The notes under the pieces: generated by a model | Seen by the model: the letters and a program-made list of their open reading frames with translations, nothing else | Database searches by the model: none | Told to the model about the DNA's origin: nothing | Shown: piece after piece, positions 1 through 64,000 of the stretch | Position numbering within the stretch: position 1 is the first letter of the stretch | Layout: every line of letters begins with the position of its first letter | Made by a program: the position numbers and the translations under genes | From: Octopus sinensis | Lineage: Eukaryota | DNA: 64,000 nucleotides | Assembly: GCF_006345805.1 (NCBI RefSeq) | Contig: NC_043012.1 | Location: forward strand, 51,894,001 to 51,958,000 | Direction of reading: 5' to 3'

Positions 1-473
1 TGGATTTACTATTTACAATTTGACACAGAATAACGAAAGCCTTAATAGTGTGCATTTGAATGCAGTAAGTTACAGACTTTGTGGTAGATAACTCTCTTAG
101 GAAACTAGTATGGAGAATGGAGATCAGAATCCTTGATGATTGTGTGAGGAGATTGTTATTAATTTGTCTACTGAATAAAGCTGCTAAGTTTTTGCAAGCA
201 GATTAAAAATCTACTGTAATATCCTTCCTGTTTAATATTTTCAAATAAACATTTTACTGCGAGCTAATAAGGCATAAATTTAGGGAATACTTTTCTACGT
301 TAAATTAACAATAACACTTAAGAAAATTCATGTCAAACTTTTCTGAAGTTTTCAATAACTTTTGTTTTGAGATATATATTCCAGAATTAATTACGTATTC
401 TCTAAGAAGATTCACGGTCTGTATTTTCTGAAAGCATTCAGGATGCTAAAGCTTAATTATGACATGAACTTAC

Positions 474-488
474 AAATATTATCGCAAC
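474..488 (-). other. Candidate 15-nt micro-exon (GTTGCGATAATATTT)
   Basis: Minus strand reads ttattttcttttttcag|GTTGCGATAATATTT|gtaagt: very strong acceptor, perfect intronic donor, length a multiple of 3. No transcript evidence. Confidence 0.3.
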
Positions 489-811
489 CTGAAAAAAGAA
501 AATAATAATAAAGAAATGTGCCAAAAGATAGTAAAGTCCACGTTCTGGAATAAACACGATGAATTATCAGAAACCTTATTTATGTGAAAAGCAGCTTTCA
601 TTTTCTTTTACTGAAATTTATTCCCATCAGAAATCAAGTGAGCATCAACCGATAACCTTAGTAAATCACAGTACGTCTAGATTAATATGAATATGCATTA
701 AAATACCACTGTATACAAAAAGAAAATCTTTGTCACTCTCAAAAATGCTATCTTTAGGACAGCATGTTACAGCTGTTTTATTTTAAAATGCACAGTTATA
801 TGTTTATATGT

Positions 812-1128
812 GAGTGTGTGTGTGTGTGTGTGTGTATCTACGTATGTAGGTAGGCAGGTAGGTAGATAAGTATATATATGTATACTTAGCTACCTACCTA
901 CCTGCCTACCTACCTACCTACCTACTTACCTACCTACCTACATACATACATACATACATACATACATACATACATAGATACATACATACATACATACACA
1001 CACTCACATTTTATATATATATGCATATATATATATATATATATGCATATATATATATATATATATATATGCATATATATATATAATATATATATATATA
1101 TAATTAAATATATATATATTAATTAAAT

Positions 1129-1165
<37 letters not shown>

Positions 1166-1250
1166 TAAATATAATATATATGGACATATGTGTGTGTGAG
1201 TGTACGTGTGTGTGTGCGTGTGTGTGTAAATACTTACATACATACATACA
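812..1250. repeat. Compound microsatellite (TG)n/(TAGG)n/(CCTA)n/(TACA)n/(TA)n
   Basis: Directly visible tandem units. Confidence 0.95.
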
Positions 1251-2333
1251 TATGAAGTGGTAAATGTCTAAGAATTAAGTGTTGTACAATTTTGCGGATG
1301 TTAATTAAGTATAAATACCAAACAACTGCATTGAAGTATATATTGCTCTGTATATATAAGCCGTGCAAAACAAAATGCTATGGATAATGTTGAGAGTGAG
1401 AGAGATACAAAGAGAAAGAGAGAGCGATAAAGAGAGAATATAGACAGAGATATATCGAATAAAAAAATAACAGACAAATAGAGATGGTTTGAGAGCAAGA
1501 GAAGCATATAAAAAGAATTAGCATGGAGATATGGAAACGGTTTGTTGAAGTTAGAGAAGTGCGGACCAGAACTTCAGACAGGAAAAAAAAATTCAAGACA
1601 AGAAGAGAACAAATTAAATATAACTTGATAAATATCTTTAAAAATTACATGGAGTTATTTTTGTTTTATATTATTTTTGTTTTTGTTCTGTAAATATGCT
1701 TTTTTTTCATATGTCTATACTTCAAATTTTAACTTTATTTACGGACACTTTATCAGAATGAGATAACTGTATTGTGGGTTTTATAGCAATAAAACACATA
1801 TTTTTCACTTCCTAAGCTGAGATTAAAAAATAACAGCACAGACAAAAAAAAACTGAAAATGGATATTGATTAATAAATCATAAAGCTAAAATGTATTCCT
1901 ATATATTCACACGTGCGTATAAAGATATACAGACACACACGCAAATATACATAAACACATCTGTATATACATGTATGTGTGTATATATGCATCTATGTAT
2001 GTATCTCTATATGTGTATGTATGTTTAAACCATGTGTCTGTGAGTGTACTTACACGCACTTACACACACGTATGTGAATACAATGCGTAAAATGTTGCAT
2101 ATGTGTGTAAGTTTATGTGTTTGAACATATGTGTGTGTGTGTGTGTGTGCATATTCTTAGTTGTACACTTCACAAGGAAATCATGTGTCCCTCGGTTCGA
2201 TACCACATTGCTGGCTGGGGAACGGTCAATTACTATTTACTCTTGTTTGTCAAATAGCTTCTGAAGAAAACTTATTTCAAATAAAGAAACATATGTATTT
2301 AAGATTGTCGTGCAGCACACCTTTCAGACAGGG

Positions 2334-2860
2334 CTAGGAATTTGTTTCTACTGTGTTATATAGACTTTGAGATGACTTATCAATGTCTTGCAAATTTGGC
2401 TTTTTATATCGGTCTGAAAATCCAATGATTTTTTGGAAGGTGTAATGAAATAAAAAAAGAAACAATAAAATGTATGGAATACTATTAATGAATGGTGACT
2501 TCAATTTGCAGGCAAAGGCCAACACCTAGGGGAATTACAACCGTGTTTCGTGGTCTGCTACCACAACAGCTCCTTTATAGGATCCAGTTAGCTCCAGACA
2601 TCATCAGGAGGAACCACGTCCGGTTTCCGCCCCTACTCCTCTACCGTTTTGACGTCCCCCCCTTTCGGAGGTGTCTTCAGCTCTGGGGTTGGGGGCATGT
2701 CTTCTTTCTTCTTTCTTCTGTTCCCTGGCCTTTTCGATGTATCGTCAGCGAGTCTCAGCCGCCGACTGACTGACTTGTCAAATAATTCCCTTTAAATACC
2801 TGCCGCTAGGCTCCAGCAAGCAGCCCCAGCAAGTTGTGACATGATACTGTCTCACCTTAA
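2334..2860 (-). pseudogene. Decayed GC-rich ORF, possibly a LINE ORF1-like remnant
   Basis: GC-rich island. Stitching frames across stops/frameshifts gives TSKRPGNRRKKKEDMPPTP..AEDTSERGDVKTVEE*GRKPDVVPPDDVWS*LDPIKELLW*QTTKHGCNSPRCWPLPAN..PFINSIPY..FHYTFQKIIGFSDRYKKPNLQDIDK. It is protein-like, but I cannot assign a domain. Confidence 0.35.
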
Positions 2861-3706
2861 CTGACTAGTGAAGGCATGTTGTTTTAGCCCGCGTATTTTC
2901 TAAACGACCGTCACCTGTCAGATATAGATGTTGGGAATACACTTGCTCCCAGTTGTATTTTCACAAGGATCTTCTTTGCTATGAAAACGCCTAATTTAAC
3001 CAGAATGTCGTCAACACTCGAAGTGAAAAACTGAACATATTACAAAAACCAGGTTTCAATTTGAGCAATAAAATAGAATTTTGTTATTGGCAGAAAAAGC
3101 AGATTACATGAGTAACTAAAATTAATTAATAATAATGTTTATGACCTCAGTCGTGATTATTGATTAAAAAATTATTAATTGTAATTGGTTATTTCATTAT
3201 AATATCAAACAAAAGCAAGTGATAGTTTTTATATTACCAGCTAATAGCAACCACAGTGCAATGACAATTTAAACAGCGCTCATCTATTGAAATGCATTAA
3301 TTTCCAACAAAAATCACACTTATTGGAAGCGGTTACTACCTAACCATAATCTATTCATGCGGCCGTACGACGGATATTTATCTGTGTCAGTAATTCGTTT
3401 AATAACCAACGTCTAAATTGCACGAACGACACGCGCGCGCTCACGTGTTTGCGTCTGCAATTGGGGTTACGGTTGTGGCTGCTTGAGCGAATGTGTCTGA
3501 ATGATTATACCTGTATTAGTAGATACATTTTAGAAATCTAAGAATCAATATGACATGTGCTACTGTTATAATCTAAATGGTAGACTGGAGAATATGAAGG
3601 CCAAAAATTCATTACTAGCACACCAACATGGCCAAAGGAAACTGACTAAATAATGTCAAATACACACACACACACTCAGAGTCACACACATGTATGTATG
3701 TGTATG

Positions 3707-3710
<4 letters not shown>

Positions 3711-3793
<83 letters not shown>

Positions 3794-3794
3794 G

Positions 3795-3846
<52 letters not shown>

Positions 3847-3848
3847 GG

Positions 3849-3944
<96 letters not shown>

Positions 3945-3960
3945 TAGATATAGATAGATA
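3711..3960. repeat. Compound (TA)n(GA)n(GATA)n microsatellite
   Basis: Directly visible. Confidence 0.95.
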
Positions 3961-4399
3961 CTATAATCATTAATTAATTAATAACAATAAGTGACCAGCA
4001 GGCATTAAAGACAATAAAAGGGCAAATCCATAAATTTTATAATTAATTAATAATTATAATTGGGGTACACGAGGCACCAGTGTTGCTCTAACTGAGAATC
4101 AAAAACTACTCTAATAAGCTACCATTTCACTGAAAGTACAACAGGTCGACGAAAACCGAGGTACGAGCAAATAAATTAACTTACCATCGGGGCTGATAGT
4201 AGCAAATGAGTTTTCAGATATTTCTGCATCGTATAATTTCGAACTTTGAAATGATTCCCTTTGTTCTCATTAGCAGGTCTCACTGTTTACGTAAGGTTAA
4301 AGTTTTTACTCGCTTCATCTTTCTTGTTGATCGTTGAAAGACCAGCGGGAAATTCAAACGATGTCAGTGTATAATTTTACATAAATAAATAAATATATA

Positions 4400-4580
4400 A
4401 CCTCATTTACGGTTCAGCAAAAGATTTGGATAGTAAGTAACAGAATAAAAAAAATGTAATAAGTACCATGGTCGATTCATTCTACTAAAATTTCATCAAA
4501 GTGATGACAGCAGTCTAATTACTGAAATGGCAGCAGTCTAATTACTCTAATGGCAGCTGTCTAATTACTGAAAGAATTAA
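4400..4580 (+). mobile_element. SINE family A, degenerate 3' part with a triplicated 23-mer
   Basis: Similar to the ggttcggcaaaag...gatagaataag...ggtcgat...gcagtc(a)aatgactgaaa tail of other copies. Three tandem ggcagcagtctaattactgaaat-like units at 4506-4574. Confidence 0.6.
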
Positions 4581-4848
4581 ATCATAAAAGATATGCTATT
4601 TTCAACGCTATTTGTTTTCCCCTTCTTCACCTACGCTACAACGGCTACTAACCTGAGAGACGAATATACGGTTTGAATTGAATTTGGTACTTACATATCT
4701 GCAGTATCCCACCAACACCTCATGATGAATTAATTCTTGTTTACCTTACTGTGAACCCTATTTTATGGTACCCAGTCATTTCTGATGTCTTACGTGTTGA
4801 TGTGTCTAGATTCAATTCAACAGTTACAACTAGTTCACTTATGTGTAC

Positions 4849-4887
<39 letters not shown>

Positions 4888-5972
4888 CATATATGTATAC
4901 ATGAATGTAAGAAATGATGACTATATTTGTGCGTTCGTGTGTCTAGGTGTACGTATTTTGCTTGTCGTTGTATTATTTACACCACTACTGGTACCACTGG
5001 TAATTCAGATGAAACTAACATTGAAGTGACGTTTACAGGACTATCTTATCTAACAGTAGAGGTAACATCTTATCTGAGAGTATAGGTGGTATTTTTTAGT
5101 TCATGCCGCAGAATCTATGTACAAAATGGTGATGATAGTAACCCAAATGGGCGCATTATTAGGTTGTGAGAGTATATTATACTCTGGAGAAATGAGCCAG
5201 GGACAGATTTGTGGCAGTATATAGTAGAGGTTCTGTTGTATATGTGTGAGTTTTTGCAAATCATCAAGATTGTTTTCTACTATATATATTTTGGTTATTT
5301 TTATAGGTAAGAATGGAACTAGCAGAACAGTTTTATATATTATTGCTCCCTTGTTCTATATCCCACACTACAGATTTCCAACAAATACCAAGGATCAATG
5401 TGGCCAACATTTGTAATGATTTTAATATTTCAGTTACTTTTTTGTCTAATACTATACAGGCTGGAATTAAACATTATTTCCTTGGTAAGAGAGGGATGCT
5501 TTTTTTGAGACATGAGTATAATTTCACCATGTAGGAATGTTTCATGGTCTCTATTCATCTGGTCGTACTGTTTAGGCATGACGTGTTAAAGACACATACG
5601 CTTGACATTTGTATGCAGAAGGCTAAACAGGAGTGAAAGTGGTATTATATGCATAGAATTTGCGTTGTTGGAGCTGACAAAATGTACTTTGCAAATTTAC
5701 AAGGGAAAAGGTATCAGGGAAGTTCATAAATTGTCCTGAAAACTTTCATTCTAAACAAGGTAAGATATAAATGATGACTTTAATTAATGCATAGCAGCTG
5801 ACTCACTTTTGTAATTCTAAATACATTTTGGTATCATTTCAGTAAATTTCCATCTACATAAAATTAGAATAAAATCTATTTTTTCTTCTGCCAGAAAAAA
5901 AATCTGGTATATTTTAGAAAACAGTGAGACTGGAATTTATCCCATCTCACCTAGAAAATGATCAATCTAAAC

Positions 5973-6303
5973 CAATGGTTCTCAACCGGGGTCAATATGA
6001 CCCAAATAAGATTTATGTAGGTAGCTGCATCAGAATAGTAAATTGGGTATCTTCAACAGTACTTTAAGTATCCCTGAAAAAAAATTGCTTTCGATGTATG
6101 TATTGGTATATATAGCAAGAAACACATATGTTTCTTTCTCTAACATAGTTTAACCTCCACAAGTTGATGTGTGAAAAACAAAAAGGAATTTTGAAAAAGT
6201 TTCTATAAAACCAGTTTTTAAACATCGAATGATTATAGGGTCCACCTGAATAAAATAGTAATCGAAGGGATCCATAGATGAAAAAAATGGTCGAGAATCC
6301 CTG
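5973..6303. mobile_element. hAT-like MITE (~330 bp)
   Basis: Left end caatggttctcaacc and right end ggtcgagaatccctg (rc cagggattctcgacc) resemble CAGGGGTTCTCAACC-type hAT TIRs. Internal ggg(g/a)tcca subterminal motifs. The 8-bp TSD is not preserved. Confidence 0.6.
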
Positions 6304-7139
6304 TTAGATTTTAAAGAATAGTAGAGATTCCAAAACTGTAATATCCGCAATCATCATATAAGCACACTAATATTTCTTTAAACTGTTTCTAGAACAGTAA
6401 CGTCAGGAATGTCTTACAAATCTCTTAATACATTTTCAACATTTTATTTTAAATATGTTTCTTTTTAAAAGAAAGGAACTATTGTTTCATAAGATATATA
6501 CTGCCAGCAACGAAACAACGGTATGATTTTACTAAGAATGTTGGAAAGTTCAGTAGCGTAGCATACAAAAGCTGTATAGGTATTCAGAGAACATCCTCGA
6601 AGGAGCAATAAATTTCGTAAGCGGCCATTTTGTTTGAATAATTGTAGGTAGTTGGAGATGATTTCCAATAAATCCAGCAAAACCGCTAGTCTACGTAGTT
6701 CAGTGACGTTTTATACAGGGCAATTAATTTTACTGCTAATGAGAGAGAAGTCTTAATTATTGGCACAGGTATTTTATATATCGAAATGTTCAACATGTCG
6801 CAATTACTCACAGAGTAATTACATTTACTTCCAGTGGTAAATTAGAAGTATTTCTCAATATATATATATATATATATATGTGGGGGGGTGTGGGTGTGGG
6901 GGGTGTGGGGGTGGGGGGTGCGAGTGTGTGTGTGAGTGTGTGTGTGTGCGAATATATATATGTATTTATCTATCTATCGTTCAATCTATATATATATATA
7001 TATATGTATGTATGTAGTATGTATGTATGTATGTATGTATGTATGTAGAAAGATAGATAAATATATAGACATATACGTATACATATGCATGTATGTATAT
7101 ATGAATGTGTACCTATGTGTATACTTACATGACTATATA

Positions 7140-7211
<72 letters not shown>

Positions 7212-7727
7212 CCAACATGTATAATCTTATTTATGTTTGGATATATATAATTGTTTCTCTGTATCAGCTAGGTTTTCAGAATTTGGTTGTACATTGAATT
7301 AACCTTAAAACTTTAAGTGTTACCTAGACAGTTGTAGCACCGTATCCGTAACGTAATTACCAGAAGCAAACAATGTCACCCAAATTGTGATAGTTCTCTT
7401 TATGTACAATGCAACAGATGGGTATCTATACAATTTCAATCGCTGCTATGTCACACAAAACTTAAGCGTCTGTATACATTCATATATATATACGCACGTA
7501 TATATATATATGGATTTTAGTTTGGCTGGGATCTTCTATATATGTGTGATTGTTAGATTTAAAGGTATAAAACCTTTATGTCTATAATTTGAAAATAAAT
7601 ACAATTCGGTGCTCCAGCATGGTCGCAGTCAAATGACTGAAACCAGTAAAAGAATAATTTGAATTTGGTGAAGATAACCTATGATCCAAAATCTTAAATG
7701 TCGATCAATTAGCAATAATTAGGTGCA

Positions 7728-8100
7728 TACGTGACAGTGGTAAGTAGTTTTCGTTCTCAACAATATGGTTCTGGGTTCAGTCTCATTCCATGACACCTTC
7801 AGCAAGTGTCGTCTACTATAGCCTCGAGCTAACTGAAGTATTGCGGGTGGATTTGGAAGACAGAAACTGACAGAAGACCATCTTACATATGCGTGTGTCT
7901 TTGTTTCTCAATTTTACCAAGTCCACCGCTTCACAACTGATGTCGGTGTGTTTACGTCCCATTACTTAGCGCTTCGACGAAAAAGACCGATAGAATAAAT
8001 ACCAAGCTTTAAAAAATAAGTACTAAGATCGATTCCTTCGACTAGCATTCTTCTAGGCAATGGTCTACTACAGCCGCATTCGAACGACTGAAAAATTTGG
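7728..8100 (+). mobile_element. SINE family A (tRNA-like head), degenerate
   Basis: Colinear with the better-preserved copies at 31398 and 39435. Confidence 0.8.
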
Positions 8101-8380
8101 AAGTAAACATAAATCAAAATTAGCAAAACTGAAACGGATATAAAATATAGAAATGAAATTCAGATGGATTAAATGTTAATATAACTGAAATATTAATAAT
8201 AATTTTAAAAACTTAAATAATCTAATTTTAAAATTCCATGATATAAATAATAGTAATAATTCTTATAAAATATCAATTGCTAAATCTTGCAGTAAATCCA
8301 ATAGTAATAACATTTCGAAGTTTAAGCAAAGAATGGAATAATACAATCCGGTTGAATATATTAAAATTCTCTTCATATTT

Positions 8381-8500
8381 TGGTACAAGTCCTGCTAACT
8401 TGAGACTTGGGAAGTCAATTAAATCACCTGCAGTGCTCAGCAGGTACTTCTTTTCATCGGAAAGGGTGAAAGGTAAAGCCGGCATCAGTGACATTATAAT
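8381..8500 (-). mobile_element. SINE family B, old fragment
   Basis: Resembles the reverse complement of the gactttgcctttcatcctttc...agtaccag...gtcgat core. Confidence 0.55.
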
Positions 8501-8849
8501 CCAGAGAATATGATCAGAAGATTATATCCGGTGCGGTAACTATTCTTCCAGATCGTCGCTTTATTTGGGTATATTATACGTATTAAGTATACCGGACCTA
8601 GGAGGCAAACATATCCTATTAAAATAGGGTGCACTAATCATCACACCATTTATAAGAGAAATATTTTAAAAAGTTCTTCTAAATAAACGTAAATACCTGA
8701 ACGTTCATTAAATAATTTTATTCCATCTTTTGGATTTGGAAGTAAGGATACTCAGTCACTCCACGATGCAAAATTTCACTACTGGTGGATTAATATGTTT
8801 CATTGATCTTCTTATCTAAGAGCTCATTTGTAAGAGATATACAAATCTG

Positions 8850-9665
8850 ACTATACTTTCCTTTTATTTCATTTTATCCATAATATCTGTGTTGGTTCTT
8901 TTATTTTTGCATTTGGTAAAATCACAACCCAGCATCATGATTTTATTCAGTTATCGTTTGAGCAGGCACTTGGTTAATGCATGCATTTTCTCAGATATGC
9001 AGTTTACAAAAACTAGAAATATGTTAACACATGTTTCTGTCGATTCCCTTTAAAGATCGAGTTTATTACTATGACCATTTCTGTTACAGTTTTACTTCAA
9101 ATGTCAGGAAACTTTTATTTTTCGAGTTAAATTATCTGCTTGAGAAGATTAACTACACTCTCAGATATTATGAGTACTGACTGCGTAAATAAATTTTGAT
9201 ATATAATCTTATTACGGAGAACCCTTAACAGTCATATCATTTATTGTCTCGTTTAGTCTTCGTTTGTTATTTCATCTACGTTCGCAACAACTTAGCGTGA
9301 TATATATTCATGAATACCTAAATATTTGTATCATCCATACCGTGGAAAAAAAGATATATTAGTAGACCATTGTAACAGACGTTTGTTCGATAAAGTTTTC
9401 TTTCTCCATCGATACTCAGGTATCGACAATTTTAAGGTCTCATTCTATAGCTATGTTCTCAGAAACTTGCACGTTTAAATACTTCAAGCATAAATACACA
9501 AGACCGGATCCTTCACAGAGTACTTATGCGTTCCATTAGCGTCCTTTGCTATTCTAAAACCCATGACGTAACCAGAGAAAGTAAAATTTCATGACAGGGA
9601 ATTTCGTGATAAAACAAGGAGAAAGCAATCCTCGAGTAATATTCCTTTTGGAATACTTATAACAT
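8850..9665 (-). mobile_element. Decayed LINE RT fragment, R4/Dong-like
   Basis: Minus-strand pieces ISIPKGILLEDCFLL (cf. GIFQGDSLSPLLF), SENIAIE (cf. FSxDIxMEFG), YKYLGIHE, QYSxNI and RKIKxFLT, in the expected order with many lesions. Confidence 0.6.
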
Positions 9666-10025
9666 TGGAGACAACCATTCAACCTTCAGTTCTCCATATA
9701 AAAATTGAAGTCAGGTTATCGTGATTTTATAGTATGTATGTTTGTGTGTATATATATATATATATATACACACATATTTCCTAACGCCTAACATATAACA
9801 TCGTATGAATATGAGATTCCCTACAACACTTCGCCAAAAACAACCATATCCTTCAGTAATAAACATATTCCTTTTCAAGCAATTAGCATTCTCTTCTAAT
9901 AATCTAAAAACTGCACATGGTATTTTACAGTGAGAGTGAACTGGTAAACTTAGGGTTCGAAGTAACTTCTTAGTATACATACATTTGTTTCTGAGTCCTT
10001 ACTTGTACATATATATATATATAAT

Positions 10026-10111
<86 letters not shown>

Positions 10112-10114
<3 letters not shown>

Positions 10115-10299
10115 GCCATGATAGATCGGTAGCCATACACACGTTTTTTTCTCTCCTTGTTTCTTTCTGTGTTCTTTTCTGTGGAAGAGCGTAGGCTCGA
10201 AACGTAAAAGACTTTTTCAATTCGTGAGCGTTATACTAATACATCTGTTTGATTTCTACACCACCCGTCTTCGTCTTTTGTTTTTTTTTCGTGAATTCT

Positions 10300-10302
<3 letters not shown>
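10112..10302 (+). mobile_element. ~190-bp element in (TA)n carrying a minimal hammerhead-like motif (Penelope pLTR/retrozyme-like)
   Basis: Flanked on both sides by (TA)n. Motif at 10172-10211: ucuuuu CUGUGGA A GAGC-GUAG-GCUC GAAAC GUA aaaga. Confidence 0.65.
10172..10211 (+). ncRNA. Minimal type I hammerhead-like motif with variant core (CUGUGGA)
   Basis: Perfect 4-bp stem II with tetraloop, GAAAC-GUA loopless stem III, 3-5 bp stem I. Core position A6 is U. Confidence 0.55.
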
Positions 10303-10336
<34 letters not shown>

Positions 10337-11035
10337 CTACATTGCACACACATGCAAGGAAGGATGTGTGTGTATTAGCATGTGTGATGGTGCTGAGATT
10401 TAGTGATTAACTGGGATGGACCATTTTACGTCAACATATTAAAAATCAAACTAATCAATGAATTAACCCTTGCAGCAAAGATAAATATATATTTTGCGTA
10501 TGCGTGTCTGTGTGCATCTGTGTACACACACTCGCATAGATACATACCTATTACATATATACATATATATCTAAATACATTTCTGTGTGTATTTATATAC
10601 GTGTATATATGTATTCATACAGGAAAAAAAAAACTTAATCTTTCTTCATATTAATCAGTGTTCAGCCATCGGCAATTAGAGGTCAATTCCCTTCAAGATT
10701 GAATATATTAATGATAATCCCCGCCACCTTCGTCGTTCGAATCAACATCCTGAATTAATATATCTAAAATAGAAATAATTTTCTTTTTTTCCTTTTTTCT
10801 TAAATTCAGAAACTTCAAATTATGTTAATATTGTTCAAAACCTTTCAGCTTTTATAAATTATTTCGGTAGATGTGTTAAACATTTCCTTCACCAACGCCT
10901 TTGCATACGTTTACTTTTATATAATTCTTGGCGCCTTCTTTCATTTTTAGCCCATGCGTGTGTATTTATGTGCATCTGTCTACGTGTGAGTGTGAGCAGT
11001 ATTTTATTGTATGAAAATTATATTTTATTTCTTAC

Positions 11036-11057
11036 CTGTTTATCTCGCACAGGTAAA
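11036..11057 (-). other. Candidate 22-nt micro-exon (TTTACCTGTGCGAGATAAACAG)
   Basis: atatttctatttcag|exon|gtaaga, with a CAG|GTAAGA donor. Confidence 0.35.
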
Positions 11058-11508
11058 CTGAAATAGAAATATTTGGAAATATTTTACTCCTTTTCTGATT
11101 AAATTTTGTTTTACAGATGCAAATTGCAAAAAAAGTGATTCATTTTTTTTTCTCTCTGATTCATGATCAAATAGTTGCGAAGCAGTACGTTCCAAATCTT
11201 ATGGATATTCATAACATTGAATTCATGAAATTTTAATAAGTAAAAGGAATTTGACTTCTGCAAATACGTTGAGACTCAAAATTTGGTTAGTAGATATGCA
11301 CGCGAGTGCTGTGTCTGGAGACATTCGATTTCGAATATTGTTCGAGCGTAAAAAATTGTCAACATATGCGTATATGTATATGTATGAGTGTGTGTTTGTA
11401 CCTGTGTGTGTATTTACGTATACGTATGTAAATATGTATATATATATAATGTATGCATGCATATATAAATAAGTATATATATATATATATACATATAAAT
11501 ACACACAT

Positions 11509-12000
<492 letters not shown>

Positions 12001-12954
12001 AGCAATACAAGAATACATACATGTACGTACACACGCACACACATATATATCAGAAAAGAATATTCATCGTCTCTCGCTAACTAGTAGTTCTATCTTCCTG
12101 TTGCTAAATTCAAATTTATTACAACTACCTTACCACTGAATGAAGCAAAAGACAGAATCACATTCAGTAATTATAGAGAAACAACACTGAGGTTAATTAC
12201 TCAGCCATATCTTAGGTTTTAAGAACGACGACTAAGTCTGCTGTAACATAAATTTACTGAATGTTAAAAATAAACTTCGAGGACTGCTTATCTCAACTCC
12301 TATTTAGAAATACAGGGGCTGCTAAAAATTCTAGACCTGTTATGATCTGATTAGACCTCGTCACCTAAATTTTTGTTCGATTCATTTTACTCGAAAGCAT
12401 ACACATTATTCTGTGTGAAATATTTTAGACCTTATAAAAATGGTTAACTAAAAAGCAATTGCAGTTATAATGTAGGTTTGAGGAAATTGTTGCTTTAATA
12501 AATGACATTATACTTGAGATAGGTAATTTGTAAAGAGTAAAGTGCACTGAAGCTATTAGTGTGATTGTAAGGAAAAGGAATCAAAAGTTCCAGGTGCTCA
12601 CACACCTACATATTTGTAGATGAATGTGCGTGCGCGAGCATGTGTCTGTTGTGTATTTATGTAGAAGCACGCATGTACAGTCTCATGAACATATATGTGT
12701 ATATATATTTACACATTAATGCATTATTGCACACCTGCCATACACACGCAAGGTGAATCGCTCTCACACAGATATACACCTAGACACGTTCACAAACACA
12801 AAGAGATATTAGAGGTAATTGTAAAGAGATGTAGACACGTAACTAAAGAAGGAGGAGGAAAAGTGAGACACAGAGGTTGAGGAACAGGATGCGAGAAATA
12901 ACGTGTGTGAAGGTTGGGAGGATTGTGAAGGGAGACAGGATTATTTTAACTTAC

Positions 12955-12977
12955 CTCCAAATATAACGAAGACAAAC
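12955..12977 (-). other. Candidate 23-nt micro-exon (GTTTGTCTTCGTTATATTTGGAG)
   Basis: aaatatctttcag|exon|gtaagt, with a GAG|GTAAGT donor. All three frames are open. Confidence 0.35.
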
Positions 12978-13516
12978 CTGAAAGATATTTTTGATATTTT
13001 ACTTGAATATAGAACACTTGTCAATCAATCAATTTCCTTCAAGCACTGTCAAAGTATCATTGTATTTTTAACATGAATTATTTGCCCTAGACTTTGCTCT
13101 ATATATAAATATATAGATCTGTCTCTCCCTCTATGTATTAATCTATCTTTCTCTGAATGTATGTATGTATAAATGTATATGTGTGTTGTGCGTGTGTGTG
13201 TGTGTGTTGTTTATTTATAATCTGTTTCCCCAGCTGATTGCAGTTACATTTGATTTCTCGGATGATTATTCTTGATGTTGTAGTTGTCATGTTAGTGCTT
13301 TGTGTTGCTGTTGTTGTTGCCGGTACAGGCTTTTATTTACCTATTTATTGTTTTACGCTTAAGTGACACAAACATTGAAATTCATACAGATTACATTCTT
13401 CTTGAAGTAATGGAAAGTCAAATGATTTTTTTAAAAAATTTAATAGGAATTATACAGTTATGATATATACACTAGCATATAAAACCCCATTAACAGGAAT
13501 AGTTACGTATTCAGTG

Positions 13517-13544
13517 TTATATATATATATATATATATATATAG

Positions 13545-13593
<49 letters not shown>

Positions 13594-13790
13594 CAGACAA
13601 CAAACATACATATTCACTGTCAGACATCTACGTAGATATAGTTAAATGGATAGATAGGTACATAGATAGATAGATAGATAGATACATACATACATACATG
13701 CATACATACATACATACATACATACATACATACATACATACATACATACATACATACATACATGCATACATACATACATACATACATATG
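13517..13790. repeat. Compound (TA)n(GATA)n(GA)n and (TACA)n microsatellites
   Basis: Directly visible. Confidence 0.95.
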
Positions 13791-13889
13791 TACAATTACT
13801 TACATATACAGTCTTGGCTGGTTGGCTGAGAAGCACATTTCGCAACCACGTAGTCTCGGTTCCAGTCACACAGTACGTCATTTTGGGTT

Positions 13890-14400
13890 AGCGTTCTCCC
13901 CTTAAAACCTTTCACGTAGCAATTACATAGACGAAGACTCTTCGGAAATCCACTCCACAGCTTAAGCTACATGTGTTGTCCAGGTAGTTGATAGTAGTAG
14001 ACGTTCATACCATAACCAGGGCATGACAAGGGTCTACACAGTTTGTTACTTGTATTATTTGTTTCTCCGATGAGACTTTCGCCTTAGTCAGAAGTCTCTT
14101 GAGAATTAGTGGCTTTCTATGGTTCTTGATGATTCGTGTTGTCTCAGTTAATTGATTTGTGTTTTGATGAGTGATAGAACCGGGGGCGGGATATCGTTGA
14201 TGTAGTTTGTGGTGGATCCTAGGATTATGAATATCTTCAAATGGACTAGTTATATTTGTATTTTCGGTTCACCCTTAACATGTTCGTTTCTCTGTGAGGT
14301 ATACATCGCGATTTCTTTTGCTTTAGTTGCGGAGTTATTACATTTTGAGGTATTTCGGTTCTTGAAGGAACATATTGGATTCTACCTATCGTTTCTCTCG
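13890..14400 (-). mobile_element. Penelope-like element relic (RT-to-GIY-YIG linker and start of the endonuclease)
   Basis: IIKNHRKPLILKRLLTKAKVSSEKQIIQVTNC (cf. IIKSKRQPxNLKxLLTxAK..VxKC), then VFVYVIAT*K..GE (cf. IYVITCxGCGExYIG). Truncated at a SINE A head (about 13812-13890). Confidence 0.55.
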
Positions 14401-14819
14401 TCTATACGTATCTGTAACTACTGAACATGTGTGTCTTTGCATATTCAATAATATTATCGTTTTGCATGTTACATCTGAAATTTATTAAACGGTGACAACT
14501 CCTATATTTCACTACGAAAAGCAAGCCAACCACAATAACGATGGAGAAACAAACGATAAAAAAGCACCAAGCAAAAGAAAACCTACCATGAAGAAACGAA
14601 AGCTTCAAGAGAGAAAAGGTTTGTCTTAGAAATACAGCTCTCCCAACAAAACCGACGGAAAACAATAATGGTGCAAAAGTCACGAAAATATTGGATCAAA
14701 TGACCGAAAAGTAATCAACCTTTCAAAGGGAAGCCTGGTAAAAAATGAAACAAAACACGGGAATGTGGATATATGCGCATGCTTATATGTGCATGCACGG
14801 GTATCACTGTGTTTATGTT

Positions 14820-15340
14820 CCGTAAATCCTCGAGTATAATCCTCACTTTTTCCCAAAAATTTAAAGGTCAAAATCCCTAGCACGTACTATATACGAGGTT
14901 AAAAATGAATAATATTTTCTCAGCAATGTCCGAGTCTCTATTTGCAGTCCGGCAATGTTTATTCAGACACATTTTGTGATGTCGTGTGCGAAGATATCTT
15001 AAGCTAAGCTTGAAAGCAATGAAGTCATAAAAGAATCATCCATAACTTGCTGTAAGCAACATTTATTAGAATAAAAGTATTCAGAACACAAAATAATATG
15101 TAACAAAAACGATTTGCAAGCATATTTACATTCCCCTATAACAGTTAAGAATATCACCATTATTGTACTATGCATGTGCGGAAGTGTTTGTTCGACTAGG
15201 TGCTACTGGCTTAATTACGCACGACTCAAGTTAGAGAAGGGGTACGTATTATACACAAGGTTTAGGTCTTTCAGAGTTCAACCTCCTAAAAATCCCCTGC
15301 ATATTATACTCAAGGGCGGATTATACTCAAGGATTTACGG
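14820..15340. mobile_element. Tc2/pogo-type MITE, 521 bp
   Basis: 23-bp TIRs ccgtaaatcctcgagtataatcc (14820-14842) and ggattatactcaaggatttacgg (15318-15340), 1 mismatch. TA at the right flank. Confidence 0.85.
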
Positions 15341-15469
15341 TATAATGCTTATAGTTTACCTACACTAAAATAATAATATCAGATAGTGTGCCCCCTCAAT
15401 TTATGTTTTTAAATTTGTAGATGCATAAAAAAAAATCATAGCAGTTGATGTGCTTCGTGTACACGAAGG

Positions 15470-15518
<49 letters not shown>

Positions 15519-16288
15519 TCGCAAATATAAGTATATTTTCTAAATTTTCGGGCGCATACGCATGACCATAAGTAAGTGAGGTCATGCGTATTCACGCGCG
15601 CGCTTTTGCGCTTTTGCTTCTTTGTGCACGCATGCATGTATATTTTTGCATGTCTTCTTTCGTAACGAGTGCATTCATTTATATGTGTGCTAATACACGT
15701 GAATGTGCAATATCTTACAATTGTTAATTCAGGTTTATTGCTACTTCAATAATGCACTGAAAAATCCCAAATGTAATTTGCATTTACATGTCTGTATATA
15801 TAATGCATTTTATTGTTTCTGGGTTTCATTCTCATTCGGTAACTAAATCGACTGTTTTATTTCTTTACGAATATATTTCTTTATATATTTATCATTGTTG
15901 GTGATCTATTGTTTTCCCTCTACGGATCGTTCATTTTTCATTAATCCACTCTTCCTTCTGATTAATATGGAGCATCGTAAAACACTAAATGTATTTGACT
16001 GTTTCAAAAAGATATTGTAGGGCCATACTCTGTATAACATGCACATATTTGTGGAATTATACTGATTGTATTGTATTTTTTCGACAAATATGAGGAACAT
16101 CCATGAAGCAGTTATACATTACTGGCAATACTCGGTTTACGTACTTAAAGCTGCAGTTATGGATTCATAGAAATATTTCAGGGCATTTAGTCTAACGGAT
16201 TCTATTTCTATGCAATGATCGTCTCTTAGTCCTACTTGCAATGCCAATCCCTTTTACATTCCTTCATTCATTAGGCTTGTATGTATGT

Positions 16289-16336
<48 letters not shown>

Positions 16337-16468
16337 ATGTGTGTGTGTGTGTGTTTGTGTACATGCGTATGCGTGAGCTTGTGTGTGTGTATGAATTTGT
16401 GTGTGAGTGTGTCAATACTTGCGTGAACGAGTACAACACTTGTTTCTGTGGAGGTGTTTCATCTAATG

Positions 16469-16745
16469 TCACCGTGACCGACCAGGCCATCAGATGTTGC
16501 TACACATCGCTGGTCACAATGCGCTTCGCATTGTTTTAGCCTTCAAATGACGCCAACAGAGGAAAGAATAAGAGAAAGTTGTGGCGAAAGAGTACAGCAG
16601 GGATCGCCACCACCCCCTGCGGCGGCGCCTCGTGGAGATGTAGGTGTTTTCGCTCAATAAACACTCACAACGCCCGGTCTGAGAATCGAAACCACGATCC
16701 TACGACCGCGAGTCCGCTGCCCTAACAACTAGGCCATTGCGCCTT
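16469..16745 (-). mobile_element. SINE family C (tRNA-like head)
   Basis: Minus strand ggcgcaaTGGCCTAGTTGttaggg...GGTTTCGATTC (A/B-box-like) followed by a non-tRNA body. Confidence 0.8.
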
Positions 16746-17058
16746 CACTCATCTTATGTAATGCTTTTTTATGCGTTGAGTGTTGTTTAATATTCTCTAT
16801 ATTGTGTTGCTGGCTACGTTTAAATTCCAGCAATTATATATATAATTAATTCCAGCATTCGCATATAACTGAGTCAAGCGTTTGTGTATACAGTTTTCTG
16901 TTTCATGTATCGATAAAAATTTCCTGTTTATTCAAATGTAGAGTTAAATTTGAGGTAGGTTTATTTGTACGGTTAATTTGAAAATGGTCACTGAAAATAT
17001 TTCGTATATCCTTTCCAATTCCTTATATTTTGTATGCCCTTTCTAATTCTTTGTAAAT

Positions 17059-17480
17059 GGACGATATCGTCATCAACGCTTAAGATGCCAACAAGGGGGA
17101 GGAGGTATCATGATTTGGGCAGGTATTATTGGACGCATTATGGTCTTTCGAAGGTGCCTGGCGGTGTTAAAATGACCGTGTATGCTTATATAAACTTTCC
17201 GATTGAAGCAACTTGAACCTTGGTTAAAAATGCAACGGATCACCTTCAAGACAATCATTAGATTTACGCAAGATAATGCGCTCTCGCACTCAGCGAAGAA
17301 AACAAAATACAGATTAACTGCAACAATTAGGCTTCTATGGACCTCGGAAGATGAAGTGGCCTGTCTGCTCCCCAACCTTAAACCCAATAGAAAACTTATT
17401 GACTATTCTAATGAGACAGGTTTTAGATAATGAATGCCAATTTAGGAGCAAGGATGAACTGTGAGATGTAATAGTGAAGC
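17059..17480 (+). pseudogene. Tc1-family transposase fragment
   Basis: QQGGGGIMIWAGII, VPGGVKMT, QDNALSHSAKKT, MKWPVCSP..NPIENL and DEL*DVI across frameshifts. No TIRs found. Confidence 0.85.
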
Positions 17481-17969
17481 ATCTCATATATTAAAATGAA
17501 AGGAGACAAAAAAAGTAGCTTGTTCCAGGGACCAGCGCGTTTACCAAATCATTTCAAACAAAGGCTAATATATCCCTTACAAACTAGTTCACCTGTAATT
17601 TTTGATCGCTTTTTATTAGTTATTTTTATTTCTTCTATGAGTGCATGTGTCCATCTCAGTACGATCATACAATTAATTTGGATCTTCTTGTTTACACGAA
17701 TTTTAATTACACCTCTCTGGAAATTTGAGGCAGGGAAAGTTGACGTAAATTTTGTAAATGGCCGTAGTTTCTGTGTTCTTTTGCAGAACCCAACGCTTTT
17801 TACACATGCATGGAAGCGCATAGAATTGTTGCCAACTATCTTTGAAAATTCCGTTGAATTGTAGCAAGTAGTCTTCAAATGAAATAATAAAAAAATATTT
17901 ACGTCGTTAATATTCGAAACACAGTATACACACACGCACACACACACACACACACCACACACACACACA

Positions 17970-18022
<53 letters not shown>

Positions 18023-18418
18023 CACATACCTACATGCATACATACATATACTATATCTTGTACATTGTAAACGTATGTATTTATTTTCTCAATGCTTCTA
18101 TAACCTTTAGGCTCCACCTTCTCATAAGCTAATATGCAATTAAATGCTTCCTGATGTGCACATTTCCTGTTTCTTAAATTCCCTCTATCCTTTTGTCATA
18201 TCATGTATGAAACCCCCGTTCTCCTACACTTACTTCTCTGTCTTTTCTTTATTGATCAGTTACCATCGATCATTCATTATGTCTATCTTCGTTTGAAGCA
18301 TCTACTTGATCATCTCTTTAGCTTTCTATTTCAGTTTGTCTCTTGTCCTCAGCCTAACTTTCTCTTCCTCGTAATATTTTACGTTATTTTAACACTTTCA
18401 TTGACATTCTTTTTTTTT

Positions 18419-18749
18419 ATTTTACTTGTTTCAGTCATTTGACTGCGGCCATGCTGGAGCACCGTCTTTAGTCGAACAGATCGTCTCCAGGATTTATTCT
18501 TTGTAAGCGTAGTACTTATTCTGTCGTTCTATTTGGCCGAACCGCTAAGTTACGGGGACGTAAATACACCAGAATTTGTTGTCAAGTGATGGTGGGGTGA
18601 TAAACACAGATACACAAATACTTACATACATACATACACATATATACAACGGGCTTCTTTCACTTTCCATCTACCAAATCCACTCGCAAGACCAAATCCA
18701 CTCGTCAGCCCGGGGCTATAGTAGAAGACACTTGCCCAAAGTGCCACGA
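18419..18749 (-). mobile_element. SINE family A, 5'-truncated
   Basis: Reverse complement of the family A body and tail. Confidence 0.9.
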
Positions 18750-19128
18750 TGTTTACTTTTCAAGATTCTTACCATTTTACAATAAATGACGAAGCTCCGT
18801 GAAATTTTTGGCGTTACTTCGGAATCTTCACAACTTACCAAAGACAATAACAAATGGAAAAAAAAAAGAAAACAAAAAAAAATCAATGGTCGTTGCTTGT
18901 AATTCATCACAGCAAGCCTGAGGTATAAATCGAAAGATAAAAGTAACTCGAAGAAAATATTTGACCGAAGAAAGTTCGACTCTTTCACTATATGTTTCTC
19001 TTATAATTGAACATCCATGTTTGAACATTTGCTTTATTATTTACATGTATGTTCAATCGCAAGGAAAAAAAAGAGAAGGAGAGAGAAAGAGAGTGAGAGA
19101 GATAGACAGACAGATAGATAGAGATAAA

Positions 19129-19360
19129 GGCGGTGAACTGCCAGAAACATTAGCACGCTGGGCGAAATGCTTAGCGCTATTTCATCTGCCGTTACGTTCT
19201 AAGTTCAAATTCCGCCGAGGTTGACTTTGCCATTCATGTTTTAGGGATCGATAAACTAAGTACCAGTTATGCACTGGGGTCGATATAATCGACTTAATCC
19301 CTTTGTCTGTCCTTGTTTGTCCTCTCTGTGTGTAGCCCCTTGTTGGCAGTAAAGACATAT
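19129..19360 (+). mobile_element. SINE family B, full length
   Basis: ggcggtgaactgccagaaacattagcacg...gttctaagttcaaattccgccgagg...gcactggggtcgat...gtccttgtttgtcc...agtaaaga. Confidence 0.9.
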
Positions 19361-19531
19361 GATAGACAAAGATACACTCGTAAATGACCGATGTATCATG
19401 TATCGGCCATGAAATACAAAGTTAACTCCCCCCAATGTTCAAAGGATGAATGTAAAGAGCAGAACCAACTATCGTAAACCATTCTGCTAACGCATTACCT
19501 ACGCACACACACGCACTCACCGACACGCAAT

Positions 19532-19573
<42 letters not shown>

Positions 19574-19939
19574 TGCATGTGTGTCCATGTGTGACTGTGT
19601 GTGCATGAATATATGAGTGCGTGTATGTGTTTATGTACGGGCACCTTGTATATTTATAGATGCATATATGCACAAACACAGATGTATATATAGATTCTGT
19701 TGTAATTGTTATGTCGAAAAGCAGGATTAGTTTCTCACGCCTAAAGCATTTGTCCGATTGAAGACATTCAACACCAGGATTCATTGAATCTTAAATATTA
19801 TAATTTCGTCTCAGCCATTAGGTATGGTGACATAACCGGCTTCCTCAAACAAACAAATATACATTGATCCACAAAAGATTATAAGCATAAGTATATACTC
19901 ACATGCATATTTACACATACATATACACACACACACACA

Positions 19940-19985
<46 letters not shown>

Positions 19986-20003
19986 ACACACGCACACACA
20001 CAC

Positions 20004-20072
<69 letters not shown>

Positions 20073-20416
20073 ATACATAGATATAAATATATTTACATAC
20101 ATATACATGTACACATATATATGTATACTTACATGTGTTTGTGTGTGTGTGTGTGTCTAGAAATTTTATTTTACACTGATGTTTCGAAGAAGACCCGATA
20201 TTCACCTCCGCTAATCGAACATGTACTGTTTTTTCTTTGTGAATTTCAGCATCAAATATATATATACATATATATATTTATATATATATATATCATATGA
20301 ATGCATATCGTACATAAAGTTAAGATAATCATATATTCCATCTCATTTTCATATTTCCATAATCTTCTTAATGCTTCGGTCTGAAGCCAAGTTATAAGTC
20401 TTGCAATGACTATGCG

Positions 20417-20462
<46 letters not shown>

Positions 20463-20689
20463 TATATATATATTAATAATAAATATTAGGGAATAAATCC
20501 AAACTGACAGGGAAAAATCAGATTTAGGATTGAATCCAATTTTATAGTAAAATATTATATTATATTAAATTAGAGATAAAACCACTATTAGGGAAATCAT
20601 ACGATGAAAAACTTAAGCCAATACATAAGATTATCTAATTTATATTATTTAAATATATAACAAAATTATTAAGAAAATATAATTAATAT

Positions 20690-20760
20690 AACACTACGAT
20701 CGTTTCATGGCTGTTAATTTCTTTAAATTTTCGAGTTACAGTCATTCATCAGGTGGTTTA
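20690..20760 (-). ncRNA. Type I hammerhead ribozyme (left arm of palindrome)
   Basis: Mirror of the plus-strand motif. CUGAUGA at 20752-20746, GAAA at 20706-20703, GUA at 20697-20695. Confidence 0.8.
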
Positions 20761-20816
20761 AATATTTAACTTGGCGAGGTTTAATCAATTGATTAAACCT
20801 CGCCAAGTTAAATATT

Positions 20817-20888
20817 TAAACCACCTGATGAATGACTGTAACTCGAAAATTTAAAGAAATAACAGCCATGAAACGATCGTAGTGTTTA
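20817..20888 (+). ncRNA. Type I hammerhead ribozyme (right arm of palindrome)
   Basis: Stem I uaaa(c)cac/guguuua. CUGAUGA 20825-20831. Stem II augacugu/acagccau (7 of 8 pairs). GAAA 20870-20873. Stem III AC-GAUC-GU. Cleavage triplet GUA, predicted cut after 20881. Confidence 0.85.
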
Positions 20889-21009
20889 TTAATTATATTT
20901 TCTTAATAATTTTGTTATATATTTAAATAATATAAATTAAATAATCTTATGTATTGGCTTAAGTTTTTCATTGTATGATTTGCCTAATAGTGGTTTTATC
21001 TCTAATTTA

Positions 21010-21049
<40 letters not shown>

Positions 21050-21163
21050 TATATATATACATATATATATATACATACATAGATATATATATACATATAT
21101 ATATATGTATATATATATATATTTACATATATATACATATTATATATATATATATACATATAT

Positions 21164-21220
<57 letters not shown>

Positions 21221-21329
21221 TATATTTACATATATATACATATACATATATATACATATATATACATACATATATATATATATACATATATACATATATA
21301 TATACATACATATATTTATATATATTATA

Positions 21330-22612
21330 TCAGGTCATCCCAAAAGTTCTGTCCGATATTACCTTATTTTAAAATTGAATGAAATTTAATAGCATTTTAG
21401 AATGTCTAATGGAATTAAAAATAATTATTATGCATTTTTGTACATTTAAACTAATTAAATATTGTTTTACAGAATAATAGAATTAAAATTTCTTCGACTA
21501 AAACACTTTCTAACATAGAAGTATCCAAAGAGCATTGAGGCACATAATGTTTCATGACTACAAAAAAGGAAACTCTGCAGCCGAAGCGACTTGAAACATA
21601 CACTCAGTTTATGGGAAAGAATGTTTAAATGTAAGAACTTGCAGAAGATGGTTTACAAAATTCAGAAGTGGAGATTTCAGCCTTGAAGATGAAGATCGAA
21701 CAGAACCTCCAGTTGGGTTTGCTGATAAGCTCCTTGAAGCATTATTTGAAGAAAATTCTGCATTTTCAGTTGAAGAATTGGCAATATAGCTAGTTCAAAC
21801 CATACAACTGTTCATCGTTATCTTCGACAACTTGGAAAGCTTCCTAAACTTGGAAAACGGGTGCCTCATCAATTGTCCGAAAGCAACCGCAAATCCTGAG
21901 TTGACATCTGCTCTTCTCTCCATTCTCGCGTACTCATTTCACCCTTTTGGGTAGACTTGAGATTGGTGACGAAAAATGGATCTTCTATGGAAATGTTAAA
22001 TGTCGTAAACAGTGGCTTGGTAAAAGGGAAAAGTTCAACCAGAACCCAAAATGGAAATTCATGTGAAAAAGAGTCTTCTCTATATCTGGTGGGATTGCAA
22101 AGGAGTATTTCACTTTGAATTGTTATAACCTAATACAACAATCAATGCTCAAGTCTATTGTCAAAAATTAGAGCGTTTGAATCAAGCTTTGAAGAAAAAA
22201 GGACCCACTTTAGTGAATCGAAAAGGAGTGATGTTTCATCATGACAATGCGCGACCCCATACTGCAAAGATCACATCACAGAAGATCGAAGAGCTTGGTT
22301 GGGAGAAAAATTCCTCATTCACCTTATTTTCCCGACCTTGCTCCTTCAGACTACCATTTGTTTCGCAGTTTACAAAATTATTTGGGGGACATAACTTTTG
22401 CAAGCTTAGAGGTGGTCGAAACTGACATTTCAGAGTTCTTCACTTTGATACCAAAACAGTTTTACATTGATGGGATTAAAAAGCTTGTAAATAGATTGAA
22501 GGAAGTCATAGATACTCAGGAAAAAATACATTGATGATTATACTCCAAATATAACATTTGATCACTTGTTTTCTTTATTCAAAATTCTGAGAGAACTTGT
22601 GTGATGACCTGA
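21330..22612 (+). mobile_element. Full-length mariner transposon (1283 bp), non-functional
   Basis: 27-bp TIRs tcaggtcatcccaaaagttctgtccga and tctgagagaacttgtgtgatgacctga (4 mismatches). TA on the left flank. Confidence 0.95.
21515..22534 (+). pseudogene. Mariner DD34D transposase pseudogene
   Basis: RWFTKFRSGDFSLEDEDR, RVPHQL (WVPHEL), GDEKWI, HDNARPH and YFPDLAPSDYHLF. Start ATA, several stops and frameshifts. Confidence 0.95.
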
Positions 22613-22644
22613 TTTATATATATACACACGCACAAACACTCATA

Positions 22645-22722
<78 letters not shown>

Positions 22723-23150
22723 AAACACACATATTAAGTGGCGATTGAAGGAAGGACACTAAATATAATATTTAGAGAATACATTGTTGTTTTGTTACTT
22801 TTGTCTCCTCGAATAAATGTAGTAACATAATGTTGTCCATGTTCAGTCAAACTGAACGCAGATGGCATTGATAAAACCGGAAGTAGGCCGGAAGTAAAAC
22901 GATTCTCTGTCATGACTATGTTATCTGAAGACTTTACATAGGAAATTATATAACACTCTGTCATAGAGAGGAGACGAACGAGATAAGATAGAAAGAAGAC
23001 GTGAAAAGGGGGAGTACAGAAGACAGACATACACATGAGAGATTGGTGGAGTGCCGTCTACGTACATGCATTTATACATTCAAATTTTCCTTCAAAAGCA
23101 AAATGTTTGTTCGAAACTTTCACCGCCCTTCGAAACTTACGATTTCTTAC

Positions 23151-23307
23151 AAATTCACGATGGGAACGGTGAGAAATGCTACTTGTTACAGGGCATGCAA
23201 TTATCCACATGCCTGCCTTCACAATATATTCATTTATTGAACAGCTGGCGTAGATTGGCAAAAATAATGCAATATTTACAAGGACTGAAAAGATAGCGAA
23301 CAGAAAC
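23151..23307 (-). other. Possible internal exon (157 nt) in unique sequence
   Basis: ttttatctttcag acceptor and TTT|GTAAGA donor. One open frame FLFAIFSVLVNIALFLPIYASCSINEYIVKAGMWIIACPVTSSISHRSHREF. No recognisable homology. Confidence 0.2.
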
Positions 23308-23707
23308 CTGAAAGATAAAAATGATGCACAATTTAGAGAAAAAAAGATACTGCAGAAATTTGAAGTATCTACATACATCGTTTTCAACGGAGCTATATTA
23401 TTTTTGCCTCTCTTCTGATATAATCTTTATTTCCGTAAACATACTCCTCTTCATCACCATACTCTTCCTCTACCCCCTCTTCGTCCTCCTCTATCGTTTC
23501 TCGATATACATATGTGTGTGTGTGTGTGAGTGTATGTACTATATATGTATATATCAGTGTGGGCAGATATTTATATATGTAAATATCAATATACATACAT
23601 ATACATACATGCATACATACATACATACATATACAAACAAAAATACACACACATGTGTGTGTGTGGAAAATAGACTTTTGGGGAAATTATTGCATGTATA
23701 TTTAATT

Positions 23708-23739
<32 letters not shown>

Positions 23740-23744
<5 letters not shown>

Positions 23745-23781
23745 TATATAGATAGATAGAAAGATAGATAGATAGATAGAT

Positions 23782-23838
<57 letters not shown>

Positions 23839-23847
23839 TATAGATAG

Positions 23848-23878
<31 letters not shown>

Positions 23879-23882
23879 GATG

Positions 23883-23958
<76 letters not shown>

Positions 23959-23960
23959 TA
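23740..23960. repeat. (GATA)n microsatellite
   Basis: Directly visible. Confidence 0.95.
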
Positions 23961-25929
23961 GGTATATGGAATGATACCTGTATGAGTATGTGTTTATATG
24001 TCTACCTGTATGCATTTCACACACACACACACACAAATACACGCACACAAAGAAACACAAAATACACAAAACAGGCAGACGACATTAGTTTGATATGATA
24101 AAAGTGGTTGTTAACGAGTATGTATTTATATCATATCCACATCGTCCAAATTTCAAATGCTTCAATGGAACGATCGGCTTTGTAACACTCAATGAAGGAA
24201 ATTAAACCTAGAAATGTGTTCCAATTTTTAAGCTGGACATCATTTGGACAGGTGTTTGTGTATACATAACTGATAGCTTAGGAATCCTATTTCCATTATG
24301 AATTTAGCACAGTATTTAATAGCAGGATCGAAGCATGAAGAATCGTCGACAGAGGAGAGATTCAGTAAATAATATGATACTAATGCTGGCATGCTTTCAT
24401 GCAGCTGAAAATATTTAATAAGGTTTTCACATCGGTGATTTTATCACTTGATAGGATTTATAGAAATGATGTCCTTTGCTTCTTCTCCTTCAGTGTCACT
24501 GTTACCAACATAGTTTCTATGTTCAGAAATCATTTTATATATCCTACCAATCGTCTCCAAGTTAATTCTACAACCCAACAGCGGGAGTCATTCCTCTTAA
24601 GATATTCCACAAAAATTTTTGTTTACCGCTTTGCATTCACAAATTTTGAGTGGGTTTGATGTTATGGTAGGTTGTATTTGCCTCAGAAGTGACAACTTGG
24701 TCTACACCTAACATATACATTTGTATCTGTACCCAAGTAAGAGGAAGGTACAGCATTAAATAATCAAAAATGTTAATTACTGTTGTTTTTTTTTTTTCGT
24801 ATTTGTAATATAAAATACAATTAACCATATTACCAGTCTCTCACAATAGAAATTAGTCCCACAGTATGTGAGAGACTCGGTTTGATTGATGATTTCGAAC
24901 CAAATGCTTACGTTCTATTTGAGATGTGATTTCAAATATGATACAACCCACAATCTTGGGCCTTAAGAATAAGTAATTAACTATATATTTTTATGGGGTC
25001 ACATTTTGTCTTGTTTCACATATTTTGCATTTTTACTCCCGTGCTAAGTGCAAAAGTCGCTCCAACATTCTACGGACCATATAAGCTTAGGCAAACTCTG
25101 AGTTTCCAGAAAATATATATACAAGAAGATAATTTGAATCTCTACTGTTACTGCCAATTTATCGTTTCCGACATGAGTGTCATGATCAACGATAGATCAG
25201 AATATTTACTTTGTAAGCAGAAATTGGAAATGATACTACTTTAAAATGTTTGTACGTTTATAGGAATGCCCTGATTGATGTGTTCATAGTGTCTCAGATA
25301 GTTTATACGCACTTAGTGAGTCATAGAGTGAATGAGCAGAATCACGTGCTGTGATCCAGTAGAAGCGATTAGTGTAGTTTTGGATAATACAATATCCTAC
25401 GGATGTCGCATTGAGATTTAGAAAGAAAAGTAAAGCAATTAATCACGAATTATTACAGCAAATGGAGAAAGCTTTATCAATGATAAGGAAATATATTAAA
25501 GAATAACATCAAAGTCGAGAAAAATGATCAAGTATTAAATCACAACAATCGCTCCAAGCGTAGTTGCGCCTCTCTCGCAACTAATTAGCTAATTGCATGG
25601 ACAAATTTGCAACAAAGGGACACATAAGTACGTATTAATTTCCTATTGCCGTTAATGTTTCTTTGTGCCACGTGATGGTGCAATACTGCGGAAAAATTCC
25701 AAGAATAATGTGACCGATAATGATCACTGATGAAAGAATGTGTCCCACAGTGTACGCTTTACAAAATAATGTGGTCTTAGAATATGATATAAATTTCTCA
25801 AGTATTACAAAGCAGTTGTTGATGCTCTCAATCACGTCTTAGAGTTTCCTTAGGTGACGAGCGTTTACTAATGAAACCGAAACGATATTTGACTCGGAGT
25901 TATTTCGACTGATATACTAATAAATATTA

Positions 25930-25967
<38 letters not shown>

Positions 25968-27335
25968 GCCAGCAATTTTCAGATGAATATAACAAATGTA
26001 CATTTAGACTCCCATGAGACAGACAAACACCAGAATACTTATATAATATACATATATATGTGTGTGTGTGTGAGTGTGTGCACACATGTGTGAGTGTGTG
26101 CACACATGTGTGTGTGTGTGCATGTTTGTGTGTGTGAGTGTGTGTGTAAGAGTGTGTTGTGTGTTGTGTGTGTGTATCTACGTGTTCACCTTATCTGTCT
26201 GTCGGAGATATGAGTCCTTATAAAGTATCTCGATATCGTATGAGTATGTCTGCGGTTGTATAGTTTTAACTTATTTAAAAGAATGTAGGATTCTTTTTTA
26301 TCTTTCTTTTTTAAAAAAAAACCATTGCCCTAGATACCAATCTAACAAATATGCAATTTCAGGAATTCTACATTTGTAAAGTAAGAATAAATCCGATTGA
26401 AAATATTATGCCTCGCTGACAATAAACGTAAATCAATTATTCTTTGCTTCAATTTATACACAAAAAATAAAATTCAAATGATATTACGTTCATGATGATA
26501 TCTTAAAATGCAATCGAACATACACTTCCGGATATGTTAATACGATTACGATGTATGTAGCATTGAACAATATTTGACTAAGCAAAATATGGTGTTTATG
26601 TCTGGAATCTCTTTGAGTAATTACCCACTTATCTCTAGAAAATATTTTGCCTAATGTTCTTATATTACTCCTGATATTTACTTATATTTATAAATTTAGT
26701 AATATTTGCTGAAATTTGTGAAACACTTTGTTTTACATATTTTGTAACGCTAAAAAAAATATAATTACGTAAAATTAAACTGCCAGCAATGTGGAGAGAA
26801 GAGGAAAAAATATACGAACACGTGTGTGTACATGTGTGCGTGTGTATGATTATGTGTGCATGTGTGTGCTTGTGTGTGTGTATGTGTGTGTGTTACGAAA
26901 CTAATTACATAGCTGATGGTAACTTTTTAGCAAGTTACATATTTAGGAATTATATGATTATAAACAAAAAATAGTTCGTACGCAATAACAAATATTCATG
27001 ATTCATAGACGTGTGGTGATGATACACTGACACACATTTGCATATATATATATGCATGTGTGTATATATATATATATATACACGTTCCCGGGTACCTATA
27101 TATGTGTGTATGTATGTGTGCGTGCGTTTGTATTGGTTTATGTATATATTTACAATCACACAAACTAACAAACAGACATATATAGAAAGAGACTGACAAA
27201 GGAACAAAAAGACAAAACCTAAAGACAGATTTGTTGAACGATAGATAGACCAACATGTGTATTACTGTGATGATGCTTATGTATCAGTGTATATATGTGC
27301 GTGTGTGTGTGGGGGCAGAGTGTGTGTGTACATAC

Positions 27336-27419
<84 letters not shown>

Positions 27420-27721
27420 ACGATTGCAGCGTGGAAGGTGTTTATAAGCCTTTAAAAACACACACAAAACTGTTAGATTCATATAGTCTATTGACTAATT
27501 TTTCTATACGCTAGGCTAATTGTAGTAAACATTTCTAAAACCTTTATACATCCAGGTTTCCGTTTGGGCACTCACACACACACACCGAAATTGCGAGGAT
27601 GATCCGGTTCTTGAATGAAGATTGAAGGCTTCAAATGTCTCGTCCGTGTTTTTTTTTGTATCGTCTTCTAAATGTTTTGCGTCCTTGTCCCAGTTTGTAT
27701 TTTTTATACACACACACACAC

Positions 27722-27815
<94 letters not shown>

Positions 27816-27865
27816 ATAGATAGATAATAGATAGATAGATAATAGATAGATAGATAGATAGATAG

Positions 27866-27918
<53 letters not shown>

Positions 27919-28047
27919 TGATAGATAGATAGATTCAGACGAATATGGTACATAAGTTCAGGCACGAAAATTTAGTACGGTGTTTTCCATAGAATTTCAA
28001 AATAAGATGATTAAAATCAAAATAAGCAACAACGATATCCAGAGCTA

Positions 28048-28128
28048 ATGCAGTACGATCGTTTCAAGCAAATCCATTTAATTGAACAATGTAACCATTA
28101 CATCAGTTTGAGCAATCCTCAGCTTCAT
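28048..28128 (-). ncRNA. Hammerhead relic
   Basis: augaag CUGAGGA ...(irregular stem II)... GAAAC GAUC GUA cugcau. Stem I pairs 5 of 6. Confidence 0.5.
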
Positions 28129-28399
28129 AAAGACATAGAATTTAACTAAATTAAAATAGATGGACACATTAGCATAATTTTACCTAAAATATCAAGAAGG
28201 TTAGGAGCTAGACAAAGTATCGCCAAAGCTGAAGAGAAAGTTGCATGTCCTTTGTCTATCTTCTTACATTTTTGAGATTTTAGGTAAAATTATACTAATG
28301 TGTACATCTGTTTTAATTTAATTTAATTAAATTATATGTCATTATGAGATTGACAAACTTACATAACAAGAAGGAGTACGGTTGGACGTATATTATTTC

Positions 28400-29340
28400 T
28401 GTGAGGAGGACTGCCTGTGTGCAAAGATTGCTTGGTACGTGAATAAATACTTTATCACTTTCTCGAATATTGCTTTATCTAGGAGGATCTATTTTGCCAT
28501 GTGCATTATGTGGATCATGATATGTCTTGCGTGGAAGCTTATTCCTTTGGCGCCATCTGTAATGTCATCAGGTGCCCACTTCCCTCTACTGCTCGCGCAA
28601 TACAGTCGATGGAAGTTCTACAGTAGAAATATATAGGAAATTAGTGGAGGGTGTGAGCACTAACATTCTCAAGGAAACTCTAGGCGTCAATGTGGATTCG
28701 CTAGCTGGTCTGTTTTGGAGGGCTTTCGGGCCCGGTACATCCATGGATATCTTATAGAGATACCTGTACTGACAATGCTACCGAGAAGCACTGCCAGTTC
28801 TTGATAAATTCTACAGGCATGAAGCGCTGTCAAGCGGACTGAGTTGTACGCAGAACCACGAAAACGCTCTGCACGAAGTCGTGCAGTGTCCAAGTTTTTC
28901 TGAGTTTTAGAGTTATGTCAAGCAGCCGTTATTGCGTGTGGTATGAATGCGACTGAGGATCGCCACTCCACCCACATTTAACAAGGCTGGACATGTGGTG
29001 ATCCTCTGTCTCATGGCTATGAGGAAAAAGTTTGTGAAATGAATGAGGTTGAAAGATTTGAGGAAATATAACTTTCTCATATGTCGAGCCCTCATCGAAT
29101 TTTTGAAGCTCCACTTGGAAAGGAAAATTATGATTCAGAAGCAATTGCTACCTCACAGTGAATTTACGAGTAGAATAACGACTATGGCAAAACTGGTTAC
29201 TGTGAATAGCTTTGATCCAAAGCGACATCTGTACGTTGAAGGGCAACAGTTGGGAAAGGTCCCGTAACTTTGGTAAGCAGAGTAATCAATGATTGCTTTA
29301 TTGGTCCAAGCTGGCGTTTCTGTTGTGTGAGGAGGACTGC
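28400..29340 (+). mobile_element. Tx1/L1-like LINE, 3' end of ORF2 (zf-RVT region), decayed
   Basis: STVEIYRKLVEG..ETLGV..LFWRAFGPG, CYREALPVLDKFYRH, ENALHEVVQCP, LIEFLKLHLERKIM. Confidence 0.75.
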
Positions 29341-29834
29341 TTCATTCATGTTATCACTTTCTTTGTATATTACGCATACTTTTATCGCATTTCACTCTCT
29401 GCTCTATCCAGTCATGTATGCTTCAGTGCTTAAAAATAGAAATCATTTATGGGTTTGGTGGGTGTTTGTGAAACGGCGTATTTACGGATGTTGTCCTACT
29501 TGGGCAAAACCTAGCACCTAACCGCATTTTACCATGGCTTATCTCCACAATAGGCGAAGTTGTAGCTGGCGTACTTTCCATCTGTGTAGGTGTGCTATAA
29601 ATTTTATCAGTACAGTCTTTTAGTTTCACTTTCTTTTTCATTCGTACTTCTTCCTTTCCCTCCCTTCTTTCTTTCTGTCTTTCTTTCTGCTCCTCCGTTT
29701 TCTTTCTCCCAGCCATACTAACCCCTGTTGGCCGCTAACGATTTTCTTTAATTTCAATTAATATTCCTTACACATTTTAATTTTGATTTTTACCATTATC
29801 ACTAGTATAGTTTTTCTTGTTGTTGTTATTATTA

Positions 29835-29835
29835 T

Positions 29836-29872
<37 letters not shown>

Positions 29873-29893
29873 AGTAGTGTAGTAGTAGTAGTG

Positions 29894-29944
<51 letters not shown>

Positions 29945-29945
29945 T
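29835..29945. repeat. (TAG)n microsatellite
   Basis: Directly visible. Confidence 0.95.
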
Positions 29946-30089
29946 TTCTACTGATATTAAAGTATTTGTCTTAGGTGTGACACGGAGTCTTCGTTCCGTT
30001 TTCCCTTCTATTATTTTCTCCTCCTTCATTCACGTCTCTCTTCCTTCTACTTCTACTGTATCCTCGACCACCATCTCCATATTGATTTC

Positions 30090-30265
30090 AAATTTTGGCA
30101 CAGGGAGAGCAATTTCGGAAGAAGGATTATGTCGATTACATCAACTCCAGTGTTCGACTGCTGCTTATTTTATCGACCTCGAAATGATTAAAGGCAAAGT
30201 AGAACTCGGCAGAATTTGAACTCAGAACATAAAGACGGACGAAATGCCGTTAAGCATTTTGTCCT
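30090..30265 (-). mobile_element. SINE family B variant
   Basis: Reverse complement of the gttctgagttcaaatt...tactttgccttt...gtcgataaaataag core. Confidence 0.8.
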
Positions 30266-30450
30266 AACTTGTTTACTGTTGTATATAAAACCGCCGTCTT
30301 CATGTTGTACTTTGGCCAAGTAACGCCGATGCATGTAATGAGCAACGTTTGTTCGCATAACTAGGGATTATGCGCATGTACGGGCTGTATAATATTATAC
30401 AAAGGATTAACTCCAGTATTCGTTAGATATATATATATATAATATATATA

Positions 30451-30651
30451 AATGGTAAGAGATCAAAAGAATGAAAGAAACCTCGATATTATGCAAATAG
30501 AGGAATTTATCTGTAAATGTAATATGTGACAATTATTCGGTATACATAATAAAACTCCGAGTTTCGGATGTCGGGCTGGAAATCCACGCCGCCATCTTTT
30601 CAGTTATCCGGCCATCGATGGCCGGATAATTGTCACTTATTACATTTACAG

Positions 30652-30653
<2 letters not shown>
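30451..30653. mobile_element. (TA)n-embedded fold-back element with a hammerhead on the minus strand
   Basis: Perfect 26-bp palindrome ttatccggccatcgatggccggataa (30604-30629). Inverted repeat 30509-30540 / 30622-30653 (30 of 32). Hammerhead at 30548-30608. Confidence 0.8.
30548..30608 (-). ncRNA. Type I hammerhead with a single core lesion (CUGAAAA)
   Basis: gauaa CUGAAAA GAUG..ggc(g)ugg-auuu-ccagcc..CAUC C GAAAC UCGGA GUU uuauu. G8 is A (forward T at 30598). Confidence 0.7.
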
Positions 30654-30709
<56 letters not shown>

Positions 30710-30736
30710 CTAGCTACATTTATTTTCTCGAGAGAA

Positions 30737-31020
30737 ATACTGTATGGAGCGGGGCTAGCCTCTGGCAGGCGTATTTGTGGACGATCCGTTTCAATGATGT
30801 GTGCAAACGTGACGTGAAGACCATGAGTATGAATACCAAAACCTGGGAGAACATGGCAAAATACCATTCTTGCTGGAGACAGAGGCTAAGTACGCCCTGA
30901 TGGAAGAAGATCGCATACATCAGACTGCAGAGGACAGACGTAGATACAAGAAGGCTGAACTATCGACAAACGACCAACTGACCAACCACATTTGCAGCCG
31001 TTGCAGCCGTGACTGCCAAA
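30737..31020 (+). mobile_element. RTE-clade LINE, 3' fragment
   Basis: ILYG..LASGRR..GR, FNDVCKRDVKTMSMNTKTWENMA..WRQ, ICSRCSRDC. Confidence 0.85.
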
Positions 31021-31039
31021 GAAACACGCGCGCGCGCCC

Positions 31040-31250
31040 CTGTCTGTCTGTTTGTCCACCATCACAGTTTGACAACTAGTGTTCGTGTGTTTATGTTCCC
31101 GTAACTTAGTGGTTCGGCAAAAGTGCACGATAGAATAGGTTCCAGGCTCGACAAAGTATGTACTTGGGTCGACTTATTTGACTAAAAATTCTTCGATGTG
31201 GTGCTCCAACATGGTCGCAGTTAAATGACTAAAACAATTAAAAAAGGTAA
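31040..31250 (+). mobile_element. SINE family A, 3' half
   Basis: Similar to the family A body and tail. Confidence 0.8.
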
Positions 31251-31397
31251 AACATACACCAATAAAGATGATGGGTCAATAGTATAAAAACCTAACAAAA
31301 ACCGCGAAACCGTAAACGTTTTGGTGGTTTGAGGAGTTGGATAACGATTATCGGAATGATGTATTTAATAAAACATTTGCGAGAATTGTTTGGTTTA

Positions 31398-31815
31398 GGC
31401 GTAGGAGTGACTGTGTGGTAAGTAGCTTGCTTACAAACCACATGATTCCGGGTTCAGTCCCACTGCGTAGCATATTGGGCAAGTGTCTTCTACTATAGCC
31501 TCGGGTCAACCGAAGCCTTGTGAGTGGATTTGGCAGACGGAAACTGAAAGAAGCCCGTCGTATATATGTAAATACATATAAATATATATATATGTATGTG
31601 TTTGTGTGTCTGTGTTTGTCCCCCCCCAACATCGCTTGACAACCGATGCTGGTGTGTTTACGTCTCCGTAACTTAGCGGTTCGGTAAAAGACACCGATAG
31701 AATATAAATTAAGCTTACAAAGAATAGGTCCCGGGGTCGATTTGCTCGACTAAAGGTGGTGCTCCAGCATGGCCACAGTCAAATGACTGAAACAAGTAAA
31801 AGAGTAAAAAGAGAG
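31398..31815 (+). mobile_element. SINE family A, full length
   Basis: ggcgtaggagtgactgtgtggtaagtagc...ccgggttcagtccc...aaacaagtaaaagag. Confidence 0.92.
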
Positions 31816-32614
31816 AGTTTAAAATGTTGAATGTCCCTGGATGCACAGAGAGTACCACAAGCGATTCTTTTCGATCGTCTTATATTGACTTCATTCTTGA
31901 TGACCTGTATTTCTTATAATATCGTAGATGTCTTAGTACCAGCGTATCTATCAAAAGAGATGATATACAAGGTTTGTATATACAATAGGTATTTATTAAT
32001 TATTCAGTCCCGGGATTAGCATTCCAATGAAGTTTTTCTACTGCTTTGAAAAATACTTAAAAGGAATATCCTGGAATCGCTTTTGAAACGATTATTTTGT
32101 CATGTGATTCTGAATAAAAGAGACACTCTCAAGGAATTATATCATATCTCGAAAAAAAAAAACGGGAAAAAACATTCGACAGAGATGCGTTTTGTGCATA
32201 GTTCATCTTTGAAAAGTAGTTCCGAGCTAATTTTCATATGCCTTCTTGCTTTAAGCAGAAACCATTAATTTATATGAAGTGAACATAAAAAAATAAACAA
32301 AATGCCATATATATGGCATAAATATGGTTTAGAATTCAGGAAAGCAAAAACTATGGATATAAAATTAGTTCGTTAAATGAAAAGCCATTTTTATTGCACG
32401 CATTGTATTTCATAATGTATATGGGTCTGTGTCTGTGCGTGTATCTGTGTGTGTGTATTTGTGTGCAGTTTGGGCTTCCTACATTTGTCTACCTGTTTCT
32501 TAATAAACAGCTGCCGTATATACCTATCTGCTTCTCCCTCATTGTTTCATACGTTATCTGTGTCTGCATGTATGCATGTATATATATATATATATATACA
32601 CATATATATATATA

Positions 32615-32666
<52 letters not shown>

Positions 32667-32686
32667 TACATATATATATATGTATG

Positions 32687-32722
<36 letters not shown>

Positions 32723-35561
32723 TTATATATATACACATATATATACATATATATATATATATATGTATATATGTATATATGTATATGTATATATGCATGT
32801 ATGTATGTAGTATGTAAATGAAGAGGCAGAAAGACAGACAGACAGATAGAAAGAGAAGTATGAGCGATGATTGGTAAGTAGATACACAGATGCGTGATAA
32901 CAAATTTGCAGACAAATGTTGGAAGACTAAACCATAAGCACAGCACACGCTCACATAAACACACACTCACACACGTCCGTATGCACATACAAATACACGT
33001 ACAGAGGGACATTTACTCAAACCTAATTGTAATGATACCAAGACGCGCTGCCGTGAAGCCACAATCTCTACATCAAAGCAAACTCCAGATTAGGCATGTT
33101 CATTCACCGTGAGATGTTGTTACTAACAAATGGAGCTAATTCCTTTGGTCTGACTACTCTCCCTAGGATATCTGTGAACGGGCGATGAATGTTCGGAAAG
33201 CGTGTAGTAAATGACACACATTTTTATGACTATTTCCGGACATACTGGTCGATATGTACACTTGGGGCGTTTTCATCATGCTATTGCTTATCTCTCAGAC
33301 ACGCATTCAGCATTTATGTACTTTGCTAAGCTACATTTTAAAACAACTGAAAATATGTAGCTTGCCGTTTGAATGTAAATTAGTTGAACATTTAATTGCA
33401 TATATTCTTGATCAGAATGGCTATTGGTCAGGCAGTTATAATTCAGACATATAGTTATTTTCTCGGATATGTAGACGCTTGACCTAACGAAAATACATAA
33501 AGAGCATTAATAAAAAGGGAATATTGGTTTTAGTAAAGAAAATAAACTCTTTGAACTGACAGTCCATTCATAAAGGAATGCTGTTGTTGAATCGTGTATT
33601 TATGTATAGTAACTAATCATACATACTTCTCCAGCCAGTTTCCAGTCTGGAAGTGTATCCATGATTATAACATTTCTAACGTTTTATCATTCGTCTTTTA
33701 TGTCCTACCTTCTCAGCTGTTGTAATTCTTTATGAATGCTATTGATCCAAATGAAAAATATTTCCTTTAGATTATTCCGACAAACTATAGCCAAATGCTT
33801 GTCTGTATTCTATATAAATATTTTCATATTCAACGCTTGATTTGTATTTCCTTACATTTATTTCATTTTGGCATTACAGACGTATAGCAGCAAAAGTTGC
33901 ATCATATAAACTTTTTTCATTGCTCTATTGTCGGTGGAGCATATGTTTGTATTTCTTTTTAAGTTACCCACGATCAAACTTCCTTCTTTACCTGATCATT
34001 ATAATATAGGCTCATGGCCACAATATTTGTGGGTAATGAAAAGTCGATTGTAACACCCACAGTACCCGATTAATATATTCGTTCCCAGGATGATTAAAAG
34101 CAAATTTGAGCACATTGAGATTTGATTTCTGACAAAATAATACCGTAAATATGTGTCCGGTGTTTTAATAATTATATTTTTTATAACATGTCCAGTGTCT
34201 ACATAGTATTTCTCTCATATATTTTAAAACTGGTAAATTTTACACATTGCTAATTTCACGGTCACATTTTCCATTGCATAAATTCACTAGTTCAAATACT
34301 AATTTATTCTTAGGAAATTGGATAGAACTCATATTCATTTCTTGTCATATGTATCGATGAATTTAGACTTTTATATTTAATATAATAGCAAGTTCCGTGA
34401 TGATTATTTGTATCTTATACACTGAACATTCTTTTTCTGCTTTCACTTAACTAAATATATTTTCCATATAACTAGTAAATTTCTGCATATATTTATTGAT
34501 AATATATTGATACTTATGGTGCGCATAAGTACCAGTTGACTACAGGAGTCGATTACACCGACTTACCTCATTCCCCGAACTTGCTAGTCTGGTGCCAAAA
34601 TCTGAAACCAATACGTATGCATTTCAAAGTATAGCAAATTGAAATTTCCTTGAATTACATTCATAGTCGTTTCTCTAACTTTTGTTTATTTGAGATAAAG
34701 ATTTTCTTTAGTGGAGAAAACGCTACGTACTTATGTACCTGCTCATACAATTATCGCACACTCTACTTTTATTTTACTTCCCAATTTGCCTCAAAAAAAC
34801 TTTTCCACACTTTCTCACTATCTTTTGAAGACTCCAACAAGCCTCTCCCATATTTTTGCCAGTATCTTGTAGTTTTCAGATTATATTGGTTGTAGTAGCA
34901 TACTGAACTCATACTCAGCTGTCATAAGCGACTGCACGTCAGACTACAATGGATAAACCTATGCATCTAAAATATAGCAGTGACTATGTAACTTCACTAA
35001 CATAATTTTCACAAAGCTTTTCAAATAGAATGTGACTTGACCATCATAAAAGAATTTAATCTACATTCTTTAAGATAGCTTGGAGCAACTACATTTAATT
35101 GTTCATATCTCCACACGCATATTATATGTCATTTAATATATTGTTGAGATTTATATTTAAATGTATTATTGTTTCCGAAACCAACCCAGATACATAACTT
35201 TTCAAACATTAGCGGGGAAAGTGCCCGATTTACTAAGGAATGGACGCTTAACAATTGAGAATTTTCTAGTAAGGGTTACGTTTGACAATATATATTAAGT
35301 CCAACAAAGATTGCTAGTGCAAAAGTATAAAATATAAATATAAAAAAATGGAAAAACGTCGACAGGTGGCCATAATAACTGCACATTTCTCACATTCTTG
35401 TGGAAATGTTGTCATATATTGACTACATTTATATTAAAAGAATCATGTAATCTAATCCGAGTAAAAACCCAGAGGGTTTGAAAGGTGAATGGAATGCCAT
35501 CTAGATATCTTTCCAATTGTGAGTGTATTCCCAATTGTGCGGAGTCTGGATATATACATAC

Positions 35562-35613
<52 letters not shown>

Positions 35614-35618
35614 CACAC

Positions 35619-35664
<46 letters not shown>

Positions 35665-35668
<4 letters not shown>

Positions 35669-36650
35669 TTAAATCTAAGATATATTCTCTTTCATTTTTC
35701 TACAATGCTTTTTCCATCTGTCTCACAAACGTGGAAGGCCCCTCTAGCAAAATCAACTTGTGCGTAAGGTACTGTTCTGAACTCTTCTACAGAATTCATA
35801 TTTTTCGTCCAAATGATTTTGAAGACTGCGGAATTAATGATTATCAGATGAGACAATATCTGGAACATATGGTGTGTGGAGCATGGTTTCCCATTTTAAC
35901 TGCTCCAGCCTTTGGAATGTCATCCTTGCTGTATGTGGCCGAGAATTATCCTGGTGGAAGAACACCTTCCGTCTTCAAACTAAACATGTTCGTCTATCTT
36001 CTGGCACTGACTTGAGTCGATCCAGCTGCTCGCAGTAGATATTTGTTATCGTTTGTTTCAGGTTTAAAAGTTCAAAGTGGACAAAACATTTCATATCCTA
36101 CCAAACAGATTACAACACTTTTATCCTGAGGTCGTGGTAATTCTCCGTTCCCGTCTGTCTTCTGCACTTGATATTTTTATAGGGAACTCATTTCGTGTCA
36201 CCAGTAACTATTCGGTCCCAAAATCGTCCATTCATGAAACGTGATAGCAAAAAAAAAGCATACATTCAAACTCTCTGCCCACGATTAGACTCCGAACTTT
36301 TCTGAGGAACCCATTGACTCAGTTTGCTGACTTTTCCGATGGCATGCGGCTGTCGATGAATGGTGGAATGACCAAATCGAAGCTTCTCTTCCAGTTTTTC
36401 AACAGTTACGATGCGATTTTGTTCCACTAGGGTTTGAAGGACGTCCTCGTCGAGCTCTACAGATCTACCAGGACGAGGCTCGTCTTCTAGGCTATAGTTT
36501 CCAGCTCAGAATTTCTGGAACTACCATTTATACTGGCTTACACTTATTGTCCAATCGCCATATACTGTATTAATATTCCTCGCACTTTCCCTTGAGTTGC
36601 TGCCGTTATTGAAACTCATAAAATAATATATGCCAAATATGCCGTGATGC
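35665..36650 (-). pseudogene. Second mariner transposase pseudogene (different subfamily, TIRs not found)
   Basis: GNYSLEDEPRPGRS, WVPQK, RIVTGDTK*, HQDNSRPHTA, PYVPDIVSSDNH*FRSLQNHL. Confidence 0.92.
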
Positions 36651-37212
36651 GGTTTGTTGCTATTGACAACCACCACCTAGTCAACGACTACTACAAGCGC
36701 CAATACCACCAGCAGCTTCAGCGACTACTACCGCTTATACCATCATTTCCAACACCCTTGTAGACAGCCACCTGCCAACTCACAGCCAGTCACCACCATC
36801 GCTCCTACGTGACCACTACGGTATTAACAAGAGCAAAATTGGTTGAAATATTACAAGCACACTTATTGAATTAAAAGGGATCAGTGCCCATTCGGATATT
36901 CAAATGACAGAATCTACATAGAGACTGATCTCTTTAATTGTATTCTTCTGAAGATAAACCTTTGCGTCTAAAATATATGAATGGTTTTCAAATTACCTTT
37001 CTGTCTTGTTACAAGATTTCATTATTTCCCATTATTTTTATCCTTCTATCTCTGTACTATAATGTTTCAAGCTACTCATTACATCTGCACACACACACAC
37101 ACACACACACATACACACACACACTCATACATACACATACACACACACGCATTAGTTGATTCAAAAAGCCTTTAACAGGCTTCGGGACAAATCAAACAGT
37201 TTTACGTAAAAT

Positions 37213-37259
37213 TAATAATAGCAGTAATGATAATGATAATAATAATAATAATAATAATG

Positions 37260-37300
<41 letters not shown>
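37213..37300. repeat. (TAA)n microsatellite
   Basis: Directly visible. Confidence 0.95.
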
Positions 37301-37301
<1 letters not shown>

Positions 37302-37475
37302 TTTTTTTAATTGGCTGCAAGGGCCCAAAACCTGGGGAATAATATCAAATGACGAAATACAACACACAAAAAACAGCTGGAGTGTACGTTGAACATAGAG
37401 AGACACCTCTCTCTCTCTCTATATATATATATATATGTATATGTGTGTGTGTGTGTGTGTGTGTTATATATATAT

Positions 37476-37800
37476 TCTTCTTTACTCCGCCGGTTACGAC
37501 GACGAGGGTCCCAGCTGATACGATCAACGGAACAGCTTGCTCGTGAAATTAACGTGCAAATGGCTGAGCATTCCACAGACACGTGTACCCTTAACGTAGT
37601 TCTCGGGGATAATCAGCGTGACACAGAGAGTGACAAGGCTGACCCTTTGAAATACAAGTACAACTCATTTTTGCCAGCTGAGTGGACTGGAGCAACGTGA
37701 AATAAAGTGTCTTGCTCAAGGACACAGCGCGTCGCCGGGAATCGAACTCACAACCTTACGATCATGAGCCGAATGCCCTAACCACTAAGCCACGCGCCCT
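37476..37800 (-). mobile_element. SINE family D (tRNA-like head)
   Basis: Minus strand ggcgcgTGGCTTAGTGGttaggg...GAGTTCGATTCCC...tgtgtccttgagcaagacact body. Confidence 0.85.
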
Positions 37801-37888
37801 CACTTATATATATATATATAATATATATATATGTGTGTGTGTGTGTGTGTATAAATATGTGTGTTCATATACATATATATATAGAGAG

Positions 37889-37921
<33 letters not shown>

Positions 37922-37982
37922 TAGATATAGATAGAGATAGATAGTTAGATATTGATAGAAAGATAGGCGTGTATGCAAGTAC

Positions 37983-38083
<101 letters not shown>

Positions 38084-38483
38084 ATATACATACAAATAAA
38101 CACAGTCACAAGCAAACAAACACACGCGCAAGCATGTAATCACCCATCCGCACACATATACATACCTTCATGCATATAATCATTCACAATTGCTTAACTC
38201 ACAAAGTTATCCACTTTCAACAATACATAAAACCTTACAATCTTTTTTTTTTCTTAAATAATATTAGCCGTTCTTTTATAGCAACGTTTAATAGCTCTGC
38301 TAACAACAGTGCATTAGAAAAGCCGCCTTAAAATTTACTATTTCTTCAGATTTACCTAGTGACAGAATCAGTTTCAATAAACACTTACTTCCTACATAAG
38401 TCGCTTTGTTTTGTTTATCCACTTCAGTTCTATCACATTTCGGAAGATGGTCGTCACATTCTGAATGACAAATATTCAATCAC

Positions 38484-38502
38484 CTGGCGTGTTGTAAAGT
38501 AG
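38484..38502 (-). other. Candidate 19-nt micro-exon (CTACTTTACAACACGCCAG)
   Basis: cttattttcag|exon|gtgatt, with a CAG|GTGATT donor. Confidence 0.25.
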
Positions 38503-39434
38503 CTGAAAATAAGCGGCTTCCGGCGCGGCTGTAATCGGAGCAGTCGGAAAAGACATGAACATTATCAATAAAGTGTCTGAAGTTTTCCATTCTAGATCCA
38601 AAGAAATATGCAGGATGAGAATCTGATACAAAGCAAAATAAGAAAACAAGTAATTTTTACAAAGACCTACTTGAAAGAACAGTTTTCCAATTATAGACAA
38701 CTATATAAAAATATATATACACATAACAAGTAGAATACAGAACCACTCAAGATGAAAATATTGTGGATTTTTTAAATGTATGTTCCTATTTTATTTTTGT
38801 CAAGATATGGACAAAAAAATCCTAGTGTATCTAATGTGATTCCAGTAGTATCTTTAGTATTGTGGTAAAATTAAATTCTTAAATAAAAATAAATATATAA
38901 AGGAATAAATAAAGGAACACAATAAGATGGTTAGTGTACATAACAATCTACCAACGATTAGTGAAAATTACATTCTGAAGAGTTTTCCAACAATTATCCT
39001 TTAAAATGTCACCGATATACATTATGATTTTAAATATTAAGTAATTGCTCTATTCTACCATTAAAATATTTGTTGTTAATTTATTCTACTTTTCAATGCA
39101 TTGGCAAAATATTGATTGTTGTTTCGGTAAGATGGGTAAAGTATATTGTTTGGGCCACAAAACGGTATTTATATTTGGTCCACAACCCTCTGTTTTACTT
39201 CTTTTATAGACGGATTTTTTTTTATCAACGAAATCAAATTAATCTTGTAATATTTCTGGAGTAACTAAAACTTCTACTGTTCGCATCACAATTTCAAAAT
39301 ACTACTATCAAAAATAATTATGACATCACAAGGTGAGGGCAAGAGATTTTACAATACTCAAAAAAATCTGTAATGATTATGCACTGAGGAAAAGTATGAA
39401 GGCACAATTTCATATAGAATTCCACTGTAACATA

Positions 39435-39598
39435 GACGTAGGAGCGGCTGTATGGTAAGTATCTTGCTTACGAACCACATAGTTCCAGGTTCAGTCCCAC
39501 TGCGTGGCACTTTGGGCAAAGTCTTCTACTATAGCCTCGGGCCGACCAAAGCTTTGTGAGTGGATTTGATAGACGGTAACTGAAAGAAGCCCGTCGCA

Positions 39599-39647
<49 letters not shown>

Positions 39648-39881
39648 ATACACATATACATATGTTTGTGTGTCTGTGTTTGTCCCCCCAACATCGCTTG
39701 ACAACCGATGCTGGTGTGTTTACGTCTCCGTAACCTAGCGGTTCGGCAAAGAGAACGATAGAATAAGTACTAGGCTTACAAAGAATAAGTTCTGGAGTCG
39801 ATTTGCTCGACTAAAGGTGGTGCTCCAGCATGGCCACAGAAAGATGACTGAAACAAGTAAAAGAGTAAAGAGTAAAGAGTG
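39435..39881 (+). mobile_element. SINE family A, full length
   Basis: Complete head, internal TA/TG tract, (GTAAAGA)-like tail repeats. Confidence 0.92.
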
Positions 39882-40449
39882 TAACACGTAGACACCGGCA
39901 CACCTGTTCGTCCAGATAGATATGCATTCATACATTAATGCGCATATAAGTACAGAAATGTGCATACTCACGTACAACAGTCTTTCATACTCACATACGT
40001 GCATCTCAAACGCGTACGCGTGCACAAGACTATACGCCAGACACTAACGCAATATATTGATGTATACGTATTCGCGCGCAGGCAAAACGCACATGATATA
40101 TATACATCTAACAAGATAAATACAGCTGACGTATATACCCACGTACACGCACACAGAAGCACACACTAACAGCTTACACGTACTCGCGACCATGCATATG
40201 CACACCCTAGTAAGCATCTTGCACGTACCCAACTCACCCTCACATACACACACGCACAGCAGATACTCATCCATACGTATCAGACAGACACATCCACGTG
40301 TTCATAGAGCGGGCAAACACAGGCGCGACTTATTCACACACTCGTCCACCAAAGATTCAACTGCATAAGTTCCTTCGAATACTATGCAGACACTGACACC
40401 GTACTAATTTCCTGTCCTGTCACGTGGTCCAAGACATTCCGATTGCGAA

Positions 40450-40980
40450 CTCTATTTTCATGGATGTGGCGTCAATGAAGTTTCCATATTATTTCCAACA
40501 AGATCATGTGTCCCGCCATGATCAATAATAGCTGCCCAGTTTCCAGTAGTCAAATTCGACATCTTATAACTCACAATTCGGACACCTCAGGCAGGCGAGG
40601 TAGGTTCCTGTACTCTACGAAACTTTATTTTGCTTGGGTCCGAATCAACCATGTTTCAATAATAGTACATGTAGATCTTACTAAATGTGGTGAGTGATTC
40701 TTTGTTTCTGTATGTCCACTCACTTGTATGTATATAAAAAGAATAAATAAATTTGATCCCCAAAACTGTTTGAAGTCTGTCATTACCAATGAAAGAATAA
40801 ATGAGGCCATCGAGAAAATTAAACTCAATACCAACATTTTTCTTCTCATTCGCCAAAACACCTATGGTCACTATCTCATCTGTCGGACCTCTGATTGCTC
40901 AAGACAACATCCTCTATAATACAGCAGAAGACATGGTTGAGTTTCTGAAGAAACAATACTGCTCTGCTTTCAACAATCCC
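40450..40980 (+). mobile_element. LINE ORF2 relic (endonuclease-RT spacer, CR1/L2-like)
   Basis: INEAIEKIK, PTFFFSFAK, SSVGPLI..EDMVEFLKKQYCSAF (cf. NPKxFYSYAK..VGPL..EILNxQYxSVF). Confidence 0.65.
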
Positions 40981-41076
40981 AATTTTGTTAACATGACTGG
41001 TGGTATTAAATTAGACATAGCCTTGGTCAACTTCGGCCAAAATTCATCTAAGTATCGTTTTATATATATATATAGT

Positions 41077-41118
<42 letters not shown>

Positions 41119-41135
41119 GAGAGGGAGAGAGAGAG

Positions 41136-41814
41136 AAATAGCTAGTGTTGTGGCTGCTATTTCTAAATTTTCGGTATGCGGTGAAGCAAATAATTTTGTT
41201 GAACACCCTAATTATAATTATACTCATAATTATAATAATTATTGTTTAAGTTTACCGATAATGGTTCTTTTAACATGCCGAAGCTACTTGGTAGAATTAT
41301 TAATAAATAATGGTTAATAGTTATTAATTAATTAATTAATTTTACCCTTTATTATTATTGATAATATAATTATCTCCCTGATAATAATCTACAGTTGTTT
41401 CTGTGGAATGTTTGCTCGACAACACACGTGGGTAGGTGAGGAGGAGTATGAGATCTCATTCGTATGTTATGAATTCATTGGTACTGGTCACTGGATGTTG
41501 TTTGTCTGATGTCGTTTTGAATTCAGATAGATATGTTCAATTTTTTTCCGTGCTCTCAAATTTAAAATCTGGAAATACTATGCAGATAAGCGAGAATGAT
41601 AGATTGGAAATGTTTTGTTTTTTTTGCATTTTTCATACCTATCTAACTCCGAAACGCGTCCACAGTTAATCAAATTGCCGAGTGAATTTAGTTGTTTTTT
41701 TTTCTTAGACAAATAGCTAGTTGTTTGGGTGCTATTTCTAAGTTTTCGGTATGTGGTGAAGCAAATTTTTTGCTGAACCCTAATTATAATTATACTCATA
41801 ATTATAATAATTAT
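41136..41814 (+). mobile_element. Partial-tandem (A-B-A') element with a hammerhead relic, pLTR/retrozyme-like
   Basis: About 105-bp direct repeats at 41136-41242 and 41711-41814 (period 575). Relic at 41577-41666: acuaug CAGAUAA gcgagaaugauag..cuaucuaacucc GAAAC GC GUC cacagu. Confidence 0.65.
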
Positions 41815-41887
41815 ATATATATATATATATATGAGGGATGATCACTACGTGGACATTCATTATGCTAGAAATAGATACGCTATATAT

Positions 41888-41935
<48 letters not shown>

Positions 41936-42053
41936 ATATATATTTATATATATTTAAAAATTAAGGGTAGAAATTGATATTAGTCAATTAAAACCAGTGG
42001 TCTAGCACATTAAAAAGAATCCGAAGATTAAAACAGTCCTTAATTGGTATATA

Positions 42054-42112
<59 letters not shown>

Positions 42113-42124
42113 TATAATATATAT

Positions 42125-42211
<87 letters not shown>

Positions 42212-42287
42212 GGATCAATACAGTTTGAGCCATATATGTAACTCCCAATGTGTTGAGTGTCCTTTTGTTTGTCTACTCACACATATA

Positions 42288-42685
42288 TCTTTATATATAA
42301 AAGTGAGGTTGTGTGCTGTCTGTCTCCTACGATTTAGATTCCTAACTACTCCCACATTTTGCGGTGCAGTTTAACCAAAACCGGGTATCTTATAGTCGTG
42401 ATTCATATCGAGCCCTTCTGGGTATTAGCGCGCGTCTACGATGAGTCTACGATTTTAAAAATAATTTACCATCAATTTTTCCCATTTTTAATGCCTTTTT
42501 AGAATATATAAAAGGTAAGTAACCCTCTAAAAATTAATTATTAAATCTCAGAACGTAAAAAGCTACAGTAACATCCCCCTTTGTGGTTAGCCATATTGAG
42601 ATGGCTATTATACTTTTACATCCCTAAAAATGCTTATATAGCTATTTCCCTTAGAAACCCGAGCAACGCCGGGCGATACTGCTAG
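42288..42685 (+). mobile_element. Non-autonomous Helitron, 398 bp
   Basis: A|TCTTTATATATAAAAG 5' end. Subterminal hairpin cccg(a)gc-aac-gccggg at 42658-42673. CTAG|T 3' end. Confidence 0.85.
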
Positions 42686-42782
42686 TATAATATAAAGAAA
42701 AAAACAGGAAAAAACACGAGAATAGAAAAGTTTCTATGTCGTGTATGTATCAGAGAATCATTAGGATGGAATGAAAGAGGGG

Positions 42783-42820
42783 TTGTGACGTTTCCAATAT
42801 GGCTCTTCGTCAGAAAGGGG
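42783..42820 (-). ncRNA. Minimal hammerhead relic within a ~180-bp element (about 42690-42870)
   Basis: CUGACGA A GAGCC AUAU UG GAAAC GUC. The 3' side of stem II appears deleted and stem I no longer pairs. Confidence 0.5.
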
Positions 42821-43422
42821 AAAGTAGAAAAAGATCGGAGCGAGAGAAAAGAGAATCCGAGTAATGCATGAGTGTCACAGCATGGTTGAGTGAACAAGTG
42901 AATGGAAACAGATCTGAAACCATAGAGTTGGTGTAGCATTTCTTGTGTAAAAGTTAGATTCAGGTCATGGTATTTAGGGTTTTGTGTGTTATTGTTCTAG
43001 AAATTCCAATATATGAGCTTGTATGTGTGAATGTGTTTGTGTGTGTGCATGAGAGTGCATTTTTTTTGCGAATATGTATATAGAATGTGGAAAGAACTGC
43101 GTATTTCATGTTAGTATTATTTTTTGTTAAATATGATAAGTATTGAAATCGCTGACGTATACCAGACTAAAATATATCCAGAGGATATTCCGATTAACAA
43201 AACTTTGAAGGCAGTGCCCAGTCGTTGCAGTGTTGTAATGTGAATTCAGCAAAAGATGAAAGAAATATACATGTGTATATATATATATATGTGTGTGTCT
43301 GTGTGTGTTTGTGTGTGTCTGTGTATGTATGTATGTATATATGCGTCTGTGAGTATATTTTTGTACGTGTGTCTGTGTATTTGAGCTCGTACGTGTGTGT
43401 GAATACAGTCACATATACCCAC

Positions 43423-43467
<45 letters not shown>

Positions 43468-44195
43468 GTGTGTGTGTGTGTGTATGTATGTATGTATATA
43501 ATGTGTGTGTATTGCTATGAATGAGAGCTGAAGTTGAAATGGAAGCATATATTTTCCAGAGTAATTGATTTACAAATATCTCAACAGATATTAAATCCCA
43601 GGAATACGTATATACAATATTCCAAAATTAATATCTACTAAACACTTGAAATATCGCTTCGCCTAACAAATGGAAAACTATACGCAAGCCATACTTTTAT
43701 GAACTCCCAATAGTACATTTTGCTCCTTCTATCGTTAGATACGTTATAAGCTATGTATAATATCAGTGTTTCTACTCTAAACAATATATTCAGTAGAGAG
43801 TGGATGGTATAGTGCACTGGTTCCCTATACCTTTTGATTGGTGAGCCGAGTGATATTTCAGGTGTTTAATGGATATTATATTTTGAGATATACAGAGACA
43901 CACACAGACACCCTCCCAACTCACGTATACTATATATATATATAGGAGACGTAATGTGTGTATGCTTTATCATTCTTATACAAAAACAACGATTAAATGC
44001 CCGTGGGATGTATTTCTGCTACGGACATGGAGCACGTTTGAGGGCATCGCAGAATTTCAAAGTCTTGCAAGAGATATAAATAAAAGTAATACAAAATACT
44101 TTGATGGTAATATATTTGATATAATCTAAATGGACTTAATTTCTAAGTATTTTCACACTCTCTCAATGGTTTCTTTCTGTTCTCTGATGTTCATA

Positions 44196-44230
<35 letters not shown>

Positions 44231-44991
44231 ACACGCAGATGCACGCGCACGCACGCAAGCACACACACATATATATACACACACTCACGCACATACACAA
44301 ACACGCCAACACACACACACATCCATGCACGCCCAGATGCAGGCATGCACGCACGCAAGCACACACACAGAGCCACTCATAAACACACTCATCACAGAAA
44401 GGCGGAATCTACTGAAATTTTGTCACTAAACCAGTGAACGTAGTGGGTGGGTAACTCTTATATGCCAACGCCAATTACGAATCGGTACCTGTTTAATCGA
44501 CCCTTAACAGATGAATAGCAAAGTTGACGTCGTCGAAATTTGAACTCAGAACGTAAGGCTCTGAAAGACAAGCTGTGAATCATTTTGTGAGAGACGCTAC
44601 CGATTCTGCCACTTCGCAATCCCGGAAGAGTTGAATTGATCTATTGACACGTGTGAGATGTGAGACTTAATGAAGTATGGGAAAACTGAAATCTTTGCAA
44701 TTGGTAAATGCAACATAACCTTTTATTCAAGGTATTTATGAATTATGTGTTGCCCAACGGTGATAAAGATTGATCAAAAATCTATTTTCAATGTTTGGCT
44801 TAGTCACTTCCTCCTTTTTTTTTTTTTTTGGCAGGATCTATACTCCTCGCCAACTGAAGATAACATAATTCTTTCAAAATATACAAAGTATCATGTGTTA
44901 CACTACATGCAACCCACAAAATTTGATGCATAACCAAAAACTATTTACTCATAACGTCAATTATATGCTTCATTATATTTAGTATGTGGAA

Positions 44992-45405
44992 GGCGGCGGG
45001 CTGGCAGAAACGTTAGCACGCCGGGCGAAATGCGTAGCCGTATTTTGTCTGCCGTTACGTTCTGAGTTCAAATTCCGCCGAGGTCGACTTTGCCATTCAT
45101 GCTTTCTGGGTCGATAAATTAAATACCAGTTACGCACTGGGGTCGATATAATCAACTTAATCCGTTTGCCTGTCCTTGTTTGTCCCCTCTGTGTACAGCC
45201 CCTTGTGGGTAGTAAAGAACTAGGTATGTCGTCTGCCGTTAGGTTCTGAGTTCAAATTCCGCCGAGGTCGACTTTGACTTTCAATCTTTCGGAGTCGATA
45301 AATTAAGTACCAGTTACGCACTGGGGTCGATGTAATCGACTTAATCCGTTTACCTGTCCTTGTTTGTCCTCTCTGTGTATAGCCCCTTGTGGGTAGTAAA
45401 GAAAT
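44992..45405 (+). mobile_element. SINE family B, full copy plus head-to-tail 5'-truncated second copy
   Basis: 44992-45223 is complete. 45225-45405 restarts at tcgtctgccgtt. Confidence 0.9.
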
Positions 45406-45501
45406 ATATATTTAGTATGAGGAGCACAATTTAAGATTCACATATTCAGGAGGATTTTCGTATTGATAATTCAGTAAAACCAAGCTATATTTATTATAAG
45501 T

Positions 45502-45720
45502 GGAGGCACATGGCTTAGTGGTTAGGGTATTGAACTCATGATCGTAAGGTTGTGGTTTCGATTCCTGGACCGGGCGACGCGTTGTAGTCTTCAGCAAAAC
45601 ACGTCATTTCACGTTGCTTCAGTCCACTCAGTTGTCAAAAATTAGTAACGCTGCGATGGACTGGTTTCCCGTCCAGCTGGGGAACACATACGCCATAGAA
45701 ATCAGGAAACCTGGCTTGGC
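45502..45720 (+). mobile_element. SINE family D variant (same head, different 3' part)
   Basis: ggaggcacaTGGCTTAGTGGttaggg...GGTTTCGATTCC; shares catttcacgttgct..agtccactcag with 37476-37800. Confidence 0.8.
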
Positions 45721-46411
45721 TTTAAAAAGGCGCATTTTAAAAATATTTATTATAATACGCCTTTAAGCACACTGACTATTGTGATGGTGGGGAAAATACG
45801 ATCAACTGAAGGATATACTTAGATCATAGAGTTATATTTATGGAAAGTAATTACGCACGGGATTACGTATGATATAGCATCCAACTAATATTGGTGTATT
45901 GCTTGATTTTTATCTATGTGAGGTTGATTCGATGGTGCTCTAGCATGATTATTGCTACATTTGTTACAGCACTAATTCTACAGTTGATGATTTATGAATG
46001 AGGCATTTTGATACAGCTGCATTCATTTATGATTCAAGGCTTATGGAGTTTATTGGAATATTTACTGTTGGTATATTTGGTCCATGTTTTCATCGTCGTC
46101 ACATTACATGAAGTTTGAATATGGTTTACAGCTTATTGTAGACATACGTACGAACGAGAAAATACACATTTCTTTCTTTCTGCTTGTGCCAACGAACTAG
46201 AGACTTAAGGATAAATGTATTTAAAATGTTACCCTTTGATTGTTCGACCATATTCCATGCAATGAGAATTTAATGTCTTCCTTCAACCTGCCAAATACTT
46301 TGGCATTACGATTAATATTTTAAAAGAATTCTTTATTATTATGGAAGAAATCATTACTGTTATAATAGAAAGCATTATTATTATAAAATATGAATAGTTG
46401 GTGGGGGAAGG

Positions 46412-46635
46412 TGGTGAGGCAGCAGAATCGTTAGCACGCTGGACAAAGTGCTTAGCGGCATTTAGTCTGTCTTTGCGGTCTAACTTCTATCGACTTTGAC
46501 TTATATCTTTTCGGAGGTTGATAAAATATATATTAGGGAAGTACTGCGGTCGATCTAATCGGCTTTTCCGTCCCGTCAAAAGCTGCTGGAACTCTGCCAA
46601 ATCTGAAACCATTATTATTATTATTATTATTATTA

Positions 46636-46673
<38 letters not shown>

Positions 46674-46890
46674 TATTATTATTATTATTCGAGCTGGCAG
46701 AATCGTTAGCACGCTGGAGAAAATGCTTAGTGTCATTTCATCCATTCTGAGTTCTGAGTTCAAATTCTAGCGACGTCGGCTTTGTCTTTAATCCTTTCAA
46801 TTGTCGATAAATTAAGGACCAGTGAAACACTAGGGTCCATGTAATCGATTTGTCCCCTCCCCGAAAATTTCAGGCCTTGTGCCTTTAAAA
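46412..46890 (+). mobile_element. Two SINE family B variants separated by a (TTA)n tail
   Basis: gcagaatcgttagcacgctgg heads at about 46420 and 46695. (TTA)n at 46610-46690. Confidence 0.8.
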
Positions 46891-46984
46891 GAAATAATTA
46901 ATATTGTTGTTGCTGTTGTTGTTTTGTTCTTTGCTGTCGTCGATGTTGTTGATAAGTCGGCGATCCGACACCCTCGTTACATTT

Positions 46985-47215
46985 ATGTCTTTATTGTCCG
47001 CAGAGTGCTAAACTTACAGGTGACAAACAAAGGACAGACAAAGGGATTAAGTCGATTACTTCGATCCCAGTGCGCAACTGGTACTTATTTAATCGACCCC
47101 GAAAGGATTAAAGGCAAAGTCTACCTCGATGGAATTTGAACGCAGAACGTAACGGCAAACGAAATACCGGTAAGCATTTCGCCCGGCGTGCTACCGTTTC
47201 TGCCAACTCGCCTTC
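46985..47215 (-). mobile_element. SINE family B, full length
   Basis: Reverse complement of the family B consensus. Confidence 0.88.
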
Positions 47216-47640
47216 GTTACATTTCTGTCGAATTCGAAATGTCCGCCGACATCTACTTTGCCTTTGATCCTTCTCAGATCAATGAAATAGGTAGCAGTCT
47301 AACACTGGGTACGATGTAAAGAATTAGCCACCATGTTTCAGCTTTTATGCTAGTAGTGGAAAGGATTATTGGTGTGTTTCTGAAGTTTTCGTAAGGTTGC
47401 GAGCTGGCAAATATTGCAACGCATCGGATGAAATGCTTAACGGAATTGCAGCACTTAACGTTCTGAGTTGAAATTCAACCGATTTCGACTTAATCTTTTC
47501 GCGGACGATAAAATAGGCATTTGCTAATTGGGGCTGGAGTGATCAAGACCCTTCCTACTAAGCTTGCTGGCCTTGTCTGAATATTTCAAACCTTTATTAT
47601 TATTGTTGTACTGAAGGCTGCGAGCTGGAGGAGTGTGTCT

Positions 47641-48226
47641 GAGAGTGGAACTAACAGGTGAGTAGTAGCAGGGTGTAGCAGTAGCTGAATTTGGGTTCGA
47701 GAGGCTGGTTGATGAGTCGAGTGTGTACTGTGTGTGTACGTATGTATTTGTGCGTGTTCTTATGAGTGTGTGTATGAGTGTATGTAAATTTATGTGTATT
47801 TGTATGTGTGTATGTATGTGTATGTATATTTGCGTGTGTACGCTCGTGTGTGTGTGTGTCAATGTATATGAGGGATTTTTTACATGTTTATGATTATATG
47901 TAAATGTGTGTGTGTGTGTGTGAGTATGTGTGTGTGTCTAATGTAAATGTTGCATGTGTGTGGATGAGTGTGGAAGATATACAGAGAGGAGAAAGAAGAG
48001 AAAAGTAGAATGAGACAGGTGCGAGAAATAAAAGTACGGAAGTCGGAAGCTGTTGTATGAAGGAGCGGGGGAAATCTGGTGGTGATAGGTCCATGTTGTA
48101 AGACCAGGCCATGGTGTAAGGCACACACCGTGCACAAACATTCTGAATTCTTTACTGCCACAAGGGGTTACATACAGAGGAGACAGACAAGGACAGACAA
48201 ATGGATTAAGTCGATTATATCGATCC
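47641..48226 (-). repeat. Copy 1 of a composite SINE-B + ~520-bp extension
   Basis: Colinear with 57262-57886. Confidence 0.9.
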
Positions 48227-48254
48227 TAAGAAGCGTACCTCCCTAAAATTTTAT

Positions 48255-48890
48255 CGTCAGCATCTACGTACGAAGAACTGATTGAAACAGATGTTGCTAA
48301 AAATCAATGAAGATAAAATTTTATAAAATTCAGTCAAAGAGTAAGGGCTGATTGTATAAGCAAAAGCGGGGCAATTATTAATCATCTTATAAGTGAATTC
48401 AATAAGCTAGGGCAAAACGAGTACAAGTGTAGGCCTGAGTATCTTTGTAAAAAATGCATTGATATTAGTCAAGTTTATGAAGGCGAAGTGACAGAAAAAA
48501 ATAAATGAATACGATCCAGAAACTGCGTTGGTGTATGATAATTACAGGATTTTGTAGAATTTTTCCCCAAAACACTGACAATACTATAGAATTAAGGAAA
48601 CGAGGAGTAGAGGAGCAAGGAAATTAACGAACTGTGTAATATCAAAGGTTGTCAGAGATTTTTGAGAACATTGAGAAGTATCAGCACCTAACCACAGAGA
48701 AGGAGTAATTTGTGGAGGACAAAAGTGACAATTGTTCTTGTGATAATTGATGCACTTAGCACAACACCCAAGTTGCTACTTAAGGGATTGAAGTATATTA
48801 AAATTGAAGCAGGCAATGTCAACATGCAGAAAATTGCCATTCTGTATTCTTCCAGAATACTAAGAACGGTTCTTGAGATTCAAGGAGGCA
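48255..48890 (+). mobile_element. R4/Dong-like LINE, 3' end (CCHC region and restriction-like endonuclease), decayed
   Basis: NHLISEFNKLGQNEYK (cf. HIISECxKLAQKEYK), IEKYQHL, LWRTKVTIVLVIIDALST..MQKIAILYSSRILRTVLE. Confidence 0.78.
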
Positions 48891-49511
48891 TGTTGCCACA
48901 AACTTCAGGTTAACATTTCTGTAAATTAAATTAGCATGTAGTAGCTTTTGAGTAACAATGAATGCAATGATATGAATGAGAAAACTGAAGGTCTATATAG
49001 GTATAACTTTTTTTTTTAATAAACACTACCCAAAAGAAATTTTTACTTCGATCGCAAAGATTGTTTCATTCAATTCGAAAATGTATACAAATGAGTAATA
49101 TATATTCTGCATGGTTAAAAAAAGAGGATACATATTTGTTTTGAAACCCCAACCATACGCTCTAAACACTTAAATAAATTTAGTATGGATATCTAAAAAA
49201 ACTGCTGTTAAAATAAAATACAAGTTGATTAAAAAACAAAATCGAACATATCGGACGCGGAATATTATATCTCAACATAATTTGCAACTATTTCGTTGTC
49301 AATATTCCTCTTATTGCGGACAACAATTGTAACTGTTATTGAAGACAGGTCAATTGTTTCATTCTATTCTCTGTGTCAGTCATTGAACTCTGCTGAGACG
49401 CCACCTAGTAGACATTAGTCAATGAAATCAATTCCGGTATTTGTATTTTTTTTTCAATATGGTATTAATTCTTTCTTTCTCTGCATGTGAGAGTATTCAT
49501 CACATATTGTA

Positions 49512-49830
49512 TAGGCACATGACTGTTTCTAAGCCACACGGCTCTGGGTTTAGTCCGCTGCGTGGCACCTGGGGCGACAGCCTTCTCCTATAGCCTCCAG
49601 CCGAGTGTGTGTGTATGTGTGCGTGTGTGCGTGTATATGTGTGTGTATGTTAGTCATTGCATCTGTGTTTTACTTCCTCCACCACTCAAAACCGTTGTTG
49701 GGTTGCGAAATCCTGGGACTAGCGGTTCGGCGAAAGAGACCAATAGAATAAGCATTAGGCTTTAAAAATTGTTTATATTGATTTATATGTCTAAAATTTC
49801 TTTAAGACGGTGTCGTATAATGCCGGTAAT
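49512..49830 (+). mobile_element. SINE family A, degenerate
   Basis: Head, internal TG tract and gcggttcggcgaaagagacc..gaataag. Confidence 0.7.
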
Positions 49831-49853
49831 CTAATCCATGAAGGAAGTAAAAG

Positions 49854-49893
<40 letters not shown>

Positions 49894-50047
49894 GGTGTGT
49901 GTGTGGGTGTGTGTGTGTGTGTGTGTGCGTATTTGTTGTGTACGTGTATATGTATATATGCATATGCATATATATATATGTGTGTGTGTTTGTGTGTATG
50001 TATGTATGTATGTATGTATGTATGTATGTATGTATGTATATATATAT

Positions 50048-50100
<53 letters not shown>

Positions 50101-50309
50101 GTGAATGGTTTTATCTCCCGCTTGCAAATAATATCGGGGGTGCGAAGCGCACTGAAAAAGCAAGCTGGAAGAGATGTCCTTCTGGAGGTTAAGTGGCAGT
50201 ATCAACGTCTCATAGAAGACAACCACATCAAAGTGCCCATAAGCAATACTCTGTTCCTGGAGATCGCTCTTAAAGAGAAAACTCGTAAAGCAGAGCAATA
50301 ATTTCCCAT

Positions 50310-50775
50310 CGTAGCACTGTTATAAATCGTAATTCGTTCTCAGAAAAAATATTTTAGCAATAAAATTTATAATATTTATACATAAATGGTAATAGAACAA
50401 TAGTAGAATGTAAAAAAATATTTTATGTAAAATAAAAAGCATGTCAAGACTATTTGTAATAAAGAAGTATTATTATGATCGTTTTCTGAATCACTTTCAC
50501 TAGTCTTGTGCAAACCATCGCTTGTAGACGCAGTCACCGATTCACAAGCACTCGTAGACGGACTTGAAGATTTATTTTTAAGAAACAAATATTGAGTTGT
50601 TTGCTGAGAAGAAGCTTTTTTCGCTCTCTATAAATTCTCTGCAACACGTAGCGGCATTTGCTATGGTAGAAAAAACTTTGGCACCTCGTTGGAAATTTGC
50701 ATCTTGTGCTTGAAAATTGAATTTTCTAAAACCGGCGTCTCGTAAAGCGTGTCCTCGTAAACTGAGGCATTACTG
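50310..50775 (-). mobile_element. Tigger/pogo deletion derivative
   Basis: Terminal CAGTAATGCCTCAGTTTACG (rc of 50756-50775). C-terminal-like peptide NFQRGAKVFSTIANAATCCREF..KKASSQQTT..FLKNKSSSPSTSACE. The other TIR is degenerate. Confidence 0.65.
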
Positions 50776-50794
50776 TGTATACCCACGCACAAAC

Positions 50795-50851
<57 letters not shown>

Positions 50852-50855
50852 CGCA

Positions 50856-50921
<66 letters not shown>

Positions 50922-53179
50922 GCACGTATGTAATTGGATGCGATGCGCTCATACCCCGTTTCCAGAGGTACCAAATTAATGGACAAGTTTCGTGAGTTAC
51001 ATAGAATTTGACAAAGTTTCTGAGTAGCGGGATTCAATGTGAAAGCTCGAATTTACCAAGTGACTTCGCCACGCCTGCGCCTTAATGGAAATGTTCACTA
51101 TTACATGTAATAGTCCGTATATGCTCGGCATTTGCATCTGACTTAATATAGATTTTTCATTCCCTCAAACTAAAATTGAATGCAAATTCGCATCTTTTAG
51201 TGTTACCCCGAATAATAAAATAAGTCTTTCAATTACCTTCGAATCATGCAACCAGTTAAAAAAAAAGTGTAAAGAAAATTATAAAAGATTTTGACTCTTT
51301 CCTGGGCATTGCTTTCAAAAGTTTCTTCCATGTGTAATAGTAAAACTTAAAATACAATCTGCATACATCAGGTATCGCTAAGAGCAAAAAATTTTCTAAA
51401 AATTATTATTTAGTGTATAGCATATATACATGAATGTTAATATACTATAGGGAAGATATACTAAAAATAAAAAAAATAAAAAATAAAATTCTATCAGTTA
51501 GTAGGTGTATCGTAATTACACGGTAAGTGAAAAAAAAAGTTGAAATCAATACATAAAGACCAAAAAGTTATTTTTAATGCCATATCAACTTTCGTATTCC
51601 TCCAAGCAAGTTATTAAACCGTGAACAATACTCACAGACACTTAAATACAAGCTTCGGGCAAAAGCTGGCATCGAGAGAGAAATTAGTCGCCATTTAAGA
51701 ATGAGCAATTTTCGATAATGAAACTGTCTGAAACCATTATGTCTTGATAACTAAAATGAAACAAAAGTTTTAAATTTTGTGAATATTACACAATAAATAT
51801 CGATTTCTTTGTTAAGCATATGATCAAATTTGTAAAGAGAGGATATGATGTACTTTGAAATGATTCTGTATTTTAACGCCCTTCCGAGCATGAATTCTGT
51901 CAAGAGAACTATATTCGCATGCGAATAGAATTCCCTATAGACTATCCATTTCCGTTTGCATTATAAGATAAAGTATATGATATCGAAGTGAGATGAATAT
52001 AGCACAAAGATGGATGTGAACGTAGACAGCAAATAGCGAAAAATCTGAGGGAATGTTTCGTCGACCCCCAAAAATTTTATTGCTCTAATTCACTATTTTT
52101 TCTGTGAATTTCATCTTAGAATCAGAGTATTAATTGTAGTTGTGTTTTAGCCCTAAATTATAAAGACAAAGCGTTCCGTAGACACAAAGCGTTCTAGCTA
52201 TCCTTTCATTCACAGTGTATGCAGTACTATATTATCTAATGTATATTCGCATACATTTATGTAGTATGTAATAAGTGGTTGAATGGATAATGATTTCTAA
52301 CATTAACATGCAATATGGAGGCTCCTATCTGGCAGCTTTTGCTGAAACAAATAGTTGAAATTAATATGGTATAACTGAAGATTAAAATTTTTTGAAGTTT
52401 TATTTTTTTACTACGTTTTTGAACTGAGTAAAATCGATTCCGATGCTTAAATAAGTTTGGTACTGACATTCCTGATCTACTTTGAATGACTAAATCACCG
52501 TTTTTATCATAAGCAGACGCAGTAATTGATACCACAAGGAGCAAATGAATGGACAAAGAAAGGAAGGGGGCATTTTATAATAGAAAGGAAAATAGCATAT
52601 ATCTAAAGAAGATCGGGAACCGTCCCTTCAGAGTATTTTACAATCAGAAAGTATATTGGAATATTTAAAAACACACAACGAGTTTTTTTAGGAAATAGGT
52701 GTACGGAGTGAAAATATTTTGAAACATAGAGATCGATAAAGTAATTTCCAAACTGAAATAAGCACTTGGCATTCATATTGACGATCTTAAATTCTCGAAG
52801 TTGGTTCCATTTAGAAGGTCATCTGAGTAAGATGTTTAATGAATGAGGGTGCACAAAGATAAAACTGGTTGTTGGTAATATGAATGCAAGTAAACTTGAA
52901 CTAAAGGAACAAAAAGAATGGTCGCAATTATAACACATAATGGAAATAAAAAATGCATAGACAAGAAGCCCCATCGTCAGATTTGTTGCTGGTTTTGCAG
53001 CTGTACAACTCGTAATCTACAATAAAACTAAAAACTACTATTTGTTTTTTAGTCACACAAGAGATAACAATTGTACACTCCACGTTAGTTATGTAATTGT
53101 ATATGTGTATGTGTGTCTAGGCGTGTGTGTTTGTTGGTATCTATGTTTGTGCATATCTGTGTAATCACTGATTTTACGG

Positions 53180-53850
53180 GTTTCGACACCGAACGACAGC
53201 TATAAGAGATTGATAACAACGTCCCCTTCTCTCTTCATGCAGCTTCTTGCGTTCGGTTTCAGAGCACTCAATTTCAGCATCACAGACGGATTTCCATGCC
53301 TTTTGAATAACAGACAGAGCCTCAAACGGACTGGAAAGGACACAGCCTTAGAAGATGGAACCGCTTGAGATGATCAGGAAAATGAATGTTTGAACGTCCG
53401 TGACGCCTACCTCTAGTCTCGATCTCGCTGAGGAGAGCCATCTATTGGGAGCCAGTTAACTGGAATCAGAATTACATGTCCAACCCAGCGGAGAAGAAGA
53501 TTAAGGAAGCTGGATTCCACGCTGCAGATCCCAGCCCTGAGGACGATTCGGTGTGAGGGACCTGGTTGTATCACGTGAGATCAGAGATACTTTGAAGCGG
53601 TCTGATATGGAACGCTTCCAGTTGTCTGCTCTGGATACAATAAAGGTTCCAGCACTCAAAACCACACAGGAGGTCGGATAGACAGACAGCTCGATGAAAG
53701 GAAAGTTTTGCATTTGCACTAAGATTCTAGCTCCGAAAACTCGTTCGCTGAATCTCCCCAAATATTCCGATGATCTTACGAGGAGCGCAGTGCAAGAGAT
53801 CTTTCTTCCAAGTAGCAAAATGGATCCGCCTGCGGTAGAGAATACTTTAA
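53180..53850 (-). mobile_element. RTE-clade LINE, 3' part of RT, decayed
   Basis: GRFSERVF, RAVCLSDLLCGFECWNLY..QLEAFHIRPLQSI, VPHTE, LLRWVGHVILIPVNWLP. Confidence 0.88.
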
Positions 53851-54096
53851 TTTCTTATGAGATACTAAATTACCGAAAGTTGAATGTCTTTGCTAAAACG
53901 TTCAATCTGTAAACTATACCATTTATCTTTAGTTCATATTGAGTTCTCTTACGATTTTTGGTCTTTGATATTTGATGCAAGAATTTTGTCAAACACATAC
54001 ACACCAGTCTCTCGCACACAAACACACACACACACACAAACAAACGCATATATAAGCTCACACATGCATGACACACACGCATAAGCACACATATAC

Positions 54097-54157
<61 letters not shown>

Positions 54158-54169
54158 TATCTACATATT

Positions 54170-54520
54170 TTTCAATTAGCCGCCACCCAGATGTGTTTCT
54201 CTGCGTCATGCTAGGAATACCTGCCATCCCGATAACATTTTTTCCCAGTAACGTTTGTAGATCTCGAACTTCATGTATTGCCTGTATAAGACAACCGATG
54301 TTTCCACAATATGATACTTGCTATTGTCTGCAGTTCATTATCATAGCAGAGGGAAGCAAGTCCTAATATGTCGTCTACTGCTATAGTAAATTTTGATGGA
54401 CTATATCCATAAATCACAAGTCTGTTTATGATCTGGTATATGTCTGTTTATGATTATCTGGTGTATGTCCGGTTTATTAGTTTTGGCATACAAAATCCCA
54501 ATTAGATTAGTTTTGGTGGA
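54170..54520 (-). mobile_element. Possible R4/Dong-like endonuclease relic
   Basis: WDF, NKPDI, DHKQT..MDIV and GIPSM in order, heavily decayed. Confidence 0.4.
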
Positions 54521-55211
54521 GCAAGAGTACCACGTAGTTATACGGAACGCGAAAAGTGATGGTTGTACTTAATTAAAACTGCGCTAACCATAAAGAGTGG
54601 CCTTTTGTTCATCGTCATATACTGTAGATCGAGTCGATGATTCTTAGGTACTCTGAAAATAGAGAACAGGGAGGCAAGACATTATCAAAATGGAATAAGA
54701 TGATAGAGTATTTCTGCAGATGATAGAGTATTTCTATGATCAGTAGTTCTGAAGAGGTGCATTGTATTTAACTGAGAATATTCTTCTGTAATAAATGCTG
54801 TACGCTAGCCATTGGGATTTCTGTAATTTGACACATGCTCAGAAACGCTGACAGAGATGGAATAGCAGATATTTCCAATACTCAGAAGAGAGGATTTGGT
54901 GAAGCTTTTATTAAAATATTCAGTGAATGAAAACAATGTAGACAAAAAGAGAGAGAAAGTCAGATGGATGCGGTTAGGTTAAACAGAATTTCCGCCATCG
55001 AAAACGTTGTAGCAGTGACATGTAACGTAGATTAAGCATACAGTAAGTGCATAAATGTAGATTGCAATCAGAAAGGCGGACCTTGTTCTATACTAGAATG
55101 TAATATATGTTTATATATATATATATATATATTTCCATCTCCTGAGCGCCTATTAATAATAATACTGTAATTGTTCCTGTTGTTGTTGTTTTTTGTTCCC
55201 TTTTGGATTAA

Positions 55212-55252
<41 letters not shown>

Positions 55253-55510
55253 CATGTGTGTGTTATATATATAGACGGGGATAGTTTTATTCGTGTGGTG
55301 ACTATGATGCATTTCTTTGCTCGTAATTTTTGAGTAACCTGCGTAGCGTTCTTTTTCCATGTATATGCATTTAAGTAATTGGTAATTCTGAAGTATTTTA
55401 TACATATATTGCATTGATGAGTACTTACATGCATCTCTCACTCTATCCTTCTCTCTCCTCTCTCCCTTTAACTCTCTCCTCTCTCAATATATATATTCGT
55501 AGGTATAATC

Positions 55511-55556
<46 letters not shown>

Positions 55557-55564
<8 letters not shown>

Positions 55565-55801
55565 AAAGGGCTTAGTAAAATAAATTACTTTGCCGCATAC
55601 TGAACTCATTAGAAATAGCAGCCAAAAAAAACTTTTCTAAAACTATTTCTAATACTTAAAGAAAACCTCTCTCATATAGTGTATCAGAGAGGTTTTCTTT
55701 AAGTATTAGAAATAGTTTTAGAAAAGTTTTTTTTGGCTGCTATTTCTAATGAGTTCAGTATGCGGCAAAGTAATTTATTTTACTAAGCCCTTTTATATAA
55801 T
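55557..55801. repeat. Perfect 116-bp inverted repeat with a 13-nt spacer, in a (TA)n-embedded element (to about 55895)
   Basis: 55557-55672 is the exact reverse complement of 55686-55801. Spacer catatagtgtatc. Confidence 0.97.
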
Positions 55802-55957
55802 GTAATAATTTGAATTCGCCTTAAATGGTCCCTTTGCATACTGAATACTTGGTGAAATTGATTAATTAATTAATTTTACCCTCAATTGTTGAAATTATAT
55901 ATATATATATATATGCCTATATATTCGTACTTGCACACATATCTATCTATTTGTCCG

Positions 55958-56087
55958 ACGTGGCTGTGTGGTAAGAAGTTTGGTTCTCAGCCACCTGGTT
56001 CCGGGTTGAGTCCGAATGTTGCACCTTAGCAAGTGTCCTCTGCTATAGACTCGGGCGGACTTGGTACACGGAAGCTGAAAGAATCCC

Positions 56088-56090
<3 letters not shown>
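55958..56090 (+). mobile_element. SINE family A, 5' half
   Basis: gtggctgtgtggtaagaag...ccgggttgagtcc...gaaagaatcccgcc then (TA)n. Confidence 0.8.
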
Positions 56091-56161
<71 letters not shown>

Positions 56162-56571
56162 ATATATATACATATCAAAGCAAATCCATAAATACGAAAC
56201 AAGGAAAGCGGCAGACATGTTGTACAGAGCATATTAGATTAACGCTCTGTGAAAGTTTTAGATTGAAAAATAGGGATAGAAATACCATTTCGAGCATAGT
56301 TCTGAATCGGATAAAGGGAAATAGCCAGAGAAGAGGACAAGAAAGAACAAACTGATAGGCAAGAGAAAAGGTTGTTGGACAGAAATAGAAAATCTGGTTG
56401 TTGGAAGCAAGATGAAGCAAAAATTGTCATTGTGTGTCTGCGTGCGTGAGTGTGTTTGTGCATGTTTGTTTGTGCCTGTGTGTGTGCGACTGTATATGTG
56501 TGTGTGTATGCTTGTGTGTGTAAGAAAGTATGTGCGTGTGCATTTGATAATTGTATGTGAAGAATAGATAG

Positions 56572-57110
56572 GCGTGGCTGTGTGGTGAGAAATTAGCTTC
56601 TCAACCATATGGTTCTGGGTTTAGTACCGCTACGTGTCACCTTGGGCAAATGTCTTCTACGATATCCTCGGGTTCTCGAAAGCATTGAGACTGTATTTTA
56701 TATATGGAATCTGAAAAAAGCCTGTTGTGTGTATGTGTGTGCGCGCGTGCGCGCGTGTGTGTACTTCTATCTGTATTAGTCCCCCACCACTAATTGACAA
56801 CCTATTTCTTTACTACCCACAAGGGGCTAAACATAGAGGGGACAAACAAGGACAGACAAACAGATTAAGTCGATTACATCGACCTCAAATCGTAACTGGT
56901 ACTTGGTTTATCGACCCCGAAAGGATGAAAGGCAAAGTCGACAAACAGCGTTGGTGTGTTTACGGCCGTGTAAGCTACTGGTTCGGCAAAAATAACATAA
57001 CCGATTCAATAAAAACTACACTAAAAATGCTCGTGGGGGGGATTCGTTCTGAGAAAAATTCTTCAAAGTAGAATCCTGCTTGGTCACAGTCTAATGACTG
57101 ATACAAGTGA
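56572..57110 (+). mobile_element. SINE family A interrupted by an antisense SINE B (56801-56942)
   Basis: The family A body breaks at ttgacaac and resumes at aaacagcgttggtgtgtttacg. Confidence 0.8.
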
Positions 57111-57261
57111 TAGATGTTTTTGTTTCCGTGCGCATGCGTGTGTGTTTGCGTGAGCGAGTATCGAGTAACGGGCTTCGCAGAACGCTTGTATTGCGTGTGT
57201 GCGAGTGTGTATGTGTGTGCGTTCGTGTGTGTGTGTGTTTGTTAGTGTGTGTGGTGTGTAT

Positions 57262-58020
57262 GAGGGTGGAACTAACAGGTGAGTAGTAGCAGGGTGTAGC
57301 AGTAGCTTAATGTGGGGTCGAGAGGCTGGTTGATGAGTCGAGTGTGTATTGGGTGTGTACGTATGTATTTATGCGTGTTCTTATGAGTGTGTGTGTGTGT
57401 ACATGAGTGTATGTAAATATGTGTGTATTTGTATGTGTGTATGTATGTGTATGTATATTTGCGTGTGTACGCTGGTGTGTATGTGTGCGTCAATGTATAT
57501 GAGGGATTTTTTTACATGCTTATGATTATATGTAAATGTGTGTGTGTGTGAGTATGTGTGTGTGTCTATGTTTTATGTATAAGGTAATGTAAATTTTGCA
57601 TGTGTGTGGATGAGTGTGGAAGATATACAGAGAGGAGAAAGTAGAGAAAAGTAGAATGAGACAGGTGCGAGAAATAAAAGTATGGAAGTCGGAAGCTGTT
57701 GCATGAAGGAGCGGGGGAAATCTGGTGTTGATGCGTCCATGGTGTAAGACCAGGCCATGGTGTAAGCCTATGGTGTAAGACACACACCGTGCACAAACAT
57801 TCTTATTTCTTTACTGCCCACAAGGGGTTACACACAGAGGAGACAAACAAGGACAGACAAGTGGGTTAAGTCAATTATATCGACCCCAGTGCGTAACTGG
57901 TACTTATTTAATCGACTCCGAAAGAATGAAAGGCAAAGTGACCTCGGCGAAATTTGAACGTAGCGGCAGACGAAATACCACTAAGCATTTCTCCCGGCGT
58001 GCTAACGTTTCTGCCAGCTC
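57262..58020 (-). mobile_element. Copy 2 of the composite: full SINE B (57815-58020) plus ~550-bp 3' extension
   Basis: Colinear with 47641-48226. The SINE head is intact here. Confidence 0.9.
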
Positions 58021-58120
58021 CGGATACATAGCGGCAAAACTAGGTACGTTTAAGGCAATACATGTTGATACAGGAAATACAAGGACAGTCATGTGTGTGT
58101 TTGTGTGTGTGTGAGAGGGA

Positions 58121-58153
<33 letters not shown>

Positions 58154-58499
58154 GCAGGGAGAGAGTGAGAGAAAGAGAGAGTGTGTATGTATATTTTATG
58201 TTTTATCCATTACTTTTTCAGTCATTAGACTGCGGCCATGCCGGGGCACTGATTCGAAATTTTTAGCCGAGTGATTCGACCCCAGTACTTCTTTGGGATC
58301 TTTTCTGTTTGGTTACCAGCGGCTCCTTAAAAAAACAGTCTACCGAAAGTTTTAAAATTTGGCACAGTAATTCACTTGCCAAAACTAAATTACTGGAGTT
58401 GTTTTTTGGTTTTTTTCAGAAAAATATTTTAAAAAGTTATAGAGGCTTAAAATTTGCTCATTGTCACCTAGTTAGAGAACAGGGCTATCTATCTCTCTG

Positions 58500-58564
58500 C
58501 ATAGACAGGCAGACATACATACAGACAGACAGACAGATAGATAGATAGATTGATAGACAGATAA

Positions 58565-58652
<88 letters not shown>

Positions 58653-58653
58653 T

Positions 58654-58719
<66 letters not shown>

Positions 58720-58720
58720 T
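58500..58720. repeat. (GACA)n(GATA)n microsatellite
   Basis: Directly visible. Confidence 0.95.
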
Positions 58721-59081
58721 CCTGAAAGAGAATGGTTTCTTTTAGAGGCCTGCGAACCTAAAAGTCTCATAGAACCGAATCAAACTCATTTGAATTACAC
58801 ACACATACACACAACCACGCACACACACAACCACGCACACACACAAATACTCACACATACACACATACACATATATACAAGCAGAAGTATATATGCATAC
58901 ACACACGTGAACGTATACTCAGAAATATAGACACATTCACACACACACGTATGTAGACATATATAATTGGCTGGATGTATGCACCTTTGTTCTTGTATGA
59001 TATACTTATATATATATACATATATATATATATACATATATATATATACATACATTTATATGTATGTGTATATATCTATAT

Positions 59082-59152
<71 letters not shown>

Positions 59153-59486
59153 TCTGTATGCTTGTATGGCTGTAAAGAGTTTGAAAGTACTGAATTTTAT
59201 ACATATTAAAACAAACACAAGAAGATACATCGTGCATAAAGACTTTAGCTCACAGACAATTAATCGTGTACACAAACAGATATGCTTCTTTATAAATATC
59301 AAAGTTACCTTCATTCATATACATATTCTGTTCTTTTGTTGTTTTCTGCGCATGAGAAAGCATATCATACTACGAAGATGAAATGCTTTACGTAAGTAAT
59401 GCATGTGCTTATGGGCGTATGTATGTGCGCATGTGTGTGAGCGTACTTAAGTATCTATCTGTATATGAATATGTATAACTATATGT

Positions 59487-59582
<96 letters not shown>

Positions 59583-59989
59583 TATACATATATATACACA
59601 CACATATATATATACATATACATAGCATATGCATCTTTTAGTAATATGTACAAATTAGCATTAATGCGGCTTTGTAGTTTTACTAAGCAATATCTGTGAA
59701 CGGAAAGAAAGTATTAAAACAAAAGAGCTCGAAGCTGATGGCATCTTCAATTGTTGTTTGTATTCTTTCTATTCCGGTCAGGAATAGCCTCATTAAAGCA
59801 ACGCTATCTCTAGTAGAGCATTATTTCGAATGTTAAGCGAAGCGAGACCTCATGCAAATCAAGCTAAAGTAACAATTTCAAATCACCGAGATAGGGCAAG
59901 AAGAGAGATTGTATGTAAGAGCGAAAGAATGCGAGAATGGGATGGATGAGAGTGAGAGAAAGTAAGCGAATGATTGTGTGTGTGTGTGC

Positions 59990-60046
<57 letters not shown>

Positions 60047-61091
60047 TGTGTGTGTCTGTGTGTGTATTGTGCGTGAGAGAGGAAAAGAAATATATGATAT
60101 ATAAAAAAAATTGCCCGAGAAAAAGAGACAGACAGACGGAGAAAAATACAAAGCAGTAATAAGAAATGAAAGGTAATGTGAGCTGTTTATTTTTGTGTGT
60201 TGTGTGCGTGTGCTATGGAAAGAGATACTGAGAAAAAGAGGAAAAAATACTTCTTTTGTGATTAAATTAGTTTCAATAAGGACAGTACAATAATAGACGT
60301 GTTGCTTGAATAACGGGAAACTAATTATTGCCAATATCTTGTAAGAAACGGATTAATATATTGTTTTTAATGAAAGACTAAACACCAGTTTCTGATTGAG
60401 ATGAACAATGTATTAGCAGAATGTTTTGTGTTGATTTGTGTGTTTTTCTTCTGCGTCTGTTAATATTAAACTTGCTGCTGTTGCTGTTGTACGTGTTATT
60501 GCTGTCGCCCTTGCTGCTGCCGCTGCCACTTCTGCCGCTGCTGCTGCCTCCGTTGTTGTTTCATTGCTTATTGCAAATATATTTATTAATGGTGATTGAT
60601 ATCGTGGCTCTTGAGCTCCAGGTCAACCTTTGTTCAAAAAGAATATGATCAAAAACATTCTGATCATGAGCAAGGCAAGGCTACATTGCTCCAGAGAGAA
60701 ATCTATGATTTACCAGAAAATTCGCTGTTGTTTCCAGCTAATCAAACGATCATCGTTTGTCTCATTACTGCAGTTATTGTTCGAAATTGTATCGTTACAA
60801 AATACACGTTCTTGTCTGGATTCTAATGTAAGGAAGATAAGCTATATGACGAACTAATTTCTTTTCACTTCCTTTTTACTATGAGAACTATCTTCTTTTA
60901 TAGGTTCAATAGAATACTTTCCTTTGCATAAATGGCAGCCATCTTTTAGCCTGTGTCACCATTCAGTATTATTCTATAGACCATTATCCAGAAATATCTA
61001 TTGTTCGTAAAATAGTGCATCTATGTATCTATAACTGAATGCATGAATGCATTTATAGATGTACAAACACTCATATACGCACTTTCGTGTA

Positions 61092-61164
<73 letters not shown>

Positions 61165-62716
61165 GTATATATGTATATATGTATGTATGTTATATATTCG
61201 CATGTACATATATGTATTATGTATTGTATATGCATGTACATATATATTCATATATATGTATTTATCTACCTACCAATGTATTATCTCTCTCTCTCTCCTT
61301 TTCTCTGTATGTGTGTGTGCATGTTGGTGCATGAGTGTATATGTGAATATATCTATCTGACATCTTGTATGATGGTATTGTATGTTGAAATGTACGCATT
61401 CGACAAAGTAGTGTCGATGGCATGGTATGAAAGAAGTGTGTTTGTTTATGCATTTTATCAAGATATTTGGTATAACAAACATAACCCTATATGTATCCCT
61501 TCCATTCAATTCTAATCCATTTTTATATCAAAGGATCAATGATACTACACGAATTTCATTTTACGTAACAACCATTGCAATGATACAAACAGCTGAAAAA
61601 CTGAAATGAATTTGTTTGCTATCAAGGGGAGGAAACGTCTGCCATATTGAAGATTAGTTCGCGTAGTGGTAAAAATTTAGTAGATTTTGCGAAAATATAA
61701 TGGGTGACAGAATGATAGTTTGACATTTTACTGGAAATAAGTTTGTCAGCTCTTGACGTTTCTTCTTTTCTATGTGTCTACCATAACTGCATATTCAGAA
61801 AGACGGTTATAGTCTGAGCAGCATTTTACCAATATAAAATAGTAAGATGTTAACTTTTAATAAAAAATATTAACGTTGTAAAATGTACCGTTCCGCCATT
61901 TGCTTTTTGACTTGTTTGTTGTCTATCTAGAGAATAATTATTATCGGGTATTTTGATGTTTAACTTAAATGCTTACTGAGTTTTAAGCAATGGTCGAAAA
62001 TCTGCGCAGTGGTATGTAATATAAGTTTCAGAACTGCGATGTCGTGTACAGTTCCGGAAATTAAGTCAATCATATGCACACACTATTTTACAAATGCAAG
62101 AGCGCCATAACTACTACCACACAATTACAGACATATGCAGAAAATATGGTGCAGACGCATGTAAATGATTGCAGACAATCACATATACACGCATATACAC
62201 ATACAGAGAGTTAAAGAACAGTAACGCCATAAAAACATCACCGTATAAATATATATACAGAAACCCTATAAGAATTTATATGCTTATATTAATTCAATAA
62301 TCAGTTTCAACAAAGAGCAATTAGAGATATGTTTTAGCTTGTATTCAGACAAGTGTAATATGGCCAACAGAAATTTTACATAATTAATAGGCTAATTAGT
62401 AATTTAGTTAATTAATATGCGCTGGCAAATTCTTACTGATATTTAATTGGGAAAAATTGGAGTCTGTTACTGACAGTATTGTTCGTAGGTAGTTTTAGGT
62501 TCCTTCATTCAATGCTGAATAAAACTGAAACTCTTGATAAAGTCTAGCTATAACAAATTAGTTGTGAATCTCTTCCCATGTTGTCGAGAGATTGATATGG
62601 TTTATCAACAAGAACTATTTACGGTTCGTGGCAAGATTACCTTTATTAAAATTACTCATACATTTTCATTTGTAATCTCCCTGCAATTATGTGTGTGCAT
62701 ATATATATATAATAAA

Positions 62717-63100
62717 GGGTGAAATTAATTAATTTAGAAATAATCATTAATTTCACCAGATATATATAACCATATATATACAGATATATATAACCATATA
62801 TATACATAGGTTTACATAAATACATATATGCGTCGTTTGTTTTTTAAGTGCTTTGTTTTTACTGGGATCTCCCTTTTAAGTAGAAAGAATAGCCAAAACA
62901 TTTTGACTGCTATTTCTAAATGTGGTTTGTCGTGAGGCAAATCGTTGCTGAACCCTTAATTACTTAGTATTACTTAAACCTTCCTTGAATGGGTCTTTTA
63001 CATGCCGAACTCTATTTGGTGAAATTAATGATTATTTCTAAATTAATTAATTTCACCCAGATATATATAACCATATATATAGATAGGTTTACATAAATAT
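62717..63100. repeat. Rearranged TA-embedded element: 42-bp perfect inverted repeat plus 24-bp direct repeats
   Basis: 62717-62758 is the exact rc of 63017-63058. agatatatataaccatatatata(c/g) occurs at 62758, 62782 and 63059. 62880-63058 is related to the 41136 and 55686 family. Confidence 0.85.
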
Positions 63101-63258
63101 ATATATATATATATGGATTACATATTTATGAGTATAACACACTAACACAAGACGCATATGCATATATGTGTGTATTAAACTCATCCCACTATACACATAT
63201 ATGTATACCTCCATTTATGTATATACATATATTTACATATATTTATTTCTCTATTCCT

Positions 63259-63353
<95 letters not shown>

Positions 63354-64000
63354 AATGTGTCTGTGCGTGTGTGTGTGGTGGGGTATAAAACAAGAAGAAA
63401 TTACTTAGAATACTTTATCACTTTTAACCAAGCAGCTACTGTTTTTCCTCGTTTTAAGGCGACCTTTTCATCCTGGTAAAACAAAACTGAAGTTAACAAA
63501 ACTTTCATAATATCAGTTCGGTACCTTCACATATCTTCTAATGAATATCAGCATGTAACGTGTATAAGAAAACATGTGAAATTCATAAGCTTATACCATG
63601 AGATTAATTTATATGAAGCTTTTGCCCCTGTTTTAAAAGGTTGAAATAAGACGACAGAAAATAGTGGTAGCTTAGTAAAAACATGTACATATTGTCTTTT
63701 TGTTTTATTATAGAGTTTTCTAAGTATTGTCTGTTTCCTTTTCTTTTTCTCTTTTCTTTTTGTTTTTTGCAATACGAATTTACTCTTGTGAAACCTCCCA
63801 CTCCTCGAAATACGTACGCACATATATAGGTAGATAGATACATACATACATATAAATATACACACACTCCTTCTTCTCTTCCTTCCTGAGCGTCCAATAA
63901 TACTATATTTGTTCTACGTCTTCGCGTTGTTGTGTTTTCATATTTGGATTAACTTATATATATATATATATATATATAAAACGAAGCAATGGTGCAAACG

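What the first reader, a model, noticed from the sequence alone, without database searches (positions are those of the whole stretch)
20468..21019. 464-bp zero-spacer palindrome with an intact hammerhead ribozyme on each strand
Seen: arms of 233/231 bp (5 differences, the inner 72 bp perfect) meet with no loop at caa|ttg. Each arm holds a full type I hammerhead: stem I, CUGAUGA, stem II, GAAA, 2-bp stem III with a self-complementary GAUC loop, GUA site. The two point away from each other, so a transcript of either strand reads antisense ribozyme then sense ribozyme. The unit sits between (TA)n tracts and the left arm extends about 90 bp further. Established: palindromic stem III loops allow dimeric hammerhead folding. 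Inference: the RNA can either self-cleave or collapse into a ~230-bp duplex that silences the ribozyme and could feed RNAi or ADAR editing. The DNA could extrude a cruciform. It may be a snap-back integration product or a symmetric mobile unit.
Basis: partly seen in the sequence, partly recalled or inferred. Interest (0 to 1): 0.92.

Follow-up and report, generated by a model that had tools for sequence, protein, structure and literature searches.

The report
Head-to-head hammerhead retroelement relic
A real 464-bp AT-rich palindrome sits inside a (TA)n microsatellite, and each arm carries a weak, dimer-type hammerhead ribozyme motif; it most likely is the known head-to-head insertion scar of a Penelope-like or retrozyme-type retroelement, so it is ordinary rather than a new ribozyme switch.

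Summary
The palindrome is exactly as described. Its centre is 20788|20789, the arms are 233 and 231 bp, there are 5 differences, and the left arm runs on for about 82-88 bp. (TA)n lies on both sides.

Each arm holds a complete hammerhead core. Helix III is 2 bp with a GAUC loop, so ACGAUCGU is self-complementary. The cleavage sites are after 20881 (+) and 20695 (-).

"Intact" overstates it:
- Position 10.1-11.1 is A-U, not G-C.
- Helix II has an A·C mismatch.
- No Rfam hammerhead model matches.
- The monomer fold is unstable. Only a homodimer of two sense copies is predicted to give the active fold, and this locus cannot supply that in one transcript.

The anatomy matches published Penelope-like element (PLE) behaviour: an inverted 5'-truncated copy, an extension at one end, a (TA)n target, and paired hammerheads on opposite strands. 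Penelope inverted repeats are already known to yield siRNAs.

A second, unrelated palindrome at 55554-55804 has the same asymmetric, (TA)n-embedded layout. A degenerate hammerhead-like relic lies at 28054-28106.

PLE membership could not be proven, because I found no other copy of the element and no RT/endonuclease gene. Verdict: a probable new member of a known kind, of modest interest.

The parts
20419..20473 (.). Left (AT)n microsatellite flank. Proposed half of the (TA)n target tract.
   Evidence: TRF: 28 copies, 96% matches.
20474..20555 (-). Unique extension of the left (long) arm. It is the 3' part of the 321-nt unit read on the minus strand, and the right arm has no counterpart.
   Evidence: The arm alignment loses identity beyond 233/231 nt. 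The extension is not a duplicate of the arm: local alignment scores 28 against a shuffle 95th percentile of 31. No other copy in the window.
20556..20788 (-). Left arm of the palindrome (233 nt). The sense strand of its hammerhead motif is the minus strand, read from the centre outwards.
20688..20760 (-). Hammerhead-type motif of the left arm. Helix I 5' strand 20760-20753, CUGAUGA 20752-20746, helix II, GAAA 20706-20703, helix III ACGAUCGU, A17 at 20695, helix I 3' strand 20694-20688. Helix I is weakened by a 1-nt insertion at 20689.
   Evidence: CM R1 scores 111 bits by construction.
20789..21019 (+). Right (short) arm of the palindrome (231 nt). It ends in an internal AATATAATATA stretch that merges into the (TA)n tract.
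20817..20888 (+). Hammerhead-type motif of the right arm. Helix I 5' strand 20817-20824, CUGAUGA 20825-20831, helix II 20832-20869 (7 pairs plus an A·C mismatch, 23-nt loop), GAAA 20870-20873, helix III 20873-20880 (2 bp, GAUC loop), predicted cut after A17 at 20881, helix I 3' strand 20882-20888.
   Evidence: Rfam is negative.
21010..21330 (.). Right (AT)n / (ATAC)-type microsatellite flank, 162 copies. Proposed other half of the target tract.
   Evidence: TRF.

Best explanation
The locus is most likely a dead insertion of a hammerhead-bearing retroelement of the Penelope-like element (PLE) / animal-retrozyme kind. Only its 3'-terminal ~321 nt are present (20788 down to ~20468, minus strand), joined head-to-head to an inverted, slightly shorter second copy (20789-21019).

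Proposed sequence of events (inferred, not shown):
1. The element's endonuclease nicked a (TA)n microsatellite.
2. Reverse transcription started at the TA-rich 3' end of the RNA and stopped about 36 nt upstream of the ribozyme.
3. Either the nascent cDNA snapped back on itself, or a second cDNA was primed from the other target end.
4. The inverted copy was joined to the (TA)n at an internal TA-rich stretch (AATATAATATA) by microhomology. This left the long arm about 85 nt longer.

The arms have since accumulated 3 substitutions and 2 indels.

The ribozyme motif is the weak, dimer-dependent type typical of such elements: long helix II, short helix I, and a 2-bp helix III with a palindromic loop. 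In this head-to-head arrangement it is probably inert. One transcript contains only one sense copy, and that copy is zipped into a ~230-bp hairpin with its antisense partner.

Any present-day effect would be a by-product, such as hairpin RNA feeding small-RNA pathways or an AT-rich cruciform-prone DNA site. I do not think it is a selected function.
For: Shown in the sequence:
- Palindrome geometry and one-sided extension.
- (AT)n on both sides.
- Complete hammerhead core with a palindromic ACGAUCGU helix III in both arms. These are the only two descriptor hits in 64 kb, against 0 of equal quality in 40 Mb simulated.
- The homodimer MFE is the dimeric hammerhead, -20.4 kcal/mol, whereas the monomer hammerhead fold is only -2.0 to -2.8 kcal/mol.
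- The full palindrome RNA folds as a -331 kcal/mol hairpin.
- The arm differences include a CpG to TpG change, which looks like real divergence rather than read error.

Recurrence within the window:
- A second, sequence-unrelated palindrome at 55554-55804 has the same layout. (TA)n abuts the short arm, there is a 5-nt spacer, the long arm runs on for ~91 bp and then meets (TA)n, and the short arm ends in TATATAAT.
- A degenerate CUGAUG...GAAACGAUCGUA relic lies at 28054-28106. It points away from the centre of an older palindrome at 28125-28347.

Literature:
- PLE hammerheads have a long helix II (7-8 bp), a short helix I and a small palindromic helix III. They act as dimers with low activity, occur massively as solo truncated copies, and also occur as pairs 100-700 bp apart on opposite strands (PMC4209133).
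- PLE insertions are 5'-truncated, often carry an adjacent inverted 5'-truncated copy and an extension at one end only, and prefer (TA)n. Hammerheads lie near the 3' end (PMC8557442).
- Animal retrozymes derive from PLE terminal repeats (bioRxiv 10.64898/2026.07.22.740005).
Against: - No second copy of the arm exists in the window. I found none in metagenome or viral collections either. Repetitiveness, variable 5' truncation and homology to a full-length PLE are therefore unproven.
- I saw no RT or GIY-YIG coding remnant. This test was only partial, and such a remnant is not expected for a truncated copy.
- Rfam does not recognise it.
- By my estimate a few motifs of this quality could arise by chance in a Gb-sized AT-rich genome.
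- The one-sided extension is ~82-88 bp, not the 30-40 bp reported for PLE tails.
- A CM built from the two arms finds no other significant copy. The relic at 28046-28116 scores only E = 1.1.
Confidence: 0.55

Rival explanations
1. DNA-level fold-back duplication. A solo hammerhead-bearing element (the 321-nt left unit) was already present next to a fragile (TA)n tract. A break, followed by fold-back priming or template switching during repair or replication, copied 231 bp of it in inverted orientation. The new copy was rejoined to the (TA)n by TA microhomology. On this reading the palindrome has nothing to do with the element's own integration machinery.
For: - Both palindromes in the window end their short arm in a TA-rich stretch that merges with (TA)n.
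- The second palindrome has a 5-nt spacer, as expected for a fold-back loop.
- The two units are unrelated in sequence. This fits a host repair process acting at (TA)n as well as it fits two separate TE insertions.
Against: - In both loci the whole unit, not just the duplicated part, is embedded in (TA)n on both sides. That looks like insertion of foreign DNA into a tract.
- Published PLE insertions produce this structure directly (PMC8557442).
Confidence: 0.17
2. A foldback / MITE-type DNA transposon. The two arms are long terminal inverted repeats, it inserted at a TA within the microsatellite, and the hammerhead-like motif is a chance match in AT-rich sequence.
For: - The near-perfect inverted arms make up the whole element.
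- TA-rich targets are typical of Tc1/mariner-derived MITEs, and a mariner element sits 310 bp away in the same tract.
- Rfam does not support the ribozyme, and single-arm folding is no better than shuffles.
- By my estimate chance motifs of this quality occur a few times per Gb.
Against: - The expected chance frequency of the motif is about 2e-4 per window, and none occurred in 40 Mb of simulation.
- The arm termini show no similarity to the neighbouring mariner TIR (TCAGGTCATCC...).
- The one-sided 82-88 bp extension is not explained.
- No second copy exists in 64 kb.
- The exact 12-mer GAAACGAUCGUA with CUGAUG 41 nt upstream recurs at 28054-28106.
Confidence: 0.13
3. Assembly or library fold-back artefact. 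Candidate causes are a chimeric long read, a missed adapter, or template switching during amplification.
For: Palindromes and PLE inverted structures are known trouble spots for assemblers (PMC8557442). No reads were available to me.
Against: - The mirror symmetry stops after 231 bp, with different unique sequence on each side.
- The arms differ by 3 substitutions, including a CpG to TpG change, and 2 indels.
- A second palindrome with 98% arm identity and the same asymmetric layout lies 35 kb away.
Confidence: 0.05
4. The locus is a selected RNA device in which ribozyme self-cleavage competes with formation of a ~230-bp duplex, and the duplex feeds RNAi or ADAR editing. Alternatively it is a symmetric mobile unit.
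For: - The two alternative folds exist in silico.
- Inverted Penelope repeats do give siRNAs in flies (PMC3681739).
Against: - One transcript carries only one sense ribozyme, and the monomer fold is unstable.
- The antisense arm is transcribed first and pairs from a zero-length loop, so the duplex should always win (-331 kcal/mol).
- The 5 arm differences are too few to show any selection.
- There is no evidence of transcription.
Confidence: 0.05

Closest known systems
Minimal / small-helix-III type I hammerheads of Penelope-like elements (Cervera & de la Pena 2014, PMC4209133; Lunse, Weinberg & Breaker 2017, cited in PMC6765202)
   Same: Type I topology. Long helix II (8 positions here, 7-8 bp reported). 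Short, poorly defined helix I. Tiny helix III with a palindromic 15.2-16.2 segment and loop. Predicted to work only as a dimer. Reported as solo truncated copies and as pairs 100-700 bp apart on opposite strands.
   Different: A10.1-U11.1 instead of the highly conserved G10.1-C11.1. [quoted passage not shown] An A·C mismatch in helix II and a large 23-nt loop 2. No link to a PLE ORF could be shown here.
PLE insertion architecture: pseudo-LTRs, adjacent inverted 5'-truncated copy, one-sided tail, (TA)n target (Craig et al. 2021, PMC8557442; Neptune, Hydra and Naiad clades)
   Same: Head-to-head inverted copy at the 5' side. Extension at one end only. Embedded in (TA)n. Hammerhead in the 3' region pointing outwards.
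   Different: Only ~321 nt of the element is present, with no ORF. The extension is 82-88 bp rather than 30-40 bp. The two copies are truncated at the same nucleotide, giving a zero-spacer palindrome.
Animal non-LTR retrozymes and hammerhead SINE-like or satellite repeats (Cervera & de la Pena 2020, PMC7229834; Schistosoma Sm-alpha, newt satellite 2)
   Same: Non-coding unit of a few hundred nt (321 nt here; 170-400 nt reported). It carries a type I hammerhead with a 2-bp helix III and a tetraloop, described as typical of invertebrate hammerheads.
   Different: Those elements are direct tandem repeats, so one transcript supplies two sense ribozymes for dimer cleavage and circularisation. Here the copies are inverted. 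The canonical 6-bp helix I, 4-bp helix II and loop-loop contacts are absent.
Rearranged Penelope copies with long inverted repeats that yield siRNAs (Evgen'ev 2013, PMC3681739)
   Same: An inverted repeat of PLE-type sequence that would form dsRNA if transcribed.
   Different: No expression or small-RNA data exist for this locus. The source organism is unknown.
Palindromic AT-rich repeats (PATRRs) of human chromosomes 11, 17 and 22 (from my own knowledge, not checked here)
   Same: Several-hundred-bp, near-perfect, spacer-less, AT-rich palindrome (22% GC) that could extrude a cruciform.
   Different: PATRRs are defined by their role in recurrent translocations and carry no ribozyme motif. Nothing of that kind can be tested here.

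Membership tests
Hammerhead ribozyme (type I) | Conserved core: C3 U4 G5 A6 N7 G8 A9, G12 A13 A14, A15.1-U16.1, H17 | tested here: met
   CUGAUGA ... GAAA ... U-A17 is present in both arms.
Hammerhead ribozyme (type I) | Three helices around the core, with helix I open | tested here: met
   Helix I is 3+4 bp with one bulge (right arm) or 3+2 bp (left arm). Helix II has 7 pairs plus an A·C mismatch. Helix III is 2 bp. All are weak: the monomer hammerhead fold is -2.0 to -2.8 kcal/mol against an MFE of -7.0.
Hammerhead ribozyme (type I) | G10.1-C11.1 closing pair of helix II | tested here: not met
   It is A10.1-U11.1 in both arms.
Hammerhead ribozyme (type I) | Match to a curated covariance model (Rfam Hammerhead_1, _3, _II, HH9, HH10) | tested here: not met
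   No hammerhead family at gathering score or at E<=10 on 701 nt or 131 nt.
Hammerhead ribozyme (type I) | Conservation of the core and covariation of the helices among independent copies | tested here: inconclusive
   The two arms are one event (97% identical). The only other candidate, 28054-28106, shares CUGAUG and GAAACGAUCGUA but has U at position 9, no convincing helices, and CM E = 1.1.
Hammerhead ribozyme (type I) | Site-specific self-cleavage | not testable with these tools
   Needs in vitro transcription of the monomer and of a direct dimer.
PLE-type minimal / dimeric hammerhead | Long helix II, short helix I, palindromic 15.2-16.2 plus loop 3, dimer-competent | tested here: met
   8-position helix II. 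ACGAUCGU is self-complementary. The RNAcofold homodimer MFE is the dimeric hammerhead, -20.4 kcal/mol. Criteria taken from PMC4209133.
PLE-type minimal / dimeric hammerhead | [quoted passage not shown] | tested here: not met
   A9 is followed directly by the paired A10.1.
Penelope-like element (insertion) | RT plus GIY-YIG endonuclease ORF in, or continuous with, the copy | tested here: inconclusive
   No Pfam hit in 17 ORFs other than mariner, and no RT motif-C or GIY-YIG pattern in ORFs of at least 35 aa. The test was partial, and a 5'-truncated copy need not retain the ORF.
Penelope-like element (insertion) | Sequence homology of the unit to the terminal repeat or 3' end of a full-length PLE of the same genome | not testable with these tools
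   The source genome is not available. No copy in the window or in the metagenome and viral collections.
Penelope-like element (insertion) | 5' truncation with an adjacent inverted 5'-truncated copy | tested here: met
   Head-to-head arms, with the hammerhead sense pointing outwards. Criterion from PMC8557442.
Penelope-like element (insertion) | Microsatellite, especially (TA)n, target and an extension at one end only | tested here: met
   (AT)n at 20419-20473 and 21010-21330. One-sided extension at 20474-20555. Its length of 82-88 bp exceeds the reported 30-40 bp.
Animal non-LTR retrozyme | Direct tandem repeats of a 170-400 bp unit, each with a type I hammerhead | tested here: not met
   The two copies are inverted, not tandem. 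The unit length of 321 nt is within the reported range.
MITE / foldback DNA transposon | Fixed terminal inverted repeat ends, target-site duplication, many like copies | tested here: inconclusive
   The outer ends dissolve into (TA)n, so ends and duplication cannot be read. No other copy in 64 kb. No similarity to the nearby mariner TIR.
microRNA / hairpin-RNA gene | Match to a curated precursor family above threshold | tested here: not met
   Only sub-threshold generic hairpin matches, for example MIR5380 at 97 bits against a gathering score of 150.

The most novel reading that the evidence does not exclude
The window holds at least two, and perhaps three, unrelated units with the same asymmetric layout: (TA)n | short inverted arm | zero- or 5-nt centre | long arm about 85-90 nt longer | (TA)n. 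In each, the short arm ends in an internal TA-rich stretch. This could expose an undescribed rule of integration for hammerhead-bearing and hammerhead-less non-autonomous PLE-type elements: snap-back at the RNA 5' end, followed by capture of the second target end by TA microhomology. Alternatively the palindromic unit could itself be mobile, with its hairpin transcript used by small-RNA or editing pathways.
Probability: 0.08. Interest if true: 0.55.

Novelty: new member of a known kind. Interest (0 to 1): 0.3.

Why it matters
If the reading is right, this is one more copy of a very abundant class: hammerhead-bearing Penelope-like or retrozyme relics. Its value is as a clean example. It shows a zero-spacer head-to-head junction, a microhomology join to (TA)n, and a second locus with the same layout nearby. 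Together these could help test models of how these elements integrate, which the field itself lists as unresolved (PMC8557442). It does not open a new question about ribozymes. The dimer-only ribozyme is disabled by the inverted arrangement. RNAi from inverted Penelope repeats is already documented.

Tried and rejected
1. Rfam, on the whole window at gathering score and on 701-nt and 131-nt pieces at E<=10. There was no hammerhead family. The only hits were generic hairpin or miRNA matches caused by the palindrome.
2. Thermodynamic support for a single-arm ribozyme: none, z about -0.04 to -0.4.
3. Family copies in the window by blastn: none. A covariance model built from the two arms found none that was significant.
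4. Family copies in public collections. The strict pattern found 0 in metagenomes. The relaxed pattern found 7 hits, all unrelated chance matches of 27-63% GC with no flanking similarity. Viral contigs gave 0. I did not scan the prokaryotic genome collection because it is irrelevant to an animal-type sequence.
5. Identifying the organism through proteins. A SINE-like ORF had no homologue. The mariner transposase fragment found only 40-58% identical SETMAR/Mos1-type proteins, so the source species is not in the protein collection. From memory the SINE-like repeats resemble an octopus SINE. This is an untested lead.
6. Whether the one-sided extension is a partial duplicate of the arm: it is not.
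7. Whether the second palindrome is related to the first or hides a hammerhead: neither.
8. Supplementary consensus files of the two key PLE papers are not held. The Lunse et al. paper is not held.
I replaced it with ORF-wise Pfam scans and a motif regex.

Full report
OBSERVATION

The palindrome is centred between 20788 and 20789 (caa|ttg), and 72 pairs match before the first difference. The arms are 20556-20788 (233 nt) and 20789-21019 (231 nt). They differ by two 1-nt indels (left-arm positions 20717 and 20689) and three substitutions: 20635/20940, 20603/20972 (a CpG to TpG change) and 20593/20982. GC content is 22%.

As RNA the 464 nt fold into one hairpin of -331 kcal/mol, with z = -51 against shuffles. 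The left arm continues as unique sequence to about 20474. This extension is not a duplicate of any part of the arm. (AT)n tracts lie at 20419-20473 and 21010-21330. The window is 34% GC, dense in TA/CA microsatellites, has no tRNA genes and no N runs, and looks like an animal genome.

THE RIBOZYME MOTIF

On the plus strand of the right arm the elements are:
- helix I 5' strand 20817-20824
- CUGAUGA 20825-20831
- helix II 20832-20869
- GAAA 20870-20873
- helix III 20873-20880 (A-U and C-G pairs closing a GAUC loop)
- A17 at 20881
- helix I 3' strand 20882-20888

The mirror image lies on the minus strand of the left arm, with CUGAUGA at 20752-20746 and A17 at 20695.

A descriptor I wrote requires CUGANGA, helix II of at least 4 bp, GAAA, a palindromic 15.2-16.2 insert, UH and helix I. 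It finds only these two sites in the 64 kb. In 40 Mb of first-order Markov sequence with the window's composition, the relaxed descriptor hits 0.34 times per 64 kb. A motif of the observed quality was never seen. Multiplying the separate frequencies gives about 2e-4 per window. The motif is therefore unexpected here, but a few such motifs could arise by chance in a Gb-sized genome.

'Intact' is too strong, for these reasons:
- The pair closing helix II is A10.1-U11.1, not the conserved G-C.
- Helix II contains an A·C mismatch and a 23-nt loop.
- Helix I is 3+4 bp with a bulged C in the right arm and only 3+2 bp in the left arm, because of the indel at 20689.
- No Rfam hammerhead family matches at gathering score or at E<=10, even when a single 131-nt arm is searched alone.
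- Single arms fold no better than shuffles.
- The hammerhead fold of a monomer is worth only -2.0 to -2.8 kcal/mol against an MFE of -7.0.

In contrast, two sense copies are predicted to fold as the classical dimeric hammerhead. It has an 8-bp intermolecular helix III (ACGAUCGU) and scores -20.4 kcal/mol against -14.0 for two monomers.

WHAT IT IS

The anatomy fits published descriptions of Penelope-like elements (PLEs) point by point.

Cervera and de la Pena (PMC4209133) found that metazoan PLE hammerheads have:
- a longer helix II (7-8 bp)
- a short helix I with a poorly defined loop
- a small palindromic helix III
- dimer-only and low activity
- mostly solo, truncated copies

They also noted pairs '~100-700 bp' apart 'in opposite strands'.

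Craig et al. (PMC8557442) describe PLE insertions as strongly 5'-truncated. [quoted passage not shown] They prefer (TA)n targets (Naiad; almost all Hydra families; (TA)n also marked as preferred target in their domain figure). Hammerheads lie near the 3' end.

Here the two ribozymes point away from the centre, so the centre is the common 5' end. The outer ends are 3' ends lying in (TA)n, and one end carries an extra 82-88 nt. [quoted passage not shown] A 321-nt non-coding unit is compatible with either label.

RECURRENCE IN THE WINDOW

A scan for short-spacer palindromes outside simple repeats found exactly one other. Its arms are 55554-55676 and 55682-55804 (123 nt, 98% complementary, 5-nt spacer). 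Its left (short) arm abuts (TA)n at 55514-55564. Its right arm continues for about 91 unique bp to (TA)n at 55896-55914. This is the same architecture, mirror-imaged. The sequence is unrelated to the first palindrome and has no hammerhead.

In both loci the short arm stops inside an internal TA-rich stretch of the unit (AATATAATATA and TATATAAT) that runs straight into the microsatellite. This suggests a microhomology join.

A third site, 28054-28106 on the minus strand, has CUGAUG followed 41 nt later by the exact 12-mer GAAACGAUCGUA. There are 3 matches in the window against 0.29 expected with up to 1 mismatch. However, it has U at position 9, no convincing helices, and scores only E = 1.1 with a covariance model built from the two arms. 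It lies just outside the left arm of an older, 75%-identical palindrome at 28125-28347, and it points away from that centre. I regard it as a possible decayed relative, not as proof.

HOW IT MOST LIKELY WORKS

These steps are inferred:
1. A PLE-type endonuclease nicks a (TA)n tract.
2. The TA-rich 3' end of the element RNA pairs with the target.
3. cDNA synthesis ends about 36 nt upstream of the ribozyme.
4. The cDNA snaps back, or a second cDNA is primed from the other target end.
5. The inverted copy is captured by TA microhomology.
6. The arms then diverge by about 1.3% plus two indels.

These points are shown directly by the sequence or by computation. The ribozyme needs two sense copies to fold. 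The locus offers one sense copy per transcript. A read-through transcript pairs from a zero-length loop into a perfect duplex. The ribozyme is therefore most likely silent here, and the locus is a relic.

Side effects are conceivable. Evgen'ev (PMC3681739) reports that rearranged Penelope copies with long inverted repeats give siRNAs that map 'precisely' to the inverted regions. AT-rich spacer-less palindromes can extrude cruciforms (my own knowledge of human PATRRs, not tested here). Neither effect can be examined without expression data.

RIVALS

- A host repair or replication fold-back at a fragile (TA)n tract, duplicating a pre-existing solo unit, would give the same picture (confidence 0.17).
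- A foldback or MITE-type DNA transposon with a chance hammerhead-like motif (0.13). A mariner element lies 310 bp away, but its terminal repeats are unrelated.
- An assembly artefact (0.05). Against it are the local extent of the symmetry, the mutational differences between the arms, and the second locus.

LIMITS

- I could not obtain any other copy of the unit. There was none in the window. Two metagenome scans gave 0 hits and then 7 hits, all chance. One viral scan gave 0.
- The source species is not represented in the protein collection.
- I saw no RT or GIY-YIG remnant, but that test was partial.
- Membership in the PLE family is therefore not established. The claim is that the locus has the insertion signature and the ribozyme type of that family.

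VERDICT

The locus is a probable new member of a known kind. Interest is modest (0.3).

Noticed in passing
window 55554-55804 (arms 55554-55676 / 55682-55804), extension 55805-55895, (TA)n 55514-55564 and 55896-55914: A second near-perfect palindrome (123-nt arms, 98%, 5-nt spacer) with the same asymmetric, (TA)n-embedded layout as the finding, mirror-imaged. Its sequence is unrelated and it has no hammerhead. There is a possible 11-12 bp direct repeat ATATATTCGTA at about 55489-55500 and 55920-55931 (a target duplication?).
   Followed up: partly
window 28054-28106 (minus strand) and 28125-28347: CUGAUGU...GAAACGAUCGUA: an exact copy of the 12-nt core and helix III of the finding's hammerhead, with CUGAUG 41 nt upstream. 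It has U at position 9 and no clear helices. It lies beside an older 75%-identical palindrome and points away from that centre. Possibly a decayed relative.
   Followed up: partly
window 21330-22612 (+): A degraded mariner/Mos1-type DNA transposon of 1283 bp. It has terminal inverted repeats of about 27 bp (TCAGGTCATCC... / ...GGATGACCTGA). Its left end abuts the right end of the same (TA)n tract and its right end lies close to further (AC)n/(AT)n repeats. Transposase fragments match HTH_48 and Transposase_1. Another mariner fragment lies at 36269-36505 (-).
   Followed up: yes
window 9059-9154 (minus strand): The best non-self hit of the covariance model built from the two arms (17.2 bits, E = 0.12). 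It shares AACUCGAAAA and GAAAUGGUCAUAG but lacks CUGAUGA. Not significant.
   Followed up: no
window 19259-19438 (-), 56715-57068 (+), 57779-58111 (+), 48089-48226 (+); also 11600-11971 (-), 31351-31749 (-): Repeated SINE-like sequences whose translations recur, for example ...PQG.THRGDKQGQT.GLS.LYRPQ..TGT.... From memory they resemble a cephalopod (octopus) SINE. This is untested, and no protein-level homologue was found.
   Followed up: partly
window 19500-22720: A compound microsatellite region ((CA)n, (AT)n, (ATAC)n). It has taken at least two independent mobile-element insertions, the palindrome and the mariner. (TA)n tracts appear to act as landing pads in this genome.
   Followed up: partly
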